A DNA stretch of 64,000 nt from Candidatus Obscuribacterales bacterium (GTDB lineage: Bacteria > Cyanobacteriota > Vampirovibrionia > Obscuribacterales > Obscuribacteraceae). Positions 1-64,000 of this stretch are shown one piece after another. How positions within the stretch are numbered: position 1 is the stretch's first letter; each line of letters starts with the position of its first letter. Where the stretch lies: positions 2,272,001 through 2,336,000 of the forward strand of contig CBDDIJ010000003.1 in the NCBI GenBank assembly GCA_965228855.1, in the 5' to 3' direction. A model generated the notes under the pieces. It ran no database searches and was not told where the DNA came from. It worked only from the letters and a program-made list of their open reading frames with translations. Both the position numbers and the translations under genes were made by a program.

Positions 1-405
1 AGCAGCTTGAATCGACAATCCCATCGACGCGGCTTCAGCAATCTGTTTCTTCAGCAATGAGCGTGGACAGAGCGCCCACGGTTTCTTATCCAGGTCAATC
101 AAATCGCAAATCATCGAAGCTGTTGTACCGACGAACGGAAGCACCGTAAATGTGTCCAAATCTGGTACCATCCGAACTTCACCGACGGCACCTAATCCGG
201 TATCAGACTGCGGTCTGTCCAGCGAATTCATGGCGAGCTGACCCTTGACCAGACCGATGCCCGTATCGATTCGATCCTTGAGCCTCGGCAGAGACGAATT
301 CTTGCCGCGAACCATACTGCAGAAATCAACGTATAAGAATCGTACGAGATTGACGCCAAATTTATTGGCCGTTTCCATTACATCGTCCTTGGTCTTTTTC
401 TGCAT
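1..405 (-). CDS. Glutamine synthetase family protein, N-terminal part (runs off the window edge)
   Basis: Not in the ORF track. Manual translation from ATG at 405: MQKKTKDDVMETANKFGVNLVRFLYVDFCSMVRGK...GEVRMVPDLDTFTVLPF...CDLIDLDKKPWALCPRSLLKKQ. This matches the GS beta-grasp motifs (VRF..VD....RGK; PDL.T...LP; CPR..LK). AGGA SD upstream. Confidence 0.85.
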   Translation of the reverse strand, partial: MQKKTKDDVMETANKFGVNLVRFLYVDFCSMVRGKNSSLPRLKDRIDTGIGLVKGQLAMNSLDRPQSDTGLGAVGEVRMVPDLDTFTVLPFVGTTASMICDLIDLDKKPWALCPRSLLKKQIAEAASMGLSIQAA

Positions 406-645
406 TTTCCTTTGTCCAACTAAATTTTCTTGCCGCGAATTTTCGATCGCGATTTATTCCAGAATACTCGCTGCACACGGCAGTTGCTTGCAATTTTACA
501 GCAGTCAGCGAAATCGATTTCGATTATTAAAACAGGCTGTCAAGGGGCTTTTGGCGTGTTATTCGGTTAGAAACGAGGGAACAATAGTTGTACCAAGGAA
601 GGTTTCTCTCCGGACAAGTTAGTTCCGGTGCTGGTTGGTATTGCT

Positions 646-1179
646 ATGTCTCCGACAAGGATACTCAAAATTTACTACACGGCGACGCTCCTAGCGGGGT
701 TCGCAATGACGATTCCGGTTTCTCACTGGGTCAAACTCGATGAACTCGGCACACGCGGAGCGTTCGGCTTGATCCTCTGCTGGAATGTGTTCTGTTTGAT
801 GATTCTGCCGCTCGTAATCGACTGGGCGGAAAGAAGTTACTTAAAAGCGCGATTCGTCGCCCTCCAAGATATCGCGAAAGACAACCCTGAGCTGGCAGCG
901 GTCATCACCGCACAATGCGAGCGTCTCTCAATAAGCAGTTTGAAGCTGGCCGTCGTCGACACGCCTGCTAGCGAGATGATGTCGTACGGCTTGTGGCGCT
1001 CAAATCCTCGCCTGATCGTTCCTGGCGATTTGTTGAAACCTGAAAATCAGGAAAAGGCAATTCCAAGTGTTGAAGCTGAACTGGCACGATTTATAAAACG
1101 CGACGACAACACAACAATCTATCTAATTTTCGCGGGCTTCGAAGCGATGATGCTCGTATTGCTCGTCTGGCTGACTTAG
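646..1179 (+). CDS. Membrane protein with a degenerate M48/M56 (HtpX/BlaR1-like) peptidase domain
   Basis: Two N-terminal TM segments, then SYGLWRSNPRLIVPGDLL...SVEAELARFIKRDD, resembling HtpX/M56 but with HExxH replaced by AELAR. The ATG start at 646 is preferred over GTG at 628. Confidence 0.55.
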   Translation: MSPTRILKIYYTATLLAGFAMTIPVSHWVKLDELGTRGAFGLILCWNVFCLMILPLVIDWAERSYLKARFVALQDIAKDNPELAAVITAQCERLSISSLKLAVVDTPASEMMSYGLWRSNPRLIVPGDLLKPENQEKAIPSVEAELARFIKRDDNTTIYLIFAGFEAMMLVLLVWLT

Positions 1180-1194
1180 AGCGCGACTGTCTTA

Positions 1195-2793
1195 TTAGTG
1201 TCGCTCTTCTTCGAACATGATCGATTCGAAGATGTCATAGTGGGCACTGTTACGCCAATCTTGAGCTCCAAAGCCGGCTTTACGAGCAAGCTGACTCAAA
1301 GTTTCCTCCAACGTCCAGCCAAATTCCGATGCAACATGCGGGAGAAAAACCGATTGCCGCCCGCGCAGATACATCACAATTCCGTGTTTGCCGATCTCGA
1401 TTTCTTCTTCAGATTGGGCGCGTGTGAGCGGCGTCAAAACGCTGACCTCAATGTCGATATCACTGAGTTCGCTTTCCTTTACCTCAATGAAGCGCGGATC
1501 TTTAGAGCAAGAACCAATTGCATTATCAATCACAGCCTCGATAAGCGGCTTGATTGGCCAGATGTAGCCAATGCAACCACGCAAATCGCGGTCCTCAGGT
1601 GTCCCATCGGCACGAATCCTCTCGCTGCCACCACCGGCGCTACCAGCCGATCTTGGCTTCGGGTTGCCATGTTTGAATAATGTGACAAACGCGCCGAGCG
1701 GTTGCCTCATCGCTGGTGTTATTTCGACACCAGCATCTTCTGCTCTCAAGACCTTTTTCTCGCGAACAAACAGGTCGAGCGCCTGCCGCGCAACAAACAG
1801 CAAGTCGGACTTTTCGATTTCGTTGAGCAACTCTTCTTTGGATAAACCTTTATCAGCTTCCCATGAAGCGGCTCCATCGGCTCCAGTGAAAGCAATAGCT
1901 AGATAGGAAACCGAATTTTCCTTTTCGTCGCTGCTTACATCCATGGATGTTCGATACTGCAGCAACTCTGCCTTGGCGCCGGGCGGCAACATCGATAGTA
2001 GAACTGCTGTCGGATAGAAACCACATATGGTGCATCGAGTCCGGTCGTGAAACTCTAGAAATCCGGGAAGATCAGCATGTTCGAGACAACGGAAAGCCTC
2101 CAGATCTAATTCCTTGACCTTTTCGGGGGCGACTGAAGTGGGGAATGGAACGTAATCATAGCGCGGACCATAGTGAGTAAAATCGGAACTAACGACGACA
2201 AGATCATCCTCATGGATGTAGCGCCGTATTATCTGCCCGACTAAGCGAACATCGCCCGGATCGGTCAAAAGCCCAACTATAAGCGGCACAATCGGCACTT
2301 CACCAAATGCTTTTCGAATAAATGAAAGTTGCAGTTCGAGCGAATGTTCTTTCTGATGAACTTCGCGCGATTCGTCAAACATCGGATACTGCAAGAGAGC
2401 ATCAATTGTCTTTCTGTCGAGAGGCAAGTCACCAAGCGGCGTTTCAAAGCTTTCATCCGGAGTGAGGACAACGCCTTGAAATCCGACATAATGACTCGGC
2501 CCCATCAGGAAGACACGTTTGGGCTTGAATCGTTTTGCAAAACTATAAGCAACCCCGGCAGTGGCACCGGAATAGATATAACCGGCATGCGGAGCGATAA
2601 TCGCATACAGAGCTTGCTTCAAATCGTCGAAATGGGCAGTTGCCGGATTACGTACTAAAACATCCTCGCCAGCGCTAAGATACCCACTCACTTCCTCATC
2701 AAGCGCCTTCGAATTGCCTTCATACCAGGTGCCGGCAAACCGAGTCGGCCGCTTACTACTTCTACCCTTATCTTTTCGGCCGAAAATGTTCAT
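1195..2793 (-). CDS. amrB: AmmeMemoRadiSam protein B (MEMO1-like) fused to protein A (AMMECR1-like)
   Basis: N-terminal AGTWY, APHAGYIYSG, GPSH, EHSLELQL, SSDFTHYG, TICG (MEMO). C-terminal GAFVTL, LRGCIG, DPRF, EVSVLT, FLPHVA, KAG (AMMECR1). Confidence 0.92.
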   Translation of the reverse strand: MNIFGRKDKGRSSKRPTRFAGTWYEGNSKALDEEVSGYLSAGEDVLVRNPATAHFDDLKQALYAIIAPHAGYIYSGATAGVAYSFAKRFKPKRVFLMGPSHYVGFQGVVLTPDESFETPLGDLPLDRKTIDALLQYPMFDESREVHQKEHSLELQLSFIRKAFGEVPIVPLIVGLLTDPGDVRLVGQIIRRYIHEDDLVVVSSDFTHYGPRYDYVPFPTSVAPEKVKELDLEAFRCLEHADLPGFLEFHDRTRCTICGFYPTAVLLSMLPPGAKAELLQYRTSMDVSSDEKENSVSYLAIAFTGADGAASWEADKGLSKEELLNEIEKSDLLFVARQALDLFVREKKVLRAEDAGVEITPAMRQPLGAFVTLFKHGNPKPRSAGSAGGGSERIRADGTPEDRDLRGCIGYIWPIKPLIEAVIDNAIGSCSKDPRFIEVKESELSDIDIEVSVLTPLTRAQSEEEIEIGKHGIVMYLRGRQSVFLPHVASEFGWTLEETLSQLARKAGFGAQDWRNSAHYDIFESIMFEEERH

Positions 2794-2832
2794 CCTGAAG
2801 TCCTATTACCGGCTGCCAGTCTTATGGCATCG

Positions 2833-3348
2833 CTATTCGGGTTTCGGTGGTGGCGCCATCGGATCCATTTTTGTGGTGATGTTCCTATTCGAGTCGCCGT
2901 GCGGATCAGCGTATGACTCAAATATGACTGTAAGCTTGACGCGCTCGCCCGCGCCCGCGGGCAGACTACCCATTGGCTGAGCTTTCGCGAACGCTTCATT
3001 AGCAGCTTGTTCCGCCTGCTGGTTCGAAGGTGCGCTGCTAATACTGAGGTCGGAGGCAATTCCATCCGAGGCAACTGTCGCGGTCAGTGTAACTCGATTT
3101 TTGCCGTCAGCCAGCTCCCAGTACTGATCGAGCTTATCGCGCAAACCCGATAGATAGCTGTTGATCGCAGCGGTATTCAGGTTCGGCCCCCCCTGACGTT
3201 GCGCGGGTTTGGCGGGCGCTTTTTTCTTAGCTTGAGCTAAAGCCGCAAAATTGCAGTTTCCCGTCGGAGACAAAAGGTTGAATCCGGAGACCAGTATCAA
3301 TGAGGACACGGACAGGATACCTTTTCTCAGCAACGCGTTCATCTTCAC
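2833..3348 (-). CDS. Exported TonB C-terminal (TonB_2/TolA-like) domain protein
   Basis: Signal-like N-terminus; YLSGLRDKLDQYW...VTLTATVASDG...SS.....EQAANEAF.KAQPM..LP pattern. Confidence 0.65.
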   Translation of the reverse strand: MKMNALLRKGILSVSSLILVSGFNLLSPTGNCNFAALAQAKKKAPAKPAQRQGGPNLNTAAINSYLSGLRDKLDQYWELADGKNRVTLTATVASDGIASDLSISSAPSNQQAEQAANEAFAKAQPMGSLPAGAGERVKLTVIFESYADPHGDSNRNITTKMDPMAPPPKPE

Positions 3349-3390
3349 TCCTAAATAGAACGAAAACCAATCTTCCTTCAGTTTAACATC

Positions 3391-4596
3391 TTATTTTTGT
3401 CGAAAAATTCCGAACGAAGAGGTATAACCATGCAAATAAGTGTTATTGCCGACCGGACCAATTTCACCATTGCAAAAGAAACCGCCAAGCGGCACCGCTC
3501 CCAAATAATCGCGAAAGCAATCGCTGTCATGATTGGGACGTCCATAGAGATATTCGCCACGCCCCAAGCACGAAAACAGCAGCGCGCCTTTGACACCGTC
3601 TGCGGTTCCGTCCAATTTTTCATCACGATACTTTTTTAGTAGCAAGCGCAAATCATCTGCTGAGGTCGCTGCATCGCGGACGTGAAACTGAACTGTCCGT
3701 GCATCGTCAAGGATTTCACCGACTACCAGCGCACCTGAGTTTTGTTCTATGCCGATGATGTTGCGAACAAGAAAATCTCCAGCTTTTGGCTTTTCATCTG
3801 ATTCTTCCATCACGACGCCGAGAAACATTGCATCTCGGACCAAACCGCGTTCAACCTCGGACAGGTCGTCCATAGTTTTCTTGAGACTCATTATCGCCGG
3901 CTCTCCGTCCAACTCGTAGAGAATATGACGTTTGGATCTTGTGATTTTTAGAGGCTTGCCGATAGGTTTACAGCCTTGCGCCACAACACTATCTACAATT
4001 ATGTTTCCAGTAAACGCAACCCCAACTAGTCCTGAACGCAAAGTGTGATCGTTCAAAAACAAAACATTGCTGCCTGGCTCATTGGCACCACTAGCCAGAC
4101 CACCTATCTTGATTGAGCCGGGGAATGCATAATCCAGACCACGAATTACGTCATCGGAGTGAATCGTAAATGGATCTGGCATGATTATGAAAGCCGGCTT
4201 TTCAGCGGGTTTTACACAGAAGAGATCAATCCAGGAATCAGGTGACGCATCGGAATCAGGAAGTTGCTCTTTGGTTATATGAAACGCGTTTATTCCAACG
4301 TCCGGCAGCGAGGCTGCGGTGAAAGATACGCATGGTTTATGCTCGATCTCCTTGCCACCACCTATGGAGCCACCGGCAGAGCAGCCAATGAACACCTTGG
4401 CTCCGAAAGCTGCTTTCGCAAGATCGGGAACATCATCGAATTGATCGATAAACTGCGGTGCGATAAATCCAATTAACAGATCTGGTTTCTCTATTTCCCG
4501 TTTGATCTGTTTTGCGCACTCATTGATAGCACGTTCGAGTTCATCCGGGCCTCTTCCGAGCCCCTCGGGACCATAGAGTGCCGATGCCCATTTCAT
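3391..4596 (-). CDS. FIST N/C domain protein
   Basis: IGCSAGG, DPF, IGGLASG, VAQGCKPIG, ELDGEPA, FLVRNIIG, QFHVRD, LFSCLGRG, GFFCNGEIGP, LHGYTS. Confidence 0.92.
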   Translation of the reverse strand: MKWASALYGPEGLGRGPDELERAINECAKQIKREIEKPDLLIGFIAPQFIDQFDDVPDLAKAAFGAKVFIGCSAGGSIGGGKEIEHKPCVSFTAASLPDVGINAFHITKEQLPDSDASPDSWIDLFCVKPAEKPAFIIMPDPFTIHSDDVIRGLDYAFPGSIKIGGLASGANEPGSNVLFLNDHTLRSGLVGVAFTGNIIVDSVVAQGCKPIGKPLKITRSKRHILYELDGEPAIMSLKKTMDDLSEVERGLVRDAMFLGVVMEESDEKPKAGDFLVRNIIGIEQNSGALVVGEILDDARTVQFHVRDAATSADDLRLLLKKYRDEKLDGTADGVKGALLFSCLGRGEYLYGRPNHDSDCFRDYLGAVPLGGFFCNGEIGPVGNNTYLHGYTSSFGIFRQK

Positions 4597-4622
4597 TTAT
4601 TTGACCTCTTGCTAAATTTAGT

Positions 4623-6014
4623 CTACTCGGGAGCCGTCATCTTGAACGGATCGAGCAATTCGTCCAGTTGATTCTCGGTCAAGTTTGTCGTCTCAAGGGC
4701 AATCTCACGAACAGTTTTTCCGCTCTCGAAAGCCTGTTTCGAAATTTTCGCGGAAGCATCATATCCGATTGCCGGTACGAGCGCGGTAGACAAAGCCAAT
4801 CCTCGCTCAACTAGTTCAGGACCACGTTCTGTCGCCTTGATACCATCAACACACTGTCGCGCAAAGTTCTCGGCAGCCGAAGCAAGCAGGTTTATCGATT
4901 CCAAAAGATTGTAAGCGGCAACCGGCATCATAACGTTCAACTCAAAATTTCCGGATTGTCCGGCAATTGAAACGGTCGCGTCATTTCCTATGACCTGGGC
5001 TGCCACCATAGCTAGTGACTCAGCAATCACCGGATTGACCTTTCCGGGCATAATCGAACTGCCCGGTTGGACCTCAGGAAGAGCAATCTCGCTGAAGCCG
5101 GCACGAGGACCGCAGCCGAGCCAGCGAATGTCATTTGCTATTTTGATCAAACTGCACGCAACTGTTTTCATCACACCAGACGCGTCAACAACTTCATCCA
5201 AAGTACTTTGAGCTTGGAAATGATTAGTCGTCTCGGTAATCTGATAATCGATCATCTTCGAAAGCTTTTCCAGAACGCGACCGGCGAAATCACTCCTGCT
5301 GTTTATTCCGGTACCGACGGCGGTGCCACCGAGAGCTACCGAACTGAGCCTGGTGAAGGCGTAGACAACCCGTTCGCGGGCGCGCTCGACCTGACCGGCG
5401 TAACCAAGAAATTCCTGCCCAAGCCTTATTGGAGTGGCATCCTGTAAATGTGTCCTGCCGGTTTTAATCACAGGCATGAACTCATCTGACTTCTGACGCA
5501 GACTCTTCTCAAGCAATGTCAGAGCCGGGTGCAAACGTTCTTTCATATCAATAATTGCGGCGACATGAATCGCCGTAGGAATAGAATCGTTCGAACTCAC
5601 GCCTTTATTGACATGGTCGTTCGGATGGACGAGCCCGCGGTCGCCAAGCTTGCCACCCAATATCTCAATAGCCCGGTTAGCAATAACCTCGTTAGCATTC
5701 ATGTTGGTCGAGGTGCCGGAGCCGGTCTGGAAAATGTCAACTGGAAATTCGGAATCGTACTTGCCATCTGCCACTTCCCTGGCGGCCTGCATAATCGCAT
5801 CGGCGTGCTTTGCATCAAGCTCCTGAAGTTCCTTATTAACCTCAGCACAGCAATATTTGATCAACCCCAGCGCGCGAATGAAAGATCTTGAAAAGCGCAA
5901 ATTGGATATCGGAAAGTTCAAAACCGCTCGTTGCGTGCTTGCACCGTAATATGCGTTGCATGGTACCTGCATCTCGCCCATCGAGTCTCGCTCAATTCTT
6001 GTCTTCTCAGCCAT
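4623..6014 (-). CDS. fumC: Class II fumarate hydratase
   Basis: RIERDSMG, FQTGSGTSTNMNANEV, HPNDHVN, KTGRTHLQDATP, GSSIMPGKVNP signature. Start placed at MAEKTR (6014). Confidence 0.95.
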   Translation of the reverse strand: MAEKTRIERDSMGEMQVPCNAYYGASTQRAVLNFPISNLRFSRSFIRALGLIKYCCAEVNKELQELDAKHADAIMQAAREVADGKYDSEFPVDIFQTGSGTSTNMNANEVIANRAIEILGGKLGDRGLVHPNDHVNKGVSSNDSIPTAIHVAAIIDMKERLHPALTLLEKSLRQKSDEFMPVIKTGRTHLQDATPIRLGQEFLGYAGQVERARERVVYAFTRLSSVALGGTAVGTGINSRSDFAGRVLEKLSKMIDYQITETTNHFQAQSTLDEVVDASGVMKTVACSLIKIANDIRWLGCGPRAGFSEIALPEVQPGSSIMPGKVNPVIAESLAMVAAQVIGNDATVSIAGQSGNFELNVMMPVAAYNLLESINLLASAAENFARQCVDGIKATERGPELVERGLALSTALVPAIGYDASAKISKQAFESGKTVREIALETTNLTENQLDELLDPFKMTAPE

Positions 6015-6270
6015 CACAAGTCCCTTGATTACTTTCAAATCGGCGGACACGATCGTAACGCCGCCGGAACGCCCCATTGTGGCAGAATGGAGTCGAGAAT
6101 TCCTGAGATCCGGTCTTGGCCGTTCTCATATATAGGTAGAAGTTATTTTTCTAGATCTCGGACATGCGTCAAGAGCCTGATCGATAGAGCTTTTACATCA
6201 CAAGAGAATGAAACTCACACGCACGCAGTATAAGCTTTGTATATATACTTCATCTCCATTAGCCACCAAA

Positions 6271-6291
6271 GGCGCCACCACTGTAGTCCCA
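6271..6291. promoter_or_regulatory. Conserved 21-bp upstream element of ncRNA copy 1 (GGCGCCACCACTGTAGTCCCA)
   Basis: Identical 21-mer at 6676-6696 upstream of copy 2, while the flanking sequence has diverged. Confidence 0.6.
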
Positions 6292-6367
6292 CCGATCAGT
6301 CATATCGCATATCGCCGAAAACCACTGCACGTCCTGACTTCTTGGCAATATTTACCACGTTAGAATC

Positions 6368-6413
6368 AAATGTCTTATGGGGTACTTCCAATATCTATTC
6401 CAGGTGCTAAACT
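6368..6413 (+). promoter_or_regulatory. Promoter of ncRNA copy 1 (extended -10 TGcTAAACT, upstream GGGGTACTTCCAA)
   Basis: TG at 6405-6406 and TAAACT at 6408-6413. AAATGTCT and GGGGTACTTCCAA blocks are shared with copy 2. Confidence 0.7.
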
Positions 6414-6417
6414 AATG

Positions 6418-6632
6418 ACATAAACGGTGAGCACACACCAAATGGTTGAGTGCGTTGAGCCGAGGGGCCTTACGGAAACGCCAGACGGCGCCGTTCGGAA
6501 ACGGTAGTAAGTGAGCCCGCACCACGCTGACATCTGATGCGCACGTGATGAAATACTGTGCCTTTCGCAAGGGGCACATCAGACAGTAGCTAAAACACCG
6601 CTCGAGAGAAATCTGAGTGGTGTTTTTGTTTG
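6418..6632 (+). ncRNA. Structured non-coding RNA, copy 1 (family not recognised)
   Basis: Near-identical to 6820-7035. No conserved ORF of note. Multiple helices: GCAC/GTGC, GGGC-CTTAC/GTAAG-GCCC, CGCC/GGCG, CCGTT/AACGG, TCTGATG/CATCAGA. Promoter upstream, intrinsic terminator at the 3' end. Confidence 0.8.
6592..6631 (+). terminator. Intrinsic terminator of ncRNA copy 1
   Basis: AAAACACCGCTC-g-AGA-GAAA-TCT-GAGTGGTGTTTT stem with a GAAA loop, followed by a T-rich tail. Confidence 0.8.
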
Positions 6633-6675
6633 CGCGCCCATGAGCATATCGAACGCATATCGAATAGTCACCACC

Positions 6676-6696
6676 GGCGCCACCACTGTAGTCCCA
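6676..6696. promoter_or_regulatory. Conserved 21-bp upstream element of ncRNA copy 2
   Basis: Identical to 6271-6291. Confidence 0.6.
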
Positions 6697-6769
6697 TAGC
6701 CTATTAATGATCTATATTCCGGAAACCGCACAGCAAGCGGATACTGACAATAGCGATTCGAGATCTCTT

Positions 6770-6815
6770 AAATGTCTAAAGGGGTACTTCCAAGATCTCG
6801 CTTCGATGCTATACT
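6770..6815 (+). promoter_or_regulatory. Promoter of ncRNA copy 2 (extended -10 TGcTATACT)
   Basis: TG at 6807-6808 and TATACT at 6810-6815. GGGGTACTTCCAA at 6781-6793 has the same spacing to the -10 as in copy 1. Confidence 0.75.
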
Positions 6816-6819
6816 AATT

Positions 6820-7035
6820 ACATAAACGGTGAGCACACACCAACACGGTTGAGTGCGTTGAGCCGAGGGGCCTTACGGAAACGCCAGACGGCGCCGTTCG
6901 GAAACGGTAGTAAGTGAGCCCGCACCACGCTGACATCTGATGCGCACGTGATGAAATACTGTGCCTTTCGCAAGGGGCACATCAGACAGTAGCTAAAACA
7001 CCGCTCGAGAGAAATCTGAGTGGTGTTTTTGTTTG
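6820..7035 (+). ncRNA. Structured non-coding RNA, copy 2 (family not recognised)
   Basis: Identical to copy 1 except AACAC replaces AAAT in the first hairpin loop. Ends in the same terminator, which faces the convergent response regulator gene. Confidence 0.8.
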
Positions 7036-7086
7036 TGCATTAGTAGCGAGCTTTGAATGTATTCGGAACAAAGTTGCCGCTCGTGT

Positions 7087-7749
7087 CTAAATCAAACCTT
7101 CACGCATGGCTTTGACTGCGGCTTGTGTACGATCGGACACGGCCAGCTTCTCCATGATGTGTCGCATGTGAGTCTTGACAGTCTCGACGCTTAAAACGAG
7201 CTTGTCTGCAATTTCTTGATTGGTAGACCCATCTACGACCAACCGCAATACATCCAGTTCGCGAGATGAAAGTGTAGAGGCTGGGTTTGCTTTTTCATCC
7301 TCTCGGTCTTTGCCACCCGTTCCGATAGAACGCAATACTCGACCTGCAATTCCAGGATCAAGCCAGGCAACTCCCTCAGCAACGGCCTTGATTGCCATAA
7401 CCAATTGCTGTGACGGCGCTTCCTTCAAGCAGTAGCCATCGGCACCTGCAGAGAGCGCAGCAAATACATGACGGTCGTCATCGTGCGAAGTCAACATTAT
7501 GATTCGCTGGTCGGGACTGTCGGTCTTGATCTGTTTAGTCGCCTCAATCCCATTGAGAACCGGAAGTCCAATGTCCATTAACACCACGTTGGGTTTCAAT
7601 GCCAGAGCAGTTGCAACCGCTTCTTGACCATCCTGAGCAACTCCAAGAACCTTGATTCCGTAGTTTGCCTCAAGAATTACCTTGAGACCTACTCGCGCAA
7701 TCTCCTGGTCCTCGACAATCACAACTGATATGCCAGTATCTTCGACCAT
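7087..7749 (-). CDS. NarL/LuxR-family response regulator
   Basis: REC domain (IVED, LMDIGLP, MLTS, YCLK) plus LuxR HTH (LSSRELDVLRLV..G.TNQEIA..L.LSVETVKTH). Confidence 0.95.
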   Translation of the reverse strand: MVEDTGISVVIVEDQEIARVGLKVILEANYGIKVLGVAQDGQEAVATALALKPNVVLMDIGLPVLNGIEATKQIKTDSPDQRIIMLTSHDDDRHVFAALSAGADGYCLKEAPSQQLVMAIKAVAEGVAWLDPGIAGRVLRSIGTGGKDREDEKANPASTLSSRELDVLRLVVDGSTNQEIADKLVLSVETVKTHMRHIMEKLAVSDRTQAAVKAMREGLI

Positions 7750-7799
7750 CTCGACGCTTCCAACCTTCTGAAAACTTCTACCTATCCTAGCACGGCTAC

Positions 7800-9413
7800 C
7801 TACACCAAAAGGCGTTTCAAAACTTTGCCCGTCGAATTACGCGGCAGAGCATCTCGAAGTTCAACAATCTTTGGCACCTTATATGGTGCCAACACCTGCG
7901 AACAAAACTCTTTGACTTCGTCCTCAGTCAAACGAATTCCTGGTCTCGGCACCACGACCGCCTTGACGCGCTCGCCCATGAATTTGTCGGGAACTCCGAT
8001 GACAGCAACTTCGAAAACTGTTTCCATGCGCATAATTGCAGTTTCAACCTCGCGCGGATAGACGTTCTGTCCACCCCGGATGATCATTTCTTTCGTGCGT
8101 CCACTTATGTACAGATAACCGTCTTCGTCGAAATATCCAAGATCGCCTGTCAGAAACAAACCATCCTTGAGGCATTCGGCACTTGCTTCGGGCTGTTTGT
8201 AATAACCCTGCATTACGTTGGGGCCTTTGATGGCAACCTGACCGATACTATCCTTGCCTGCCGGCAGAGGCCGCAAGTTAGCATCTACTACGACAAGTTG
8301 GATGCCTGGAACTTTCGGTCCGACGGAACCAAACTTTCTGGGTCCTCGAAGCGGCGTCAGCGTCGCAATACACGTTGTCTCAGTCAGCGCGTATCCTTCC
8401 AATACCGGAACGCCAAGTTGATCGTCAAGCCGCGTCAACAGTTCAGCTTCGAGCGGTGCCGCGCCACATAATCCATACCGAAGAGATGAAAGGTCGTAGG
8501 TATTTTTTTCAAGCTCAAGGGACAAAAATTGATACATCGCGGGCACAGCCGGCATGACAGTGACACCACGATTTTCAATCGTTTTCAAAACCACTTCTGG
8601 ATCGAATTTCTCGACGATCACCATTCCGCCACCCTGGCTTACCATGCCCAGCATGACGACAGTCAGTCCGTATATGTGACACAACGGTAAAACAGCAAGA
8701 ATTCGATCGGACGAGGTGAAATCCAGAATCGCGCGTTTCATCTCTATTGCAGCAATCAGATTTCCATGAGTCAGCATGGCACCTTTAGGTTTGCCAGTAG
8801 TTCCCGAGGTGTAAACCAGCACTGCAAGGTGCTCCTGGCTGATGCTCACTCCGTGGTCGGCAAGCTGCCTGGCAGCAGACGAAGATTCACTTTCGACTTT
8901 AGCGAGTGCTTCACGATCTAACGTGACTACGTACTTACCAGAAGTTTCCTCAATCCTTTTGTCACCCTTGTAGGACAGCGTGAAAATCACATCAAGCTCT
9001 CGAAGCCTTGGCAACGAAGCTTCCAACTCAGCGCACAAATGCTCGTGAAGGATGACACCCCTGGCTTCGGAGTCGCTGAGAATGTGGGCAATCTCGTCCG
9101 CTTTCAACAAAGGATTGATCGGAACTACGGTTGCTCCGGCGTGAACCACCGCAAAAAATGCTGCAATAAAGTCCGGGTGATTTGGAAAGAATACTCCGAC
9201 CTTGTCACCATATTTGATACCAGCTTCATGTAGAGATATCACAAGCGCTCGGACGCGCTGACCAAGTTCTCCGTAGTTGAGAACTTCATCTCCGAAGAAA
9301 ATCGCGGGTCCGGCAGATTGCGATTTGACTTGCTCGGTTAGAAGTCCGGCAATCCCAAAGGGAAAAGTTGAATCTGATACAGCTGCAGGCGCCATAGTCA
9401 CAGAGGTATCCAC
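7800..9413 (-). CDS. Long-chain fatty acid-CoA ligase / AMP-binding enzyme
   Basis: YTSGTTGKPKG, GYALTE, TGDLG, GRTKEMIIRGG.NVYPREVE, LPRNSTGK. Confidence 0.93.
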   Translation of the reverse strand: MDTSVTMAPAAVSDSTFPFGIAGLLTEQVKSQSAGPAIFFGDEVLNYGELGQRVRALVISLHEAGIKYGDKVGVFFPNHPDFIAAFFAVVHAGATVVPINPLLKADEIAHILSDSEARGVILHEHLCAELEASLPRLRELDVIFTLSYKGDKRIEETSGKYVVTLDREALAKVESESSSAARQLADHGVSISQEHLAVLVYTSGTTGKPKGAMLTHGNLIAAIEMKRAILDFTSSDRILAVLPLCHIYGLTVVMLGMVSQGGGMVIVEKFDPEVVLKTIENRGVTVMPAVPAMYQFLSLELEKNTYDLSSLRYGLCGAAPLEAELLTRLDDQLGVPVLEGYALTETTCIATLTPLRGPRKFGSVGPKVPGIQLVVVDANLRPLPAGKDSIGQVAIKGPNVMQGYYKQPEASAECLKDGLFLTGDLGYFDEDGYLYISGRTKEMIIRGGQNVYPREVETAIMRMETVFEVAVIGVPDKFMGERVKAVVVPRPGIRLTEDEVKEFCSQVLAPYKVPKIVELRDALPRNSTGKVLKRLLV

Positions 9414-9607
9414 GAAGAGATCTCCACTAACGAACCAACCGAGAGAAGAGTGTAGAACATTTAGTTATATAGCTTGTTAATGCTTCTTAACGAAAACAAA
9501 ACCGGAAAGCGTCAGGACAGTTCGGGGTTTTAGAAATGAATGAGCCATATTTTCCGATCGCATGAAGACGCAGATGGTAAGTCGCACTTGGGAACAAGAC
9601 CTGTTGT

Positions 9608-11842
9608 CTAACGCGACAGGGATACGCGCTCCTTACGTCCGGCGTGCTCGAAGTAATATTCGCGTTGCGGCGCGATGTACCCGAAATTAACCAGGTCGCT
9701 TTTGAACTCGCCGTTCTCCCACCTTAAAAGCCACTCGTTGTAACCATCTTCCTCGTACTCGAAACTGATTCCATCATCGTCAAGGTACAAACCGATAGCC
9801 TTATCTCCCCAGATTCTGAAGGTGATCGGCGTCAATTCGTACTCATCAGTAGATTGAATTTGATCGACAAAAGGAATGATCGCACCATCTCGAACAAATG
9901 CCGGAATATCATCAAGGTCGAACGAAACCTTGTGCAGACGCCCACCTTCGAGTGCCTTGCCTCCATCGAACGGATGCCAGAGACCTTCAGGGAGATAAAC
10001 GCTGCGCTCTGCCTGTCCGCGCTTGAGAACTGGTGTCACTAGAATATCTCGACCGAATAGAAACTGATCGTCGATCTCCGCAGCAAAATGATCGTCCGGA
10101 TAGTCCCAGATCATCGGACGAACAATCGGTGCTCCTGTGCGCACGTGCTCCCAGAACAACGCACGAATATAAGGAAGCAGACGATATCGCGTTTCAACAA
10201 AGTGCCGAATCGCGTCTTCAACCCGCGGGCTGAAGGCCCACGGCTCTTGCTCCGCTCCGGCTTTGGAACAGTGGTTCCGGAAAAACGGATAAAACATTCC
10301 GACTGCATACCAGCGAGCAAGGAGTTCCGGCGAACAATCATCACCGAATCCACCAACATCGACTCCGCAAAACGGAACACCGCTCAAGCCCACGTTTAAC
10401 AACATCGGAACTGAAATTGCCAGATGCTCCCACCACGACATATTGTCCCCGAGCCAGACAGCGGCATAGCGCTGAATACCGGCGTAACCGGAGCGAGTTA
10501 AAACGAAAGGTCTCTCGTCCGGACGCAATGCCCGCAGCCCTTCGTAAGTGGCGCGACTCATTTGGGCTCCATAGAGATTGCGAACCTCGAAGTGCCCGAC
10601 GTCACCTTCCGGACTGTGTTGAATAAATAATTGATGATGTTCTTTGGGCAACTCAATCGCTTCAAGAGGAAGAGGACATCCTTGTCCCAGAAGACATGGT
10701 TCGTTCATGTCATTCCAAATTCCGTTCACCCCATTTTCAATGAAGAAGCCGTGAAGAGCCGCCCACCAGAGACGAACGTCCTGGCGCAGGAAGTCCGGAA
10801 ACACACTTTGTCCTGGCCATACCTTTCCATAAAACGGTTTACCATCGGCCTTCTTACAGAAGTAATCGTGCTTACGCCCATCGTTGTAAACGAAATACTT
10901 TGCGTCTTTTTTCACGCCAGGATCAACGATAGTCACGACGCGAAAATTCATGTCCTGCAATCTGGCTACCGTGTCCCTGAAGTTCGGAAATCTCTCCGGC
11001 GATGTAGTGAAGACCCGGTATTCGTCCATATAATCGATGTCGAGTGTGATGACGTCGCAAGGGATTTTGCGAGCACGAAACTCCTGTGCAACTTCAAGCA
11101 CCGTTTTATCATCCGGATAACTCCAGCGCGATTGATGATGTCCAAGCGACCAGGTCGGCGGAAGTTTCGACCGTCCGGTCAACGCGGTGTACGATGCCAG
11201 CAAGTCCGGCAGCGAAGCGTTTAAAAACATATACAGCGTCCATCCCCGCCGCGAAAGCAGCTCGACGCTTGCGCTTTCAGCCAATTCAACATCGAGGGAC
11301 CAACGCTGACGCGCAGGCGAATCCAGGAAAATTCCGTGGTATCGCCCCTGGTGCCGGATAATTAAAAACGGAATGGACTTGTACATCGGATCAAAGTTGG
11401 GAACATGCGTGCTGTCTCCGTAATTGAACAGAGTATGTACGCGCCCCCTCAAATTGAATCCGGAAAGCCGCTCACCAAGACCAAAACATTTCGCCTCTGC
11501 GGGCAGATTGAAGTAAAAATGCCAGCGACATTCCGAAGACTGTTGCCATTCCAGATTGAACGGCAATTTCTCTTCTAAGCTCTTTCTCCAGGACAGCGAC
11601 TCTTCCACATCACCGTCGCCAAGTTGCGCCGTCGCGGTCTCTTCCAAAAGTGCAAATGATACCGGCGCGGCTTCAGCACCTCTGGGCCACGCACAAATTC
11701 TGGTTACAGGAACGCCCTGAACTTCAGTGGTGTCCGACGTCCACCCCCCAGCGAAGACATTTTCGGGGCGCTTTTCTTCTCGACCTCTCGTCTTGATCTT
11801 GCGCGCTTCCAACCAATCAGTGGGTGACTCTAGCTGTTTCAA
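9608..11842 (-). CDS. Glycoside hydrolase family 31 (alpha-glucosidase-like)
   Basis: FGLGER, YKSIPF, HQSRWSY, LDIDYM, catalytic WNDMNEP and WLGDN, PFFRNH. Start placed at TTG 11842 after a GGAGAG SD (ORF track start 11953). Confidence 0.92.
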   Translation of the reverse strand: MKQLESPTDWLEARKIKTRGREEKRPENVFAGGWTSDTTEVQGVPVTRICAWPRGAEAAPVSFALLEETATAQLGDGDVEESLSWRKSLEEKLPFNLEWQQSSECRWHFYFNLPAEAKCFGLGERLSGFNLRGRVHTLFNYGDSTHVPNFDPMYKSIPFLIIRHQGRYHGIFLDSPARQRWSLDVELAESASVELLSRRGWTLYMFLNASLPDLLASYTALTGRSKLPPTWSLGHHQSRWSYPDDKTVLEVAQEFRARKIPCDVITLDIDYMDEYRVFTTSPERFPNFRDTVARLQDMNFRVVTIVDPGVKKDAKYFVYNDGRKHDYFCKKADGKPFYGKVWPGQSVFPDFLRQDVRLWWAALHGFFIENGVNGIWNDMNEPCLLGQGCPLPLEAIELPKEHHQLFIQHSPEGDVGHFEVRNLYGAQMSRATYEGLRALRPDERPFVLTRSGYAGIQRYAAVWLGDNMSWWEHLAISVPMLLNVGLSGVPFCGVDVGGFGDDCSPELLARWYAVGMFYPFFRNHCSKAGAEQEPWAFSPRVEDAIRHFVETRYRLLPYIRALFWEHVRTGAPIVRPMIWDYPDDHFAAEIDDQFLFGRDILVTPVLKRGQAERSVYLPEGLWHPFDGGKALEGGRLHKVSFDLDDIPAFVRDGAIIPFVDQIQSTDEYELTPITFRIWGDKAIGLYLDDDGISFEYEEDGYNEWLLRWENGEFKSDLVNFGYIAPQREYYFEHAGRKERVSLSR

Positions 11843-12085
11843 TTGACACTCTCCGACGCAAAACAGGTCATGACTCATCGGCAAACAGACGCAGTGCCGC
11901 AGACTTTCATGACAACCGCGCGCGGAAACGCACGCACCTGATAAGTTTATCACCGAGACGATTTTTTAATTCACCCAGAGACTACTTTGGATCTCACTTC
12001 CAATTAGATTTTGCGTTTGCGCTAAGTGCGTCACTAATGAATCGTTCCGCAACGGTTGCAAAAAGAGTCGCGCAGCTGAGCAAAT

Positions 12086-13879
12086 CTATTGAGTTACTTT
12101 CTTCAGCTCGTCAAGACGCTTTTGAACTTCGTCCACCCGCTTGTCCTCTTTAGAGGTTCCATCCACAAATCGAGTCCAAGCCTGAATCGCGCCAGCCGTG
12201 TCGTTTGTTTTTTCAAGCGCCTGTCCGAGTACATAGTAGTATTCAGTCTCACGAGCTCCCAATTCCAGTGCCTCGCGATAAGCCGCATGAGCGGCGTGTT
12301 CATCCTTATTCGCCATGAGCAGATTGCCAAGGTTCACGAGCGCATCGAAAGAGTGTTCGTCAAGAAACACTGCTTCCTGAGCTTCCGAGATAGCTTGTTT
12401 CAATTTCCCCTGTTTAACGAGCACGTCACTCATTCTGACCCGAAGACCAGCGTCACCGGGATAGAGTGTAACCGCATGAGTAAGCAATTCAGAAGCTCGA
12501 TCGTACTGCTCAGATTCCTGAGCAGCATTTGCCAGGTTATCAATCGCACTCAAGTTCTTATCATTCAATCTGTAAGCCTCTTGCCACTCTTCGGTGGAAT
12601 TTTGTCCGAGGCGATCCTGCGTTCTTGCAACCCATGAGTGATAGCTGCTGACGAATGGAGATACTTTGGTAGCTTCTTTGTATTCAGCAAGCGCATTCTC
12701 ATGCTCGCCTTTAAACTGCAATAGCCGTCCTAATAGATAATGCCCAGCTCCAAAGCTGGGATTTTCCTTCAGGTGTTCACGAACGGTAGCGATCATAGAT
12801 TCGACCGAGCCTTTGAATTCTTCAGAAATCGAACTCGGCGATGTTGAATCTTCAAGCTTGCGCAATGGAGCCGACGAGTCAGACCAGCCCTCGAGTTTCG
12901 CTCGATTAGCACGATGTTGATCCAGCAACTCCTGCCCCTTCGAGTAAATCTCCTGCCCTTTGAGATACAGAGCGATTTCTTCCGGAAGTTTGGAAACAGG
13001 ATCTTCTGCTTTCACGCTCAAGTTGATCGCTGAAGTGTTATTTTTAGACAACATAATCGGTGTTTGAACCTTACACCCGGCACAATCCTTCGCAGTGTCA
13101 TATACGGTGTCATTACGAATTTTATTGAAGAGATCGCTGATGGAACCCTCTTCCTTACCAATAGTAAGATCCTCAGCAAAATTGTCAGAGAAATAGGTAC
13201 CCCAAGTAGGCTGCCCCGGCTTGCTCGAGCAGAGCACCGTGAAGTTGTCACCGATATCATTATGGTGAATCGAGACATTGTATCTGCCGAACGCAGTCTT
13301 TAGACCCGCCATCATCTCCGGTGCACCGCTGAATGATGTTTGAAAAACCATCACGATATCCTTGGCTTGAACATTCGTTTTCACCACATGGATAATATCG
13401 TCGACTGAAATCGCTGAGGTAAAGAAATTGGAAAGCCTTGTATCGTACGGCAGTAGGTAAACCTTTCCGTCACTTGATGGGAAGCATTGATTTGCAAAAA
13501 ACAAAACGACCAGATCAGACTTGCGACTCAACGTACCGAGCCACGGTTTTGACAGAGTAGAGAAAATCGCTTGCCTGGTGGCGTCGCGATTGACCATCAG
13601 GCGAACGTGATCTTTAGCGAATCCTTTTGCTTGCAAGGCATCACTGACTCGCTTGGCAGTTTCATCCAGCTGCAGCACCGTATTCAGTGCTGGGTCTTGA
13701 TGAGAGTCGATGCCGATAACCACAGCCCATTTGTCACCGTATTTGGTGAACTGTCCGGAGCGGGAACCGGAACTTTCCTTTTCCGACGCGGCGGAGGCCG
13801 GTGCGTTCACAACCAGATTACCGGCAGACAATACCAATAGCGATACCAGAGCAGGCCAGATTCGATTTTTCATTTTCAA
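12086..13879 (-). CDS. Exported caspase-like (peptidase C14) domain plus TPR protein, catalytic dyad absent
   Basis: Signal peptide; KWAVVIGID, ATRQAI, D.VVLFF, YLLPYD, QTP are typical of the C14 fold. SGHG and DAC positions read ANQC and QTS. C-terminal TPR repeats. Confidence 0.75.
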   Translation of the reverse strand: MKMKNRIWPALVSLLVLSAGNLVVNAPASAASEKESSGSRSGQFTKYGDKWAVVIGIDSHQDPALNTVLQLDETAKRVSDALQAKGFAKDHVRLMVNRDATRQAIFSTLSKPWLGTLSRKSDLVVLFFANQCFPSSDGKVYLLPYDTRLSNFFTSAISVDDIIHVVKTNVQAKDIVMVFQTSFSGAPEMMAGLKTAFGRYNVSIHHNDIGDNFTVLCSSKPGQPTWGTYFSDNFAEDLTIGKEEGSISDLFNKIRNDTVYDTAKDCAGCKVQTPIMLSKNNTSAINLSVKAEDPVSKLPEEIALYLKGQEIYSKGQELLDQHRANRAKLEGWSDSSAPLRKLEDSTSPSSISEEFKGSVESMIATVREHLKENPSFGAGHYLLGRLLQFKGEHENALAEYKEATKVSPFVSSYHSWVARTQDRLGQNSTEEWQEAYRLNDKNLSAIDNLANAAQESEQYDRASELLTHAVTLYPGDAGLRVRMSDVLVKQGKLKQAISEAQEAVFLDEHSFDALVNLGNLLMANKDEHAAHAAYREALELGARETEYYYVLGQALEKTNDTAGAIQAWTRFVDGTSKEDKRVDEVQKRLDELKKVTQ

Positions 13880-13885
13880 CTAATT

Positions 13886-14662
13886 TTATTGAAGTATTTT
13901 CTTGAGTCCGTCGGTTACGTTGTTTTCAGCGTAACCGATCGTATAGGTTACCACTTCTCCGTCAGTATTGAGGAAAACAACCGTCGGAATTGGGCTCACT
14001 TCATATTGATCCACGAGCTTCTCGTTCTTGGGATCGTCGATGTCGACTTTCATGATTGAGATCTTGTCGCCATACTCTAGCTTTGCCTTATCGAGCGCCT
14101 TGTCCATGCTGCGACACGGTTGGCACCAGGCCGCGTAAAAATCAATGACCGTTGGGCGCGGCTCATCACCATCGCCACGCATTCTGGAGATTCCGAACAT
14201 TGAGGCGAGCATTCGTGTATCCGAGCCTGTACGCGGTTTCATCAAATCTCTCGGCAATTTCATCATTAAAGCATTAGCTTTCTGCGAGAACGCGTTGCCT
14301 TTACCTACCCGCACTGCCGTCCTCAGATAACGCGCTGCCGTTTTTGCGTCTCCGGCTTTGAGACTTGCTTCACCTGCAAGATATTGCCCCTCAGCACTCT
14401 GCGGATTGGTTTTCAAATAGGCTTCGATTGCGGTTAACGCCTTCTTCGCATTACCTTTGGCGAGATCGGCTCTGGCCGCCGCAAAGGGAGAGGGTTTGGC
14501 GGAAGTAGCCGGCTTAGCACTTGCCGTCCCGGTCTTCGCGCCTTTAGTCATCGCACTCGGACTTACGGCGCCAGCACCGGCGTATGCGCCGGCGGCTGCA
14601 ACCAGGACCAACGACGATATCGCTGCGGCCTGCAACTTGTCGCGTCGTGTTGAAGATTTCAT
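13886..14662 (-). CDS. Exported TPR plus thioredoxin domain protein
   Basis: Signal peptide, TPR-like helices, DFYAAWCQPC and IPT cis-Pro motif. Confidence 0.88.
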   Translation of the reverse strand: MKSSTRRDKLQAAAISSLVLVAAAGAYAGAGAVSPSAMTKGAKTGTASAKPATSAKPSPFAAARADLAKGNAKKALTAIEAYLKTNPQSAEGQYLAGEASLKAGDAKTAARYLRTAVRVGKGNAFSQKANALMMKLPRDLMKPRTGSDTRMLASMFGISRMRGDGDEPRPTVIDFYAAWCQPCRSMDKALDKAKLEYGDKISIMKVDIDDPKNEKLVDQYEVSPIPTVVFLNTDGEVVTYTIGYAENNVTDGLKKILQ

Positions 14663-14684
14663 ACAATAACCTCTCTTGCCGAGT

Positions 14685-15941
14685 CTATTTTAGCTCGCTT
14701 GTTCCGCCAGTGACCTTGTTCGCGTGCTCGTCAGATTGAGCATCAGCACGCTTTTCAGATTGCTCTTCAGTTTTCTTGCCAGTCGATTCTTCAATTGCTT
14801 TTCCGGGCTCCTGCTCGGTCTGCTTCTCAACTGTTTTTTCTGCTTTCTCCTCACCTTGCGCCTCCACCGAAGCCGGTTTTGGCAAGCGCGCCGTGATCCA
14901 GGAATCAACCGTAGCGATTTCCTGATCTGTAAACTGGTTTTCCTCGAAAATTAGGTGCTCCGCTTTCGGAATTAAAACAATTTGACGATCAGCGGTACTC
15001 AAGTGGTTGAAGAGCTCCACAGTCCCCTCCGGTCGCACTAGCTTATCCTGACACCCCTGCACGATCAGGACAGATGTTTTCACAATATTCTTTGCGCAAT
15101 CGTGGTTTCCATTCATAAAGTTCTGAAACTGCAAAAGCTCTTTCGGCGACATCTTCACTCTGGCAAGCGGATCCTCGAGCCAGGCTTTGCGAACTTCTTC
15201 TTTTTGAGTAGCTTGCGTAACTACACCTTCGCCAATATTGATCTCTTTGTTCTTATTGCTCAGATAGGACAACGCCACTTTCAGACTTGTTTTCGCCTGA
15301 TTGAAACGATCGCCTGCCGGAACCGATGAAATCAAACCGTCGACCAGTTCGGGGTAGAGCGATGTCACACGCAAAGCTATAGCACCGCCCATCGATTCGC
15401 CGAGGAGGAAAACCGGCACGCCTGGATGCGCTCGACGCACAACTTTCAAAGTGGTACGGACATCATTCAAACAAAGATCGAAGTCGACCTTTTCCTGACC
15501 CTTGTTCTCCATCCAGGCGCCGAAACCACGAACATCAATCGCATAAACCGCATAGCCCATGTCTGCCATGCGCTTTCCAAACGGCTCGTAAGTTCCGTTG
15601 TGCAAACCCAGACCGTGGACGCATACCAGCACTGCTTGTATCGGCTTGTCACGATTCACCCAAGCTAAGCATGGAGCTGTCCCGCGCACCGCAGATTTGC
15701 TTTTCTGCGATTTGCCTTTACCGCGCACCACCACTTGCTTCTTGCCAGGTTTTGATTTACCAATGTCGCCTTGCTGAGCATTTGGCTCAACGCTCCCGGC
15801 AGGGCGGGCATAAACGCTCGCGTCAAGTGACGTGGCAAAAGCCAGCAACAGCGTCAGAGCTTGAATGGGTCGAGTCAGTTTCACAAAAAATGCCATGTCT
15901 ATCGACAGCAGGCGGACGTTTTGACCTTCCGTATGGACCAT
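14685..15941 (-). CDS. Alpha/beta hydrolase (lysophospholipase/monoacylglycerol lipase-like), probably exported
   Basis: HGLGLH, DVRGFG, GESMGG nucleophile, GCQD, AEH. The true start may be MAFFVK. Confidence 0.88.
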   Translation of the reverse strand: MVHTEGQNVRLLSIDMAFFVKLTRPIQALTLLLAFATSLDASVYARPAGSVEPNAQQGDIGKSKPGKKQVVVRGKGKSQKSKSAVRGTAPCLAWVNRDKPIQAVLVCVHGLGLHNGTYEPFGKRMADMGYAVYAIDVRGFGAWMENKGQEKVDFDLCLNDVRTTLKVVRRAHPGVPVFLLGESMGGAIALRVTSLYPELVDGLISSVPAGDRFNQAKTSLKVALSYLSNKNKEINIGEGVVTQATQKEEVRKAWLEDPLARVKMSPKELLQFQNFMNGNHDCAKNIVKTSVLIVQGCQDKLVRPEGTVELFNHLSTADRQIVLIPKAEHLIFEENQFTDQEIATVDSWITARLPKPASVEAQGEEKAEKTVEKQTEQEPGKAIEESTGKKTEEQSEKRADAQSDEHANKVTGGTSELK

Positions 15942-16228
15942 GATAGCGAACGCTGCTTGAAATCGCTGAAATCAGGTGTTTTTGTTAACCTCTCAGCCGG
16001 GATTTTTACAGTGCTCGACCAATGGGCGAAAGGTTCGATTTCGATTAGTGAGAACTTATTTAAGGGACGGCAGATTTGTTTGCTTCGGAATTGCCCTTCC
16101 TGAGCCACGTTCGCTCGCTTGCTTTCAGTGAAGCCTGCCGCATATACGAAAACTGATACAGGCTTAAATCGGAAATCCTTTATTGATTAAGGACAATATA
16201 GTCACTATCGGAAAATAGAAGATTACCA

Positions 16229-17608
16229 TTGACCGCAAGTCCTGACAGACCGAGGAACGCGCGTAACACTGGCAGCAGTGTCGATACATCGTTGCGCGCG
16301 GTTGAAGCGCTAACAGTCGTCCAGACACAGGACGTCGCACTGGAGATGCCTTCAGATCGAACAGTCGAGAGAAAGCGTACCGGTGCTCGAGACCGGATTC
16401 AAAAGCTCTCGTTTCTTAACCTTTCATCTTTCGTTGCCACAACAACCGCGGATATTTTCTCAATTCTCGCAGTCTCACCGTTTGTGTTATTTACGGGTCC
16501 GGATCAAACCGATACCGCATTCGGTATCATTGTTCCCGTCACGATTCTCTGCTTGGCACCGTTGATCGGCGCAACTCTCGCGGCAAAACTTCAGCCTTCG
16601 TTCCTGGCTCTATCTTCATGCGGAGCTCGCCTGGTCATAGCGTCTTCACTTTTCGGGAACCTTGGTGGAGTGCAGATGACCGCCAACACAATTTTTTTAA
16701 GTATCGCGTTTATCTGGGGACTTCGCCTTCAGGAAGTATCCGCATCTCCATTGGACAAGACAAAAACAGGAAGAATTTTTCTTTACACATACCCGCTTCT
16801 GGCACTATTGGCGGTGCTCAAATTTTTTGAGCAACTGCAGCCATCATTCATGCCGACTGCATTATCTCTTTATGCGGTCGGTTTAGTTTTACTGGGATTG
16901 GATCAAATTATCGCGCGGATAAGAACCACGGGTAATACCGTACAGAATGATCTGAGCAATCAATCTGATACAACTGCAGATGCCGAAAATAACAAAACAG
17001 TCCAGACGGCAGGGAAGAAAGCGTTCACCACAGAGGTGTACGAAGTATTGCTTTCAGTCATGGCAGCCGTTCTACCGGTGGCTTCCGTGATTCTAGTGAT
17101 AACAGATCAGGGACTTCCGGCACCAATGCTCCGATACGACGTGCTAGCCAGTCTCGCCGGTTTCAGTATCGGAGCCGTGGCAACAGCGATAATAAGTCAA
17201 AAGTACTGGTTTAAAATTACGCATTTGCACATGGCATTTGTTGGTTTTCTGGGCATCCTTCTAATTTCGCGGACCTCGATTCTTGCTTTATCCGCTCTGC
17301 TTTTCACAAGCGTCATCGCAGGTGCCATCACTATGACCGTGAACCAAACGCGGTGGCAAAAGCCAGTGACACTATCATTGCTCGTGCTGGCTGCCTATTT
17401 TTCATATCTCTATCTCACACCTTTTCAGAGCACGTGGATGCCAATCCACGCACTGCGAATGCTGGTTGGAAACATGCTAATTGTTTCAGTCGCTGCGTTA
17501 TTCGTCTCGACCAGGGGACGAGCCACTATTATCGCTCTGGTCAGGAAGATATCGCGCGCGAAAAACAGTGGTGGCGCATTCAATACCAGCTCCGACCGGG
17601 GCATTTGA
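16229..17608 (+). CDS. Polytopic membrane protein, MFS-like topology
   Basis: About 12 hydrophobic segments in two halves separated by a hydrophilic loop. No family motif recognised. Confidence 0.5.
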   Translation: MTASPDRPRNARNTGSSVDTSLRAVEALTVVQTQDVALEMPSDRTVERKRTGARDRIQKLSFLNLSSFVATTTADIFSILAVSPFVLFTGPDQTDTAFGIIVPVTILCLAPLIGATLAAKLQPSFLALSSCGARLVIASSLFGNLGGVQMTANTIFLSIAFIWGLRLQEVSASPLDKTKTGRIFLYTYPLLALLAVLKFFEQLQPSFMPTALSLYAVGLVLLGLDQIIARIRTTGNTVQNDLSNQSDTTADAENNKTVQTAGKKAFTTEVYEVLLSVMAAVLPVASVILVITDQGLPAPMLRYDVLASLAGFSIGAVATAIISQKYWFKITHLHMAFVGFLGILLISRTSILALSALLFTSVIAGAITMTVNQTRWQKPVTLSLLVLAAYFSYLYLTPFQSTWMPIHALRMLVGNMLIVSVAALFVSTRGRATIIALVRKISRAKNSGGAFNTSSDRGI

Positions 17609-17610
17609 CA

Positions 17611-18375
17611 ATGAGTTCGGAAGTCCTCAACAACACTACTTTCATCCTGGTGAGACCGGAGTATCTGGGTAACATAGGTTCTACCTGCAGAGTGATGAAA
17701 AATTTTGGATTTACGGATCTTCGGCTGGTCAATCCGCCTCGCAACTACAAAGACGCTGAGGCTCGCCAAATGGCTGTCGGCGCTTTTGATGTTTTGAAAA
17801 ATGCGGTGGTCTACGAACAACTAGAAGATGCAATCGCCGACATCAACATGACAGTTTCAACCTCCTCCGGTCGTCGCCGGAGCCGACCGCTCGAAAATCT
17901 CGCAGACATCGTCGACGACCTTGCCGTCAAAGCTGAGTCGAACAAAATTGCGTTTGTGTTTGGTAATGAGCGCAACGGTTTATTAGATGAAGAGGTTTCG
18001 CTTTGCAACAGAAGGATGCGAATTGAATCTTCTGAGATTTATCCTTCTCTGAATCTGGCGCAGTCGGTCGGAATAATTGCATACAGTTTGGCAACAACAA
18101 CGGCAAAACATATTGACCAACCGTCCGCTAAAAAAACGGTGATCGAGTTGCCGAACTCGGCAGAACTAAAGGAACTTATCGACCAGCTAGACCTGCTACT
18201 TGGCAATATTGAATTTTCGCGTTCGTATAACAAGCGACTGATACTCCAAGAACTGAAGGATGGAATTGACCGCATGACGCCCAGCCGGCGCGAAGCGGCG
18301 ATACTGAAGGGAGCGCTCTTCCGGCTCAACGGCAAGTTAAAATCAACGTCAAATAGCTCAGGAGAAGAGACGTAA
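17611..18375 (+). CDS. trmJ: TrmJ/LasT-family SPOUT RNA methyltransferase
   Basis: ILVRPEYLGNIGS..RVMKNFG..DLRLVNP, FGNERNGL, YPSLNLAQSV. Start at MSSEV (17611). Confidence 0.88.
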   Translation: MSSEVLNNTTFILVRPEYLGNIGSTCRVMKNFGFTDLRLVNPPRNYKDAEARQMAVGAFDVLKNAVVYEQLEDAIADINMTVSTSSGRRRSRPLENLADIVDDLAVKAESNKIAFVFGNERNGLLDEEVSLCNRRMRIESSEIYPSLNLAQSVGIIAYSLATTTAKHIDQPSAKKTVIELPNSAELKELIDQLDLLLGNIEFSRSYNKRLILQELKDGIDRMTPSRREAAILKGALFRLNGKLKSTSNSSGEET

Positions 18376-18543
18376 AGGATTTAACATCGAAATCATCGAT
18401 AGAGTCGGCAATCTGATTTTATTCGGGTAAAAAAAGAAGCAAACAGAACAACTGGTCGATTTTTAGGATACTATTTTTAGCTGGGGAAAACGGCTCTCAC
18501 TTCGGCAAGTTTTGAGAGCCAATCAGAAGAGGCACGGCTTTAC

Positions 18544-19215
18544 ATGAGACTTAAATCCGGAAAGTTAGCAGGCGCAACGACCTTGGCACTTTCTTGCTTG
18601 TTAACGCTGACGTTTGTTCTGACCGGCTGCACGCCGCAGACAACTGAGAAAGCCAAGCCCGATCCGAACCAAGCTTTCATTGATAGCTTCTGCAAAGGCG
18701 AACCGGACATGACAGTCACTTTTCCGGAAGCAGAGTTTGCTAAAGCAAAGGAACTTCAGAAGCAGAAGAAACTTGACTCAGCGCAAAAACTTCTTCTGGA
18801 CAAACTCGAAGATGCGCGGAAGTCTGCAAGAGGCACCACCCAACTCGGTCAATACCTGACGCGCCTCAACAACATCTTTTTTGAAAGAGGCAACGACACT
18901 CAAGCAATAAAATACGGCGAAATTGCTTCCAAGATTTTCTACGATCAGCCCCTTGCCAAGCGTCCAATCGCTCCTTGGTTTGTAAACCTGCACTCCTATC
19001 TCGGTATGAGTTACGAGCGTATGGGCAAATATAAGGAAGCGGAACTGGAGTTCCAAAAGGCAATTCGGATTGCGACAAACGCACCGAGAGCTGAAGTAGC
19101 AGACGATTGGATGAGATTGTTGTACCAGCGTCTAGCAGCGTGCTTCGACGCACAGAAGCAGCCGGAAAAGGCGAAGAAGGTACGCGAATCGCTGAAGAAT
19201 TTGAAACGAGGATAG
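18544..19215 (+). CDS. TPR-repeat lipoprotein
   Basis: Lipobox VLTGC; TPR-like LGMSYERMGKYKEAE.EFQKA. Confidence 0.75.
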   Translation: MRLKSGKLAGATTLALSCLLTLTFVLTGCTPQTTEKAKPDPNQAFIDSFCKGEPDMTVTFPEAEFAKAKELQKQKKLDSAQKLLLDKLEDARKSARGTTQLGQYLTRLNNIFFERGNDTQAIKYGEIASKIFYDQPLAKRPIAPWFVNLHSYLGMSYERMGKYKEAELEFQKAIRIATNAPRAEVADDWMRLLYQRLAACFDAQKQPEKAKKVRESLKNLKRG

Positions 19216-19869
19216 TTGGAAGCGGCAGAGGGCCACAAACTGTCAAAGAACGCTCGATTGCAGGAAACTCAGTCAGTCAGCGAAAGCGGATTTCAGTTCA
19301 CTGACCTTTTTTTCTCAAGAAAGCTCTGGCAGCGCATTCGCAAGCCGCTCATCAGCACCGGATTGTTTGTCATACTCTCGACATTCATCATCTATCTTCT
19401 TCTGCCCAATCTTGTTCTTGCGCGGCTTGTTGAGCCACTTCATAAGTTCATAGCCTTTTTCAACCTGGCACAGGGCTATGGAGTTTTCGCACCGAATCCG
19501 ACAACTAAGAACTCGCATATAGTCGGTGTCGTCTTCTACACCGATGGGTCTTCGAGACTCTACGAGTTCCCGCGGCTCGACAGGATTTCCATGACAAATA
19601 AGTTGTGGAAAGAGCGTTATCGCAAATTTCTGGAAGACAACATCCCACAAAAACGCAACGCGCATCTGGTTAACGACGTCGCCCGTTTTGTTGCCAGGGA
19701 AACCGATATATTCCCGAAAAACTCAAGCACGAGCAACAGACCGGAAACAGTCATGCTGCTCAATTATTACGCCGAAGCTCCACCGATTCATGCCCACAAA
19801 CATAGTCCGTCGCACTTCAACATGCGCGTGCTCTGCACTTATTCGGTGACCAGGGAAGATCTCCAATGA
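19216..19869 (+). CDS. SdpA/DUF5819-like membrane-anchored protein (paralog 1)
   Basis: One TM segment; QGYGVFAPNP, DGS.RLYEFPR, ERYRKF..DN. Overlaps the downstream HTTM gene by 4 nt. Confidence 0.65.
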   Translation: MEAAEGHKLSKNARLQETQSVSESGFQFTDLFFSRKLWQRIRKPLISTGLFVILSTFIIYLLLPNLVLARLVEPLHKFIAFFNLAQGYGVFAPNPTTKNSHIVGVVFYTDGSSRLYEFPRLDRISMTNKLWKERYRKFLEDNIPQKRNAHLVNDVARFVARETDIFPKNSSTSNRPETVMLLNYYAEAPPIHAHKHSPSHFNMRVLCTYSVTREDLQ

Positions 19870-20798
19870 AAATTGCAGAAATAGCAGCGGGCTGGGATAG
19901 ATTTTTCTTTTCACCGGTGTCACCATATCCGGTGGCAGCTTATCGAATTCTACAAGGTTGTATTTACCTGCAATTCGCTCTGGCTCTCGGTCCCGACCTA
20001 CAAGTCTGGTACGGATATCCTGGAATCATTCTGGAAAGCACTTTGGCTGCCGACGGAATAAATAAACTGAATGTACTGAGTTACTACCACAACAACGAAT
20101 GGGTTCTGGCTGTTTGGCTCATCTTGATCGCGGCATCCATTTGCCTGACTATTGGCTTCCAGACTCGAATTGCATCGATTATTCTATTCACCATCCTTGT
20201 CACCTACTCAAACAGAAACGCATATCTATTCAATGCTGGCGACACTTATTTGCGTTCGGTTGCCTTTTGGCTCGTGTTCGCTCCAAGTGCAGAAGTCTGG
20301 TCAGTCGATAGCTGGTTGAAGAATCGAAAAAAGGCTCCTTTCGATCCACTGGTCAGCGCCTGGGTTTGGCGCGCCTTGCAGTTGCAGTTGTGCTTCGTTT
20401 ATTACTCCGCCTTTTACACCAAGACGAGCGGATGGTATTGGTCTGTCGGCGAGGCTGTCTACATAGCGTCCAGGTTCGAATCGCTATTCCGGCTTCCATT
20501 GCCGTTTACCTTCGATGACGCACTCCTTGCCAGCATATTCACGTTTGGAACTTTAGCAGTGGAAGCGGCGCTTTACACGCTCATCTGGGTAAAAGAACTG
20601 CGGTACTACGTCATCGCTCTGGGCACATGTCTACACCTTACCATCGATTGGTGCATGAGCATTCCAATGTTTGAATGGATGATGATTGTGTCATTTGTCC
20701 TTTTCATCGACTCGGTCGACATCACAAATTTTGTCGCAGCGATGAAGCGCTGGCTGAAGAGTCCGCTGAAGGTTCTTCAGACACCAACAAAAGCTTAG
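19866..20798 (+). CDS. HTTM-domain (SdpB/vitamin-K-dependent carboxylase-like) membrane protein (paralog 1)
   Basis: AAYRILQG, GFQTR, NAGD..LR, W..RALQLQLC.VY......K.....W..G, H..ID..M.IPMF. Confidence 0.85.
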   Translation: MKIAEIAAGWDRFFFSPVSPYPVAAYRILQGCIYLQFALALGPDLQVWYGYPGIILESTLAADGINKLNVLSYYHNNEWVLAVWLILIAASICLTIGFQTRIASIILFTILVTYSNRNAYLFNAGDTYLRSVAFWLVFAPSAEVWSVDSWLKNRKKAPFDPLVSAWVWRALQLQLCFVYYSAFYTKTSGWYWSVGEAVYIASRFESLFRLPLPFTFDDALLASIFTFGTLAVEAALYTLIWVKELRYYVIALGTCLHLTIDWCMSIPMFEWMMIVSFVLFIDSVDITNFVAAMKRWLKSPLKVLQTPTKA

Positions 20799-20803
20799 CG
20801 TCA

Positions 20804-21556
20804 CTATTTTGCTTCGCGTGGCGCGAAGACAAGCTCATTTGCGTAAAACTTCTGATTGAGTTCGAGTATCTTAGACAGCTCTTCTCGACCTTGTTCTCGG
20901 CCAGGACGCTCGCGCGCGAGTTCTTCAAGAAGCTGCTTGCAGCTATCGAAATCGCGCGTGCTGTTTTTCGAATAACTGGTGACAAGATTCGCGTTGAGCG
21001 GCTCGTACCGGTCGAACATCTCTGAGCGCAAGTAGCTGGCCACGCCCCGGTCGTTCAAAATCCGGGCACGAAGCAACTTTGCTTCGTACGAAGATTGAGA
21101 CTCCAGTGATTTTAGATTGAGAGTGTACTGCTTTATGGCCGCATCGATGTCCTTCAAACTCATATATAGGAATGCGAGTTTACTGCGAAGTTTAAGAAGC
21201 TCAGCCGGTTTCAAGCTAACGTCATCGAGCGATTTGACATAGTCACTAAGGAGTTCGCGAGCCTTAACTTCCTGCCCGGTATTTAAATGCGCAATTATGA
21301 GATCGGCGCGTATCAGGTCAATTGTTGGAATATCAGGCGGAACCTTACTTTCAGCCTTTTTCAGATCGAGAGTCAGTCGGTAGAGATCGTTGTTGGGCGC
21401 GACAACCTTGGACCTGCTCGTCCAATTTAAAACAACCACCATGGTCGTAAGCCAGACCAATCCCAACCAGACGGCAGCGCGGCCGAAGTCACCTGGCGTC
21501 AACCTAGACACCAGTTTTTCGATTGAAAGACGCTTCGTTTTTTTTGACTTCGCCAT
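20804..21556 (-). CDS. Membrane-anchored TPR-like protein
   Basis: One TM segment; LAFLYMSLKD.DAAI, ARILNDRGVASYL. Resembles the 32966-33712 protein. Confidence 0.6.
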   Translation of the reverse strand: MAKSKKTKRLSIEKLVSRLTPGDFGRAAVWLGLVWLTTMVVVLNWTSRSKVVAPNNDLYRLTLDLKKAESKVPPDIPTIDLIRADLIIAHLNTGQEVKARELLSDYVKSLDDVSLKPAELLKLRSKLAFLYMSLKDIDAAIKQYTLNLKSLESQSSYEAKLLRARILNDRGVASYLRSEMFDRYEPLNANLVTSYSKNSTRDFDSCKQLLEELARERPGREQGREELSKILELNQKFYANELVFAPREAK

Positions 21557-21860
21557 TTACCTATATATAGGTTGCTTCGCAGGAGGGAGCTAAAACATCT
21601 TGATACTGCTCGTGATACTAAGCATAGAGGCTGATTCAGTTTTGTAAAAATCTTTACAACAGCCAAAATAGACCGTAACGCCCCTCCCACAATCGATTCC
21701 CTGGAAAACTGAAATTCGTGAAGTGTGAAAATTGTTTGCGCAGTGGGCATGATAGTGATGTCTATTAGAAATGCTCATGCGCGATCCATCATGCATTTGG
21801 GTATACTCGATAGATCAGATAGACAGCCCAAACACAGCATCCTGTCTAAGCTTGACGCGA

Positions 21861-21890
21861 TTGACATCTCAAAAAAGCGCGTGATAGGAT
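21861..21890 (+). promoter_or_regulatory. Sigma70-type promoter upstream of the first pilin gene
   Basis: TTGACA (21861-21866), 18-nt spacer, TGaTAGGAT extended -10 (21882-21890). Confidence 0.6.
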
Positions 21891-22065
21891 TGAAATAACT
21901 CAGATTCCGTGGTGTCATTTGGCCTTGCGCTTGATGACATGTTTGCATCCGGTCCCTATAAGAGTTGTGCCAGGGAGCATAAAATACCGGAGGAGTTCTT
22001 ACTAAATCTTTTTTCTCTCAAGTACTTGTGGATAGTTTCTATTAATGGCACGGTGGACCAAAAAT

Positions 22066-22656
22066 ATGACTCGTAGACGTTCATCAATAAAAAGACGTGG
22101 AAAGACCGGAGCTATGGCTGCCGAATACGTCGCGACCATGTACCTTTTGTTCATCTTTATGTTTTTCCCGATTCTTAATTTGGGTACAGTCGGACTGAAT
22201 GCATTCTTCCTCTGGTTTGCGACAAACTGCGCAGCCACAGTGGGAGCCAAATCACAGTGCTTCCAGCAAGCTGTGCAGATTCCATCAGGGACCGGTCCCT
22301 GGTATCCGGGCGCATATGATACCGCCCGAGCAAAGGCGACCGAGATCAGAAATATGTTCCCCGGTATCAGCTGGGTGGCAACAGCTACCAACCCTGAAGT
22401 CAAGGCGATTGCAGAACCTATCGACCCGGCGGCGGGACTGTCTCCCTATCAGCACATCGGACCCGGTGCATGGCCTGCCGGCGCTCCGCGCCCGGACCCG
22501 GATCAATATACTTTGCTTCTGCGTGTGACCATTAACGGCGCAGCCTCGCCACTGATCGTGGTGCCCTGGTTCAACGTACCGGGTCTGAGCAAGCCGATGC
22601 AACTTCAGATGGTGTCGCAAGCACAATTTGAGAACCCGCCTGGTCTGTTGTTCTAG
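22066..22656 (+). CDS. TadE/Flp-type prepilin-like protein
   Basis: Basic leader, G|AMAAE class III signal (Glu at +5), hydrophobic helix, ..AATVGA. GGTGGA SD favours a start at 22066. Confidence 0.75.
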   Translation: MTRRRSSIKRRGKTGAMAAEYVATMYLLFIFMFFPILNLGTVGLNAFFLWFATNCAATVGAKSQCFQQAVQIPSGTGPWYPGAYDTARAKATEIRNMFPGISWVATATNPEVKAIAEPIDPAAGLSPYQHIGPGAWPAGAPRPDPDQYTLLLRVTINGAASPLIVVPWFNVPGLSKPMQLQMVSQAQFENPPGLLF

Positions 22657-22678
22657 AACCTGGCTTCATCAAGAATTC

Positions 22679-22712
22679 AAAGCCTCGGACCAATGGTCTG
22701 GGGCTTTTTCTT
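22679..22712 (+). terminator. Intrinsic terminator
   Basis: AAAGCCTCGGACC-aat-GGTCTGGGGCTTT followed by a T-run. Confidence 0.75.
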
Positions 22713-22894
22713 GTAAGACACGCATTTCTGTTTCAAATCTAAAAATCTTCCTCACAAAGTCCTCACACAACTTCCATAAGGTGGAAAGTAGGAAATTGTG
22801 CCTATTCGTAAGAACCAGGGAACGAAGAACTCCCGCATGGCACGGTTAGGAATATCGACTCATTTACCACTTCAGAGGAGAACCAGGAGCACTT

Positions 22895-25624
22895 ATGCTC
22901 AAACCACGAAAGATCCGTGATCAAAAAGGGGCTGCAGTGACTGGACTCGTCATTGCGCTTATGTTCTTCATACTCATGGCTGGCTTGTTCGCTTTTGACG
23001 CCAGCCGAGTTCAGATGGCCCAACGGGAATTGACGGCAACTTGCGACGCCGCGGCTCTTGCTGGAACAGCCATGTTGACGAGTTATGACGTAAGTAACGA
23101 CACAGGCCCACCCGCTTCAACGCAGCCGGCAGGAAGCAAACTGCTGGATGCGCAAAACAACTCTGGTGCTTATTCGTACAACATGTTCCTGATGGGCAAC
23201 GTGCTTGGAAAGTGGATTCGTCCGCAGACCGCGCTCGTATCCACAGTCGGACAATTGGGCACGACAACCGATGGCGAAGTCAAAGTTTGTATCGGTCTCG
23301 TCGACCCATTGAATGGATATTCATCGGTACCACCTGTGATACCAGGTAACGCAGCAGGCACCGCGATTGGTGTATACGCAGGGTATGGATATCACCCGGC
23401 GTTTATCTCATTTTTCGGTGTTGGTAACGTTGGTATCAGAGCATCATCGGTCGGCGGCTTGCCGCAGGTCGACGCGGTTCTCGTACTCGACCTTTCCGGA
23501 TCGATGGACGATCTGACGCCGGTAACGCTGGTGAAGCGTTATTGGGATGCGCACCGCGGTGCCAACATGCAGGTATCAACAGCCTACAATGTCACCCCTG
23601 GATACACCACTGCAGCTTACACGCAGCTGAGTACTTCAGGCGGTGTTCCGTCTCAAGTTGTCTATGATGAGCCGGACCCGAACAGAGGCTACAACGGTCC
23701 AGCCACCGACAACAGAGGTTGGACAGACGAGCGACACGTCGCCACTCCCCTGATTAACACCATGATGTCTGGCAACAGTGCATCACCTTACACGCATACA
23801 AATCCTCCAACTTATGCCACCGACCTGACGACTGCCGATCTGGCGTCACAATCAACCGGGGCAAGTTTGGTAAACGGCACGCCCGAGAAGAACGGTAGTC
23901 CCGATAATATTTTCAATCCGGACTTCGATGAGTTTCAGGGGCATGGCTGCGTGACCTATCTAGAGACCAGACACCCGAATGCAAACCAGAGCATTATCGA
24001 GTACGTCGGTCTGGACACAGCGACTTATCTGACCGGTACGTCGTTGAACGCACTTCCTCCGCAGAACCTCGGCTTCTCGGAGAAAGGGACTGTGTTGTCT
24101 GGTGACTCCACGATTGTTTTCAAAAACTATTTGAGACATTCGCCGGACAAAAATGACTACAACAGCGCTCCCGGTAACTGCCCCCTGATTAAGTCGGGAG
24201 TCGGGTCCGGAGTACAGACGATGTCCGGCTTCGGCTGGGTGACCTCAGGCGGCAGATGTTCGCCTTACAAGAACTACCTGACTGACCACCTTCACTATCC
24301 TCTGGCTCCAGCCAGCGGCATGGTCGGTGCGACGCTCAAGCCGCCCTACAATCACAGCGTTATCTATACGGATCTCGTTGTAAACTTCGGCGCTCCAACC
24401 AACGGTCAGAAGCCGATTCAACCGGTTTGGGGACCAAACATATTCCAGGCCGTCAACTATACATTCGGCGACTCGAGTGTTGAGGACGACTCTGTAATTC
24501 AGGGCAACTCATATAGTTTCCCGAACATCGCCGTGCTCGTTGAAGCGTCCAGAGGCAACCTTGATTCACCTGGAACAGGCAGCACAGGCAACTTCGATTC
24601 GACGGCGCTGCACAGAGGTTACGACCTCCGCGGCGGAGAAGGCACGTATCAGGCGTACTACTCCCCCAGTCTCACCGGGATGAATACGAACGCCGGACTC
24701 GTCCAACCTCAAGTGGGCTATCAACGAGCCTATCAACGACTGGCAATGTGGTATTCACAGCCAATCGCAACCACGCTAGATTCATGCGACCAGGCATTCT
24801 TCCAACGTCTGGCGGCTCTTACAGATTGCCGTTTCGGTCTCGTTGGATTCTCCGATCGCTGGACTCTCAGCGGCAACCCTGCTAACAGCGTTGCTTCAGC
24901 AAATACAGGTGTGTTCGGTTCATCCGCAAACTACACCGCAAGCGGTCCATCCGCTAACAGCTACTACTACGACATCAGCTTCACTGGCGTCGTGAACACA
25001 ACTCACGTCTGGGACGGACGGATCGGTCCCTCTGATGCATCTTGTGCGGTTCGACACGAATGTCGAGTGGACCAGAGCGCAGGCGGAGGTACGGGACAGG
25101 GGTTCAGGCTTCCCCGATTCCCACTTAACTCAAGCTTGAATAAGGCCGCATGTTTGCGAAACATGCAAAAGGGTTCTCCTTCCGGATCAACCTGGGCCTG
25201 GTCTAATCCGGACCACGGGGACGGACTGTACAACGGTCGACCGCTTAACGGCACAATGTGCTCAGAGGCGCTCGAAACAGCCCGACTCGCATTCCAAACA
25301 GCGCCGTACTCGATACGGCCCGGAAGTAAGCGCGCCATCATCTTCTTCACAGATGGTGTGCCGGTTCCACCTACTGAGGCAGGTCCTAGCGGCAACACAG
25401 CCGACGCTTGCCAGACAGACGGTATAGCCATCTTCTCGATTGGCTTGAACATGCTAGGAAATGGAGACCTTACAAACCAGCAAACTGCATTCCTCGGAAA
25501 CAGCAGTGGCGGTCTGTCTGGTAGAGCCAAGAACGGCGGTCGATTCTTCATGTGTAATGATGTGACCCAGGTTCAACAGGCGTTCTCCTCGATCGCACGC
25601 CGTCTGACGCAATCTCAGAAATAA
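22895..25624 (+). CDS. TadG-like pilin/adhesin with a split vWA domain
   Basis: RDQKG|AAV leader; FAFD.SR......REL...CDAAALAG (TadG N-terminus); MIDAS LVLDLSGSM; C-terminal GLVGFS, IIFFTDG, IFSIG, AF..IAR. Confidence 0.85.
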   Translation: MLKPRKIRDQKGAAVTGLVIALMFFILMAGLFAFDASRVQMAQRELTATCDAAALAGTAMLTSYDVSNDTGPPASTQPAGSKLLDAQNNSGAYSYNMFLMGNVLGKWIRPQTALVSTVGQLGTTTDGEVKVCIGLVDPLNGYSSVPPVIPGNAAGTAIGVYAGYGYHPAFISFFGVGNVGIRASSVGGLPQVDAVLVLDLSGSMDDLTPVTLVKRYWDAHRGANMQVSTAYNVTPGYTTAAYTQLSTSGGVPSQVVYDEPDPNRGYNGPATDNRGWTDERHVATPLINTMMSGNSASPYTHTNPPTYATDLTTADLASQSTGASLVNGTPEKNGSPDNIFNPDFDEFQGHGCVTYLETRHPNANQSIIEYVGLDTATYLTGTSLNALPPQNLGFSEKGTVLSGDSTIVFKNYLRHSPDKNDYNSAPGNCPLIKSGVGSGVQTMSGFGWVTSGGRCSPYKNYLTDHLHYPLAPASGMVGATLKPPYNHSVIYTDLVVNFGAPTNGQKPIQPVWGPNIFQAVNYTFGDSSVEDDSVIQGNSYSFPNIAVLVEASRGNLDSPGTGSTGNFDSTALHRGYDLRGGEGTYQAYYSPSLTGMNTNAGLVQPQVGYQRAYQRLAMWYSQPIATTLDSCDQAFFQRLAALTDCRFGLVGFSDRWTLSGNPANSVASANTGVFGSSANYTASGPSANSYYYDISFTGVVNTTHVWDGRIGPSDASCAVRHECRVDQSAGGGTGQGFRLPRFPLNSSLNKAACLRNMQKGSPSGSTWAWSNPDHGDGLYNGRPLNGTMCSEALETARLAFQTAPYSIRPGSKRAIIFFTDGVPVPPTEAGPSGNTADACQTDGIAIFSIGLNMLGNGDLTNQQTAFLGNSSGGLSGRAKNGGRFFMCNDVTQVQQAFSSIARRLTQSQK

Positions 25625-25655
25625 TCTCGAGTTTATTCCCGATTGCGAATCACTT

Positions 25656-25692
25656 AAATTGCCTGCATCCGAAAGGTTGCAGGCAATTTTTT
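25656..25692 (+). terminator. Intrinsic terminator
   Basis: AAATTGCCTGCAtCC-GAAA-GGtTGCAGGCAATTT followed by a T-run. Confidence 0.8.
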
Positions 25693-25934
25693 TGCTTTGA
25701 ACCCAGCCCATCCTCCTTCGTCCGCCAGAAATTCCTGCAGGGGAAACCGTAAGCCGTGAAATCTTGGGGGTTTTGGGGAATTGTATTAGAGGCGGATAGT
25801 ATCGGCTTCGATAGCATCTGCTTGTCGACGGTCAACATCCCCAAATTGCCCATGTGTTGATACTTTTCACGTACACTTCACGTTCGCAATCTAGGATGTT
25901 AATGTAGGCAATTTCTCTTTTTTGGAGGAGTTCT

Positions 25935-28520
25935 GTGAATAACCAAAATCAGCGTCCAAACAGAAGAAAGAAAAATCTTCTGAAGCGCTTGAAAGGTATC
26001 ACCGCTATTGAACTCGCGGCAATCGTGTCGATTCTCATCGTCATTTGCGCCCTGACATTCAATATATGTATTCTCATATTCTCTGCGGATATGTGCGACC
26101 GGGCTTGCAGAGACTGCGCCCGAGCCGCCGGACAAATGTCCACTCCGAAGGAAGCGGTCGACGCCATGAACGCGTGTTTGCTGCATCACAAGACCTCAGG
26201 TGGTTTTGTGATTACGTCATTCAATGCAGAGCTTCTCGTCTACGAGGACTACATCGATCACAGTAACGATCCGAATCCTCCGGGTCCGCCTGCGATGCCA
26301 CCTCCGAACTCTTCTTACAATACCCAGACAACTACAGCGGATCCGCAAGTTCTTGCAGACCCGCTTCACCGTGTTCCGGCTCCGGTACTCGGTGGTTGCC
26401 CTGGTCCATTCGTAATGGTCCGGACAAATCTGACATCGCGGATTCCGGCACCGATCTTCTTTTTCGGTGCTCACTTCCAGGGCAATAGCGGAAACTTGAT
26501 GGACTTTTCGAGTGTGTACACGTTCCCAATTACGAACACACTCGGACCTCTTGCTGTAGCGCAAACCGGCTCCGACCCTAACCCGGGCGGACCGACCTCT
26601 ACAGGTACTACTGAACCCGTTATTGGTCAAACCACTTCCAATCCACAGGCCGGTCCTTCCGGTCCGTTGGGACCAGGCGGTCCTGGCGGTCCAGTAGGTC
26701 CCGGTGGTCCTCTAGGTCCTGGCGGTCCTAACGGTCCTGGCGGACCTCAAGGTCCTGGTGGACCTCAAGGTCCCGGCGGTCCTGAAGGTCCCGGCGGTCC
26801 TGGTGGTCCCCAAGGTCCTGGCGGTCCTGGTGGTCCCGGCGGTCCTGAAGGTCCCGGCGGTCCGGCTGGTCCTGGTGGACCTGGCGGTCCTGGCGGTCCT
26901 GAAGGTCCCGGTGGTCCCGGTGGTCCTGCCGGTCCCGGCGGTCCTGGTGGTCCTCTCGGTCCTGGTGGTCCTTCCGGTCCACTCGGTCCTGGCGGTCCCT
27001 TAGGTCCTGGCGGTCCTGGTGGTCCTGCTGGTCCTGGCGGTCCTAGCGGTCCTGGCGGTCCTGCCGGCCCCGGTGGTCCTAAAGGTCCTGAAGGACCTGG
27101 CGGTCCCGGTGGTCCTGGTGGTCCGGCCGGTCCTGGTGGTCCTAGCGGTCCTGGCGGTCCTGGTGGTCCGAAGGGTCCTGGCGGTCCTGGTGGACCGAAA
27201 GGTCCTGGCGGTCCTAAGGGTCCTAGTGGTCCCGGCGGTCCTGGTGGTCCTAAGGGTCCTGCCGGTCCTGGCGGTCCTTCCGGTCCTGGTGGTCCTAAGG
27301 GTCCTGGTGGACCTGGTGGTCCTTCCGGTCCTGGCGGTCCCGGCGGTCCTGGCGGTCCTGCTGGTCCTGGCGGTCCTTCCGGTCCTGGCGGTCCTGCTGG
27401 TCCTGGTGGTCCTTCCGGTCCTGGTGGACCTGGCGGTCCTTCCGGTCCTGGCGGTCCCGGCGGTCCTGGTGGTCCGAAGGGTCCTGGCGGTCCTTCCGGT
27501 CCCGGTGGTCCCGGTGGTCCTGGCGGTCCTGTAGGTCCCAATGGACCTAGCGGTCCCGGTGGTCCTGGCGGTCCTAAGGGTCCTGGTGGTCCTTCCGGTC
27601 CTGGCGGTCCTTCCGGTCCTGGCGGTCCTTCCGGTCCTGGTGGTCCTTCCGGTCCTGGTGGACCTGGCGGTCCTAAGGGTCCTGGTGGTCCTTCCGGTCC
27701 TGGCGGTCCTTCCGGTCCTGGCGGTCCTTCCGGTCCTGGTGGTCCTTCCGGTCCTGGTGGTCCGAAGGGTCCTAGCGGTCCCGGTGGTCCCGGCGGTCCT
27801 GGTGGCCCGAGCGGTCCTGGTGGTCCCGGCGGTCCTAAAGGTCCTTCCGGCCCTGGTGGTCCTGGCGGTCCTAAGGGTCCTGGTGGTCCTGGCGGTCCTA
27901 AGGGTCCTGGCGGTCCTAAAGGTCCTTCCGGTCCTGGCGGTCCTTCCGGCCCTGGCGGTCCTAAGGGTCCTGGTGGTCCTTCCGGCCCTGGTGGTCCTGG
28001 CGGTCCTAAGGGTCCTGGTGGTCCTTCCGGTCCTGGTGGTCCTTCCGGTCCTGGTGGTCCTTCCGGTCCTGGTGGTCCTTCCGGTCCTGGTGGTCCTTCC
28101 GGCCCTGGTGGTCCTTCCGGTCCTGGTGGTCCTGGTGGTCCTAGCGGCCCTGGTGGTCCTGGCGGTCCTAAGGGTCCTAGCGGTCCTGGTGGTCCTTCCG
28201 GCCCTGGTGGTCCTAAAGGTCCTAGCGGTCCTGGTGGTCCAAGCGGTCCTGGCGGTCCTTCCGGCCCTGGTGGTCCAAGCGGTCCTGGTGGTCCAAGTGG
28301 TCCTGGCGGTCCTTCCGGTCCTGGTGGACCTGGTGGTCCTGCCGGTCCTGGTGGTCCTGCCGGTCCTGGCGGTCCCGGTGGTCCCGGTGGTCCAAGCGGT
28401 CCTGCTGGTCCTGCAGGTCCAATGGGTCCCGGTGGTCCTCTCGGTCCTGCTGGTCCTCTCGGCCCTGGTGGCCCTGGTGGAGCAGCTGGTCCTGCGGGAA
28501 GTACCGCGCCAATCGGATAA
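25935..28520 (+). CDS. TadE-like pilin with a C-terminal collagen-like (Gly-Pro-X)n tail
   Basis: GGAGG SD before [12 protein letters not shown] class III signal; hydrophobic helix; [12 protein letters not shown] (TadE); then Gly-X-Y repeats from residue 240. Confidence 0.85.
26652..28505 (+). repeat. 9-bp-period coding repeat (GGY CCN NNN), 206 Gly-X-Y triplets
   Basis: 1854 nt with Gly at every third residue, X = Pro in all but two triplets near the end, Y = mainly G, S, K, A, with some E, L, Q. Confidence 0.95.
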
Positions 28521-28561
28521 GCCAACGCCAACCGATAGACGAGAAGTACGTAAAAAAATTG

Positions 28562-28597
28562 AGGCTCCCCGGTTTGCTCCCGGGGAGACCTTTTTTT
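28562..28597 (+). terminator. Intrinsic terminator, probably bidirectional
   Basis: AGG-CTCCCCGG...CCGGGGAG-aCCT followed by a T-run, with an A-run upstream. Lies between convergent genes. Confidence 0.75.
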
Positions 28598-28650
28598 ATG
28601 GAGATGTTTCTGAAAGACGAGAGCTAAGTCGCACCACCCTCGGTGCGCAA

Positions 28651-29256
28651 CTACTTCAACAAATCATTCCGTTTCACTCGATAAACGAAATAAGGAGTCT
28701 TGTCCCAGTGCCAGGGTAGATTTTGGAAGTGCACCCAATTTTTCGGATCAGGTTTTGGAACGTCAGCAAAGTTATAGATGTATGTGATGATTGACGGATT
28801 GTTTTTTGGATCTTCATTGCACCAAACCAGATACCGCGCCATGCTTGGAATGTACTTGCGTCCCCAGCGACCCGGCAAATACTCATAAAAAAGTGTTCGT
28901 CGTTTTTCATGAATGAAATGCTCCTGCTGACTGATCAAATTCATTCGCGGATACTCATAAAGTTTTTGAGTGCCATCCGCAAAGGTGATCACGGATAGCA
29001 TATGAAAGTTCGCTTTTCTCAAACCAGAGAACATCGTCCAGTTTTGTTCGAGACCAAAGAAACCCGCATAACGCCTTACGATCGGAATGAGCCAGGATTC
29101 ATTTCCTGGAAGATGCGAAAACGCAATCGCATTAGCGACGATAAGAAAAGTGACTATTAATCCGGAATAGATTTTCCGATCTCCGCTGCTCAAGGGCCTT
29201 TTCACCGGACCAAATTGGTCGGCACCTGCGACGGAAAAATTTTCGACTTCACCCAT
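28651..29256 (-). CDS. SdpA/DUF5819-like protein (paralog 2)
   Basis: One TM segment; [38 protein letters not shown]. Confidence 0.65.
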
Positions 29257-29259
29257 ACT

Positions 29260-30237
29260 TCACATACCTGTGCTCTGAGCAGTCGAAGAGAGCGTCGAAG
29301 ATACTGATGTTTTCAGGGTTTTCACACGCATCAGATGGACTAGCGTTTCAAGATCCTCGGCACTAACGAACAAAATTAAGCTTGTGATGAAAAACCATTC
29401 AAACGGTCCAAGCCCGAAACAAAGATCCAGCCCGAGATGAAAAAGAAGTGCCGACAAAAGCATTGCGTATCTGATTCTTTTATTGGGAATCCAGAATACG
29501 AAAATAAAAGACGTCTCCAGCGCTAACGTCGACCAGGTCAGGATTTTCGAGACAGCCGGTAAATCAATAAATGGAGGTATCGCGATCCGAGTGTAGTCCA
29601 AAAGACGCGTTGCGTAATAAACGGCAGATCCATCTCGCCACTGCTCGCCGGCGAATTTATAAATCACGTTTACAAGATAAATCACACAAAGTTGGACTTG
29701 AATTACGCGCTGAGCCCATGGTGCATAGAGCTGGTCTGAGGAAGCCGGGTTAATCAAACAGTCGATGGATAGGCGTTTTCCACAAGGGGCAAAGATGAGA
29801 AACAAGCTGATTATTCTTGCGAAGTTATCTCCACCCATAAGCACGATCGGAAAATGATTGCACAAGGACAGGTAGCAAAGAAATAACATTAATGAACTAA
29901 ATCTGGTGGCAAGCCCAATCGTCACAAAGAATGCCATGAGGGCGGAAAAATATAGGAACCCAATTCGGAAGCCGTCTTCCGAAGGCAAAAGCAAAAGAAG
30001 GTCGAAGGCAGGACCACGATTCCACTCATTTAAATCGATGCTCGACGTAGGGAACACGGCATTGGCGCCAAAGAATAATAAATAATCTCTTCTAAACTGC
30101 ACTAATAAACTGAACAACATCACCGTACCGAAGCCGATCCGGAAGACGCTTACCGGAAGAGCGGATTGGGGATTAAACCAGAAGCTGTTCCATCTCGCGC
30201 AGATCTTCGAGCATAACAGTTTAAAGCGCGCTGTCAT
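29260..30237 (-). CDS. HTTM-domain membrane protein (paralog 2)
   Basis: SVFRIGFG, GLATR, MGGDNFAR, LSID, WAQRVIQVQLC.IY......KFAGEQWRDG. Confidence 0.85.
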   Translation of the reverse strand: MTARFKLLCSKICARWNSFWFNPQSALPVSVFRIGFGTVMLFSLLVQFRRDYLLFFGANAVFPTSSIDLNEWNRGPAFDLLLLLPSEDGFRIGFLYFSALMAFFVTIGLATRFSSLMLFLCYLSLCNHFPIVLMGGDNFARIISLFLIFAPCGKRLSIDCLINPASSDQLYAPWAQRVIQVQLCVIYLVNVIYKFAGEQWRDGSAVYYATRLLDYTRIAIPPFIDLPAVSKILTWSTLALETSFIFVFWIPNKRIRYAMLLSALLFHLGLDLCFGLGPFEWFFITSLILFVSAEDLETLVHLMRVKTLKTSVSSTLSSTAQSTGM

Positions 30238-30836
30238 CTCACACCGCCCCGCGACATCTCATGATGCCTTACAAAAAATGGCAGCTGAACTGTCCGATGA
30301 TCGATCTTACTGAAACTCATGTCCAACTGCTTCGTGTAGGTGGAGAATGATGGAACGTTCATCCCATTAAATGTAGGTTCTACAAGAACTGGCGGATTAT
30401 CGACATTCCAGTTAGCCCTTGCGAGGAACCGAGCCGTATCCGGCCAATATGCCGCATAATGAGGCTCGCTAACTCCGTCGACAACAAACTTGCGAAGCTG
30501 ATTTCTTTCGATGTTAGAGAACGAAAACTTTCGATTCTCCGGCCATTCATACAACTTGATGGAACCGTCTTTGAAGGTGATCAAGCATGTTGCGTATTGA
30601 TTCATTATTCGAATATCGGGACTAAACAAATTCCAGCGTTGCTTCAGCCCGAATAACAAGATAATCGGGTCAACATAAGGTTTCACACGATCTCTAATTT
30701 CGCCGGAGGGCGAAACTTGAATCAATACAATTGAAAAATATGCGACAATAATAAGACTGATAATAATGCGACCGACGCGCTGAATATCAGAGTTTTCCGC
30801 GTTTTGGGAATTATATGTAATGTGATTGTCATCCAC
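30234..30836 (-). CDS. SdpA/DUF5819-like protein (paralog 3)
   Basis: GLKQRWNLFSPD, DGSIKLYEWP, LRKF, ARFLAR. 4-nt overlap with the HTTM gene. Confidence 0.65.
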   Translation of the reverse strand: MDDNHITYNSQNAENSDIQRVGRIIISLIIVAYFSIVLIQVSPSGEIRDRVKPYVDPIILLFGLKQRWNLFSPDIRIMNQYATCLITFKDGSIKLYEWPENRKFSFSNIERNQLRKFVVDGVSEPHYAAYWPDTARFLARANWNVDNPPVLVEPTFNGMNVPSFSTYTKQLDMSFSKIDHRTVQLPFFVRHHEMSRGGVR

Positions 30837-30948
30837 GCGGGATTAAGCCTCAAACACGTTTTTCGTAATGATAAACTGGAAGAAAATCCTTATAGGCACA
30901 CTACCAGACTAGCTTATCATTAAGCGAAGACAAAGGGTTTATAGGAAA

Positions 30949-31629
30949 ATGATGAGCAAAATTCCTGATGATAATTCGCCCAGCGTCGAGAAAGAATTTG
31001 ACTTTGCGGTTGAGAAAGAGCCGCCATCTAATTTCTGGAAACTGGTCGTTTCCGCATTCATGTTCACCTATGTAGCGTCTGTCGTCGTATGGTGTTTCGA
31101 TGACGTACCGTTCAAAAAAGAAATGGCGCCGCTGTCGCACTGGATTAATATTGCAGATGGTGGCGTTCAACATTGGAGTCTCTTTAGTCCGGACGTTCGT
31201 TACGTCATATATCACGAGACCGCGCTTGTTTCGTATAAAGACGGAACTATGAAGCTTTACGAGTTTCCCCGTATGCAAAAACTCAGTAACTGGGAAAAAT
31301 TCAAACACGAAAAATTGCGAAAGCTATTCAGCGATAATATTCCGTGGCCAGGCTACGAATCGTTCCTTCCGAACATCGCCCAGTTTCTTGCCGCAAGCAA
31401 TCAGGATCCGAAGAATCAACCTGCGATGGTTACGATGATCTTTAACTCCACACAAAATCCAAAGCCAGATCCCGATCACTGGAACTATCGTGACAATCTT
31501 CCTTTCCACAACGAGAAATTCGTCACTTTTCTCTACAGCGTGCGCGAAAACGATTTCATAAACGACGCGCAGAACTCCAAGCCCGATACGCATCGGCAAA
31601 GTAACTTACGGGTTCTCGACGCAAAATGA
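30949..31629 (+). CDS. SdpA/DUF5819-like protein (paralog 4)
   Basis: GVQHWSLFSPD, DGTMKLYEFPR, HEKLRKLF.DN, NQDPKNQP. 4-nt overlap with the next gene. Confidence 0.65.
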   Translation: MMSKIPDDNSPSVEKEFDFAVEKEPPSNFWKLVVSAFMFTYVASVVVWCFDDVPFKKEMAPLSHWINIADGGVQHWSLFSPDVRYVIYHETALVSYKDGTMKLYEFPRMQKLSNWEKFKHEKLRKLFSDNIPWPGYESFLPNIAQFLAASNQDPKNQPAMVTMIFNSTQNPKPDPDHWNYRDNLPFHNEKFVTFLYSVRENDFINDAQNSKPDTHRQSNLRVLDAK

Positions 31630-32957
31630 ACGAGCCGAGCAAGAAAGAGAAATTTCTTAAGTGGTGGCAGAGTTTCTTCTTTGAGCCCGCGTCACCTACT
31701 CCAATTGCGTGGTTTCGAATCGCAATAGGAATCGTCACCCTCCAATGCCTCTGTATACACCTTCTTTCCGACTGGTCTCTGTACTTCGGCGATCATCCTC
31801 TGATTACTATAGAAACGATGATCGGAAAATATTGGAGATATGATCCGTATTTTGATCTGATGCTTCTTTTGCCATCTCAAGAAATTTGGCGATGGTATTT
31901 CTTCTGGGCAACAGTCGTATTTGCGACGATGATGACATTCGGTTTATTCACGCGATTCAGTTCTGTAGCGACATTTCTGTGCATGATGTCGTTGCAGCAT
32001 CACTTCTTGATCAATCAGAATTCCGGCGACAACTTCTTGCGCATCGGTCTGCTATTCGTCGCTATGTCGAATGCGGGCGATGCTTTGTCTATAGACAATT
32101 TGCTCAAAGCGACAAGACAAGATTGGCGGAAAGAGGGATTCCGCCCGCCGCTATCTGCTCCATGGGCACAGCGCATGTTGCAGATCCAGCTCTGTATCGC
32201 ATATTTCCATACATTCTGGTGCAAAATCGCCGGTGAGGATTGGAACAACGGAACGGCAGTTTATTATGCCAGCCGCTATGATGACATCATCCGTTTTCCG
32301 CTTCCATATCTATTAGATGATCTGAACGTCATAAAGATTCTTACCTGGGGTACGCTGGTAGTTGAACTTGCACTCTGCACGCTAATCTGGTGGCGCCCGG
32401 TGCGCTACTGGATCATAATTGTAGGCGTGGCGCTTCACCTCGGCATCGAGTACACGATGAACCTGCCGATGTTCGAATGGCTATTTATTTCAAGTTATCT
32501 GCTGTTTATCTATCCTGAACACTACGGCCAGGCAATGGATGCAGTGAAAGCCTGGATCCACAAAAACGTCGCAAAACCAAGCGACCTCGTTTTCGACGGA
32601 AACTGCATCTTCTGTGTGCGCACAGTCGGTCTGATTCATCGCATGGATATTTTCGGTATGGTGCGATTGCACAACTTCAGAGATCTAGGTGACATCGACT
32701 GGAAGACTGAAGTAAATGAGGAACGAGCCGAGAAAGAAATTCTACTGCGCAAGCCTGATGGAAAGTGGCTTGGCGGTTTTGCCGCGTTTCGATACATGGC
32801 TGGTCGAATGCCCTGGCTCATGTTGCTCGCTCCGTTCCTCTATTTGCCTGGAATTGCGCAAATCGGAGATGCCGTATATAAACTCGTGGCAGCAAATCGC
32901 TATGTGCTGCTCGGTGGCAGATGCGACCATAAGACTTGCACCTTGGCGGCGAAATAG
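31626..32957 (+). CDS. HTTM-domain protein fused to a DCC1-like (DUF393) thiol-disulfide oxidoreductase
   Basis: HTTM motifs (AWFRIAIG, NSGDNFLR, WAQRMLQIQLC, K...EDWNNG) plus C-terminal VFDGNCIFC and Y..VA.NRY. Confidence 0.88.
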   Translation: MNEPSKKEKFLKWWQSFFFEPASPTPIAWFRIAIGIVTLQCLCIHLLSDWSLYFGDHPLITIETMIGKYWRYDPYFDLMLLLPSQEIWRWYFFWATVVFATMMTFGLFTRFSSVATFLCMMSLQHHFLINQNSGDNFLRIGLLFVAMSNAGDALSIDNLLKATRQDWRKEGFRPPLSAPWAQRMLQIQLCIAYFHTFWCKIAGEDWNNGTAVYYASRYDDIIRFPLPYLLDDLNVIKILTWGTLVVELALCTLIWWRPVRYWIIIVGVALHLGIEYTMNLPMFEWLFISSYLLFIYPEHYGQAMDAVKAWIHKNVAKPSDLVFDGNCIFCVRTVGLIHRMDIFGMVRLHNFRDLGDIDWKTEVNEERAEKEILLRKPDGKWLGGFAAFRYMAGRMPWLMLLAPFLYLPGIAQIGDAVYKLVAANRYVLLGGRCDHKTCTLAAK

Positions 32958-32965
32958 GAGGGCGG

Positions 32966-33712
32966 ATGGCAAGGATTGCAATAGCATTATTAGTAGCGGT
33001 GCTCTATATCTGGGTCATCATGGTGACGATGCCTTACCGCCGAAACGTCATTCAGCAACAAGATCTTACTGATTACTACGCCACACAAGAGCGTGAATTC
33101 GCATACGCGAAACAGGCGTATGAAACGGAAAAGGCAAAACCCAATCCAAATCAAGAACAGCTCCAACTAGCGCAAGAACGCCTTGCCCTTTACTGCTGGG
33201 AAAAGCGCGACTATGACAGAGCAGTAGAACTGCTGGACGATCTGGCGAAGAAGCGAAAACCCGCAGAAGGAGCGCCTTACAGTGAGAAGTATGTCGATAC
33301 GCTGTTGCGTCTGGCCGGCGTATACCGCGATGTGACCAACTGGAAAGTCGCGGAGATGACTTATCAGGAAGTCATGGATTACGACAAGAAATTCTTTGAA
33401 AACACAGATCCGAACAACGTAAAACTCGCTCGTGATTTGAACAACATGGGCTTGTTCTACTACCTGAAGGGAACCAGCGAGAAAGAAGAAGCTGCCCGCA
33501 GCGCGATTTTGAAGCAGTCTTCGGAGTTTCTGAATCAAGCGATCAAAAAGTATCAGGCAAAGCTCGGACCCGACTCTCAATCCGAGGGGATCGCTTTATG
33601 GAATCTGTATCTGACGGAACGCGACCTTGGTAATGTGAAAGAAGCGGATGCAATTAAAGCCCGAGCAGAAGCGATTGATGCTAAAGCCAATCGCCCTGTA
33701 AAAGCGCCTTAA
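32966..33712 (+). CDS. Membrane-anchored TPR protein
   Basis: GGAGG SD, N-terminal TM segment, TPR-like LAGVYRD...W..AE..Y, ARDLNNMGLFYY. Confidence 0.75.
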   Translation: MARIAIALLVAVLYIWVIMVTMPYRRNVIQQQDLTDYYATQEREFAYAKQAYETEKAKPNPNQEQLQLAQERLALYCWEKRDYDRAVELLDDLAKKRKPAEGAPYSEKYVDTLLRLAGVYRDVTNWKVAEMTYQEVMDYDKKFFENTDPNNVKLARDLNNMGLFYYLKGTSEKEEAARSAILKQSSEFLNQAIKKYQAKLGPDSQSEGIALWNLYLTERDLGNVKEADAIKARAEAIDAKANRPVKAP

Positions 33713-33734
33713 GTTAGTTCGTCCTCTCGCAAAC

Positions 33735-35399
33735 TTAAGGCTTTGGCGCATCCGTTTTCAACTTATAGCAAACAAGAGCGGTTCTGAATCCGTAGTAGTC
33801 GAAGTTCGGCTGCGCATCGCTGTCCGGCCACTCGGCGTAGGCATACTCCTCGTACATGCTGTCGATCGTTTCCAAAACCTTGTGTTCCTTCAAGATGTCC
33901 CCAAGACTTTCGCGCTCGATCATAATCATCTTCGGCTTGACCGTTTTTATATCCGCTATCAAACGCTCATACATCCGAAATTGCAACCCCGTGTACTTTT
34001 CGGCGTTGGCATTATCGCGCTCCATCAACAAGCGCGACATGCGAATCGGGTAACCGGTGAGCAAATATGTCGCTGGTTTGCGATTGAACTGAATCATGAG
34101 CGGATACGCGGGTCTGACCCTGTCGTTCAAAATGAGAACCTTGTCGCCCGGCTTGGATTCTGCCTCGAGGCGAGTCGAGAATGCCGACTCCTCGTTCCAA
34201 AAATATGTTCCTGAGTAACCGTACGCTTCCAGGTTTTTCACATCATCATGATTGGTGGTGCTCATGTATGTGAAACAAACCGCGCCAACTCCGGCGCAGA
34301 CAGCCGCGATAATCGGCGTGAATAGCTTCGCTCCAAGTGCTCTCACATTTACTATCGAGTTGACTGCTACTGAAATCATGAGCGCTAAGGTCAGAAACGA
34401 CCCGTAAACCATAGGAAGCATTTGCGCAAGCATCGACTTCCCGGTAATGACGAAGGTACCGAAGCCGACAATCGAGAAGGCAATAAACAAAGGAATCAGC
34501 GAGCAGCGACGGCGCAAGCCCAGAGCGACAGAAGAGACCAGCATCATGAAATAGACTATGTTGCGATAATCGGGAGTTTTATTAACCCACCACAATCGTT
34601 CATCAAAAGTGACGTAATCACATACCACCATTGGCAGTGCGTAGTTGAAATAGATGTTGGAATAGTCCCTGCTGCAAAAAACAAAATGTAAGAGATAGAG
34701 GAAAATGATTACGAGCGCTGCACGCACTTCCATCGACATTGGCGGAGCAAGCCTATGCTTGGCGGCACAGAAGTATACCTCCATCAACAAAGCTATGATC
34801 AGGAATAAAGGGTCAAGGACAATACCGATACCACCTACGATACCAGCAATTAACGTTAGCTTCGCGTCCTTCGGCTGATTCGTCCAGGAGAGCCAGCGGG
34901 TTATGAGAAACGGGAGATACATCAGGAGAAACAAATGCTCCCGCTGACCAAACTCTCTGATCATGATCAGGTTTAGCAAGACGCAGCCAATGATGAGAGC
35001 CGGCATGTGGGCCTGCTCTCTAGACTTCTGCTGAAACAGGATCAGGGAAATTAGGGCACAAGAACCAACAGCAAGAACGAATACGAAAGTGTGAAATACA
35101 ACTACCGGATGTATGGCTGGAACCAATTTGCAAAACAGCGCGGGAATAGCGCACAGATACATGAGGGACGGGGCCGATACTTCCATGAAATCAATAAACG
35201 GAATTTTTCCGTCGACGATCAGCATTCCGCATTGCAAAGCAAGCGCGGCTTCGGCCGCAATGCGCAATCCAAACATTTGAAGTTGCGCCAACAGTGCGAC
35301 GAAGATAGCGGCAACAACAATTATCGTGTTCGCTCTCGATTGATACGAAGCAATCGTTTTCACTCTAGCTGCTCGTTCCAGTAAAAGCATAGCCCTCAT
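33735..35399 (-). CDS. GT-C-like (ArnT/PMT-type) integral membrane glycosyltransferase homolog, degenerate motifs
   Basis: Paralog of 35396-37039: GKIPFIDFME, EFGQREH, many TM segments, soluble C-terminal domain. Confidence 0.55.
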   Translation of the reverse strand: MRAMLLLERAARVKTIASYQSRANTIIVVAAIFVALLAQLQMFGLRIAAEAALALQCGMLIVDGKIPFIDFMEVSAPSLMYLCAIPALFCKLVPAIHPVVVFHTFVFVLAVGSCALISLILFQQKSREQAHMPALIIGCVLLNLIMIREFGQREHLFLLMYLPFLITRWLSWTNQPKDAKLTLIAGIVGGIGIVLDPLFLIIALLMEVYFCAAKHRLAPPMSMEVRAALVIIFLYLLHFVFCSRDYSNIYFNYALPMVVCDYVTFDERLWWVNKTPDYRNIVYFMMLVSSVALGLRRRCSLIPLFIAFSIVGFGTFVITGKSMLAQMLPMVYGSFLTLALMISVAVNSIVNVRALGAKLFTPIIAAVCAGVGAVCFTYMSTTNHDDVKNLEAYGYSGTYFWNEESAFSTRLEAESKPGDKVLILNDRVRPAYPLMIQFNRKPATYLLTGYPIRMSRLLMERDNANAEKYTGLQFRMYERLIADIKTVKPKMIMIERESLGDILKEHKVLETIDSMYEEYAYAEWPDSDAQPNFDYYGFRTALVCYKLKTDAPKP

Positions 35400-37039
35400 T
35401 TTCCGGGTTTGCGCCGGAAGGTGCGAAAGTTTTCAATCTGCTCGAGTTCATCATAGTCAGCCGACAGGTATTTGGAAACGAATTTGTACGGCTCGTCAAA
35501 ATAGTCCGGTCCCTTTTGCATGAAGATAAATCGCGGTTTGTTTTTCTGAATATCTTCTGCATATTCATTGACGATTCTCGGCATCTGGGAAGACAAATTA
35601 TCGTTGTGCGGCGAATGAGGAAGAATGTCTTTGATGTACGACAGAACCGAAAGAATTACCATATGGAGATGCCTGGAACCCGGCTCGAAGCGGAGCTGAG
35701 TAAGCCATGGATACCCCGGTGATACCGCATTTGACATCACAATCACTTTGTCACCCAGCTTGTATCCATCAAGCACGAGCGACGTGTAAGGCGAGTGAAT
35801 GTCTGCCCAGGGCGACGAACCCTGGTAGCCGATGGTTTTTAAATCGAAGTGCCTGGGGTCTTCGACAACGATCTTATAGTCCTCCTGACCATCGCGGAAT
35901 GCGATACCAAGGGCTGAAACAACTATCAATCCAAGGGTGAATCGATGCGAGATGGAAACTGGAGACTTGGAAAATCTGGTACTGAACTTAGTGACGGCGC
36001 TCTCCAACAGTTTCCAACCAAGAAAAATGAAGTAGCCGACTTCCATCGAGAACAGAATAAACGCACCTGCGTAAACCGGCTGGTCATGGTAGCCCCAGCC
36101 TTTGAATTGGATCAAATATGGAATTATGCTGCCGAACACAAATATCGTAAGAGGCAAAAGAAACGAGCAACGTTTCCTCAATGCCACAGCAAGCAAACAG
36201 GCGACCGTAGTGAGAAAGAATACGTCACGCTTTCCCGGGTCCGAAAACGACGCAGCCAGTGACGTATCCCAGTAGTGATATCCAAGCGCGAATGCAGGAA
36301 CGACGAACTTCCAGTAAGCGTCATTCATCGCTTTTGGAACGAACAGGAAGTGGGCGAGGTAGAGAACGCCGCCGCCAAAGCATGCAATATTCTCGGTCGA
36401 TACGAGCTTCCTCCAGCGCCATTTATCCAGCAGGAAATAAAGTTCCACAAGGAAAACGGGAATCAGAAAGTGCGGCTTAATGCAGATTCCAATTGCGGCC
36501 ATGAATCCGATAGCGGCAGACCAGACTTTCGACTGGACACCGCGTTCTTGCCAACGCAGAGTACGCAAGACCAGATATGGCATGTACAGCAAAACAAAAA
36601 TTTCCTCCCGCTGACCGAAGTCGTAGCGTAAGAAGAAGTTGAACAAAGTCAGTCCTACTAAAAACGGAAGAAAGAAAGGCGCCTCAGCTCGCTTTGCGTG
36701 CCGGAAAAACAGCATCAAGCAAGTGACGACGGAGTAAACGATGAGAACAACGAGGAAGTAGTTGAACGCCAGTGTGACCGGAATATTGAAGAGCTCGGAT
36801 CCGAATGCTGGAATTGTATAGAGATACCAGACCAGGGGAGGATTGGCGTCGCTCATATCCACGTAAGGAATCTTTCCTTGCGTGATCATCTGGGCGATCT
36901 GCAAGTGCAACGCAGGATCCCAGCCGATTCGCAAAGGATGAATAGCGACAGCAAAAGCCAGACGCGCTGTCATGATTGCGACGACAGCAATACAGCAGTA
37001 AAAGAGTCCTTTATCTTCTTTTAGAACGGATTGCTGCAA
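35396..37039 (-). CDS. GT-C-like (ArnT/PMT-type) integral membrane glycosyltransferase
   Basis: First-loop GWDP, GKIPYVDMSDANPPL, DFGQREE, IKPHF, many TM segments, soluble C-terminal domain. Confidence 0.65.
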   Translation of the reverse strand: MQQSVLKEDKGLFYCCIAVVAIMTARLAFAVAIHPLRIGWDPALHLQIAQMITQGKIPYVDMSDANPPLVWYLYTIPAFGSELFNIPVTLAFNYFLVVLIVYSVVTCLMLFFRHAKRAEAPFFLPFLVGLTLFNFFLRYDFGQREEIFVLLYMPYLVLRTLRWQERGVQSKVWSAAIGFMAAIGICIKPHFLIPVFLVELYFLLDKWRWRKLVSTENIACFGGGVLYLAHFLFVPKAMNDAYWKFVVPAFALGYHYWDTSLAASFSDPGKRDVFFLTTVACLLAVALRKRCSFLLPLTIFVFGSIIPYLIQFKGWGYHDQPVYAGAFILFSMEVGYFIFLGWKLLESAVTKFSTRFSKSPVSISHRFTLGLIVVSALGIAFRDGQEDYKIVVEDPRHFDLKTIGYQGSSPWADIHSPYTSLVLDGYKLGDKVIVMSNAVSPGYPWLTQLRFEPGSRHLHMVILSVLSYIKDILPHSPHNDNLSSQMPRIVNEYAEDIQKNKPRFIFMQKGPDYFDEPYKFVSKYLSADYDELEQIENFRTFRRKPGK

Positions 37040-37058
37040 GTGTCCTCACTAGTTCGGA

Positions 37059-37562
37059 CTAATAACCCCACGCACGAAAGAACTGATCGTCGGTCTTCAC
37101 GTTGTGCAAGAGCCACTCTGAGGTTACGCTCTGCGTCTCGTTCTTCACTCGATTGTAGAACTTTAGATTGTTGTACTGATCGACACCCAGGGCTGGACTT
37201 GGCGGAGTTTCAACTCCGGCGAAATAGCGTCGCGCAGCTTCTTTATCCTGGTCGTTCGGAAGGAACTCAGACTTTTTCTTCAACTCCGCTATATGACCGG
37301 GCAGTTTAAAATGAATCCAGTAGTCATAATTACCAGAGACCTCGCCACCACCGGTGAGGTCAGTAACGCTTTCCGGACTGTCCACAAAGTTCTCAGCGAA
37401 TATCTTGGCCGGTTGAACCGTGTAGTTCGAAAATCCAATCTTGTAAATGAAGTATCCGACAAGTCCAATAACAGCCACTGTGAGAAGCGCCATCAACGGT
37501 TTTGCTGCACCCGAGCCACCCTGGTTTGTCATACGAAATCTGTCACTCCGAATCCACTGCAA
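37059..37562 (-). CDS. Hypothetical membrane-anchored protein
   Basis: One N-terminal TM segment, co-oriented in the operon. Start uncertain. Confidence 0.6.
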   Translation of the reverse strand: MQWIRSDRFRMTNQGGSGAAKPLMALLTVAVIGLVGYFIYKIGFSNYTVQPAKIFAENFVDSPESVTDLTGGGEVSGNYDYWIHFKLPGHIAELKKKSEFLPNDQDKEAARRYFAGVETPPSPALGVDQYNNLKFYNRVKNETQSVTSEWLLHNVKTDDQFFRAWGY

Positions 37563-37652
37563 ATCACAACGCTCATGGAGCCTTGCATTCCCAGTTTAGC
37601 AAGAGAGCTTGAGTCTTGCGATGACAAGACCAATATCAGCTGCATTAGTTAG

Positions 37653-38819
37653 CTACGCAATCAAAACATCTCGACATCTTGCATCACGCAGTCGCCAGAT
37701 AGCTGCATCCGAGACGAAGTGATGGAAGTTGATACACGCTTGGATTACGGTAGCGACAAGACCGAACGTCAGACCGAAATACATCATAAAGTGAGGCACG
37801 AAGATGTAGACGAACATTCCGGCGACAATGACGTACGCCCAATATCTCATGGACCGTGGCGAGAACCAGTTTTTAAACACATCCTTCGAAAGCATGCCTT
37901 CCTGCAAGCCTTTCTCTTTGATGTAGAAACCGAGTGAGATCGCCAGGTATTGACTGCCATGGAAGAAATTGGGACCGTACTGCCAGATCATCGAGGACGC
38001 CATGCCCACCGACCAACCGATGGCAGCGACTGTAAGAACCTGACATATCGCGGGAAACGGCATCATCAGTCCTTCACGATGCCACTTTCTGACGACGACA
38101 CCGACGAACAAAGTCGTCATCACGGTGAAGCAGACAATTCCAAGATCATACAGCCAGAGTGGCAGACCCCAGAACGGCACGTCGACGCCCCAGTAGACAT
38201 AGGGACTGTACTCCCGGTGACAGAGTATCCGAGTGATAATCACATAAGACAGCGAGTGCATGAACCATCTAAAGGTTTCGCGCTCGAAGTTGTTCATGAA
38301 ATAGCCGCGCTTATAGCAGTAAATCAGCGCGACTCCGAAGCACTGACCGACGTAGTGTTGGAAAACCCACATCATATGCAGATATACGACGGTGCCGGCA
38401 GCTTCTTTCCAGATGCACGCCATCACAAATAGCGACAGACTGAGCCAGGGCAGATAATACGCGTACAGCCGGAACGTCTTGCGACTCTCCGGGGTAGCAT
38501 AGATCCGCATATAAGTGGCAATCGTATGTGTGTCCGCAAAGATGTGTTGACCGAGAATTCCAGCCATCATCACAATCGTGCCGATGGCGAAAGCTTCTTT
38601 GCTGGTCGAAAGTTGTGTGTCGAGGTTGTTCCAACCGAAAAGGAAGTAGTGAAGCGCGAAAACTCCCCAGAGAGCTCCCCCATAGACGAAGAGGAAGTCG
38701 AACCAGGGATTCACGATCCAGGGATATGGTTTCGCCTTTTCGAGCGGAACCGCCTGGGCTGTCGCTTTTGATTCTTCCGGAGCTGGCACGCCAGCCAGAG
38801 ATATTGTGCTGCTAACCAA
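37653..38819 (-). CDS. His-rich polytopic membrane protein, putative metalloenzyme (paralog 1)
   Basis: FADTH..ATYMRI, W..QHY..Q.FG, FHGSQYL, NFHHF..DAAIWRLRD. Confidence 0.65.
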   Translation of the reverse strand: MVSSTISLAGVPAPEESKATAQAVPLEKAKPYPWIVNPWFDFLFVYGGALWGVFALHYFLFGWNNLDTQLSTSKEAFAIGTIVMMAGILGQHIFADTHTIATYMRIYATPESRKTFRLYAYYLPWLSLSLFVMACIWKEAAGTVVYLHMMWVFQHYVGQCFGVALIYCYKRGYFMNNFERETFRWFMHSLSYVIITRILCHREYSPYVYWGVDVPFWGLPLWLYDLGIVCFTVMTTLFVGVVVRKWHREGLMMPFPAICQVLTVAAIGWSVGMASSMIWQYGPNFFHGSQYLAISLGFYIKEKGLQEGMLSKDVFKNWFSPRSMRYWAYVIVAGMFVYIFVPHFMMYFGLTFGLVATVIQACINFHHFVSDAAIWRLRDARCRDVLIA

Positions 38820-38991
38820 GGATTCTTATCCTCACTAACCCATGTGCGGCCACACTACGAGTCTTTTCTAGTATACCCATAGAACGATTATCTGTAACTG
38901 AAAAAACAAAGAGCCGAGCGAGATATAACGCCCGGCTCCAGTGATAGAAACTGCTGGAGAGTTTCCAGCGAAAGCAACTGCTGGTCTCGGT

Positions 38992-40131
38992 TTAAGACAG
39001 CAAGATTTTTCTGCAGTGATTGTCCCGCAGGCGCCAGATTGCCGCATCGGTGATGAAGTGGTGATAGTTCACACATCCCAACACCAGACCGCCAACCATG
39101 CCGAAATCCAAGCCCATTTGCATGAAGAAATGGGGGATTCCAACGTAGAAGAAACATCCCGTTAAGATCACGGTCCCGATGTATTTAACGGCCGGCCAGC
39201 GAATTACTTCGCGGCTCATTTTCCAGGTGTCCATGCCTTCAGGCATACCGCGTTCTTTCAAATAGTATGCCAGGCACACTGCCAGGTATTGGCTTCCATG
39301 ATAGAAGCCCGGAACGTAGAACCACAACATTGAGTTGGCGGTACCGCTGGACAGACCGAGGCAGGCGACCGTGATAATCAGCAACAACGACGGGATAGGC
39401 ATGATCTTTTTATCCATGACCGCTTTCTTCAGCACCACGCCGACAAAAGCGATTGCCATGCAGATGAGGATCAATCTAGCAGCATTGAAGTAGACCAGCG
39501 GAAGCGGTCCCCAGAATGGAATCGGTACACCGTAGAAGTTTCGAGGACTGAAGTCTTGAAAGGTCAGAAAGCGAATGATCACATAACCGGACATTGAAAG
39601 GATGAACCAACGGAAAATCTCTTTCTCTACGTTGTTCATGATGTAGCCGCGTTTGTAGCAGTAGATGAGAGCAATCCCGAAAGCCTGCGCCGCGTAGTGC
39701 CAGAAAACGGTAATTAGATAGAGATAGACTAGCGAACTCGTGAACTCCGGCTTACTGAGCCCGAGTACGAAGATCGGAATTATGGAATAAGCGAGCCAGG
39801 TTCGGTAAAACTTGAATCGTTTTCGATCTTCCTTACTCCCCCATATCCGCATGTAGGTCGCGGTGTTGTGCGAGTCAGCGAATATGTGTTGAGTCAGGAA
39901 CATCGTGATGATGAGGAACATCGTCAGTCCGTTGGCGTTCATGTCGACGGGCACCGACCAGCCTAGAAACTGGTAGTTGATTGCCATCAGTACGAGAACA
40001 CCACCGCCGGTGATGAATATGAAATCGAAAACCGGGTTGATGATCCACGGATAAGGCTTGCCAGCGTGGGTGGCGGTTGAATCTTTCGGAACTTCAGGTA
40101 CGTTCGTACCTGCAATACTGCTACTAACCAA
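38992..40131 (-). CDS. His-rich polytopic membrane protein, putative metalloenzyme (paralog 2)
   Basis: Same four His motifs as paralog 1. Start placed at TTG 40131 by analogy with the paralog N-terminus (xVSS) and a GAGGGG SD. Confidence 0.65.
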   Translation of the reverse strand: MVSSSIAGTNVPEVPKDSTATHAGKPYPWIINPVFDFIFITGGGVLVLMAINYQFLGWSVPVDMNANGLTMFLIITMFLTQHIFADSHNTATYMRIWGSKEDRKRFKFYRTWLAYSIIPIFVLGLSKPEFTSSLVYLYLITVFWHYAAQAFGIALIYCYKRGYIMNNVEKEIFRWFILSMSGYVIIRFLTFQDFSPRNFYGVPIPFWGPLPLVYFNAARLILICMAIAFVGVVLKKAVMDKKIMPIPSLLLIITVACLGLSSGTANSMLWFYVPGFYHGSQYLAVCLAYYLKERGMPEGMDTWKMSREVIRWPAVKYIGTVILTGCFFYVGIPHFFMQMGLDFGMVGGLVLGCVNYHHFITDAAIWRLRDNHCRKILLS

Positions 40132-40245
40132 GGTCCTTCCCCTCTTCCTCTTGCGCAATAGGGACAACAAGTTGATACGCCGGCCTTTTTCATTGTACCC
40201 AAGGCACCCGGCGCTAAACCACGATTATTCGACTTATAAGACCTG

Positions 40246-41259
40246 TTACTTTTTCGTTTTCTGATACAGATAATAGGGCGAAACGCGCCGGATCGTATCT
40301 TCGAACGGAGTCGGTTTGAAATCCAACTCTCTCATCGCTTTGTCGGAGCTGAAAAAGATCTTGTGCTGCGCAAGCCAGGCAGCCTGGCGACTCACCGGCG
40401 ATTGCATGCCGAACATCGGCATCACAGCTTCGGCGAGCGTCCCCAAACCAACCAGAATGGATGCCGGAATTTCAAACATAGGCGGGCGAACGCCCTGGAC
40501 CTTGGAAAATATCTCTGCGGCCTGGCGGTAGGTCAAGTTAGCGCTCACAAGCGCATAGCGCTCGCCTGGGGTCCCTTTATCGATTGCGGCGATATGAGCA
40601 TCGACCACATCGTTGATATCGGAGAACGTGACACCACCCTTTGGAACGCCTACCAGCGCGCCTTTTGCCAGCGCCGTAAATATCGCATGATGATGCGGAT
40701 GCTTGTCGCCTTCCCCGAAAGTGATACCAGGTGAAAGTGTGATCACAGGAAGACCACGCTTAAAGATCTGCTTCACTTCTTGCTCTGCAGCATATTTGGA
40801 ATCGCAGTAGTTTAAACCCAAACCGCCCAGGTTGTACTCGAGTTCCTCAGTACCAATCTCGCCGCTCTTTGGAATTCCCATCGCAGCCACTGAACTCGTG
40901 TGAATCACTCTTCCGACTCCGGCTCTCAGAGCGGCTTCCAAAACATTCCGAGTTCCGACCACATTCACGGCATACTGGCGATGAACGTCCTTTTTCTTGT
41001 ACGAAACCAATCCAGCCAGATGGAAAACGACATCGATATCATCCATCGCTCGATGAATACTTTCGAGGTTGGTGACATCACCGCTCAAGTGTTCGATAGG
41101 CAAATCGCGCAGTTTCTTCGAGGCAGTTCCCGAGCGGCCAAAGGTTTTGACCTGATAGCCATCGTCCACAAGACGCTGCACGAGATTAGACCCGATAAAA
41201 CCGGAAGCGCCTGTCACCAGGACTTTTTTATTGGTGTTAGCTTCCTTATCTTCGGACAT
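40246..41259 (-). CDS. NAD-dependent epimerase/dehydratase (HpnA/dihydroflavonol reductase-like extended SDR)
   Basis: VTGASGFIG, FHLAG, HTSS, YCDSK. Confidence 0.88.
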   Translation of the reverse strand: MSEDKEANTNKKVLVTGASGFIGSNLVQRLVDDGYQVKTFGRSGTASKKLRDLPIEHLSGDVTNLESIHRAMDDIDVVFHLAGLVSYKKKDVHRQYAVNVVGTRNVLEAALRAGVGRVIHTSSVAAMGIPKSGEIGTEELEYNLGGLGLNYCDSKYAAEQEVKQIFKRGLPVITLSPGITFGEGDKHPHHHAIFTALAKGALVGVPKGGVTFSDINDVVDAHIAAIDKGTPGERYALVSANLTYRQAAEIFSKVQGVRPPMFEIPASILVGLGTLAEAVMPMFGMQSPVSRQAAWLAQHKIFFSSDKAMRELDFKPTPFEDTIRRVSPYYLYQKTKK

Positions 41260-41342
41260 CCGTTTCGATTCTTTTTGGCTCGCGTGTCTATTCTGTCACG
41301 TTGGGTCGACAAATGGGGGTTTTGTGGTTGCGGATTTGACGA

Positions 41343-42272
41343 TCAGATCGGAATGAAGGTCCCGACGGGATTCTCACGGTATGTATCGAGAGCCACGTCA
41401 AGAGCAGCTCCGTCACGTCCAATCACTGTCGCAAGCCCGTTTGACTGGCAGATGTTGTCATTTAGCGACAGGACGACCTGATCGCGGCTAAGGGTCGGCA
41501 CGGTTTGCACCGTTTCCATCACCGCAGCTAAAAGTTTACCGGCTTGAGGTGGCAGATTTATGATCGGCTTTCTCTTGCCAACAATTGCACCCAGTTCCTC
41601 TACAAATCGTTTCATCGATAAGACTGTTGAGCCGCCGAGTTCGATGGTTTCTCCATCATGCCGGTCAGATATACAATTCGAAATCGCTTCAACACAATCA
41701 CTTACGAAGATAGGCTGGATCTTATTGGCGCCACCATTTACAAGAGGCACAAACTGTTTGTTCTGAATGAAACCGAGAAGGCGCGCCACAAGCTTGCTGT
41801 TTCTCGAACCGATCACACGACCAATCAAAAGCGATGGTCGCAGAATTGTGAAAGATAGCCCTGACTTCCTGACTTCCTCTTCAGCTAACCATTTAGTGCG
41901 ATGATACTGGGATGGCGCGTCCGAAGCCGTTCCCAGCGCAGTGATTAAAACAATTTTTTTCACGCCTGCGGATTTAGCCAATTCACAAAAACGCCTGGTC
42001 AATGCTTGATGAATGTCTTCAAAAGACTCGCCCTTTTTCGGTGCGATACTGCCGATCAAGTGAACCGCATACTCGACGCCTTCAAAAAACTCACCGGCAT
42101 TTTGGTCAGCCAGCGATCCTTCGACGACCTGCGCCCCCATCTTCTTAAGCAACGCCACTTCTTCCGAACGGGCATTTTTTCGCACCAGACACCTGACACT
42201 GCGCCCTTCTTGCGTGAGCTTGTGGGTCAAATGGCTACCGAGAAAACCGGTTGCCCCGTCAACTAGAATCAA
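41343..42272 (-). CDS. NDUFA9-like atypical SDR
   Basis: GATGFLG, HLIG, SQYHRTKWLAEE, ILRPS, QPIFV.D. Confidence 0.85.
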   Translation of the reverse strand: MILVDGATGFLGSHLTHKLTQEGRSVRCLVRKNARSEEVALLKKMGAQVVEGSLADQNAGEFFEGVEYAVHLIGSIAPKKGESFEDIHQALTRRFCELAKSAGVKKIVLITALGTASDAPSQYHRTKWLAEEEVRKSGLSFTILRPSLLIGRVIGSRNSKLVARLLGFIQNKQFVPLVNGGANKIQPIFVSDCVEAISNCISDRHDGETIELGGSTVLSMKRFVEELGAIVGKRKPIINLPPQAGKLLAAVMETVQTVPTLSRDQVVLSLNDNICQSNGLATVIGRDGAALDVALDTYRENPVGTFIPI

Positions 42273-42298
42273 GACACTCCCCTTTCTAAAGTTAAGCC

Positions 42299-42688
42299 TC
42301 AGCTGCGGTGCTTCAACTTTCTGTAGATATTTTTCATTAAGGTCACCTCGCCCACTTCGTTTCCTTGAGCCTTGTGGCCTAGATATTGAAACAGATAGCC
42401 AAGCACGATGAGCGCCGCGCCTTTAGGCACGTCTTTGCCGGTGAAAAAGTAAAAGAAGCCTGCAAATGCCGCCGGAACGCCCAGGATATGGAGGGAGGCG
42501 TTAACTGGATGAGCATGTCTGCCAATGTAATCTTTTACAAACCAGAGCACCGAACCGCAGGCACCTGCGATAGGGCATGAGTTTGCGGACTCATCGTTTC
42601 TCGCCGTGGTGGCGTCAGCGGTGCCCTGTTTTTTGTAGTCGAACGTTGTTTCCCGTCCGTTCTGTGTTCCTGCACCGTTATTACTCAT
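42299..42688 (-). CDS. DUF962 / Mpo1-like membrane protein
   Basis: Y...H.HPVN..LH.LGVP and Q..GH...GN motifs. Confidence 0.8.
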   Translation of the reverse strand: MSNNGAGTQNGRETTFDYKKQGTADATTARNDESANSCPIAGACGSVLWFVKDYIGRHAHPVNASLHILGVPAAFAGFFYFFTGKDVPKGAALIVLGYLFQYLGHKAQGNEVGEVTLMKNIYRKLKHRS

Positions 42689-42700
42689 GATCGCATCTCC

Positions 42701-43720
42701 TTACTTGCGTCCATTTTCCGATTTGAAAGTTGCGAGCGTCTGTGAAATTCCGGTTTGAAACGGCACTCGATCAACGTAGTTCAATTCTCTCTCTGCCTTG
42801 GCAATGCTGAAGCCTTGATTGACGCCCGCGAGCCGGAAAGCGGCTCTCGAGAAGCGCGCTAGCTTCCTTTGCGTGTCGACTCCCATCATCGGAGCTACAG
42901 AGGATACAACTTCGCAGAAAAGCTTTGCCGCTACCCCCGGTACCACTTTTTTTACTCGCGGAAGATTTAAACCGTCAGCAATTGCATCAAAAAGTTCTTT
43001 CTTCGAAATTTTCTGCCCGTCAGTTAAGTTGTAAACCTGACCGTAAGCCTTTTCATTCAAGATGGCAGACGTGATCGCACGGCTCAAATTTTCCACATAG
43101 ATTACATTGGTCTCTTTTTTGCCGCCATCGATCAGCATCGCTTTTCCTGTCGCGATCGAGTTAATCAGACGCGGCATCCATGCCCGCTCTCCAGGACCGT
43201 AGATAAAACCTGGTCGCAGCGAAGTTACTTTCATCTTGCTCTGCGGATTTTCGGACTCCGCCATGACAGTACGCTCAGCTTCAACTTTAGAGTCCGCGTA
43301 AGACTCGCCACAAGGCTTCAGAGGCTCAGTCTCGTCGACATTATACAGATCACCCTGACCGGTGATGACGGACAGACTGCTCACATAGAGAAAGTGTTTT
43401 ACATTCTGAGCTTTGGCGGCCTCCAGAATGTTCCTGGTTCCGCCGACATTGGTTGCGAATATGCTTTCACGCGAGCCATAAGGGTCCACAGTGGCGGCGG
43501 AGTGGACCACAACCTCGGCCCCTGATATCGCCTGTGATACCGCTTCTCGATCTTCGATGTCCGCTGTTCGAATTTCAATGTTGGAGGACTTGAATTGCGA
43601 AAGTTTGTCCCTGCTTCTGCCGATTGCGATGACTTCGTAATTATTGTCGGCGAGATACTGGACCAGATGTCCTCCGACTAATCCAGTCGCACCAGTGACG
43701 GCAACCTTCGGATTTGTCAT
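42701..43720 (-). CDS. 3-beta-HSD-like extended SDR (NAD-dependent epimerase/dehydratase)
   Basis: VTGATGLVG, HSAA, NVGGT, YVSS, YADSK..AE, LRPGFIYGPGE. Confidence 0.88.
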   Translation of the reverse strand: MTNPKVAVTGATGLVGGHLVQYLADNNYEVIAIGRSRDKLSQFKSSNIEIRTADIEDREAVSQAISGAEVVVHSAATVDPYGSRESIFATNVGGTRNILEAAKAQNVKHFLYVSSLSVITGQGDLYNVDETEPLKPCGESYADSKVEAERTVMAESENPQSKMKVTSLRPGFIYGPGERAWMPRLINSIATGKAMLIDGGKKETNVIYVENLSRAITSAILNEKAYGQVYNLTDGQKISKKELFDAIADGLNLPRVKKVVPGVAAKLFCEVVSSVAPMMGVDTQRKLARFSRAAFRLAGVNQGFSIAKAERELNYVDRVPFQTGISQTLATFKSENGRK

Positions 43721-45384
43721 GAAACCTCCAGTAAAGCGAGTCTTCCGGAAAATGATTTGTGAGCACTTAGAAGTGGAATCTTCACCTGGGCTTCAGGCGC
43801 GCCTTCCGCCACTCTTTGTTGTCGAAGACGAGTGTAGGTTCCGGGTGGAAGAATTCTCAACTCCGGTTCAGCAAGGCGTTTTGTCGAACGCTTATCTTCG
43901 TACTCCGGATTCTGCATGCGAAGCGATTGATCGAATGCTCTCACAAACGCAACTCTCAACGATTCCGGAAGCTCACTGTTCAACTCCGCGTAGCAAACAT
44001 AATACGGCGGCAGACCCAGTTCCACTTCAGCCGTGAAGTGACTGATTTCGCCCATGTTCAACTGTTTAACGGCTTGAGTGAGACCGACCAGCACTTGTTC
44101 TTCAGTCAGCTTCTCTCCGGTAATCGAGCTTACGCCAACCCCCTTGCGAACAAAGCGGAGCACCGGAGTTTTCTCTGCGAAACCGGTCACCTCCATCAAG
44201 TCGTTGATGTTATACCGATAGAGTCCGGCATTAGTTGTGAAGTGAATGTAATAGCGTCCGTTCAACTTCAAATCTTCGATTGTTTGAAACTTCATGTTGC
44301 CGGCTTCGTAATCGTCTTCGGAAACAAACTCGAAGAAGTGCGACGTTAGTGCAAGAACACCTCCTGCACCTTCATCAGATATTGGAATAGTTCCACGCCC
44401 CTCTGATGCCATGTAACCGAAGTCACGAATTGGAATATTGCCGTAAAATTCGGGCAATCGTTCCAGATAGAACGACATCGGTCCACCCTTCCAACAAGAC
44501 ATTACGCCCAGTCGCGGCCACACCATCTCCGGTGTCAATGTGCCATTTCGCTCCAGCAGTTTTTGCAATTCTTTTGCGCGCTTCGGATCGGCAGTGAAGT
44601 ACGGTTCAAAGGCCGCTCTTAAGGCAGCCGGAGGCGCATAACGTTGTTTCAAAGTGCCATCATGCAGGTCCTTGATCAAATCCATGGCATGCTCTTGCAA
44701 TTGATCTGCCAGTAGCAAGAAACTCGATGGATTACAACCAAGAACAGCGGTAACGTCCTGACCGAGGGAAACCCGAAGCATCAAGTAATATTTGACGTCG
44801 ACATCCTTGATAGTGCACAGCTCATACGGCACAGCAAAATGGCGCCGAATAATCGGAGCCTGCCTCCGGTTCAACAGGCCGGAAACGGCACCATACGGCA
44901 AACCGCCAGGAGTATAACCTTCCTGATCGTTACTCGTAATGATGAGAAATTTTCCTTCGGCTGCATGCTTGAAACTCTGAATTAAGTGATAGTTGTGCAC
45001 CTGAAAAGCATGTGTGTAATCTTTGAGGTGGTGTTCCGTAATCGGAATATACTTAGGGTTCGCAGTGGTACCACTTGTGGTGGCAAACATAAATGGATCA
45101 TCGGCGGTAAGTTGATTCGTTCCACCGTTCAATAGCTTATCTATATAAGGAGTGAAGTACTCGTAAGTCGAGTGCGGGACGCGGCTTTTGAAGCCCTCAT
45201 AGTTTGTAATCTCGGAGAACTTATGGTCTTTTCCGAAAGCACTGTTCTTATGTCTCTCGATGATTGATTTTAGTTTCGCACGCTGAAATTCGCCGGGATT
45301 TTTGAGCGCGTCGTAGAAGTGGCGAATGTGCGTCGCTCTGCGAGCCAATTGGCCGATCTTGATATCGAGATTTTTAAACGCCAT
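43717..45384 (-). CDS. GH3-family acyl-acid amido synthetase
   Basis: TTSGTT..PKYIP, YMASEG, FFEF, GLYRYNIND. Confidence 0.9.
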   Translation of the reverse strand: MAFKNLDIKIGQLARRATHIRHFYDALKNPGEFQRAKLKSIIERHKNSAFGKDHKFSEITNYEGFKSRVPHSTYEYFTPYIDKLLNGGTNQLTADDPFMFATTSGTTANPKYIPITEHHLKDYTHAFQVHNYHLIQSFKHAAEGKFLIITSNDQEGYTPGGLPYGAVSGLLNRRQAPIIRRHFAVPYELCTIKDVDVKYYLMLRVSLGQDVTAVLGCNPSSFLLLADQLQEHAMDLIKDLHDGTLKQRYAPPAALRAAFEPYFTADPKRAKELQKLLERNGTLTPEMVWPRLGVMSCWKGGPMSFYLERLPEFYGNIPIRDFGYMASEGRGTIPISDEGAGGVLALTSHFFEFVSEDDYEAGNMKFQTIEDLKLNGRYYIHFTTNAGLYRYNINDLMEVTGFAEKTPVLRFVRKGVGVSSITGEKLTEEQVLVGLTQAVKQLNMGEISHFTAEVELGLPPYYVCYAELNSELPESLRVAFVRAFDQSLRMQNPEYEDKRSTKRLAEPELRILPPGTYTRLRQQRVAEGAPEAQVKIPLLSAHKSFSGRLALLEVS

Positions 45385-45401
45385 TATTCACCTATCCAAA
45401 A

Positions 45402-46640
45402 TCAGGCGTTCGTAGCCTGCGCGTAGCTGACCGCGTTGTCGGGCACTTTCACGACCAGACGCTTCAGTTTGTTCTCATCGATTCGGATTCCCAGTCCTGG
45501 TCCATCAGGCAGGAATCCGCGACCACCTTGTTTCATCGTGGTATCTTCGATTGACAGATCTGATTTGAGCAAGAAACGGTTGAACGAACCTTCGCAATTG
45601 TCGAGCGGTCCCTTGACACAAGCGAACGACCGACCGGCAGCACTGAGAATAGCGGACTCGCCGACTTGCGCGCCGAGCAAACATCCCACTCCGGCGGCCC
45701 TAGCCATATCAACCATGCGAGTAGCCGCTATCAGACCGCCCACCTTTGAAAGACGGATGTTGAATGCGTTGGCTGCTCTGGCTTCAATCAAATTTTCCGC
45801 ATCGCGCAATGTCAAAAGTGATTCATCCGCGACGATGGTTTCCGGAAGATCCCGTGTCAGGCGTCGCATGCCGGCGATGTCTTCGGCAGGGAGTGGTTGT
45901 TCGATCGACTCGATGCGATACTCACGCATTTTTTCGGCGAAGTACATTGTCTCATCGACCGTCCAGGCACAGTTGGCATCTATTCGGAGAATAGCGTCAT
46001 CGCCCATGATCTGACGGGTCAACTTCAGGCGCTCGAGGTCGGAATCGATGTCGCGGCCAACTTTGACTTTGACGGTTTTAAATCCGTATAGCTTGAAGAA
46101 ATAGAGCATTCCGAGAAGCGGAAGTTTGCTATTGCCGGAGAACGGCAAAACGCCGCCATACGTACAGTAACTGGATATGGTGGCAGACTGCTGAAACGCT
46201 CCTGTTTTGGATAATCGAACAGCATCCTGCATGGACAGTAACGATGCTATGGATAAACCGTTTACGCGTGCCACCGCATCTAACACCGCGAGTTCGACCG
46301 CGCACCAGGAAGCGCCTTTCGGTTTGTCGACCAGGGACAAACTGATGAAAGTCTCTTCCAACTTCGCCAACGCGTCGAGAGGCGAGTTAAAGGTCAGCGC
46401 CGCTATGCGCGGCGCGTATTCGGTGTTGATAGCTTTAATGGCGCCTTCGGTCGTTTCACCGGTGACGTAATCACGTGGCACACTCTCACCGTATCCGATG
46501 GCACGTCTGCCTGTTGCGGCGTCTTCGATATCGACTCGCACGATCACGTTAGTCGACGAATTGCGCGAGGCAAGACTGTGGCCGAAAGAAAAGCGGAACG
46601 GAATTTTGATGGCAAAGGCTTTGATCGAGTTTATTTTCAT
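45402..46640 (-). CDS. Enolase-superfamily, MLE/dipeptide-epimerase-like enzyme
   Basis: GYGE..PR.YVTGET, KVKVG, DAN, EQP, DES, NIRLSKVGG, GAQVGE. Start at MKINS (46640) overlaps the upstream stop by 1 nt. Confidence 0.88.
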   Translation of the reverse strand: MKINSIKAFAIKIPFRFSFGHSLASRNSSTNVIVRVDIEDAATGRRAIGYGESVPRDYVTGETTEGAIKAINTEYAPRIAALTFNSPLDALAKLEETFISLSLVDKPKGASWCAVELAVLDAVARVNGLSIASLLSMQDAVRLSKTGAFQQSATISSYCTYGGVLPFSGNSKLPLLGMLYFFKLYGFKTVKVKVGRDIDSDLERLKLTRQIMGDDAILRIDANCAWTVDETMYFAEKMREYRIESIEQPLPAEDIAGMRRLTRDLPETIVADESLLTLRDAENLIEARAANAFNIRLSKVGGLIAATRMVDMARAAGVGCLLGAQVGESAILSAAGRSFACVKGPLDNCEGSFNRFLLKSDLSIEDTTMKQGGRGFLPDGPGLGIRIDENKLKRLVVKVPDNAVSYAQATNA

Positions 46641-47575
46641 CAGGACACCGCGGGCAAGCGAGACAACAGCCATTCAGAGATCAGGTGAGTGTACTCTTTA
46701 AACCAGTTTGCGTCAAAGTCCAGGCAGTGTTGCGCATCCGGGAATAACCTCATGGTTTTATCCGGCGACTTTAGCTTAGCGAACCACTTGCTCAGTTTAT
46801 CGGTATCCACAATCACGTCGTTTCCAGGCTGCAGGATAATGACAGGCATAGAGATATTTCCTGCTGCCTTCTCAGCCATTCCTCCAATTTTGTAGCTCTC
46901 GACAAAAAACGTTGCCGTCGCCTCGTGAAGTCGCAACGGGTCCTTTTCCAGGAAATCAAAGTAAACAGGATTATCAGTAAACATCTGTGTTGTTAGTGGA
47001 ATCGGCCACTTCCGCAATGCTCGGCGGTCACCAAGAACAGCGTTTGCGGCGATTTCGAGCTTCGTCTTCAAGTCGTAATCTACTTTTGAATAGATAGCAG
47101 GACTACTGAGGACAAGTGCAGAAATAGGGAAGGCGTCGGGAACTCCCAATTCGGAAGCCCCCCTGGAATTTTCCTGAGCAAATAAAGTCGCAGGTTTTGC
47201 GCCCCAGCAGTTTCCCCAGAGAATGATGGGGTGACCCATGTGCTGATTGCAGATCTTGCGAAGTATGGCGTTCAAATCATCGATAAAGACTTTGTAACTC
47301 GTCACATGCCCACGGTCTCGCGAATTCATGCCGGAGCCACGCCGATCCGGCGCATATACGGTGATGCCTCTGCTGTTGAGGATAGATGCCGTATTCTCGA
47401 ACCACTGGCTATGCCCTTCAATACCGTGAATATAAAGAACAACGGGTGCTCCAACTTTTCCACGCCAGATACGGCAAAACAACTGCGAACCGTCGGAAGC
47501 CCTCAACCATTCGTGCTCGGGCTGCACGGCTTGTTCTTGAACCGGTGGAAGCGGAATAGAGACGAGATCTTTCAA
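46640..47575 (-). CDS. Alpha/beta hydrolase (lysophospholipase-like) with a Cys nucleophile
   Basis: HGIEGHS.WF, DRRGSG, nucleophile elbow GNCWG, GND, AQH. Confidence 0.85.
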   Translation of the reverse strand: MKDLVSIPLPPVQEQAVQPEHEWLRASDGSQLFCRIWRGKVGAPVVLYIHGIEGHSQWFENTASILNSRGITVYAPDRRGSGMNSRDRGHVTSYKVFIDDLNAILRKICNQHMGHPIILWGNCWGAKPATLFAQENSRGASELGVPDAFPISALVLSSPAIYSKVDYDLKTKLEIAANAVLGDRRALRKWPIPLTTQMFTDNPVYFDFLEKDPLRLHEATATFFVESYKIGGMAEKAAGNISMPVIILQPGNDVIVDTDKLSKWFAKLKSPDKTMRLFPDAQHCLDFDANWFKEYTHLISEWLLSRLPAVS

Positions 47576-47884
47576 ATTTATGACCGCGCTTTGACTAAGG
47601 GCAGGGACGATTAACCTGATGAATACTGCCTGGGCAGCCGAGCTAACATTGAATTAAGAGATTCCGGGTTTCTTAACAATAAAATACGACAAGAGTTTAG
47701 CACCTGTCAGTGGCGCGCTGAGAGCTTTCAAGAGCAGCCAGGTGAAATCGCTTAATGTATTTTTCAAAATTATTAGCACCTTGAAATGGCTACGAGTGCT
47801 ACACGTAGTACATTATTAGGTTCCTGGGCACTTGACTGTGAGCGTCAAGTGGCGATGGTTTATTTTTAAGGTTGAACTGACAAC

Positions 47885-48610
47885 ATGGCGAGAATCACTG
47901 GCTGGCTCGGTGAACTGGTGCAGGAATTGAATTGGGGCTGTGAAAACAGTCCTTATATTCGGAACCTCGAAGGCGACACATTAGAGACAGGACGCGAATT
48001 GTGCTTGGTCCTCTGGCCATTTCTTTCTCAACTGCCGGCAAATGTTTCCCGCGTAAGGCGCATCTTGCCGAACCATATGACGGCCGCCCAGAAGTTCTTC
48101 GACCAACTAAAAGACGACGAGCGCTTCTATCAGGGTCTGTACCTTCAGCAGTGCACACTCACCGGCGTGGAAGAGTCGACGCTGCGCAATTTCAAACCTG
48201 ATGAGAAAACGTTGAATCTCTGCGACCTGATGCAGCAGTACTGCGCCAGTCCCGATTATCATGACGGTGTTCTTGCGATAATCACAGCAGAACTCGCGGC
48301 GACCTGTTTTGCCCGTCACTCAATTGAGCATGTGGAGAGCTACTTCAGCAGCCTTCCGGAAAGCGAGCGCAGAATCAGCCTGGATGACGGTCTGGCGTGG
48401 CTGAGACTGCATGCGAAGCCGCACCCGAAACACGCGCTCTGGTTGATGAGAACAATTGAAGCAATCGACAGTCGTCCCCCGTCTAATAAGATGCCTCAAC
48501 CGGTAGCATTACTGGTGGATGCCATTCACCAGTTTTTGCGTTCGGAAAAAAAGGGGCCACGCGTCAGTCACACGAAGTTAGTCAGTTCTGTCTCAGATCC
48601 GGTCCTGTAA
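47885..48610 (+). CDS. Heme-oxygenase-like (PqqC/TenA/CADD-type) helical protein, putative diiron oxidase
   Basis: All-helical; DERFY, ITAE, WLRLHAKPHPKH arranged like the E..E..H...H ligands of HO-like diiron enzymes. Confidence 0.55.
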   Translation: MARITGWLGELVQELNWGCENSPYIRNLEGDTLETGRELCLVLWPFLSQLPANVSRVRRILPNHMTAAQKFFDQLKDDERFYQGLYLQQCTLTGVEESTLRNFKPDEKTLNLCDLMQQYCASPDYHDGVLAIITAELAATCFARHSIEHVESYFSSLPESERRISLDDGLAWLRLHAKPHPKHALWLMRTIEAIDSRPPSNKMPQPVALLVDAIHQFLRSEKKGPRVSHTKLVSSVSDPVL

Positions 48611-48662
48611 TACAAATCGAACCGATGTCATTGAAACTCGCATGTACTAGAGAGAGGTCCTA

Positions 48663-49316
48663 ATGCTATTCAATAATCCCACGTTGGTTTTGCTGATTCT
48701 CCTCGGCATCGGAGTCGCAATTGCGACGCCGGTTCTTGCCAAAGGGTTCATGCGCCGCGGAAAGGGCGTTAAGTACGAACAAAGTTTCATTCTTCAGCGG
48801 GCGCCTCAGTTCGCTTCAGTGGTTACGATTTTTCTCCTTATCTTCACAGGAATGGTCTACAACGACATCATTCAAATCCCGGGCGCAGTGCCTTTCATAA
48901 CACTTGCTTCCAGCAAAGCTCCTGAGGGGTTTCCTCTTTACCTTTCCTGGTTCGGATTGTTGATTTTCATCGATGGTTTGATTTTCATGATTGGCGGCTG
49001 GATCTCGCTTGGTGAGATGTTCTCCACCGACGCCGAAGTTATGGAAAATCACACCGTGCGTGATACCGGATTGTTGAGCTTCGTAATGCATCCGGCTTAC
49101 TCCGGAATCATACAGTCTCTGCTCGGTGCCTCGGTTGTGCTTGCATCACCGTTCTGCATCCTCTTCACTTTGTTCATGGTCGCTCCACTATGGTTGAAGC
49201 GAGCCAAGTATGAGGAGACTCTACTTCTGGAGGCGCTTGGTGAGCCATATCGCGCTTATGGTCAGAAGATGGGTTGGCGCAGGCTGGTACCGAGATTCAT
49301 TCCTATCGGCGTGTAA
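48663..49316 (+). CDS. ICMT/PEMT-family membrane methyltransferase
   Basis: LGEMFS, TG....VMHPAYSG, RAKYEE..L...LGE.Y..Y. Confidence 0.85.
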   Translation: MLFNNPTLVLLILLGIGVAIATPVLAKGFMRRGKGVKYEQSFILQRAPQFASVVTIFLLIFTGMVYNDIIQIPGAVPFITLASSKAPEGFPLYLSWFGLLIFIDGLIFMIGGWISLGEMFSTDAEVMENHTVRDTGLLSFVMHPAYSGIIQSLLGASVVLASPFCILFTLFMVAPLWLKRAKYEETLLLEALGEPYRAYGQKMGWRRLVPRFIPIGV

Positions 49317-49525
49317 ACAGTGGGGTTTCAGCGACCCGATGTTCAGCAACTGCTGGGACCGTGCAACAATCCGTGGATGCAGACCTCGCATCATTACTGA
49401 GATTTAGTGCAGATTAGCAAAATTTCCCTGTTTTCAACCTGGCACCACCAGTGATATAATCTGCTATAGACAGGAAAGTTTCTTTTAGACCTAGTTCAAT
49501 TATTTTCGGCTGGACGGTAACAACT

Positions 49526-50140
49526 TTGAATCCACGAACAAAAGCAATTTTCATTGCTGCTGTTGCATGCGGCGCAGCGGCCTCTATCTCGGTGTCATCA
49601 CCACAGGCAGCGTCTGCCAAACACTGTTCCAAAGCCGACGAAGCATCGGTCAAAAGCGAAAAGCGCGCCGGCGATAAAGTCTGGCACAGCGCGAAAATAC
49701 TGATTAAGGCACCGCCGAAGGTAGTCTGGGACACAGTTCACGAAGAACGGAAAAAAGACCCGGACCTAGCCTACAGCAAAGTGCTGCAGCAAGGCGAGAA
49801 CGAGTGCCGTCTCGAACAAAAATTTCAATTGATCCCCATAATCGGAACAGCTGTCTGTGAAATGCATAACAGCGAAGTTCCTCTTCAGCGAATCGACTAC
49901 AAGCTATTGAAGTCGGATCGTTTCAAAGCAATGGAAGGAAGCTGGGTTCTCACGCCGGCTGATGATGGAAAACACACCATGCTGGAACTTTCGACACACC
50001 TCGACATGGGCATTCCCGTGCCTGGTCCCTTAATGTCATCGGTGACCTCGAAAAAACTGGCAAAGAGGCTCGGCAACGTGAAGAAGATGGCAGAGCAACA
50101 TCACGCACAGGTTGCCGCTAAAGAGCACTCTGGTAGTTAA
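49526..50140 (+). CDS. Exported START/SRPBCC (cyclase-like) lipid-binding domain protein
   Basis: Signal peptide; I.APP..VW, F..MEGSW.L.P, C-terminal helix. Confidence 0.75.
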   Translation: MNPRTKAIFIAAVACGAAASISVSSPQAASAKHCSKADEASVKSEKRAGDKVWHSAKILIKAPPKVVWDTVHEERKKDPDLAYSKVLQQGENECRLEQKFQLIPIIGTAVCEMHNSEVPLQRIDYKLLKSDRFKAMEGSWVLTPADDGKHTMLELSTHLDMGIPVPGPLMSSVTSKKLAKRLGNVKKMAEQHHAQVAAKEHSGS

Positions 50141-50149
50141 CTTCCGAGA

Positions 50150-51886
50150 CTAGCGAACTGCTTGCGAAGCTTCGATCAAAAAGTGAAGCTTCACACCGAA
50201 ACGTGTCTCAAAATACGCCTTCTTTTCGTTGAGAGCCCAGGCCTCTGCTTTGCAGTTCTCTCCGTCTTTGACGAATGGCACCAGGGATAGCATCTTGCCA
50301 CCAAAAGTGGTATCGACCCCCTCGTAAGGATTCATCATAACCTTCAACTCCTTAATCACCTGGCGATGACTTCGATCGAGAGCTTCCGCCACGCGCAAGA
50401 TGGCTGCGAGGTCTTGAACAATCGGCTGCGCGGTGGGAGGCAGAGACTGCCATGCCTCATGCGAATCTTTAGGTGTTGAGCCGCGATGGTAGCGAGCGAT
50501 TGAAGCTATCATCTCGAGCTGTTCCTCCGAGTGACCAAGCAATCCGCCGTGTCGAATTAGATAGTAGCTATGTTTGTGATGCCCATTGCGAGCGATGAAC
50601 GTTCCTACATCATGCAGCATGGCTGCAGACCAGAGAATGTGGCCAACCTCCTCATCATGGTTGTGCAAAATCCCCTTGGTTTGCTGGAAGATGATGGTAG
50701 CGAGTTTTGCCACTTGCTCAGCATGAGCGAAACTGGAATCGTACTTTTCGAGAAGCTCGTGAACACTGGCAGAACGAGGGTCCCTATGACTCTTCAGATC
50801 GGAGTCATCCAACCAGCCCGTTTGAAGAAAACGGTCGACAACCACGCCTTCACGCAGAGCGGACGAACACACGGTAATCTCATCAGCCTTGAGTGCACGC
50901 ATCGTTTCAAGAAGAACAATTGCACCGGCTAAAATAGTCTGACTTCTATCGGCCGAAACGCCCTTTATGCGCTCACCGCCGACCGAACAACGTTCGATAT
51001 AAGCAACGATTTCGGCCAGTCGCTCGATGGGCATCCGCCATCCATGAAGTGATTCATTGGTCCGACCAGTTTGAACGCGGTCGATTTTGGCGAGGGCCTG
51101 CACGGTTCCGGATGTTCCGATCACTCGTTTAAAACCGCCCACAGTCTCAATCCTGGCGGCCGCCGGTTTCAGCATCCCAGTTACTTCGCCGTGCAATTCT
51201 TTTAACGCGTCCGCGGTCGGAAAGCCCTTTTTGAAAAACCGCTGTGTAAGACGAGCTCCGCCCAGTTTGTACGACTCGGCAAAATATGACTTCTCCCTGT
51301 CAGCGCAGACGATTTCTGTACTGCCGCCGCCGATATCGATTACGACAAACCGCTCTTTCAACTCCGGCATGCTAAACAACACGCCGAGATAGATCAGTCG
51401 AGCTTCTTCCTTGCCAGAAATAGTACGCGCGTCCAGCTTCAAATCTTGCCGGATTCGCTCGATCGTCTGCATTCCGTTGCGGGACTCGCGCACGGCAGAT
51501 GTCGCCACGGCTTGAACGTATGTCGCGCCTTTCGATGTCGCCTGTTTGATCATGTCGCGCAAAATCGTCTTCGCTGCATCGAACGCAACATCATCAATAA
51601 AATGCGCTCCAAGAGCTCTTCTGAAAAACGGCGCTATGTCCTTGACCTTTGTGATAACCTCGAAATCTTCTTTGTCATCGGTGGCGCGGCAGACAATCAT
51701 ATGAAACGAGTTGGTGCCCATATCGATGCAGGCGAAAACTGGTCCACCGGAAACTTTCGCCCAGCTTCCGGAGCGAGTGTTTTCAGTTTCCTTACTGGCT
51801 TTCGTTGCCGTCTTACTTGAGCCGGCGCTCTTCGATCTGGCGCTTTCAGTTTTGCCTTTCGAAATAGCAGCCTTCTTTGGACTCAT
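50150..51886 (-). CDS. ppx: Ppx/GppA phosphatase with HD domain
   Basis: IDMGTNSFH, ATSAVRE, SGKEEARL, DIGGGSTE, ALREG, LHDVG, HHKHSYY. Confidence 0.93.
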   Translation of the reverse strand: MSPKKAAISKGKTESARSKSAGSSKTATKASKETENTRSGSWAKVSGGPVFACIDMGTNSFHMIVCRATDDKEDFEVITKVKDIAPFFRRALGAHFIDDVAFDAAKTILRDMIKQATSKGATYVQAVATSAVRESRNGMQTIERIRQDLKLDARTISGKEEARLIYLGVLFSMPELKERFVVIDIGGGSTEIVCADREKSYFAESYKLGGARLTQRFFKKGFPTADALKELHGEVTGMLKPAAARIETVGGFKRVIGTSGTVQALAKIDRVQTGRTNESLHGWRMPIERLAEIVAYIERCSVGGERIKGVSADRSQTILAGAIVLLETMRALKADEITVCSSALREGVVVDRFLQTGWLDDSDLKSHRDPRSASVHELLEKYDSSFAHAEQVAKLATIIFQQTKGILHNHDEEVGHILWSAAMLHDVGTFIARNGHHKHSYYLIRHGGLLGHSEEQLEMIASIARYHRGSTPKDSHEAWQSLPPTAQPIVQDLAAILRVAEALDRSHRQVIKELKVMMNPYEGVDTTFGGKMLSLVPFVKDGENCKAEAWALNEKKAYFETRFGVKLHFLIEASQAVR

Positions 51887-53337
51887 GTAGCAACCGACTC
51901 CACTTTCGATATCGTTCTGGCATATTCGACCGCCGCCAGGGCAGCTTTAGTGCCACTGGTTATACAATCCGGTATGCCTACACCATTGTAGGAACTGCCT
52001 GCCAGGAAGACTCCAGGCATCTGATTGACTTCGCGAATAATTTTTTGAACGCGCTCTGCGTGTCCGAGATTGTACTGCGGCATACTTGCCGGATAACGAT
52101 TCACTAGTTCGTTCAGTGGTTCCGCTTTCACTCCAAGATAATACTCCAGATCGGCACGAGCTAGTTTAACAAGTTCAGCGTCCGAGAGGTTGAGATGTTC
52201 GGGCTGCAAAACGCCACCTATAAAGGCGCGCACAGCAACGCAATCTTCCGGTGCCCGCCCCTTGAATTTGTTGCTGATGAAACTCGCAGCCAGGATGGTC
52301 CGCTTTTCCGTCACTGGAACAACAAATCCAAAGCCGTTTATATCGCGAGGAATGTCAGCCCGCTTATAAAGCAAATTGATCACAGCCGCAGAGCTGGTTT
52401 CGATTTTTTCAAGGTCAGAAGCCAGGTTGGCGTTTGTGTTTGAAACTATCTGCGCCGTTACGAAAGCCGGAGTAGCCATTATCACAGCGTCGAATTCACT
52501 GAAGCCGCCGGCAGCTTCAACGCTCCAGCGCCCGCTATCCAGTTTTCGAACGGAGGTCACCGTTGAGTTCTTCTCGATTCGATCTAAACCGATCGCAGCT
52601 TCCAACGCCCTGGACAGAGTGCTGACTCCGTTCTTCAAGGTGACGAACATTGAATAACGCGCACCGGATGCGGTGCGCTCATGCGCATTATCTTTGCGCG
52701 CCATTAATCCCTTTATGACACTACCCTGTCTCTGTTCCATCTCGACGAACTGAGTCAGCGTCGATCTGGCGCTTAGCTTCGCGACGTCGCCGACGTAAAT
52801 CCCGCCAACCATAGGTTGCACAATTTTATCGAGCGCTTCACGACCGAAACGGCGAAGAACAAATGTTTCGACACTCTCATCGCTGTCATCCGTTTTCGGA
52901 GGTGTCACCATATCCAGTGCCATCCTGAACTTGCCGCTCAGTGAGAAGAGGGGCGAAAGTGCAAACGGAATCAAGCGGGAGGGAGCAAGCATGACAAAGC
53001 CATCCGGAAGAGGATGCAGCTCCCCATTGCAGGCGATGAGAGAACGCCGGTTTGCCTCATTTGTGGAAATTACTTGGTCTGTTAAACCGAGATCTTCGAC
53101 AAGCTCCATCACATCGGGCTTTGATGCTACCCATGAATCCGGGCCGTGCTCGACAATTCTATTGTTGACTAGTTCAGTTTTAAGAACACCGCCAACAGAA
53201 TCCGCGCCTTCAAAAACTCGGACGTCAGTTTCCACGCCTGCAGCCGTTGACATACTGAGCACGCGGTAAGTTGCCGAAAGACCGGAAATTCCTGCTCCAA
53301 CTACCGCGATTCTGATTTTATTACCATTGCCTGCCAT
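51883..53337 (-). CDS. hemY: Protoporphyrinogen/coproporphyrinogen oxidase (HemY type)
   Basis: VVGAGISGL, EHGPDS, DESV..F..RRFG, GIY.GD, GFGFVVP, MPQY..GH, GVGIPDCI. Follows hemE. Confidence 0.92.
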   Translation of the reverse strand: MAGNGNKIRIAVVGAGISGLSATYRVLSMSTAAGVETDVRVFEGADSVGGVLKTELVNNRIVEHGPDSWVASKPDVMELVEDLGLTDQVISTNEANRRSLIACNGELHPLPDGFVMLAPSRLIPFALSPLFSLSGKFRMALDMVTPPKTDDSDESVETFVLRRFGREALDKIVQPMVGGIYVGDVAKLSARSTLTQFVEMEQRQGSVIKGLMARKDNAHERTASGARYSMFVTLKNGVSTLSRALEAAIGLDRIEKNSTVTSVRKLDSGRWSVEAAGGFSEFDAVIMATPAFVTAQIVSNTNANLASDLEKIETSSAAVINLLYKRADIPRDINGFGFVVPVTEKRTILAASFISNKFKGRAPEDCVAVRAFIGGVLQPEHLNLSDAELVKLARADLEYYLGVKAEPLNELVNRYPASMPQYNLGHAERVQKIIREVNQMPGVFLAGSSYNGVGIPDCITSGTKAALAAVEYARTISKVESVAT

Positions 53338-53339
53338 TG

Positions 53340-54509
53340 CTATTTCTTCGTCAGTTCATGGACCAATTCGACCAGATATTGCACATTTTCAACCGGAGTC
53401 TTTGGAAGGATTCCGTGTCCAAGATTGAACACATGACCCGGTCTTCCTGCGGCTTTCGCCAGCACTTCCTTGACCTGGCGCTCGATTTCATCTTTATCGG
53501 CAAACAAGACCAGCGGATCTAAATTTCCTTGAATGGCTTTGTCTTCGCCAATTAGCTCCCATCCGTAATCGAGATCTATGCGCCAATCAACACCGAGCAC
53601 ATCCGCGTCGGTTTGCGACATCAGAGGCAGCAGGCCATTCGTCATGGTGCCAAAGTAAATGACCGGAGCGTCCCCCTTGAGTGTTCTGACCAGGTCCTTC
53701 ATATATGGGAGTACGAAACGCTCGTAGTCAAACGGAGAAAGTGCACCTACCCAGCTATCGAAGATCTGAACGGCGCTCGCACCGGCTTCGACCTGGGCAA
53801 GCAAATATTTCGAAGTGATGTCGCTCAATTTCCTCATGAGCGTATCCCAGACCTGGGGCTCTTTGTACATCAGGGTCTTCGTGTGTACATAATTTTTGCT
53901 GCCACCACCCTCAATGGCATACGATGCTAGTGTAAACGGCGCACCTGCAAATCCAATTAGAGGAGTGCGGCCGTCGAATTCGGCACAAACCGTTTTAATA
54001 GCCTCTAGGACGTAGGAAAGTTCTTCTCGCGGCTCGAAGTCCGGAAGAGCATTTACATCCGCGACTGTTTTAATCGGATTATCGAGAACCGGTCCGTCGC
54101 CCTCCGCGAATCGCAGTCCCAGTCCAAGATTTTCGAGAGGTAAAAGAATATCTGCAAAGATGATTCCGGCATCGACGTTCAATTGATTGACCGCCATTAC
54201 GGTCACTTCGGCAGCCAGAGATGGCGTCTTACAGAGTTCTAGAAACCCGACCTTCTTTCGAATTTCTCGATATTCGCTCTGGTAGCGTCCGGCCTGTCGC
54301 ATCAGCCAGACCGGCGTGTAGTCGGTCGGCTCTTTTTTCAAGCACCTGATGAATGGGCTATCCTTAACTGACGTTGAGACCACAGCGCGCAATTCCGGAA
54401 GATTCGTCAAACGTCGGCTTGATGCCAAGACCGTACGCCCCGACATACTACCACGCCATGCTAATATGACACGCTGAGTTGAGAAAACCAAGCGAGACTG
54501 TCTTAACAT
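53340..54509 (-). CDS. hemE: Uroporphyrinogen decarboxylase
   Basis: PVWLMRQAGRY, IFADIL, GFAGAPFTLASY, QIFDSW, QGNLDP, FNLGHG. The true start is probably downstream of 54509. Confidence 0.95.
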   Translation of the reverse strand: MLRQSRLVFSTQRVILAWRGSMSGRTVLASSRRLTNLPELRAVVSTSVKDSPFIRCLKKEPTDYTPVWLMRQAGRYQSEYREIRKKVGFLELCKTPSLAAEVTVMAVNQLNVDAGIIFADILLPLENLGLGLRFAEGDGPVLDNPIKTVADVNALPDFEPREELSYVLEAIKTVCAEFDGRTPLIGFAGAPFTLASYAIEGGGSKNYVHTKTLMYKEPQVWDTLMRKLSDITSKYLLAQVEAGASAVQIFDSWVGALSPFDYERFVLPYMKDLVRTLKGDAPVIYFGTMTNGLLPLMSQTDADVLGVDWRIDLDYGWELIGEDKAIQGNLDPLVLFADKDEIERQVKEVLAKAAGRPGHVFNLGHGILPKTPVENVQYLVELVHELTKK

Positions 54510-54516
54510 CAGCTAA

Positions 54517-55470
54517 ATGACTAATAACGAAACACAAAATCCACAGATTGAAAACGTCGAAGTGATAGTACTGGGTGCCGGTCCGGCTGGCATCACCTGC
54601 GCTCTGGAGTTGAACGAGTACAGAATCAACTGCCTGGTTCTGGACCGTGGCAGCTTGCCAGGTGGACAATTACCGGAAATACCGAGCCCGATTCCGAACC
54701 TCCCACTGGGGATATACGAAGACGGCAGGGCAATGCAGAAAAGTCTTTGTGATGCCGTGAGCTCCGCGCGAATTAGAGTGGGTTTAAACGAAACCGTCTT
54801 GAATTGCGACCTTTCAAAGCTCGAGTTTCAGACCGCCAACCGCATTTACCACGCAAAAGCGGCGTTTTTGGCGACCGGCTACAGACTGAGGCGCTTGCCT
54901 GATGAAGAAAAATACGCTGCGTTCAGCAAAGAAATTTTTTATAACACGGGCTCCGTCCAGGGTGAGTTCGAGGGAAAAAATGTGGCCATCATCGGCGGCG
55001 GTGACAGTGCCCTTCTCGAGGCTATGGAACGAGCCGCCTCTGCGCATTCGGTATGCATAATCCACCGCTCGGAATCATTCAAAGCGAGGCGTCACGTCAT
55101 TGACGATTTGAAAGCGGACAATCGCATTCAGCTTCATACCAATATGGTTTTAAACAACATGATTGGCGCTGACGGTTTGAAACAGATCGAGTTGCGCTCC
55201 ACCACAGACGGTACCACAAAGACTATTGATGCCGAAAAATTGATCGTCAAAATCGGCTACGCTCCGAACACTGAGATTTTCAAAAATCAGATCGACATGG
55301 ACTCGAGCGGACACGTCCGAGTCAACGCAGAGTGTGGGACTTCGGTAAAAGCTGTCTATGCTGGAGGTGACATCGTGACGCCAGGCTTTGACCGCATTGC
55401 AAACGCGATGGGAAATGGTCTGGTAGCAGCCAGGTCAATCAGAAAATATCTGGAATCACTGAGTAACTGA
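54517..55470 (+). CDS. TrxB-like FAD/NAD(P) oxidoreductase lacking the CxxC motif
   Basis: GAGPAG, LATG, IGGGDSA, IHR..F.A, YAGGD. The CxxC position reads IFYNTGS. Confidence 0.8.
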   Translation: MTNNETQNPQIENVEVIVLGAGPAGITCALELNEYRINCLVLDRGSLPGGQLPEIPSPIPNLPLGIYEDGRAMQKSLCDAVSSARIRVGLNETVLNCDLSKLEFQTANRIYHAKAAFLATGYRLRRLPDEEKYAAFSKEIFYNTGSVQGEFEGKNVAIIGGGDSALLEAMERAASAHSVCIIHRSESFKARRHVIDDLKADNRIQLHTNMVLNNMIGADGLKQIELRSTTDGTTKTIDAEKLIVKIGYAPNTEIFKNQIDMDSSGHVRVNAECGTSVKAVYAGGDIVTPGFDRIANAMGNGLVAARSIRKYLESLSN

Positions 55471-56396
55471 TGCTACAACTCGAAGCGTTAGAAATGATTT
55501 TGGTATTCACCGGCTTCCTCATAGTAGGAATCGGGTTTCTTGTGGCCTATGCAAGAAACAGCAGCATAGCCGGCAAGAAAACCGACCATCGAAAAGAGTT
55601 TTTCAGACTGGTGGAAGCGGCACGGGAAGCCGAAATTTTGGAGAAACGCCCGATCGCCTACAACGTTGCCGGCATATGGAAAGGCGAGGGGGATGGCTAT
55701 TTCGGAGTCGGGAAAAACCTCGAGATTCATCTAGTTCAAACCCAATCGAATCTTGCCGGTCGGCTTATCGACCAATTCGGCTATAGCGAAGTCAGAGGAT
55801 TTTTTGTCTGGCCGTATATCTGGTTTGACTTCGAGCGGCATGGAACAGTCTTCGAATTTCGCGGCATCATAAAGGAAACGTCCGATGGCGCCTCCATCGC
55901 GGGGAAGTACAGATATTTCATGGAAGATGCCGAATGGCACGTTAAGCGCATCGAGGTTTTTGCACCAACACCACAGGCGGTATCACCTGTTTCAAATCCA
56001 ACCAAACCCGAGTCACGGACCGTCTCCGAAAATCAGGATGGTGCCGGTGAAGGCAAAGCAAAACAGGCAATTGAAAAATTGTCATCGGATGGATGGAAGG
56101 ACGTGGGATTTTCACCCGAGGAGATGAAACTATTAGATACCGCTAGTTTGCCACCGGAACCGTTGGAAACCGAAGCATCTCCGGTGCATGGTGTGAAACG
56201 AATCGCTCCGGAAGATTTTCCAGTGCTTCCTGAATTTCCACCGATCGATGAGGAAAGGATAAAGCCCGTTCCAAGAGGAGATACTCAGAATGCTCCATAC
56301 GTGCGAGGCAAGTCTGGCAAATGCTCGGAATGTGGAAACGACCTGGAAGAATTCATCTCGTTTTGCATCTATTGCGGATCGAAGAAAGAGAGCTGA
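55470..56396 (+). CDS. Hypothetical membrane protein with a C-terminal zinc ribbon
   Basis: N-terminal TM segment, beta-rich middle, low-complexity linker, CSECG...FCIYCG. Confidence 0.65.
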   Translation: MLQLEALEMILVFTGFLIVGIGFLVAYARNSSIAGKKTDHRKEFFRLVEAAREAEILEKRPIAYNVAGIWKGEGDGYFGVGKNLEIHLVQTQSNLAGRLIDQFGYSEVRGFFVWPYIWFDFERHGTVFEFRGIIKETSDGASIAGKYRYFMEDAEWHVKRIEVFAPTPQAVSPVSNPTKPESRTVSENQDGAGEGKAKQAIEKLSSDGWKDVGFSPEEMKLLDTASLPPEPLETEASPVHGVKRIAPEDFPVLPEFPPIDEERIKPVPRGDTQNAPYVRGKSGKCSECGNDLEEFISFCIYCGSKKES

Positions 56397-56424
56397 GCTA
56401 ACTTTCCTTTGTGGTCAACGAAGT

Positions 56425-57090
56425 TCAGACTATGTCGTCTGGCTGCACCTTGATCACTAAACTGCCTGAGAGTTTATCGTGAAGAGCTTGATGTTTAGCA
56501 GTCTTCAGGATCAAGAGATAACCGGCAAAACATGGAAGCATCGACAGCAATCTAGCAAAATGTCGCACGAGAGCGGCACCAAAGGATAGTCTCTCGCCTT
56601 TGGAATTGGTCACCTTGGCACCAACGACGATTTTACCGAGAGTTCCCTGATAACGAGAACTTTCCATGATGACGTGATAGAGCATGTTCGTCACCACCAG
56701 AAATCCGATAGTGAACATCCAGATCAGGAGAGTCGAAGACTCTTTGACCCCGACCATAGCTTGAGCAGTCATGTGCTGCTTCACCCAGAAGGCGAAGAAA
56801 GGGATAGCCACGGCAGGAGCAAAGCCTTCCATAAAGAAGTAGCCCGGGATCTCCGGAAGTACGATGGATGCGTCCATTCGGCTGATCAACAATGGAAGGG
56901 CAAAGGCTACGGGAATGCTGAGCGCCATGAAAACAAGCGCTTCTATGACGGCGGCAAGCCCTCTCAGCCAGAGTTCCGCATAAGGCTGAGCGGTATTTTG
57001 CCCGGTGCGTTCCTGATCGCTATTGGCGCTCATGTGTCTGGTTTCGTCTCCTGACGCTGCCGAGCCGGTCCCGAGTTGAGTCGAAGTCAT
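56425..57090 (-). CDS. RDD family protein
   Basis: W.R.LAA.IE, QGTLGK, G.RLSF..A..R, QALHDKL.G..V. Confidence 0.88.
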   Translation of the reverse strand: MTSTQLGTGSAASGDETRHMSANSDQERTGQNTAQPYAELWLRGLAAVIEALVFMALSIPVAFALPLLISRMDASIVLPEIPGYFFMEGFAPAVAIPFFAFWVKQHMTAQAMVGVKESSTLLIWMFTIGFLVVTNMLYHVIMESSRYQGTLGKIVVGAKVTNSKGERLSFGAALVRHFARLLSMLPCFAGYLLILKTAKHQALHDKLSGSLVIKVQPDDIV

Positions 57091-57368
57091 TTCTGAAGCC
57101 TGAAACGTTTTATCATCGGCATTGTACAGGATTTCAAGCAGCCCTCGGCAGGCCTTGCGCTTAATGGTTAATAAACGCTTGCTTGCTTAGTAGCTAAGCT
57201 AGCAACGACTGAGAAAGTTGCTCTCCATGATACACATATAACAATCCGACGCGCCTACCGCCGGCAGCTCGGCAAAGACCTTTTTAAAACCCGTTGAACG
57301 CTGAAAACGTGCAATCCCGGGCACAATGCTTTGTGCTGAGTTATCAATCCCGGGCGGTTTGAGAGCGA

Positions 57369-59516
57369 ATGTTTCGTCCGACAATTTCTCACATAGGGTT
57401 GCTAGTCGTCTTCTTCTTACTGACGTCGGAGTTGCTATTTGTCGGCGTACTGAAATTTCAACTCGATGACCTCAATGCGAAACTCGCACAGGAAGAACGA
57501 AAGCGAGAAGTGGTCGAACTCCTGAACGACTCGGCAGCGCACTTGCAGAGCTTCTATGTGCAGATGATTCGTGATACCAACATCGTGCAATTTAAGGACA
57601 GACGAAGCCTGATCAAAGAGTTTGAAGTTCACAAGGTGGCAATTGAACGGAACTTCGAAGAGCTCCAGAAACTTCTGAAAGACCAACCCGAAGAGCTAAA
57701 AAAAATTAGTCGATATCAGCAAGAGAAGACGAGGGCGATGTCTACCCTGCTTGTTGGATTTACAGACAGACCGGACGTACTGTCGATAAAAAAAATCAGC
57801 AAAATAATGAAGTTCTTTCGGAAAGAATCTTTGCACTCCAGACTCCTGGCAAAATCATATAGCGCCGAAAACAAGTCAAATCCGGAGCAGGATATCGCGA
57901 ATGTTCAAAACCTGCTAATAGTCGGTCTCCTGATGAACCTCATCACAGCAGTGGCGGCTAGCTTTTTCTTCTGGAAATATGTGGCGAGACGCATCAACAT
58001 CGTCACCGAAAACATAGCGAGACTTTCTGCCGATGAACCTTTGCATGACCGGCTAGACGGGCAAGACGAGGTAGCAACAATCGACTCGGCTTTCCACTTT
58101 CTTAGCGATGAAATTTTAGCTGCCGCAGAGAGAGAGCGCTCGTTCGTAGAGAACTCTACAGATGTGATCTGTACAATCGACAGTAAAGGCTACTTCCGCG
58201 AAGTGAGCCCAGCAGCAAAACTGCAATGGGGTTATGACCCTGACGAACTCATCGACAGAGAAGCCACCAAAGTCCTTGGAATAAGAAACATCCCCGACAT
58301 ATTCACAGCAGACCCGTCGACAATCTCGAAAGACGCACACTTCGCGCTAGACGAGCGCGTGCGAAAAGCAGACGGATCATACATCGATACACTTTGGTCA
58401 GCCCATTGGTCTCCAACCGACGGATCACTTTTCTGTTTCGTTCGAGATCGGACGGACAGCAAACGTGCAAGTCGCCTCTTGGAGGAACAGGAAAATCAGG
58501 TGCGCAACGCCATTGAGAATCTGCCTGTCGGAATTCTGACGACTGATGTCGAAGGAGCAATACATCAATCCAATCAAATGGCCAGACGGCTTCTGGCGAA
58601 ACCTGACTTAGCAAATCAAAACGTCAACAAACTTCTCGTTGTCGAAGGCGCTAAACATAAAACAATCCAACAGGCTTTGACCGACCCGACTGTACCCACT
58701 CCGATCCGCTGCACCACCAGTAGTGCTGTAGGGAGTAAAACATATACCGACGTCTCTCTCGGCAAATCGACTACGCAGCTCTCAGATAGTCTGGTCATTA
58801 TTTTTGAAGACGCAAGCGAGCGAGTACGTCTTGAGGAAATCAAACAAAATTTCGTCTCACTCCTCGGCGAGAGCTTGCGCTCACCGCTTAACGAAGTGCG
58901 CACGATTGTTCGGGAAGAACTCCAGGTCAGCCAATCTGAATTGGCGAAAAAACGCATGACACGGATTTTGCCGAATATCGAAAGACTGCTCAAGTTGCTT
59001 GACGGGCTCCTGGACATTGAAGGTCTGGAACCCGGAAAGTTGGTGGGAATTCTCGAACCATGCGAGCTGGCAGATATCATCGAGCAATCAGTCAATGCAG
59101 TTTTCGATCATGCAGAGCAACAAAGCATATCGATTGACTATGCTCAAACAAAATGTACTGTCCTGGCGGACCCACAGCGATTGGTCCAGGTGATTATCAA
59201 CCTGCTGACCAATGCAATAAAATACTCGCCCGCCGGTTCACGAGTCTATATAGATACAGTTTCACTCGATGATTCAATAGAACTTCGCATCGTCGATGAA
59301 GGACGCGGATTGCCCGCCGAAATGCATGAGACGATTTTCCAGTCATATGTCCAAAGCCAGAAAGATGATGCCCGGCGTGGGAGCGGAACCGGGCTTGGTT
59401 TGGCGATCTGCAAACAGATCGTGCAGGCCCACAACGGCAGAATTGGAGTCCGGAGCGAAGTCGGCAAAGGAAGCACTTTCTGGATTGAACTTCCAATCGA
59501 GGGTGAGCGCGCATGA
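57369..59516 (+). CDS. TM-HAMP-PAS sensor kinase with intact ATPase domain but no phospho-acceptor His
   Basis: H-box reads FVSLLGESLRSPL. N box NLLTNAIKY, G1 DEGRG and G2 GTGLGL are intact. Confidence 0.88.
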   Translation: MFRPTISHIGLLVVFFLLTSELLFVGVLKFQLDDLNAKLAQEERKREVVELLNDSAAHLQSFYVQMIRDTNIVQFKDRRSLIKEFEVHKVAIERNFEELQKLLKDQPEELKKISRYQQEKTRAMSTLLVGFTDRPDVLSIKKISKIMKFFRKESLHSRLLAKSYSAENKSNPEQDIANVQNLLIVGLLMNLITAVAASFFFWKYVARRINIVTENIARLSADEPLHDRLDGQDEVATIDSAFHFLSDEILAAAERERSFVENSTDVICTIDSKGYFREVSPAAKLQWGYDPDELIDREATKVLGIRNIPDIFTADPSTISKDAHFALDERVRKADGSYIDTLWSAHWSPTDGSLFCFVRDRTDSKRASRLLEEQENQVRNAIENLPVGILTTDVEGAIHQSNQMARRLLAKPDLANQNVNKLLVVEGAKHKTIQQALTDPTVPTPIRCTTSSAVGSKTYTDVSLGKSTTQLSDSLVIIFEDASERVRLEEIKQNFVSLLGESLRSPLNEVRTIVREELQVSQSELAKKRMTRILPNIERLLKLLDGLLDIEGLEPGKLVGILEPCELADIIEQSVNAVFDHAEQQSISIDYAQTKCTVLADPQRLVQVIINLLTNAIKYSPAGSRVYIDTVSLDDSIELRIVDEGRGLPAEMHETIFQSYVQSQKDDARRGSGTGLGLAICKQIVQAHNGRIGVRSEVGKGSTFWIELPIEGERA

Positions 59517-61750
59517 GCACCCAGGACAACCAGTTGCGTCTTGATTTGACCAGGAAAGCCGTTCTTCTCTTTGCGGCAATCTTCATCGTGGAAGCTTTGT
59601 ATGTAGGCATTATTGCAAGCATGCTCTGGCAAACATCGAACAGCATTAAGAGGACTCAAGAATCCAGAGTGGTGGTTCAAGCCGTGGGAGAAGTCGCATA
59701 CGGGGCACAGGAGATAGTTGGGGAACTGCTCGAAGGATTTTTTAATGATGTGCTTCATCAGCCGCACAGACCGATCAAGATCTCTGCGGAGAAACGGCTG
59801 AAGATGATGGCGGACAATCTCGAAGAAGCACTTAAAAACGATAACTCACAAAAATCGATCGTCCGGGACATTAAGGAGATGTGCACAGATTCAGTACCAC
59901 CTCTGGTGAAAGATCTGAGGGAAGCAAACTGGGGCGATCCTGGCGATACAAGACGCTTCTCGATGATTCGGCTCGATGAAGTGAATGCAGATCTCATGCA
60001 CAGATTGGACGATATAACCAGCGTTTACGGCAAAGCTAAAGCAGATGCCGCGGCTGAACTTACATCACATACCAGCCTGTCCGCGACAACAGCAATTGTT
60101 CTCGGCTTTGTCGTAAATGCAGTTATCGCGCTCTTGCTCTATTTCGCGTTCATCAATGGAATCACCAGGCGTCTTTCAAAAATCGCGGAGGACATCTCGT
60201 TAGTAGCGAGCAAGAAGCAGCTACCCGCGACTGCTGCGAACCTCAAAGATTCGGCTGATGAAATCGATATGCTTGCTTACGAGATCAGGAAAATGTCGGA
60301 GAACTTCTCGGAAATTCAAAGTAAAGAGCGAACGCTTTTTGAAAACGTTCCAAGCATTATGTGCGCCATCAATGAGGACGGCCTAATTATGAGCGTAAGC
60401 CCTGGTAGCTCCGTTCTCTGGGGATATGATGCCGACGAGTTAGTTGGGAAACGAATGAGCGAGGTCTTTCACGATGCTGCGTTAGTTGAGGTAGCGCAAA
60501 AGTTGGAAGCGCTGTTCGAGGATGATGTCAACGAGATTGATTTCCAGGCAGCAGTCAGCACGAAAAAGCAGGAACGTCTGCAAGTGGCGTGGAAAGCGCG
60601 TCTTTCCGAAGACGGCACCGCCCTCCTGATTGGACACGATGTGACAGAAGAAGTAGAGGCACTCGATAGGATAAAGAACAGCGAGGAAGAGTTTAGAGCG
60701 ATAGTCGACAAAATGCCGATTTCGGTCGTCACGCTCGATGAGAACTATTCGATAACTTCAGTCAACGAAGCGACACAGGAGATGTTCAACACGCCGCCAC
60801 AGGCACTACTTGGGCGAAACATAGGCGCGCTCATCGCTGGCGCCACCACAAGCGGTGCCTCTGGAGCACAAGTTTTAGACCTTCTCTCATTGTCCGAAAA
60901 GAATCCGGTATCGCTGAACGTCGGTTACGATAAGGATTCAGTATTGCCGGTAGAAGTGAACACCAGCACTTACGTCAACGCGTACGCAAGAAAAACTTAC
61001 CTTGTAACATTGCAGGATATTTCTGTTCGCACAGAGATAGAAAGAGTCAAACAAGATTTTGTGGCAATGATCAGTCATGACTTACGGTCGCCGCTGACAG
61101 CCCTGTTCGGCACTTTGGAAACACTGGTTGAAACAACCGATGACAATCAGAATTCCGATAGCGCCGATAACGATTCGCCTCGTGAAAGCGAACCGGACAA
61201 GCCGTTGCTCAGGGCCAAAAACATCGTCTCCGATCTCGTCAATTTGATAAACGATTTTCTCGATCTCGAAAAGTTCGAAGCCGGGCGAGGTGTTTTGGAC
61301 CAGAGGAAAGAGCCGTTGCGAGACATTCTCAAAGAGACGATAGCCTCCATGCCAAGACTCGCAGGCGAACGAGTAACCACCTCTGCCTCGATTGAATCGC
61401 CAGTTCAAATAAAAATCGACCACGACCGTATGTTGTTTGCCCTGACAAACTTTCTGTCTACTGTTTTGCAATACTCAAGTGAGACTTCCAAAGTCAACGT
61501 GAGCGTTTTCAAAGATCAAAACAGTATCTCAGTGAGTTTCGCATGCCCGGAATTCGCCTTGCCCGAGTCTGTACGAAACTCATGCCTGTCGCGATATGAG
61601 TTTCAACCCGCAGCCAAAAATTCAATCCTGGATTCAAGCGGTCTGGCGCTTGCTCTATCGCGCGCGATAGTCCTGGCCCATGCAGGCAGCGTCACCTTTT
61701 CAGATGACCTGGGGACTCAAGCGATTATTATTCAAATTCCTACTGCCTGA
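59513..61750 (+). CDS. TM-HAMP-PAS sensor kinase with intact H-box but degenerate ATPase domain
   Basis: H-box [14 protein letters not shown] box reads [10 protein letters not shown], DxGxG is absent (SFACPEF), G2 reads SSGLAL. Confidence 0.85.
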
Positions 61751-62975
61751 GTGAAAATACAAGCTCAATGATTTCGGCCACCACCTGGTTGGGCGTGGAC
61801 GCACCGGCGGAAACTCCGATTACGCAAGGCGCCTCGGGCAACCAGTTGGTCGCTATCTCACAAGTGTCTCCGTGCTGAGGCTTATGCCTGATCTCCTGGG
61901 CTGACAAAAGGCATGAAGGGCTGTCGATATGGTAGGAAGGCAGTCCCTTTTTAAGTGCGATCTCGTGAAGATGACCGGTGTTGGACGAGTTGAAACCACC
62001 GATAATCAGCATCAAATCCATCGGCTCCTCGATCAGACCGAGCATGGCATCCTGACGCTCCTGCGTAGCATCGCATATGGTGTCACCCGGACTGAGGAAG
62101 TGATCGTTCAAATTCCAAGGTCCATATTTGGACATCATGGTTCGCTCAAAGAGCTTGCCGATTAATTCGGTTTCCCCCTTAAGCATTGTGGTTTGATTGG
62201 CGATACCAATTCGTTCCAAATCGCGTTCGGGGTCAAAACCTTGCGAACAAGCCTGGCGGAAGCGGCTTAGAAATTCGTCTTTTGAACCGCCGTTCAAAAT
62301 ATACTGTGCAACCCATTCGGCCTCTTGCAGGTTCTGAACGATCAGGTAAACCTCTGCACGAGAAGAGGTAGCGACGGTTTCTTCGTGGCTGTGCTTGCCG
62401 TGAATAATCGCAGTGAAATCGCTTTGGGCAAATTTCTGCACTCTGGTCCAAACTCTGGAAACCCATGGGCAAGTGGTGTCTACGACTTCGCACTTGCGGT
62501 CTTCAAGAAAATGCATCTCTTCGACACTTGCTCCAAAGGCTGGCAAAATCACCACGTCACCTTCGTTAACACGCTCGAGATCCTTAGTTCCATCTTCGCG
62601 CAGCGGCAAAAAGTCGATTTCCATGTCGCGCAAATGCGAGTTCACGAGAGGATTATGGATGATCTCGTTTGTTATCCAGATCTTGCGATCGGGGAAATGG
62701 CGACGAGTTTCATACGCCATGGAAACCGCCCTATCCACGCCCCAGCAGAAACCGAAAGCCTCTGCCAGTCGGACGGTTATGCCATTGCGAGTTAGCGTGT
62801 TGCCGCCTTCTTTCAGCTCCGCGATTAGATCTGATTCATAAGCGCGCTTCAGATCGCCTTCGACGACATCCTTCAGACCGAATCCTTTTCTATGGTAGGT
62901 CGGGTTTTTCATTGCGGAAATTCTCGTTTGAACTTGTTCGAATTTTACCGAGTTTACTGAATATTTGCTGCCCAA
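61740..62975 (-). CDS. ispH: 4-hydroxy-3-methylbut-2-enyl diphosphate reductase (cyanobacterial/plant type)
   Basis: YHRKGFG N-terminal extension, [49 protein letters not shown]. Confidence 0.95.
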
Positions 62976-63123
62976 ACCAGGATCGGGGTGTTATTATTTC
63001 TCTGGCACACACTTACTATGAACCCTAGTTGACAAGTGACATTCGTCGTTTTTGGGCACCAGCGGTAATTGAGAGCTCGTCCGTGCGAGTTTCTCGGGGT
63101 TCATAATTGGGGAGGAATTTTTC

Positions 63124-63519
63124 GTGAAGAAGTCGTTATTAACGCTCCTTGCTGCTCTCGCTCTCACTAACTGTGGACCTGCGAACGCAGAAGATATGAA
63201 AGAGATGGCAAAAAACACCGCTCTGTTTCCGGTCAAGGCACTAGCAATCGGATCGGGCATGGTAGTGGGCATCCCGGTCGCTATCACCAGACGCAGTTCT
63301 AATCGCTGCATCGAGTACACTCAGAATTTCGCAGACCAAATTGGCGGAAAAGAGCACATTCACCCGATGCTGTTCGGAAGCTTGATGGGAATGCCTTTCG
63401 GTCTTCTGGTCGGCACCGGCGAAGGAGTGTTCTTCGGTGGCAGAAACGCAATCAACCATGGCGTTGAAGAAAAACCATTCTCGCTGGCAACCTTCAGCCT
63501 CGATCCGGAACTGGAATAG
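63124..63519 (+). CDS. Hypothetical exported/membrane protein
   Basis: GGAGG SD, signal peptide, Gly-rich hydrophobic helices. Confidence 0.7.
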   Translation: MKKSLLTLLAALALTNCGPANAEDMKEMAKNTALFPVKALAIGSGMVVGIPVAITRRSSNRCIEYTQNFADQIGGKEHIHPMLFGSLMGMPFGLLVGTGEGVFFGGRNAINHGVEEKPFSLATFSLDPELE

Positions 63520-63587
63520 GCGCAACTGTTTCAGACAAAGAATCTGAGGCGCGGTATTCGCAGTAAGAATATTTTTCGCGCGATTTT

Positions 63588-63628
63588 TATTCCCAGCACG
63601 CAATTTATGCGTACTGGGAATATTTTTT
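63588..63628 (+). terminator. Probable intrinsic terminator
   Basis: TATTCCCAGcACGCA-attta-TGCGTaCTGGGAATA followed by TTTTTT. Confidence 0.6.
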
Positions 63629-63863
63629 GGTCGAAAATTATTCCCACCAGGAATGGCACTTTGAATTGATGGGCTCGAAGATTGGGTACGAAGATTGAGA
63701 GCAGCATCGCCTCGGGTTGAATATATCGGACGCTCTGAGTCCGAAAAGTCGCAATTCAGACGGACAAAGTTCTTCTTGACAAGCATGCAATAGATTCAGC
63801 TGGGTATAAAGCCTGGGGAGTAGGCACTTCTTTTTTCATTTTAGAGGGGACGGTTAGGCGTTT

Positions 63864-64000
63864 ATGCGAACAATTCCGAAGGAGCGGATACTTAGAGTCA
63901 ACTGTGCCGGATATGGCACGGACGCTCATTGGAATCTGGGCCGAGCAAAGAGCCTGAATAACTACAGTGCGATTATCGTCAATCCGACCAGTATCGCTCA
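63864..64000 (+). CDS. Hypothetical protein, N-terminal fragment (runs off the window edge)
   Basis: ATG at 63864 stays open to the end: MRTIPKERILRVNCAGYGTDAHWNLGRAKSLNNYSAIIVNPTSIA. Confidence 0.5.
   Translation, partial: MRTIPKERILRVNCAGYGTDAHWNLGRAKSLNNYSAIIVNPTSIA

Follow-up and report, generated by a model that had tools for sequence, protein, structure and literature searches.

A tandem pair of poplar-1 RNA genes in an Obscuribacterales genome: predicted anatomy, host range and a proposed mode of action

The window analysed here (the whole 64-kb stretch of a Candidatus Obscuribacterales genome) contains a direct repeat of a ~400-nt unit in two copies, whose starts lie 402–403 nt apart (Table 1). 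The RNA bodies of copies 1 and 2 are identical at 211 of 213 aligned positions, and the sole change between them falls in the loop that caps the 5' hairpin. Upstream of each RNA, by contrast, identity drops to 66% over 185 nt. A preliminary description of this DNA had noted the two-copy repeat with its change in a hairpin loop, the diverged spacers and an extended −10 box 4 nt 5' of the conserved block, and our comparison confirms all three. The identity of the two neighbouring genes was supported by orthologues in L231, of which the fumarase (92% identical) matches Pfam Lyase_1 and FumaraseC_C and the response regulator matches Response_reg and GerE. A simple promoter/terminator scanner reported no promoter and no terminator on the + strand, and the single-sequence fold of one copy gave z = −2.22, with 4 of 200 shuffles equally good.

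Table 1 Features of the poplar-1 locus (window positions; transcript ends are predicted).
Feature	Position	Strand	Basis or remark
Fumarase C gene	4623..6077	−	ORF; divergent upstream neighbour, outside RNA unit
41-nt upstream repeat, copy 1	6251..6291	+	Repeat comparison; core ACCACTRTAGT
Promoter element, copy 1	6367..6387	+	AAA-N8-GGGGTACTT; ends 20 nt 5' of −10 box
Extended −10 box, copy 1	6405..6413	+	TG-c-TAAACT; inferred transcription start near 6420
poplar-1 RNA copy 1, full predicted transcript	6420..6631	+	Ends inferred from promoter and terminator
P1 hairpin with predicted standard kink-turn	6425..6462	+	Homologue fit and covariation
P1 NC stem	6425–6428/6459–6462		GA 6429–6430 and 6457–6458; 3-nt bulge 6454–6456
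P1 C stem	6431–6438/6445–6453		Bulged 6446; 8/8 pairs compensatory
P2 domain	6465..6518	+	Helices 6465–6468/6515–6518 and 6470–6473/6507–6510
P2 pseudo-symmetric 10x10 loop	6474–6483 and 6497–6506		RGANACNNYA on each strand; cap hairpin 6484–6496
Self-complementary cap tetramer GCGC	6488..6491	+	Candidate kissing or dimer site
P3 hairpin	6520..6550	+	7/7 pairs compensatory; loop 6534–6538 in pseudoknot
P4 hairpin	6554..6588	+	GCAA tetraloop 6567–6570; 3' bulge 6578–6582 pairs with 6534–6538
Intrinsic terminator, copy 1	6594..6631	+	Hairpin and U-tract, covariation
41-nt upstream repeat, copy 2	6656..6696	+	Repeat comparison
Promoter element, copy 2	6769..6789	+	Conserved upstream element
Extended −10 box, copy 2	6807..6815	+	TG-c-TATACT; inferred start near 6822
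poplar-1 RNA copy 2	6822..7034	+	Rfam match 6857–6996 and repeat identity
Copy 2 kink-turn hairpin	6827–6865	+	
Copy 2 P2 domain	6868–6921	+	
Copy 2 pseudoknot domain	6923–6991	+	
Copy 2 terminator	6997–7034	+	
LuxR-type response regulator gene	7087..7749	−	ORF; convergent downstream neighbour, outside RNA unit

An Rfam scan of the whole window returned exactly two matches, both to poplar-1 (RF03041; Rfam type 'Gene; sRNA'), at 6454–6593 and in the second copy. Each scores 125.1 bits against a gathering cut-off of 110.5 and spans model positions 1–141, so that the earlier assignment of these RNAs to an unrecognised family does not stand. At E<=10, the only further Rfam match in 6380–6680 was to a snoRNA (12.7 bits), which we judged to be chance. 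The poplar-1 motif was reportedly first described by Weinberg et al. in 2017. The word 'poplar-1' is absent from the main text of PMC5737381, and our full-text literature search found a single paper that names it, a study of drinking-water metatranscriptomes that lists poplar-1 among the RNAs enriched inside cells (bioRxiv 10.1101/2025.10.18.683149). The RNAs in the window share with RF03041 a full-length model match and the same central and 3' helices, but the transcript predicted here is ~70 nt longer, with the 5' kink-turn hairpin and the terminator lying outside the model; the Rfam alignment as printed begins within the kink-turn and shows no pseudoknot. The window pair are thus real genes of an already catalogued sRNA family without an assigned function, to which our analysis adds the host order, the copy number and the promoter element, though the original 2017 drawing or supplement may already show part of this.

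The fold was evaluated in 84 homologues of <93% identity, kept from 125 full-length copies and then aligned, and in an enlarged set of 139 copies. Across the 84 sequences, 95.1% of the cells of the full ~210-nt fold are paired and 53 of 60 pairs carry compensatory (two-sided) change, the covariation whose absence, by the preliminary description, would refute its non-coding RNA call. None of 500 shuffles reached this level, and slid controls had 33–39% of cells paired, a comparison that favours the fold since it was drawn from the same 84 sequences. RNAalifold returned the same nested helices from the alignment, a structure-blind mutual information analysis ranked the helices of the fold highest, and the consensus helices of poplar-1 are kept with compensatory change. 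A small ORF was considered and set aside: across homologues the longest closed reading frame ranges between 13 and 53 codons, with no common length.

Some details of the fold drawn earlier need revision. Two central hairpins (CGCC/GGCG and CCGTT/AACGG) find no support in the alignment, where 59% of their cells are paired, as in shuffles (83 of 500 as high). The pairing proposed between 6533–6539 and 6577–6583 is upheld, though as a pseudoknot between the P3 loop and a bulge in P4 rather than as a nested stem; its pair 6533/6583, canonical in 15 of 84 homologues only, was dropped. The terminator hairpin and U-tract are likewise upheld, with compensatory change in 11 of 12 pairs, whereas the GAAA cap noted before is specific to the window copy (G..A stands at the two ends of the loop in 44 of 84 homologues). 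An alternative helix to the terminator was not seen.

By sequence pattern, P1 is a predicted kink-turn. The standard arrangement of C stem, 3-nt bulge, tandem G.A/A.G and NC stem (as defined in PMC5061560 and PMC4914095) recurs in 82/84 homologues and in 133/139 of the enlarged set, and position 3b is G and 3n is U in 139 of 139 copies. Kink-turns that fold in ions alone follow the rule '3b = C or 3n = G' according to PMC4914095; the P1 combination lies outside this rule, and the motif should therefore need a tertiary contact or a protein. The twin strands of the P2 loop hold the most invariant unpaired letters of poplar-1: RGANACNNYA is strict on both strands in 69 of 84 homologues, with G2 and C6 each present in 84/84 on either strand and A10 in 83/84 and 84/84. 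Together with its paired flanks, this module matched only poplar-1 copies in the window's genome (4 matches). Across the loop, G6475–Y6505 and Y6482–G6498 are canonical in 168 of 168 cells, with one-sided change only; as covarying pairs they had support equal to shuffles and were rejected. Also set aside was a long-range pair between the bulged base 6446 and loop base 6505 (G-C 39, U.U 79, A-U 14 and other 7 of 139 copies), which ranks 23 by corrected mutual information, shows ~2–3 independent changes, was significant in no test and is retained as a lead only.

The P2 cap carries a tetramer that is self-complementary in 83 of 84 homologues (GCGC 68, GCGU 9, ACGU 6, other 1). Among 139 copies, its central CG is present in 137 and its outer pair is canonical in 137 (G-C 111, A-U 14, G-U 12); on the tree, both bases of this pair, 6488/6491, changed together about 7 times. 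The five pseudoknot pairs (6534–6538/6578–6582) are canonical in 96–99% of the 139 copies and three of them show about 4–8 shared changes on the tree; a sign test on well-supported branches had too few pairs for significance.

Upstream of the RNA, a GGGGTACTT-like 9-mer preceded by AAA lies 46–48 nt 5' of P1 in 127 of 143 copies and 20–21 nt 5' of the −10 box, and TAnnnT occupies the −10 position in 135 of 143 homologues. In the enlarged set the element is present in 219 of 253 upstream regions, several of the misses being mis-anchored. A genome-wide matrix search returned four poplar-1 promoters as the four best element matches. When the element and box were sought loosely together, 6 of the 12 matches in the window's genome were its six poplar-1 genes, and no site elsewhere in that genome combined the element with a well-placed −10 box, so that the search for a wider regulon gave no clue to function. 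By motif search, then, the element is nearly exclusive to the poplar-1 genes of this genome, and its restriction to these six genes points to a dedicated regulator. The core of the 41-nt upstream repeat occurs ~147 nt 5' of P1 in 9 of 143 upstream regions, all in one subfamily, and was not found elsewhere in the window's genome; it is possibly a second operator of this subfamily.

Of 24 public runs listed as sharing sequence with the locus, 5 are recorded as RNA; four of these, from four studies, were examined as contigs, and 19 runs with small shares were not counted as evidence. All four metatranscriptomes, which were preselected as runs containing the sequence, yielded contigs from the RNA bodies (6434–6601, 6833–6992, 6834–6987 and 6845–7007), and these take in the 5' hairpin beyond the Rfam model. 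No contig of the four runs covered the promoter or spacer, and the fumarase gene was represented by one stray 39-nt piece. The contigs establish presence in RNA libraries rather than ends, strand or level. The combination of own promoter and terminator, covariation, 1–12 copies per genome and presence in four metatranscriptomes supports the earlier reading of a structured, stand-alone, dosage-amplified sRNA.

The Rfam model detected poplar-1 in 37 of 39 relatives of the same order (34 of 36 in the same family and 3 of 3 others) at 1–12 copies each, and in 0 of 21 genomes of other orders. The window's genome has six copies: the window pair, a triplet and a singleton. A full-length model built here, with 15 candidates per genome scored, was positive in 31 of 32 genomes of the order. 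It gave only 2 marginal matches among 117 genomes of the class outside the order (E about 0.001–0.002; the one inspected was a terminator only) and 1 marginal match among 149 genomes of the phylum. Three genomes of the same family (G024, G026 and G133; 86–97% complete) had no poplar-1 by either model, so the RNA is not essential everywhere; they form a natural contrast set for a partner search.

Pattern matches in titled species genomes comprised 52 true copies and 28 chance hits (of 80). The true copies carried the titles Obscuribacter(ales/aceae) (36), Melainabacteria (2), cyanobacteria (5), 'bacterium' (4) and other (5), and the window's flanks recur at 92% identity in a locus that bears an Obscuribacterales title. 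For the three loci whose titles name Proteobacteria, Bryobacterales or Oculatellaceae (L166, L190 and L233), a host of that kind was rejected because the matches of their genomes coincide with genomes of family f1. Carriage by phages was rejected as well: none of 120 loci found with a loose pattern matched the full-length profile, and of two found with a strict pattern, one held a real but 3'-broken copy that we read as an assembly chimera. In that contig, which comes from a viral collection (L368:1-1554), the 5' part of poplar-1 is fused to a 448-aa frame that we take to resemble an RNA-virus polymerase; this contig is likely a chimera involving an abundant RNA.

Tandem poplar-1 copies are more alike than their spacers. 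The two RNAs of the window are 99.1% alike, their spacers 66%, and both resemble at 97.6% the RNA of genome G007, where the corresponding locus (L330, G007:C6:92500-96500; flanks 92% identical to window 6233–7090) holds a single copy. DNA upstream of that copy is like copy 1 (89%) and DNA downstream like copy 2 (79%), a pattern that suggests an older duplication with RNA bodies homogenised by gene conversion, followed in G007 by copy loss or assembly collapse. Arrays reach nine copies in other genomes. In the longest, L373 (G188:C8:163000-182999), nine copies that are 82–99% alike are interleaved with genes on the opposite strand, most of which encode Ser/Thr kinase paralogues of ~580 aa that are only 35–52% alike; this kinase array has perhaps expanded by recombination between RNA copies. 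Selection for dose would account for these copy dynamics, but so would frequent recombination among copies alone.

The surroundings of poplar-1 vary widely. Downstream of 101 copy contexts (a few of them redundant) lay a same-strand gene in 44, an opposite-strand gene in 37, another copy in 11 and a contig edge in 9. No neighbouring gene was conserved with poplar-1 in these contexts: the largest cluster held 9 of 140 neighbour proteins, and neighbour functions are unrelated. Since the neighbours are unrelated and randomly oriented, the RNA is expected to act in trans. One subfamily (L014, L191, L211, L218, L227, L230 and others) occupies a fixed place 5' of an M16 peptidase (9 contexts) and dUTPase (7 contexts) gene, perhaps the ancestral poplar-1 locus.

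We tentatively propose that poplar-1, amplified for dosage, works in trans as a folded RNA whose twin loop sequesters a symmetric protein partner. Transcription from the RNA's own promoter element and extended −10 box would give a ~210-nt transcript ending at its own terminator. Comparison shows that the RNA folds into a kink-turn hairpin, a rod with a two-fold pseudo-symmetric, purine-rich loop, a pseudoknotted two-hairpin domain with a GCAA tetraloop and the terminator. Beyond this, we suppose that the compact fold offers a surface for binding in trans, with no seed pairing involved. The putative binding site is the near-invariant twin RGANAC loop. Its simplest partner would be a protein or complex with two-fold symmetry (a dimer), which the RNA would sequester stoichiometrically. 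Sequestration would explain the recurrent tandem amplification, the homogenised copies and the regulator site reserved for these genes. We consider protein titration the likeliest mechanism, as a proposal that may well prove wrong. Redundant, multicopy trans RNAs that have a terminator and, upstream, a site for a dedicated activator are familiar from the CsrB/RsmY/RsmZ sponges, which carry many GGA hairpins. In poplar-1, ANGGA occurs in a loop in 68 of 84 homologues, but the window copies are without it, the RNA is one compact tertiary fold rather than many GGA hairpins, and of 101 genomes of the order 3 encode CsrA.

Several familiar RNA-binding proteins do not fit as partners. CsrA, L7Ae-family proteins, TROVE/Ro60 and Hfq all returned zero matches in the window's genome, and across the order L7Ae was found in 7 of 101 genomes and TROVE/Ro60 in 6 of 39 relatives. 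The rarity of CsrA, L7Ae and Ro60, the lack of a conserved gene neighbour and the three family genomes without poplar-1 all weigh against protein sequestration, and the loop, with its symmetry, might just as well be a tertiary module of the RNA itself (a double T-loop) that involves no protein. The L7Ae-family matches of genus g19 (L380 and L381; 6 of 6 genomes) lie in open frames of 427–756 aa and are possibly fusions. A role as stand-in for RNase P, tmRNA or SRP RNA was rejected, as the canonical genes are present elsewhere in the window's genome; its tmRNA (C2:2199557-2199945; Rfam 137.7 bits) was missed by ARAGORN. The same genome (G000) has a 21-gene tRNA array at C3:724500-728000, a second small cluster at C3:1529700-1530700 and a selenocysteine tRNA at C5:146551-146649. 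6S RNA had no match in this genome or 7 congeners, and weak 6S matches occur alongside poplar-1 in 18 of 39 relatives of the order, which tells against a stand-in for 6S.

If the twin loop binds without a protein, it might clamp tRNA as a tRNA-elbow double T-loop module. The parts list of poplar-1 (kink-turn, pseudoknot and terminator) is reminiscent of T-box leaders, and, as in RNase P, two GNNA-ending pentamers are arranged with pseudo-two-fold symmetry around a capping helix. G2 together with A5 is present in 82/84 and 81/84 homologues for the two pentamers, which gives four of the six core residues of AGNNA...UGNNA described in PMC3664808 (the module is also treated in PMC4810234). The 5' closing A and U are needed according to the former source, but the first positions in poplar-1 are G/A and G/A, with A in 12 of 84 first pentamers and U in 1 of 84 second pentamers. 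In addition, the invariably possible one-sided pairs between G2 and Y9 of the other strand would break a T-loop, the flanking spacing is symmetric and unlike that of RNase P in the window's genome, and no specifier or T-box antiterminator was seen, which leaves a tRNA clamp unlikely. A fuller version, in which the loop would be a double T-loop variant in a kink-turn/pseudoknot-braced, cap-dimerised RNA that acts in trans on tRNA or the translation apparatus by binding, with its own regulator and an order-wide, near-housekeeping role, seems to us similarly doubtful; if true, the tRNA-elbow module would for the first time be found in a free-standing RNA. Self-association through the palindromic cap, by a kissing loop or extended duplex, could coexist with protein sequestration, though RNA-only dimers or oligomers as the working unit are improbable to about the same degree as a tRNA clamp. 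Here the evidence is the conserved central CG and outer pair with its shared changes, the 2-nt loop that a monomer would leave, and a self-duplex favoured over two hairpins by a mean of 17 kcal/mol (4–6 for the other three hairpins), a preference that follows from the palindromy of the cap. According to PMC12990946, natural RNA dimers often associate through palindromic and kissing interfaces. The OLE, ARRPOF and HYER dimers are analogues of the dimer proposed here. Intra- and intermolecular pairing, however, yield the same covariation, some copies have an extra loop nucleotide, and compact tetraloops with an internal pair exist as a counter-example.

Likeness to the cyanobacterial Yfr2 RNAs, which had been pointed out before, holds for the shared GAAAC word and fails for the model match and the loop topology. 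Yfr2/Cyano-1 (RF01701) genes are, like poplar-1, multicopy and often tandem, have their own promoters with a conserved upstream element (from near −55 according to PMC6191309) and a consensus with GGAAAC twice, and the two families are distributed in complementary fashion, Cyano-1 occurring in 19 of 61 phylum genomes and in none of poplar-1's class. These parallels favour a role for poplar-1 in Obscuribacterales like that of Yfr2 in cyanobacteria, the regulation of mRNAs or other sRNAs by base pairing. Yet Yfr2 RNAs are about 70–100 nt long with one hairpin and a motif in a 12-nt apical loop, whereas the poplar-1 motif lies in a two-stranded internal loop; the Cyano-1 model is unmatched in 6380–6680 at E<=10 and in the genome, and the full-length poplar-1 model is unmatched on Yfr2 loci. 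Yfr2 pairs with Yfr1 through a single-stranded 5' motif (PMC6778093), and neither this GUGAGGAG motif nor the 12-nt apical GAAAC loop was found in poplar-1, whose conserved letters sit in structural motifs and whose host genome has no Hfq. Yfr2 is thus a look-alike only, and a base-pairing role is a poor prospect. Equally poor is that of a ligand-binding or catalytic RNA in trans (a ribozyme or aptamer candidate): a pseudoknot and many near-invariant nucleotides are what PMC5737381 asks of 'biochemically sophisticated' RNAs, and the junction letters are invariant as well, but the RNA is confined to one order, matches no further Rfam family at E<=10 beyond the chance snoRNA hit, and has a 3' terminator at odds with self-cleavage according to the same source. 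A cis-acting riboswitch or attenuator would accommodate an aptamer-like fold followed by a terminator, and the subfamily 5' of the M16 peptidase or dUTPase gene, but this reading is largely refuted and very improbable. In 48 of the 92 contexts with an identified downstream element, that element is an opposite-strand gene or another poplar-1 copy; the gene downstream in the window is convergent, the terminator pairs covary without an alternative helix, and poplar-1 is not the 5' leader of a coherent gene set, as a riboswitch or T-box leader would be. Just as remote is the idea that the repeat is mobile or recombinogenic DNA, or that assembly produced it, although the G188 arrays with their kinase paralogues, the many copies at contig ends and the single copy in G007 might point that way. 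Covariation that tolerates G-U pairs, RNA motifs, a promoter and terminator on every copy, diverged spacers with separate promoters and the absence of terminal inverted repeats all argue against this, as do three public runs that contain 0.93 of the words of 6200–7100, though these may be the source sample.

The poplar-1 locus in itself is ordinary, since the family was already catalogued. What is gained is a testable anatomy of an orphan RNA (its predicted ends, kink-turn, covarying pseudoknot, invariant symmetric loop, palindromic cap and private promoter element) and a host range of nearly all Obscuribacterales, at up to 12 copies per genome. These bacteria are non-photosynthetic relatives of cyanobacteria, and our literature search found no paper on their RNA regulators. 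At 210 nt, and being rigid, the RNA lends itself readily to probing or cryo-EM, and a new RNA–protein regulatory system could come to light in a pull-down.

Follow-up and report, generated by a model that had tools for sequence, protein, structure and literature searches.

The window, a stretch of 64,000 nucleotides from an Obscuribacterales genome, carries on its forward strand two adjacent histidine kinase genes that share an ATGA overlap, in agreement with the initial annotation. The features of the pair are as follows.

57369..59516, + strand: gene 1 (P0001, 715 aa), predicted ATP-binding subunit; TM, periplasmic four-helix (CHASE3/4HB-like) sensor, TM, HAMP-like, PAS, PAS, His-less DHp, intact CA
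57450..57911, + strand: periplasmic sensor of gene 1, residues ~28-181, CHASE3/4HB-like (CHASE3 in 5/10 family members)
58869..58871, + strand: Glu501, codon GAG, at the phospho-His position of gene 1 (LLGESLRSP)
58983..58985, + strand: Arg539 of gene 1, DHp helix 2, position H+41, aligned with WalK Arg431
59199..59225, + strand: intact N box of gene 1, NLLTNAIKY (Asn611, Asn615)
59295..59309, + strand: intact G1 box of gene 1, DEGRG
59385..59402, + strand: intact G2 box of gene 1, GTGLGL
59513..59516, + strand: ATGA start/stop overlap coupling genes 1 and 2
59513..61750, + strand: gene 2 (P0002, 745 aa), predicted phospho-acceptor and response-regulator-docking subunit; layout as P0001, but DHp with His522 and CA degenerate
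59615..60094, + strand: periplasmic sensor of gene 2, residues ~35-194 (CHASE3-like in 2/10 family members)
61076..61078, + strand: His522, codon CAT, in the intact H box of gene 2 (MISHDLRSP)
61271..61273, + strand: Lys587 of gene 2, position H+54, aligned with HK853 Arg314
61448..61474, + strand: degenerate N box of gene 2, NFLSTVLQY, with the Mg-binding Asn replaced by Thr650
61634..61651, + strand: degenerate G2 box of gene 2, SSGLAL

The two proteins are 22% identical over 580 aa, and each has two predicted TM helices and two PAS stretches. Of the TM-HAMP-PAS-PAS-DHp-CA layout first proposed, the TM and PAS elements stood, and the HAMP segment must be considered tentative (Pfam matches in 2/10 P0001-family and 1/10 P0002-family members). 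The DHp-CA core is homologous to that of HK853 and WalK (P0002 core vs. HK853, E 2e-13). The best NCBIfam matches of both proteins are PnpS, WalK and PhoR, all under the curated cut-offs. A single-sequence fold of the P0002 core reached a pLDDT of 44 and was discarded.

The catalytic motifs are divided between the two proteins. Of the features of a canonical HisKA kinase, the DHp with His and an acidic H+1 residue is found in P0002 but not in P0001, and the CA domain with N, G1, F and G2 boxes is found in P0001 but not in P0002. The initial annotation had reported Glu in gene 1 opposite the phospho-His of gene 2, and the GAG and CAT codons bear this out. The acidic H+1 residue is also gone from gene 1 (S502) and is present in gene 2 (D523); within residues 471-600 of P0001 the single other His, H581, lies outside the H-box. 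The ATP-site boxes were likewise read correctly, with all three intact in gene 1 and lost in gene 2, where the G1 position reads CPEFA with no DxGxG. Pfam gives P0001 a HATPase_c score of 107 bits and no HisKA match at E<=0.01, and gives P0002 a HisKA score of 48.7 bits and a HATPase_c score of 21.6 bits, under the 26.4 cut-off. The whole stretch is covered with 0 differences by contigs of two public runs, which may be the source of this DNA, and near-identical orthologs carry the same motifs; therefore, the split motifs are not an assembly error.

No response regulator gene adjoins the pair, as previously noted, and the nearest receiver protein is encoded 49.6 kb away. The genome contains 54 OmpR-size regulator candidates, and one OmpR-type regulator lies within 0.8 kb of 3/8 reciprocal pairs. 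For the pair at C5:787192-791072, the regulator gene is part of the operon. A promoter and terminator scan returned counts at shuffle level (3 vs. 4.2; 7 vs. 6.4).

Recurrence of the reciprocal split

The pair had been treated as a one-off. However, the genome holds eight reciprocal pairs, this one included, which belong to a large family in which the split recurs; the concept itself had already been published for another system, discussed below. All eight genes that bear the His and have a dead ATP site adjoin a gene that is His-less and ATP-intact, the overlap between genes is common to 8/8 pairs, and reciprocal pairs make up 8/12 of the adjacent same-strand kinase pairs of the genome. When labels were shuffled among the paired genes, 4 of 200,000 shuffles reached eight reciprocal pairs, a statistic that overstates independence because four of the eight pairs are paralogs. 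Related intact kinases number in the dozens in this genome (one is encoded at C3:3738916-3741105, and an intact pair at C2:2414976-2418676), and lone half-dead genes are rare within the family.

The initial annotation suggested a survey of relatives for the same reciprocal losses, and orthologous pairs do keep the pattern. Among 68 distinct unfused adjacent pairs, 27 are strictly reciprocal, 33 combine two intact genes, 8 fall into other classes and 0 combine two His-less genes. Relatives also encode fused single ORFs consisting of two complete 2-TM kinase units. The split is reciprocal in 58/70 distinct two-unit fused proteins and in 78 of the 123 two-unit proteins that occur among another 135 representatives (50% identity), the latter share being biased because the query was built from such fusions. 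One fusion lineage has a His-bearing unit without any CA. These counts of pairs and fusions overstate the number of independent events, since the sequences counted are related. A fused-profile search across the phylum, with 3 candidates scored per genome and without a positive control, found 0/301 genomes with such a protein and is therefore uninformative. There are exceptions to the pattern: gene 1 of one pair has His at the H position and Asn at +1 (L036/L059), one His-less partner has a degenerate G1 box (L279), one CA-dead gene lies beside an intact one (L205), one His-bearing partner keeps most ATP motifs (L311), and both units look dead in P0215 and a few other fusions.

The gene 1 and gene 2 trees of the 2-PAS family mirror each other, and the pair is therefore inherited as a unit. 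Trees reject a single origin of the split. Trees of the kinase core only (FastTree-constrained, 3000 replicates) are weak, giving AU p=0.024 for a single origin of the His-less genes and rejecting 1/7 groupings of another lineage with this family. It is likely that the reciprocal split arose several times independently in Obscuribacterales.

Interface residues and the proposed heterodimer

We also examined residues of the DHp and CA domains that take part in phosphotransfer. WalK Arg431, the counterpart of Arg539 in gene 1, is reported to contact the attacking CA domain, and the kinase-competent CA also meets the helix-1 His/Glu (PMC5633905). HK853 Arg314, the counterpart of Lys587 in gene 2, binds sulfate on the His. 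Across 86 reciprocal units, Arg at H+41 occurs in 80 His-less vs. 10 His-bearing chains, K/R at H+54 in 16 vs. 82, and Thr at H+7 in 5 vs. 50. The 61 units that were not used to spot the pattern show the same division (Arg at H+41, 56 His-less vs. 5 His-bearing; K/R at H+54, 6 vs. 57), as does a further set of 78 (58 vs. 12 and 11 vs. 63, respectively). Q607 and N611, through which the CA activates the H+1 acid, are retained in gene 1 despite the loss of its own acid. The interface residues are thus partitioned in the way required for a mixed four-helix bundle acting in trans, and we infer trans action from this conservation pattern alone.

In the intact family the spacing from the His to helix 2 is 51 residues, the same as in HK853, which acts in cis and is among the nearest solved relatives together with WalK and VicK. 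ArcB and BarA have similar spacings. Since ArcB acts in cis and BarA in trans, as reported (PMC4734776), spacing alone gives no verdict on direction. WalK (described as cis in PMC5633905) and VicK also act in cis, and a cis-handed bundle would make a mixed dimer inactive.

P0001 is without a phospho-His and P0002 without ATP-binding motifs; therefore, the two likely join in a membrane heterodimer that has one functional site, and neither would be expected to autophosphorylate as a homodimer, as the initial annotation inferred. To this reading, in which the kinase is an obligate heterodimer and protein 1 phosphorylates His522 of protein 2 at its only active site, we assign a probability of about 0.8. 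The single-chain fusions and the divided catalytic interface add to the support that it draws from the conserved reciprocal pattern and from purifying selection on both genes. The two chains would form a mixed four-helix DHp bundle, within which the ATP-loaded CA of protein 1 would phosphorylate His522 in trans. Protein 2 would then hand the phosphate on to a response regulator whose gene lies at another locus, probably one of the OmpR type, which may dock on helix 1 of protein 2.

The same transfer might instead occur between two homodimers that meet transiently, with the CA of P0001 reaching His522 across them as in CheA3/CheA4 and without a mixed bundle. Split kinases exist, and the DHp and CA of EnvZ are reported to work as separate polypeptides in vitro (PMC3591291). 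Such an arrangement would need no change of handedness, which fits the cis-type nearest structures, and fusion would likewise raise the local concentration. However, Arg(H+41) goes with the ATP-bearing chain and the helix-1 face with the His-bearing one, a division that indicates a single bundle with a composite surface. The two chains also retain the full TM-HAMP-PAS-DHp spine, with matching length and domain content, and FasB and FasC are described as forming no homodimers (PMC12675982). We regard a meeting of two homodimers as unlikely.

ChpT and Spo0B are soluble proteins with a DHp and a degenerate CA, without a sensor, that are fed from a receiver domain; pseudo-kinases exist among HisKA proteins, and DivL and ChpT are not known to be reciprocal partners of a paralog. 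P0002 could by analogy be a phosphotransferase, or a dedicated phosphatase, fed by other kinases, with P0001 as a modulating DivL-like pseudokinase and no transfer from P0001 ATP to the P0002 His. P0002 does retain the H-D-x-R-S motif and the docking face, its DHp and degenerate CA recall the ChpT/Spo0B architecture, and the genome has 148 receiver-containing ORFs. However, P0002 is a membrane-bound receptor that carries a sensor as well as PAS domains, and the Pfam HPTransfase model matches 1/10 P0002-family members, at an E of only 0.06. Neither the near-perfect reciprocity in several lineages nor the retention of all ATP and phosphotransfer residues (N611, Q607, R539, G1, G2) in the His-less chain is predicted by such a role, which we consider quite improbable.

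It is less probable still that the half-dead proteins mix with intact paralogous kinases to inhibit or rewire them, their pairing being incidental. The dozens of related intact kinases would offer partners, and heterodimer inhibition is known for RetS/GacS, which also has a heteromeric DHp-DHp interface; there, however, RetS is reported to inhibit a kinase able to work alone (PMC8498467). Against such mixing, the partners described here are coupled in translation, inherited together and in many cases joined covalently, and lone half-dead genes are rare.

The genes were compared with a 94-97% identical ortholog pair. The initial annotation had named purifying selection on both genes as a check, and it is evident in both (dN/dS 0.058 for gene 1 and 0.077 for gene 2; neighbouring genes, 0.01-0.10). 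All 14 changes in the His-less DHp of gene 1 are synonymous, the dead CA of gene 2 has a dN/dS of 0.10, and the periplasmic domains are conserved (0.03 in gene 1, 0.07 in gene 2). With values of 0.06-0.08 for both genes, the reciprocal losses do not represent decay. Pseudogenisation of two redundant duplicates by independent decay was accordingly rejected: although an internal stop interrupts the His-bearing gene in an ortholog of one paralogous pair (L039/L053), the dN/dS of ~0.04-0.12 over the full set of eight genes in the four 2-PAS pairs (vs. close orthologs) contradicts it, frames are open across genera and complementarity is strict.

Precedents and significance

A single natural precedent exists for the heterodimeric mechanism: FasB/FasC of group A Streptococcus. 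The published account describes co-transcribed membrane sensor kinases that form heterodimers and no homodimers by two-hybrid; FasC needs His246 but can do without its kinase domain, and the membrane region of one partner is likewise dispensable (PMC12675982). Its authors propose that FasB phosphorylates FasC His246, with one response regulator, but FasB retains DHp histidines and cis action is not excluded there (PMC12675982). The likeness to P0001/P0002 lies in adjacent coupled kinase genes, one of which carries the His and the other the ATP site that is required, and the functional truncation FasC1-286 described in that account resembles the CA-less His-bearing unit of the fusion lineage mentioned above. 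However, FasB and FasC are described as 6-TM proteins with a ComE-like regulator, whereas P0001 and P0002 are 2-TM HisKA-type proteins with CHASE3-like sensors and PAS domains; they lack the six TM helices and adjacent ComE-like regulator of that family, and the regulators beside sister pairs are OmpR-type. Moreover, FasB/FasC is one locus, whereas the Obscuribacterales pairs recur as a family that includes intact intermediates and fusions into a single chain. The AND gate suggested in the initial annotation, with two periplasmic sensors integrated, is speculative: the periplasmic domains of P0001 and P0002 are both conserved, but FasB/FasC can dispense with the membrane region of one partner. 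Neither the repeated origins nor the single-chain fusions of reciprocal kinases were found in print, and the consulted portions of two reviews (PMC12189002, PMC12471899) do not mention a reciprocal kinase pair.

HK1/HK2-TcrA of Mycobacterium tuberculosis is reportedly a split kinase. In CheA3/CheA4 of Rhodobacter sphaeroides, ATP binding and the phospho-His are on different proteins, each shown not to autophosphorylate alone, and potential split kinases were put at 1.7%, counted by missing domains and not as reciprocal pairs (PMC3591291). In these split kinases whole domains are missing, and CheA belongs to class II. P0001 and P0002, by contrast, are paralogous receptors of full length, each with a sensor and both domains, and it is motif loss that splits them, across what would be a common DHp bundle; true deletion of the CA is confined to some fused relatives. 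In the laboratory, a His-mutant and a G2-mutant of GacS are reported to complement in trans (PMC8498467), as are mutants of BarA (PMC4734776), which is exactly the chemistry predicted for the pair. These mutants, however, were engineered from one homodimeric protein and are not natural gene pairs. The yeast enzyme Fcy1 is reported to have passed from homomer to obligate heteromer through complementary loss of function (PMC10888846). There a homodimer was duplicated, each copy suffered one loss and both genes became necessary, but Fcy1 is a laboratory demonstration, whereas the kinases form a natural series (intact, partly or fully degenerate, fused). P. putida YiaZ/PP_2664 was considered as a precedent and rejected, as homodimers are reported to form too (bioRxiv 10.1101/2025.03.18.643695).

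Sensor histidine kinases are taught as homodimers. A 2025 paper describes histidine kinase heterodimers as rare, yet dozens of natural pairs and more than 100 two-unit fused proteins appear to divide the His and ATP site between subunits. Similar pairs may be overlooked elsewhere, because annotation labels such genes ordinary or incomplete kinases. The split would hard-wire the half-of-sites asymmetry of kinase crystal structures, so that each dimer arm could be studied alone, and the single-chain forms suggest an answer to the practical problem of making defined heterodimers. The residues kept by each partner may map catalysis vs. docking contacts and help to predict cis or trans direction from sequence.

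As to origin, tandem duplication of a homodimeric kinase would have given intact, translationally coupled pairs able to mix, and loss of one His would then have allowed the opposite ATP site to decay, so that the heterodimer became obligatory. We think it probable that Obscuribacterales have repeatedly turned homodimeric kinases into asymmetric receptors with one His and one ATP site, two sensors per active site, and often a single four-TM polypeptide, sometimes with one CA. The intact, half-degenerate, reciprocal and fused states would then constitute a replicated series from homodimer to obligate heterodimer, and these natural cases may help to decide between neutral complementary loss and new signal integration as the route to obligate heteromers.

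The P0001/P0002 pair and its surroundings

Features of the window discussed in this section are:
57369-59516, forward strand: gene 1 (P0001), His-less DHp domain, intact CA domain
59513-61750, forward strand: gene 2 (P0002), His522, degenerate CA domain
61138-61197: DHp hairpin loop of P0002, a polar, low-complexity insertion of strain-variable length
7087-7749: NarL/LuxR-type regulator, sole receiver protein in the window
16229-17608, 25935-28520 and 33735-37039: long ORFs without a Pfam match
22895-25624: ORF matching a Tad N-terminus and, weakly, VWA in Pfam, and nothing else

The initial annotation proposed two complementary, half-inactive histidine kinases, and both ORFs, their ATGA overlap, Glu501 (GAG, 58869-58871), His522 (CAT, 61076-61078) and the quoted motifs are all present in the sequence. 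P0001 has a full HATPase_c domain in Pfam without a HisKA match; P0002 has a HisKA match and a sub-threshold HATPase_c, and the two proteins are 22% identical. Each protein has two predicted TM helices and two PAS domains, the latter as claimed, whereas the claimed HAMP domain is tentative. Both periplasmic domains resemble CHASE3/four-helix sensors, with language-model neighbours at 0.94 and CHASE3 matches in 5/10 (P0001) and 2/10 (P0002) family members. On one side of the pair is a divergently oriented RDD gene, on the other a convergent ispH/lytB gene. No response regulator adjoins it, in agreement with the initial annotation; the NarL/LuxR-type regulator, the closest receiver protein, lies 49.6 kb away and is probably not its partner. 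The P0002 hairpin loop varies by a 9-nt insertion in the public sequencing run X1, and locus L051 encodes 748 aa versus 745 aa in P0002. In other kinases this loop determines bundle handedness.

The feature is real and under selection. By the Nei-Gojobori method, with orthologs 94-97% identical as references, genes 1 and 2 had dN/dS values of 0.058 and 0.077, respectively, consistent with the purifying selection anticipated for a functional pair. The His-less DHp region had 14 synonymous and 0 non-synonymous changes, the dead CA of gene 2 gave 0.10, and the sensor and HAMP regions gave 0.03 and 0.07; the remaining three two-PAS pairs of the genome (G000) ranged from 0.04 to 0.12 and neighbouring genes from 0.01 to 0.10. 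Decay of both genes is excluded by the low dN/dS of gene 1, gene 2 and the sister two-PAS pairs. In G006, an ortholog of a paralogous reciprocal pair (L039/L053) has an apparent internal TAA stop in its His-bearing gene.

Unfused pairs in the genome and its relatives

G000 (8.2 Mb), whose closest named records belong to Ca. Obscuribacterales, has 108 kinase-core matches with a first profile and 106 with a second. All eight of its His-bearing/CA-dead genes overlap a His-less/CA-intact gene; the ninth gene of the latter class is unpaired and from another subfamily. Reciprocal pairs are 8 of the 12 adjacent same-strand kinase pairs; when labels were shuffled among the paired genes, this number was reached 4 times in 200,000. 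Four have the two-PAS architecture, two encode proteins of ~600-670 aa and two of ~480 aa, the last with the His-bearing gene first, and three of the eight have one OmpR-type regulator at most 0.8 kb away. Elsewhere in G000, four kinases (C2:1164401, C3:142062, C3:3071908, C3:3443180) have the H-box NAAHQ(L/F)RTP, which keeps His and has Gln in place of the acidic H+1 residue. An unpaired, doubly dead pseudokinase of ~800 aa, lacking His and ATP motifs, occurs in two genera (G000 C2:1273485-1275920; L290:1732-4098 of G057).

The reciprocal pattern predicted for orthologous pairs was found in G002, G005, G006, G007, G015, G078 and G110, and in reversed order in G003. Among loci drawn by H-box patterns blind to CA state (79 from genomes, 78 from metagenomes), CA-dead genes with a visible neighbour had a His-less upstream partner, apart from L036, L279, L311 and L205. 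G057, from another genus, has at least six further pairs, at least three with the His-bearing gene first, among 50 loci examined of 83 matches. Pooled unfused adjacent pairs (<90% identity, n=68) comprised 33 intact+intact, 27 strictly reciprocal and 8 others: L036 (His present, Asn at +1), L279 (degenerate G1 box in the His-less partner), L311 (most ATP motifs retained by the His-bearing partner), L205 (CA-dead gene adjoining an intact kinase) and four intact pairs with a variant H-box. With 7 candidates scored per genome, the two-PAS family was present in 29/35 other Obscuribacterales genomes and in 0/115 other genomes of the same class.

Two more pairs in G000, of the same family as the reciprocal ones, are ATGA-coupled with both genes intact. 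Such pairs, sometimes two in succession, occur at C2:2414976-2418676 and C3:2881627-2885222 (L242, L243) and in L070, L082, L108, L113, L125, L143, L158 and L162. Their upstream genes group in one old clade and their downstream genes in another, so heterodimers with two functional sites may already exist here. In G001, two intact two-PAS genes share a frame of 1470 aa with a single stop (L041:2993-7372, one TGA and a few bases between them), and this locus is one mutation from fusion or fission.

Single-chain fusions and the number of origins

Fused ORFs, with two complete TM-sensor-TM-HAMP-(PAS)-DHp-CA units and four TM helices, include:
L297-L310 (genome G073)
L177:2700-5690
L283:5678-8713
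L284:1609-4572
L075:1-2442

Mostly, one unit is His-less and the other ATP-site-dead, in either order. Twenty G073 regions yielded 14 two-unit ORFs. On visual inspection 13 of them are reciprocal, and the other has two almost intact units; in three of the 13 the His-bearing unit retains the N-box Asn, with other boxes altered. In L309, L310 and relatives that unit lacks a CA entirely, leaving a single CA domain. The 70 pooled distinct fusions, which include a few unrelated two-core proteins, contain 58 reciprocal and 4 intact+intact cases, the rest being intermediate. Searching 50%-identity representatives with a profile added 135 proteins (123 two-core, 78 strictly reciprocal, 12 intact+intact), a reciprocal share biased by a query built from fusions; a few, such as P0215, appear dead in both units. 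Where members of the family carry an organism name, as a minority do, it is Obscuribacterales, Melainabacteria or that of an unclassified cyanobacterial bin. For comparison, a survey from 2010 counted 2 proteins with two transmitter domains among 15,704 non-hybrid kinases (PMC3018481). Possible intermediates are fusions that retain His and the ATP site in each unit (L301:1383-4376, P0024, P0025, P0027, P0120, P0131), in which the first H-box is drifting (HELKAP) and K+54 (counted from the phospho-His, H) is lost.

A FastTree phylogeny of sensor, HAMP, PAS and DHp (H-box and CA removed; 425 columns; 50 of 86 pairs after removal of near-duplicates) united the two partners of a pair with each other, and did so in separate lineages. 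Local supports for partner grouping were 0.94 (two-PAS family), 0.99 (C5:787192/789069), 0.94 (L046), 0.88 (C3:509244/510703) and 0.92 (L164/L184). L179 and L197 nest within a family of intact ATGA pairs, where upstream genes join upstream genes (1.0) and downstream genes join downstream ones (0.98), and in the two-PAS family the upstream- and downstream-gene trees mirror one another. After near-duplicates, fragments and two unrelated genes had been removed, 68 sequences remained for AU tests, which rejected a single His-less clade and a single CA-dead clade (delta logL ~295, p <1e-50); kinase cores alone rejected a single origin weakly (p=0.024). Part of this signal could also have been produced by gene conversion or exchange of cores in the distant past. 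Five or six origins of the reciprocal split seem likely from these trees.

Catalysis, inputs and possible origin

We compared residue retention between three sets: His-less (23 sequences), CA-dead (27) and intact (115). The His-bearing chain keeps the outward side of helix 1 (H-3, H-1, H, D+1, R+3, T+7) together with K+54; helix-2 R+41 and every CA catalytic residue remain on the His-less chain. In 61 units outside the discovery set, many of them kin, R+41 occurred in 56 His-less versus 5 His-bearing units and K/R+54 in 6 versus 57; in 78 further fusions, again many of them kin, the counts were 58 versus 12 and 11 versus 63. Position +41 aligns with WalK Arg431 and +54 with HK853 Arg314. In kinase-competent WalK, the CA touches His391/Glu392 via Gln506/Asn510 and Arg431 via a separate network (PMC5633905), and HK853 Arg314 binds the sulfate on His, the contributing subunit being unspecified in that account (PMC7005713). 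The division of R+41 and K+54 therefore indicates one catalytic surface split over two chains, which matches the requirement of a mixed bundle acting in trans.

The local geometry of this surface is reported to be identical in cis and trans kinases, with handedness selecting the supplying chain (PMC3904827). WalK and VicK, among the closest solved relatives, act in cis (PMC5633905, PMC3904827), and helix spacing in the intact family is that of HK853; both points count against trans action. Relatedness does not fix the direction, since ArcB acts in cis yet BarA in trans (PMC4734776). We infer that the CA of P0001 would phosphorylate the His of P0002 in trans, and we put the probability that the pair is an obligate heterodimeric kinase with a single trans-acting site at roughly 0.8.

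P0002 and the paralogous His-bearing gene C2:1694448 agree at 6 of 7 positions that we take to be regulator-facing, and because of this near identity a common regulator may serve both pairs. Both periplasmic sensors probably matter, since both are conserved; they may supply separate inputs or together form a single composite site for binding. The AND gate suggested by the initial annotation is conceivable, though unsupported and rather unlikely. When overexpressed, the kinase-bearing partner of FasB/FasC is reported not to need its membrane region (PMC12675982). A ratchet in which complementary losses accumulate neutrally (PMC10888846) accounts for the many intact coupled pairs and intermediates no less well than an adaptive gate.

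As described, FasB/FasC works in a like mode (PMC12675982) and split kinases such as CheA3/CheA4 share the logic (PMC3591291), but P0001/P0002 lie outside both families; laboratory His/G-box complementation in GacS also works in this way (PMC8498467). Full-text searches of top-ranked, mainly freely accessible papers (main texts) turned up no account of HisKA pairs with reciprocal losses, of pseudo-dimeric kinases in a single chain, or of either system in Obscuribacterales. What is notable about kinases of the P0001/P0002 type is their scale, their repeated origin, likely as that is, and their fused forms.
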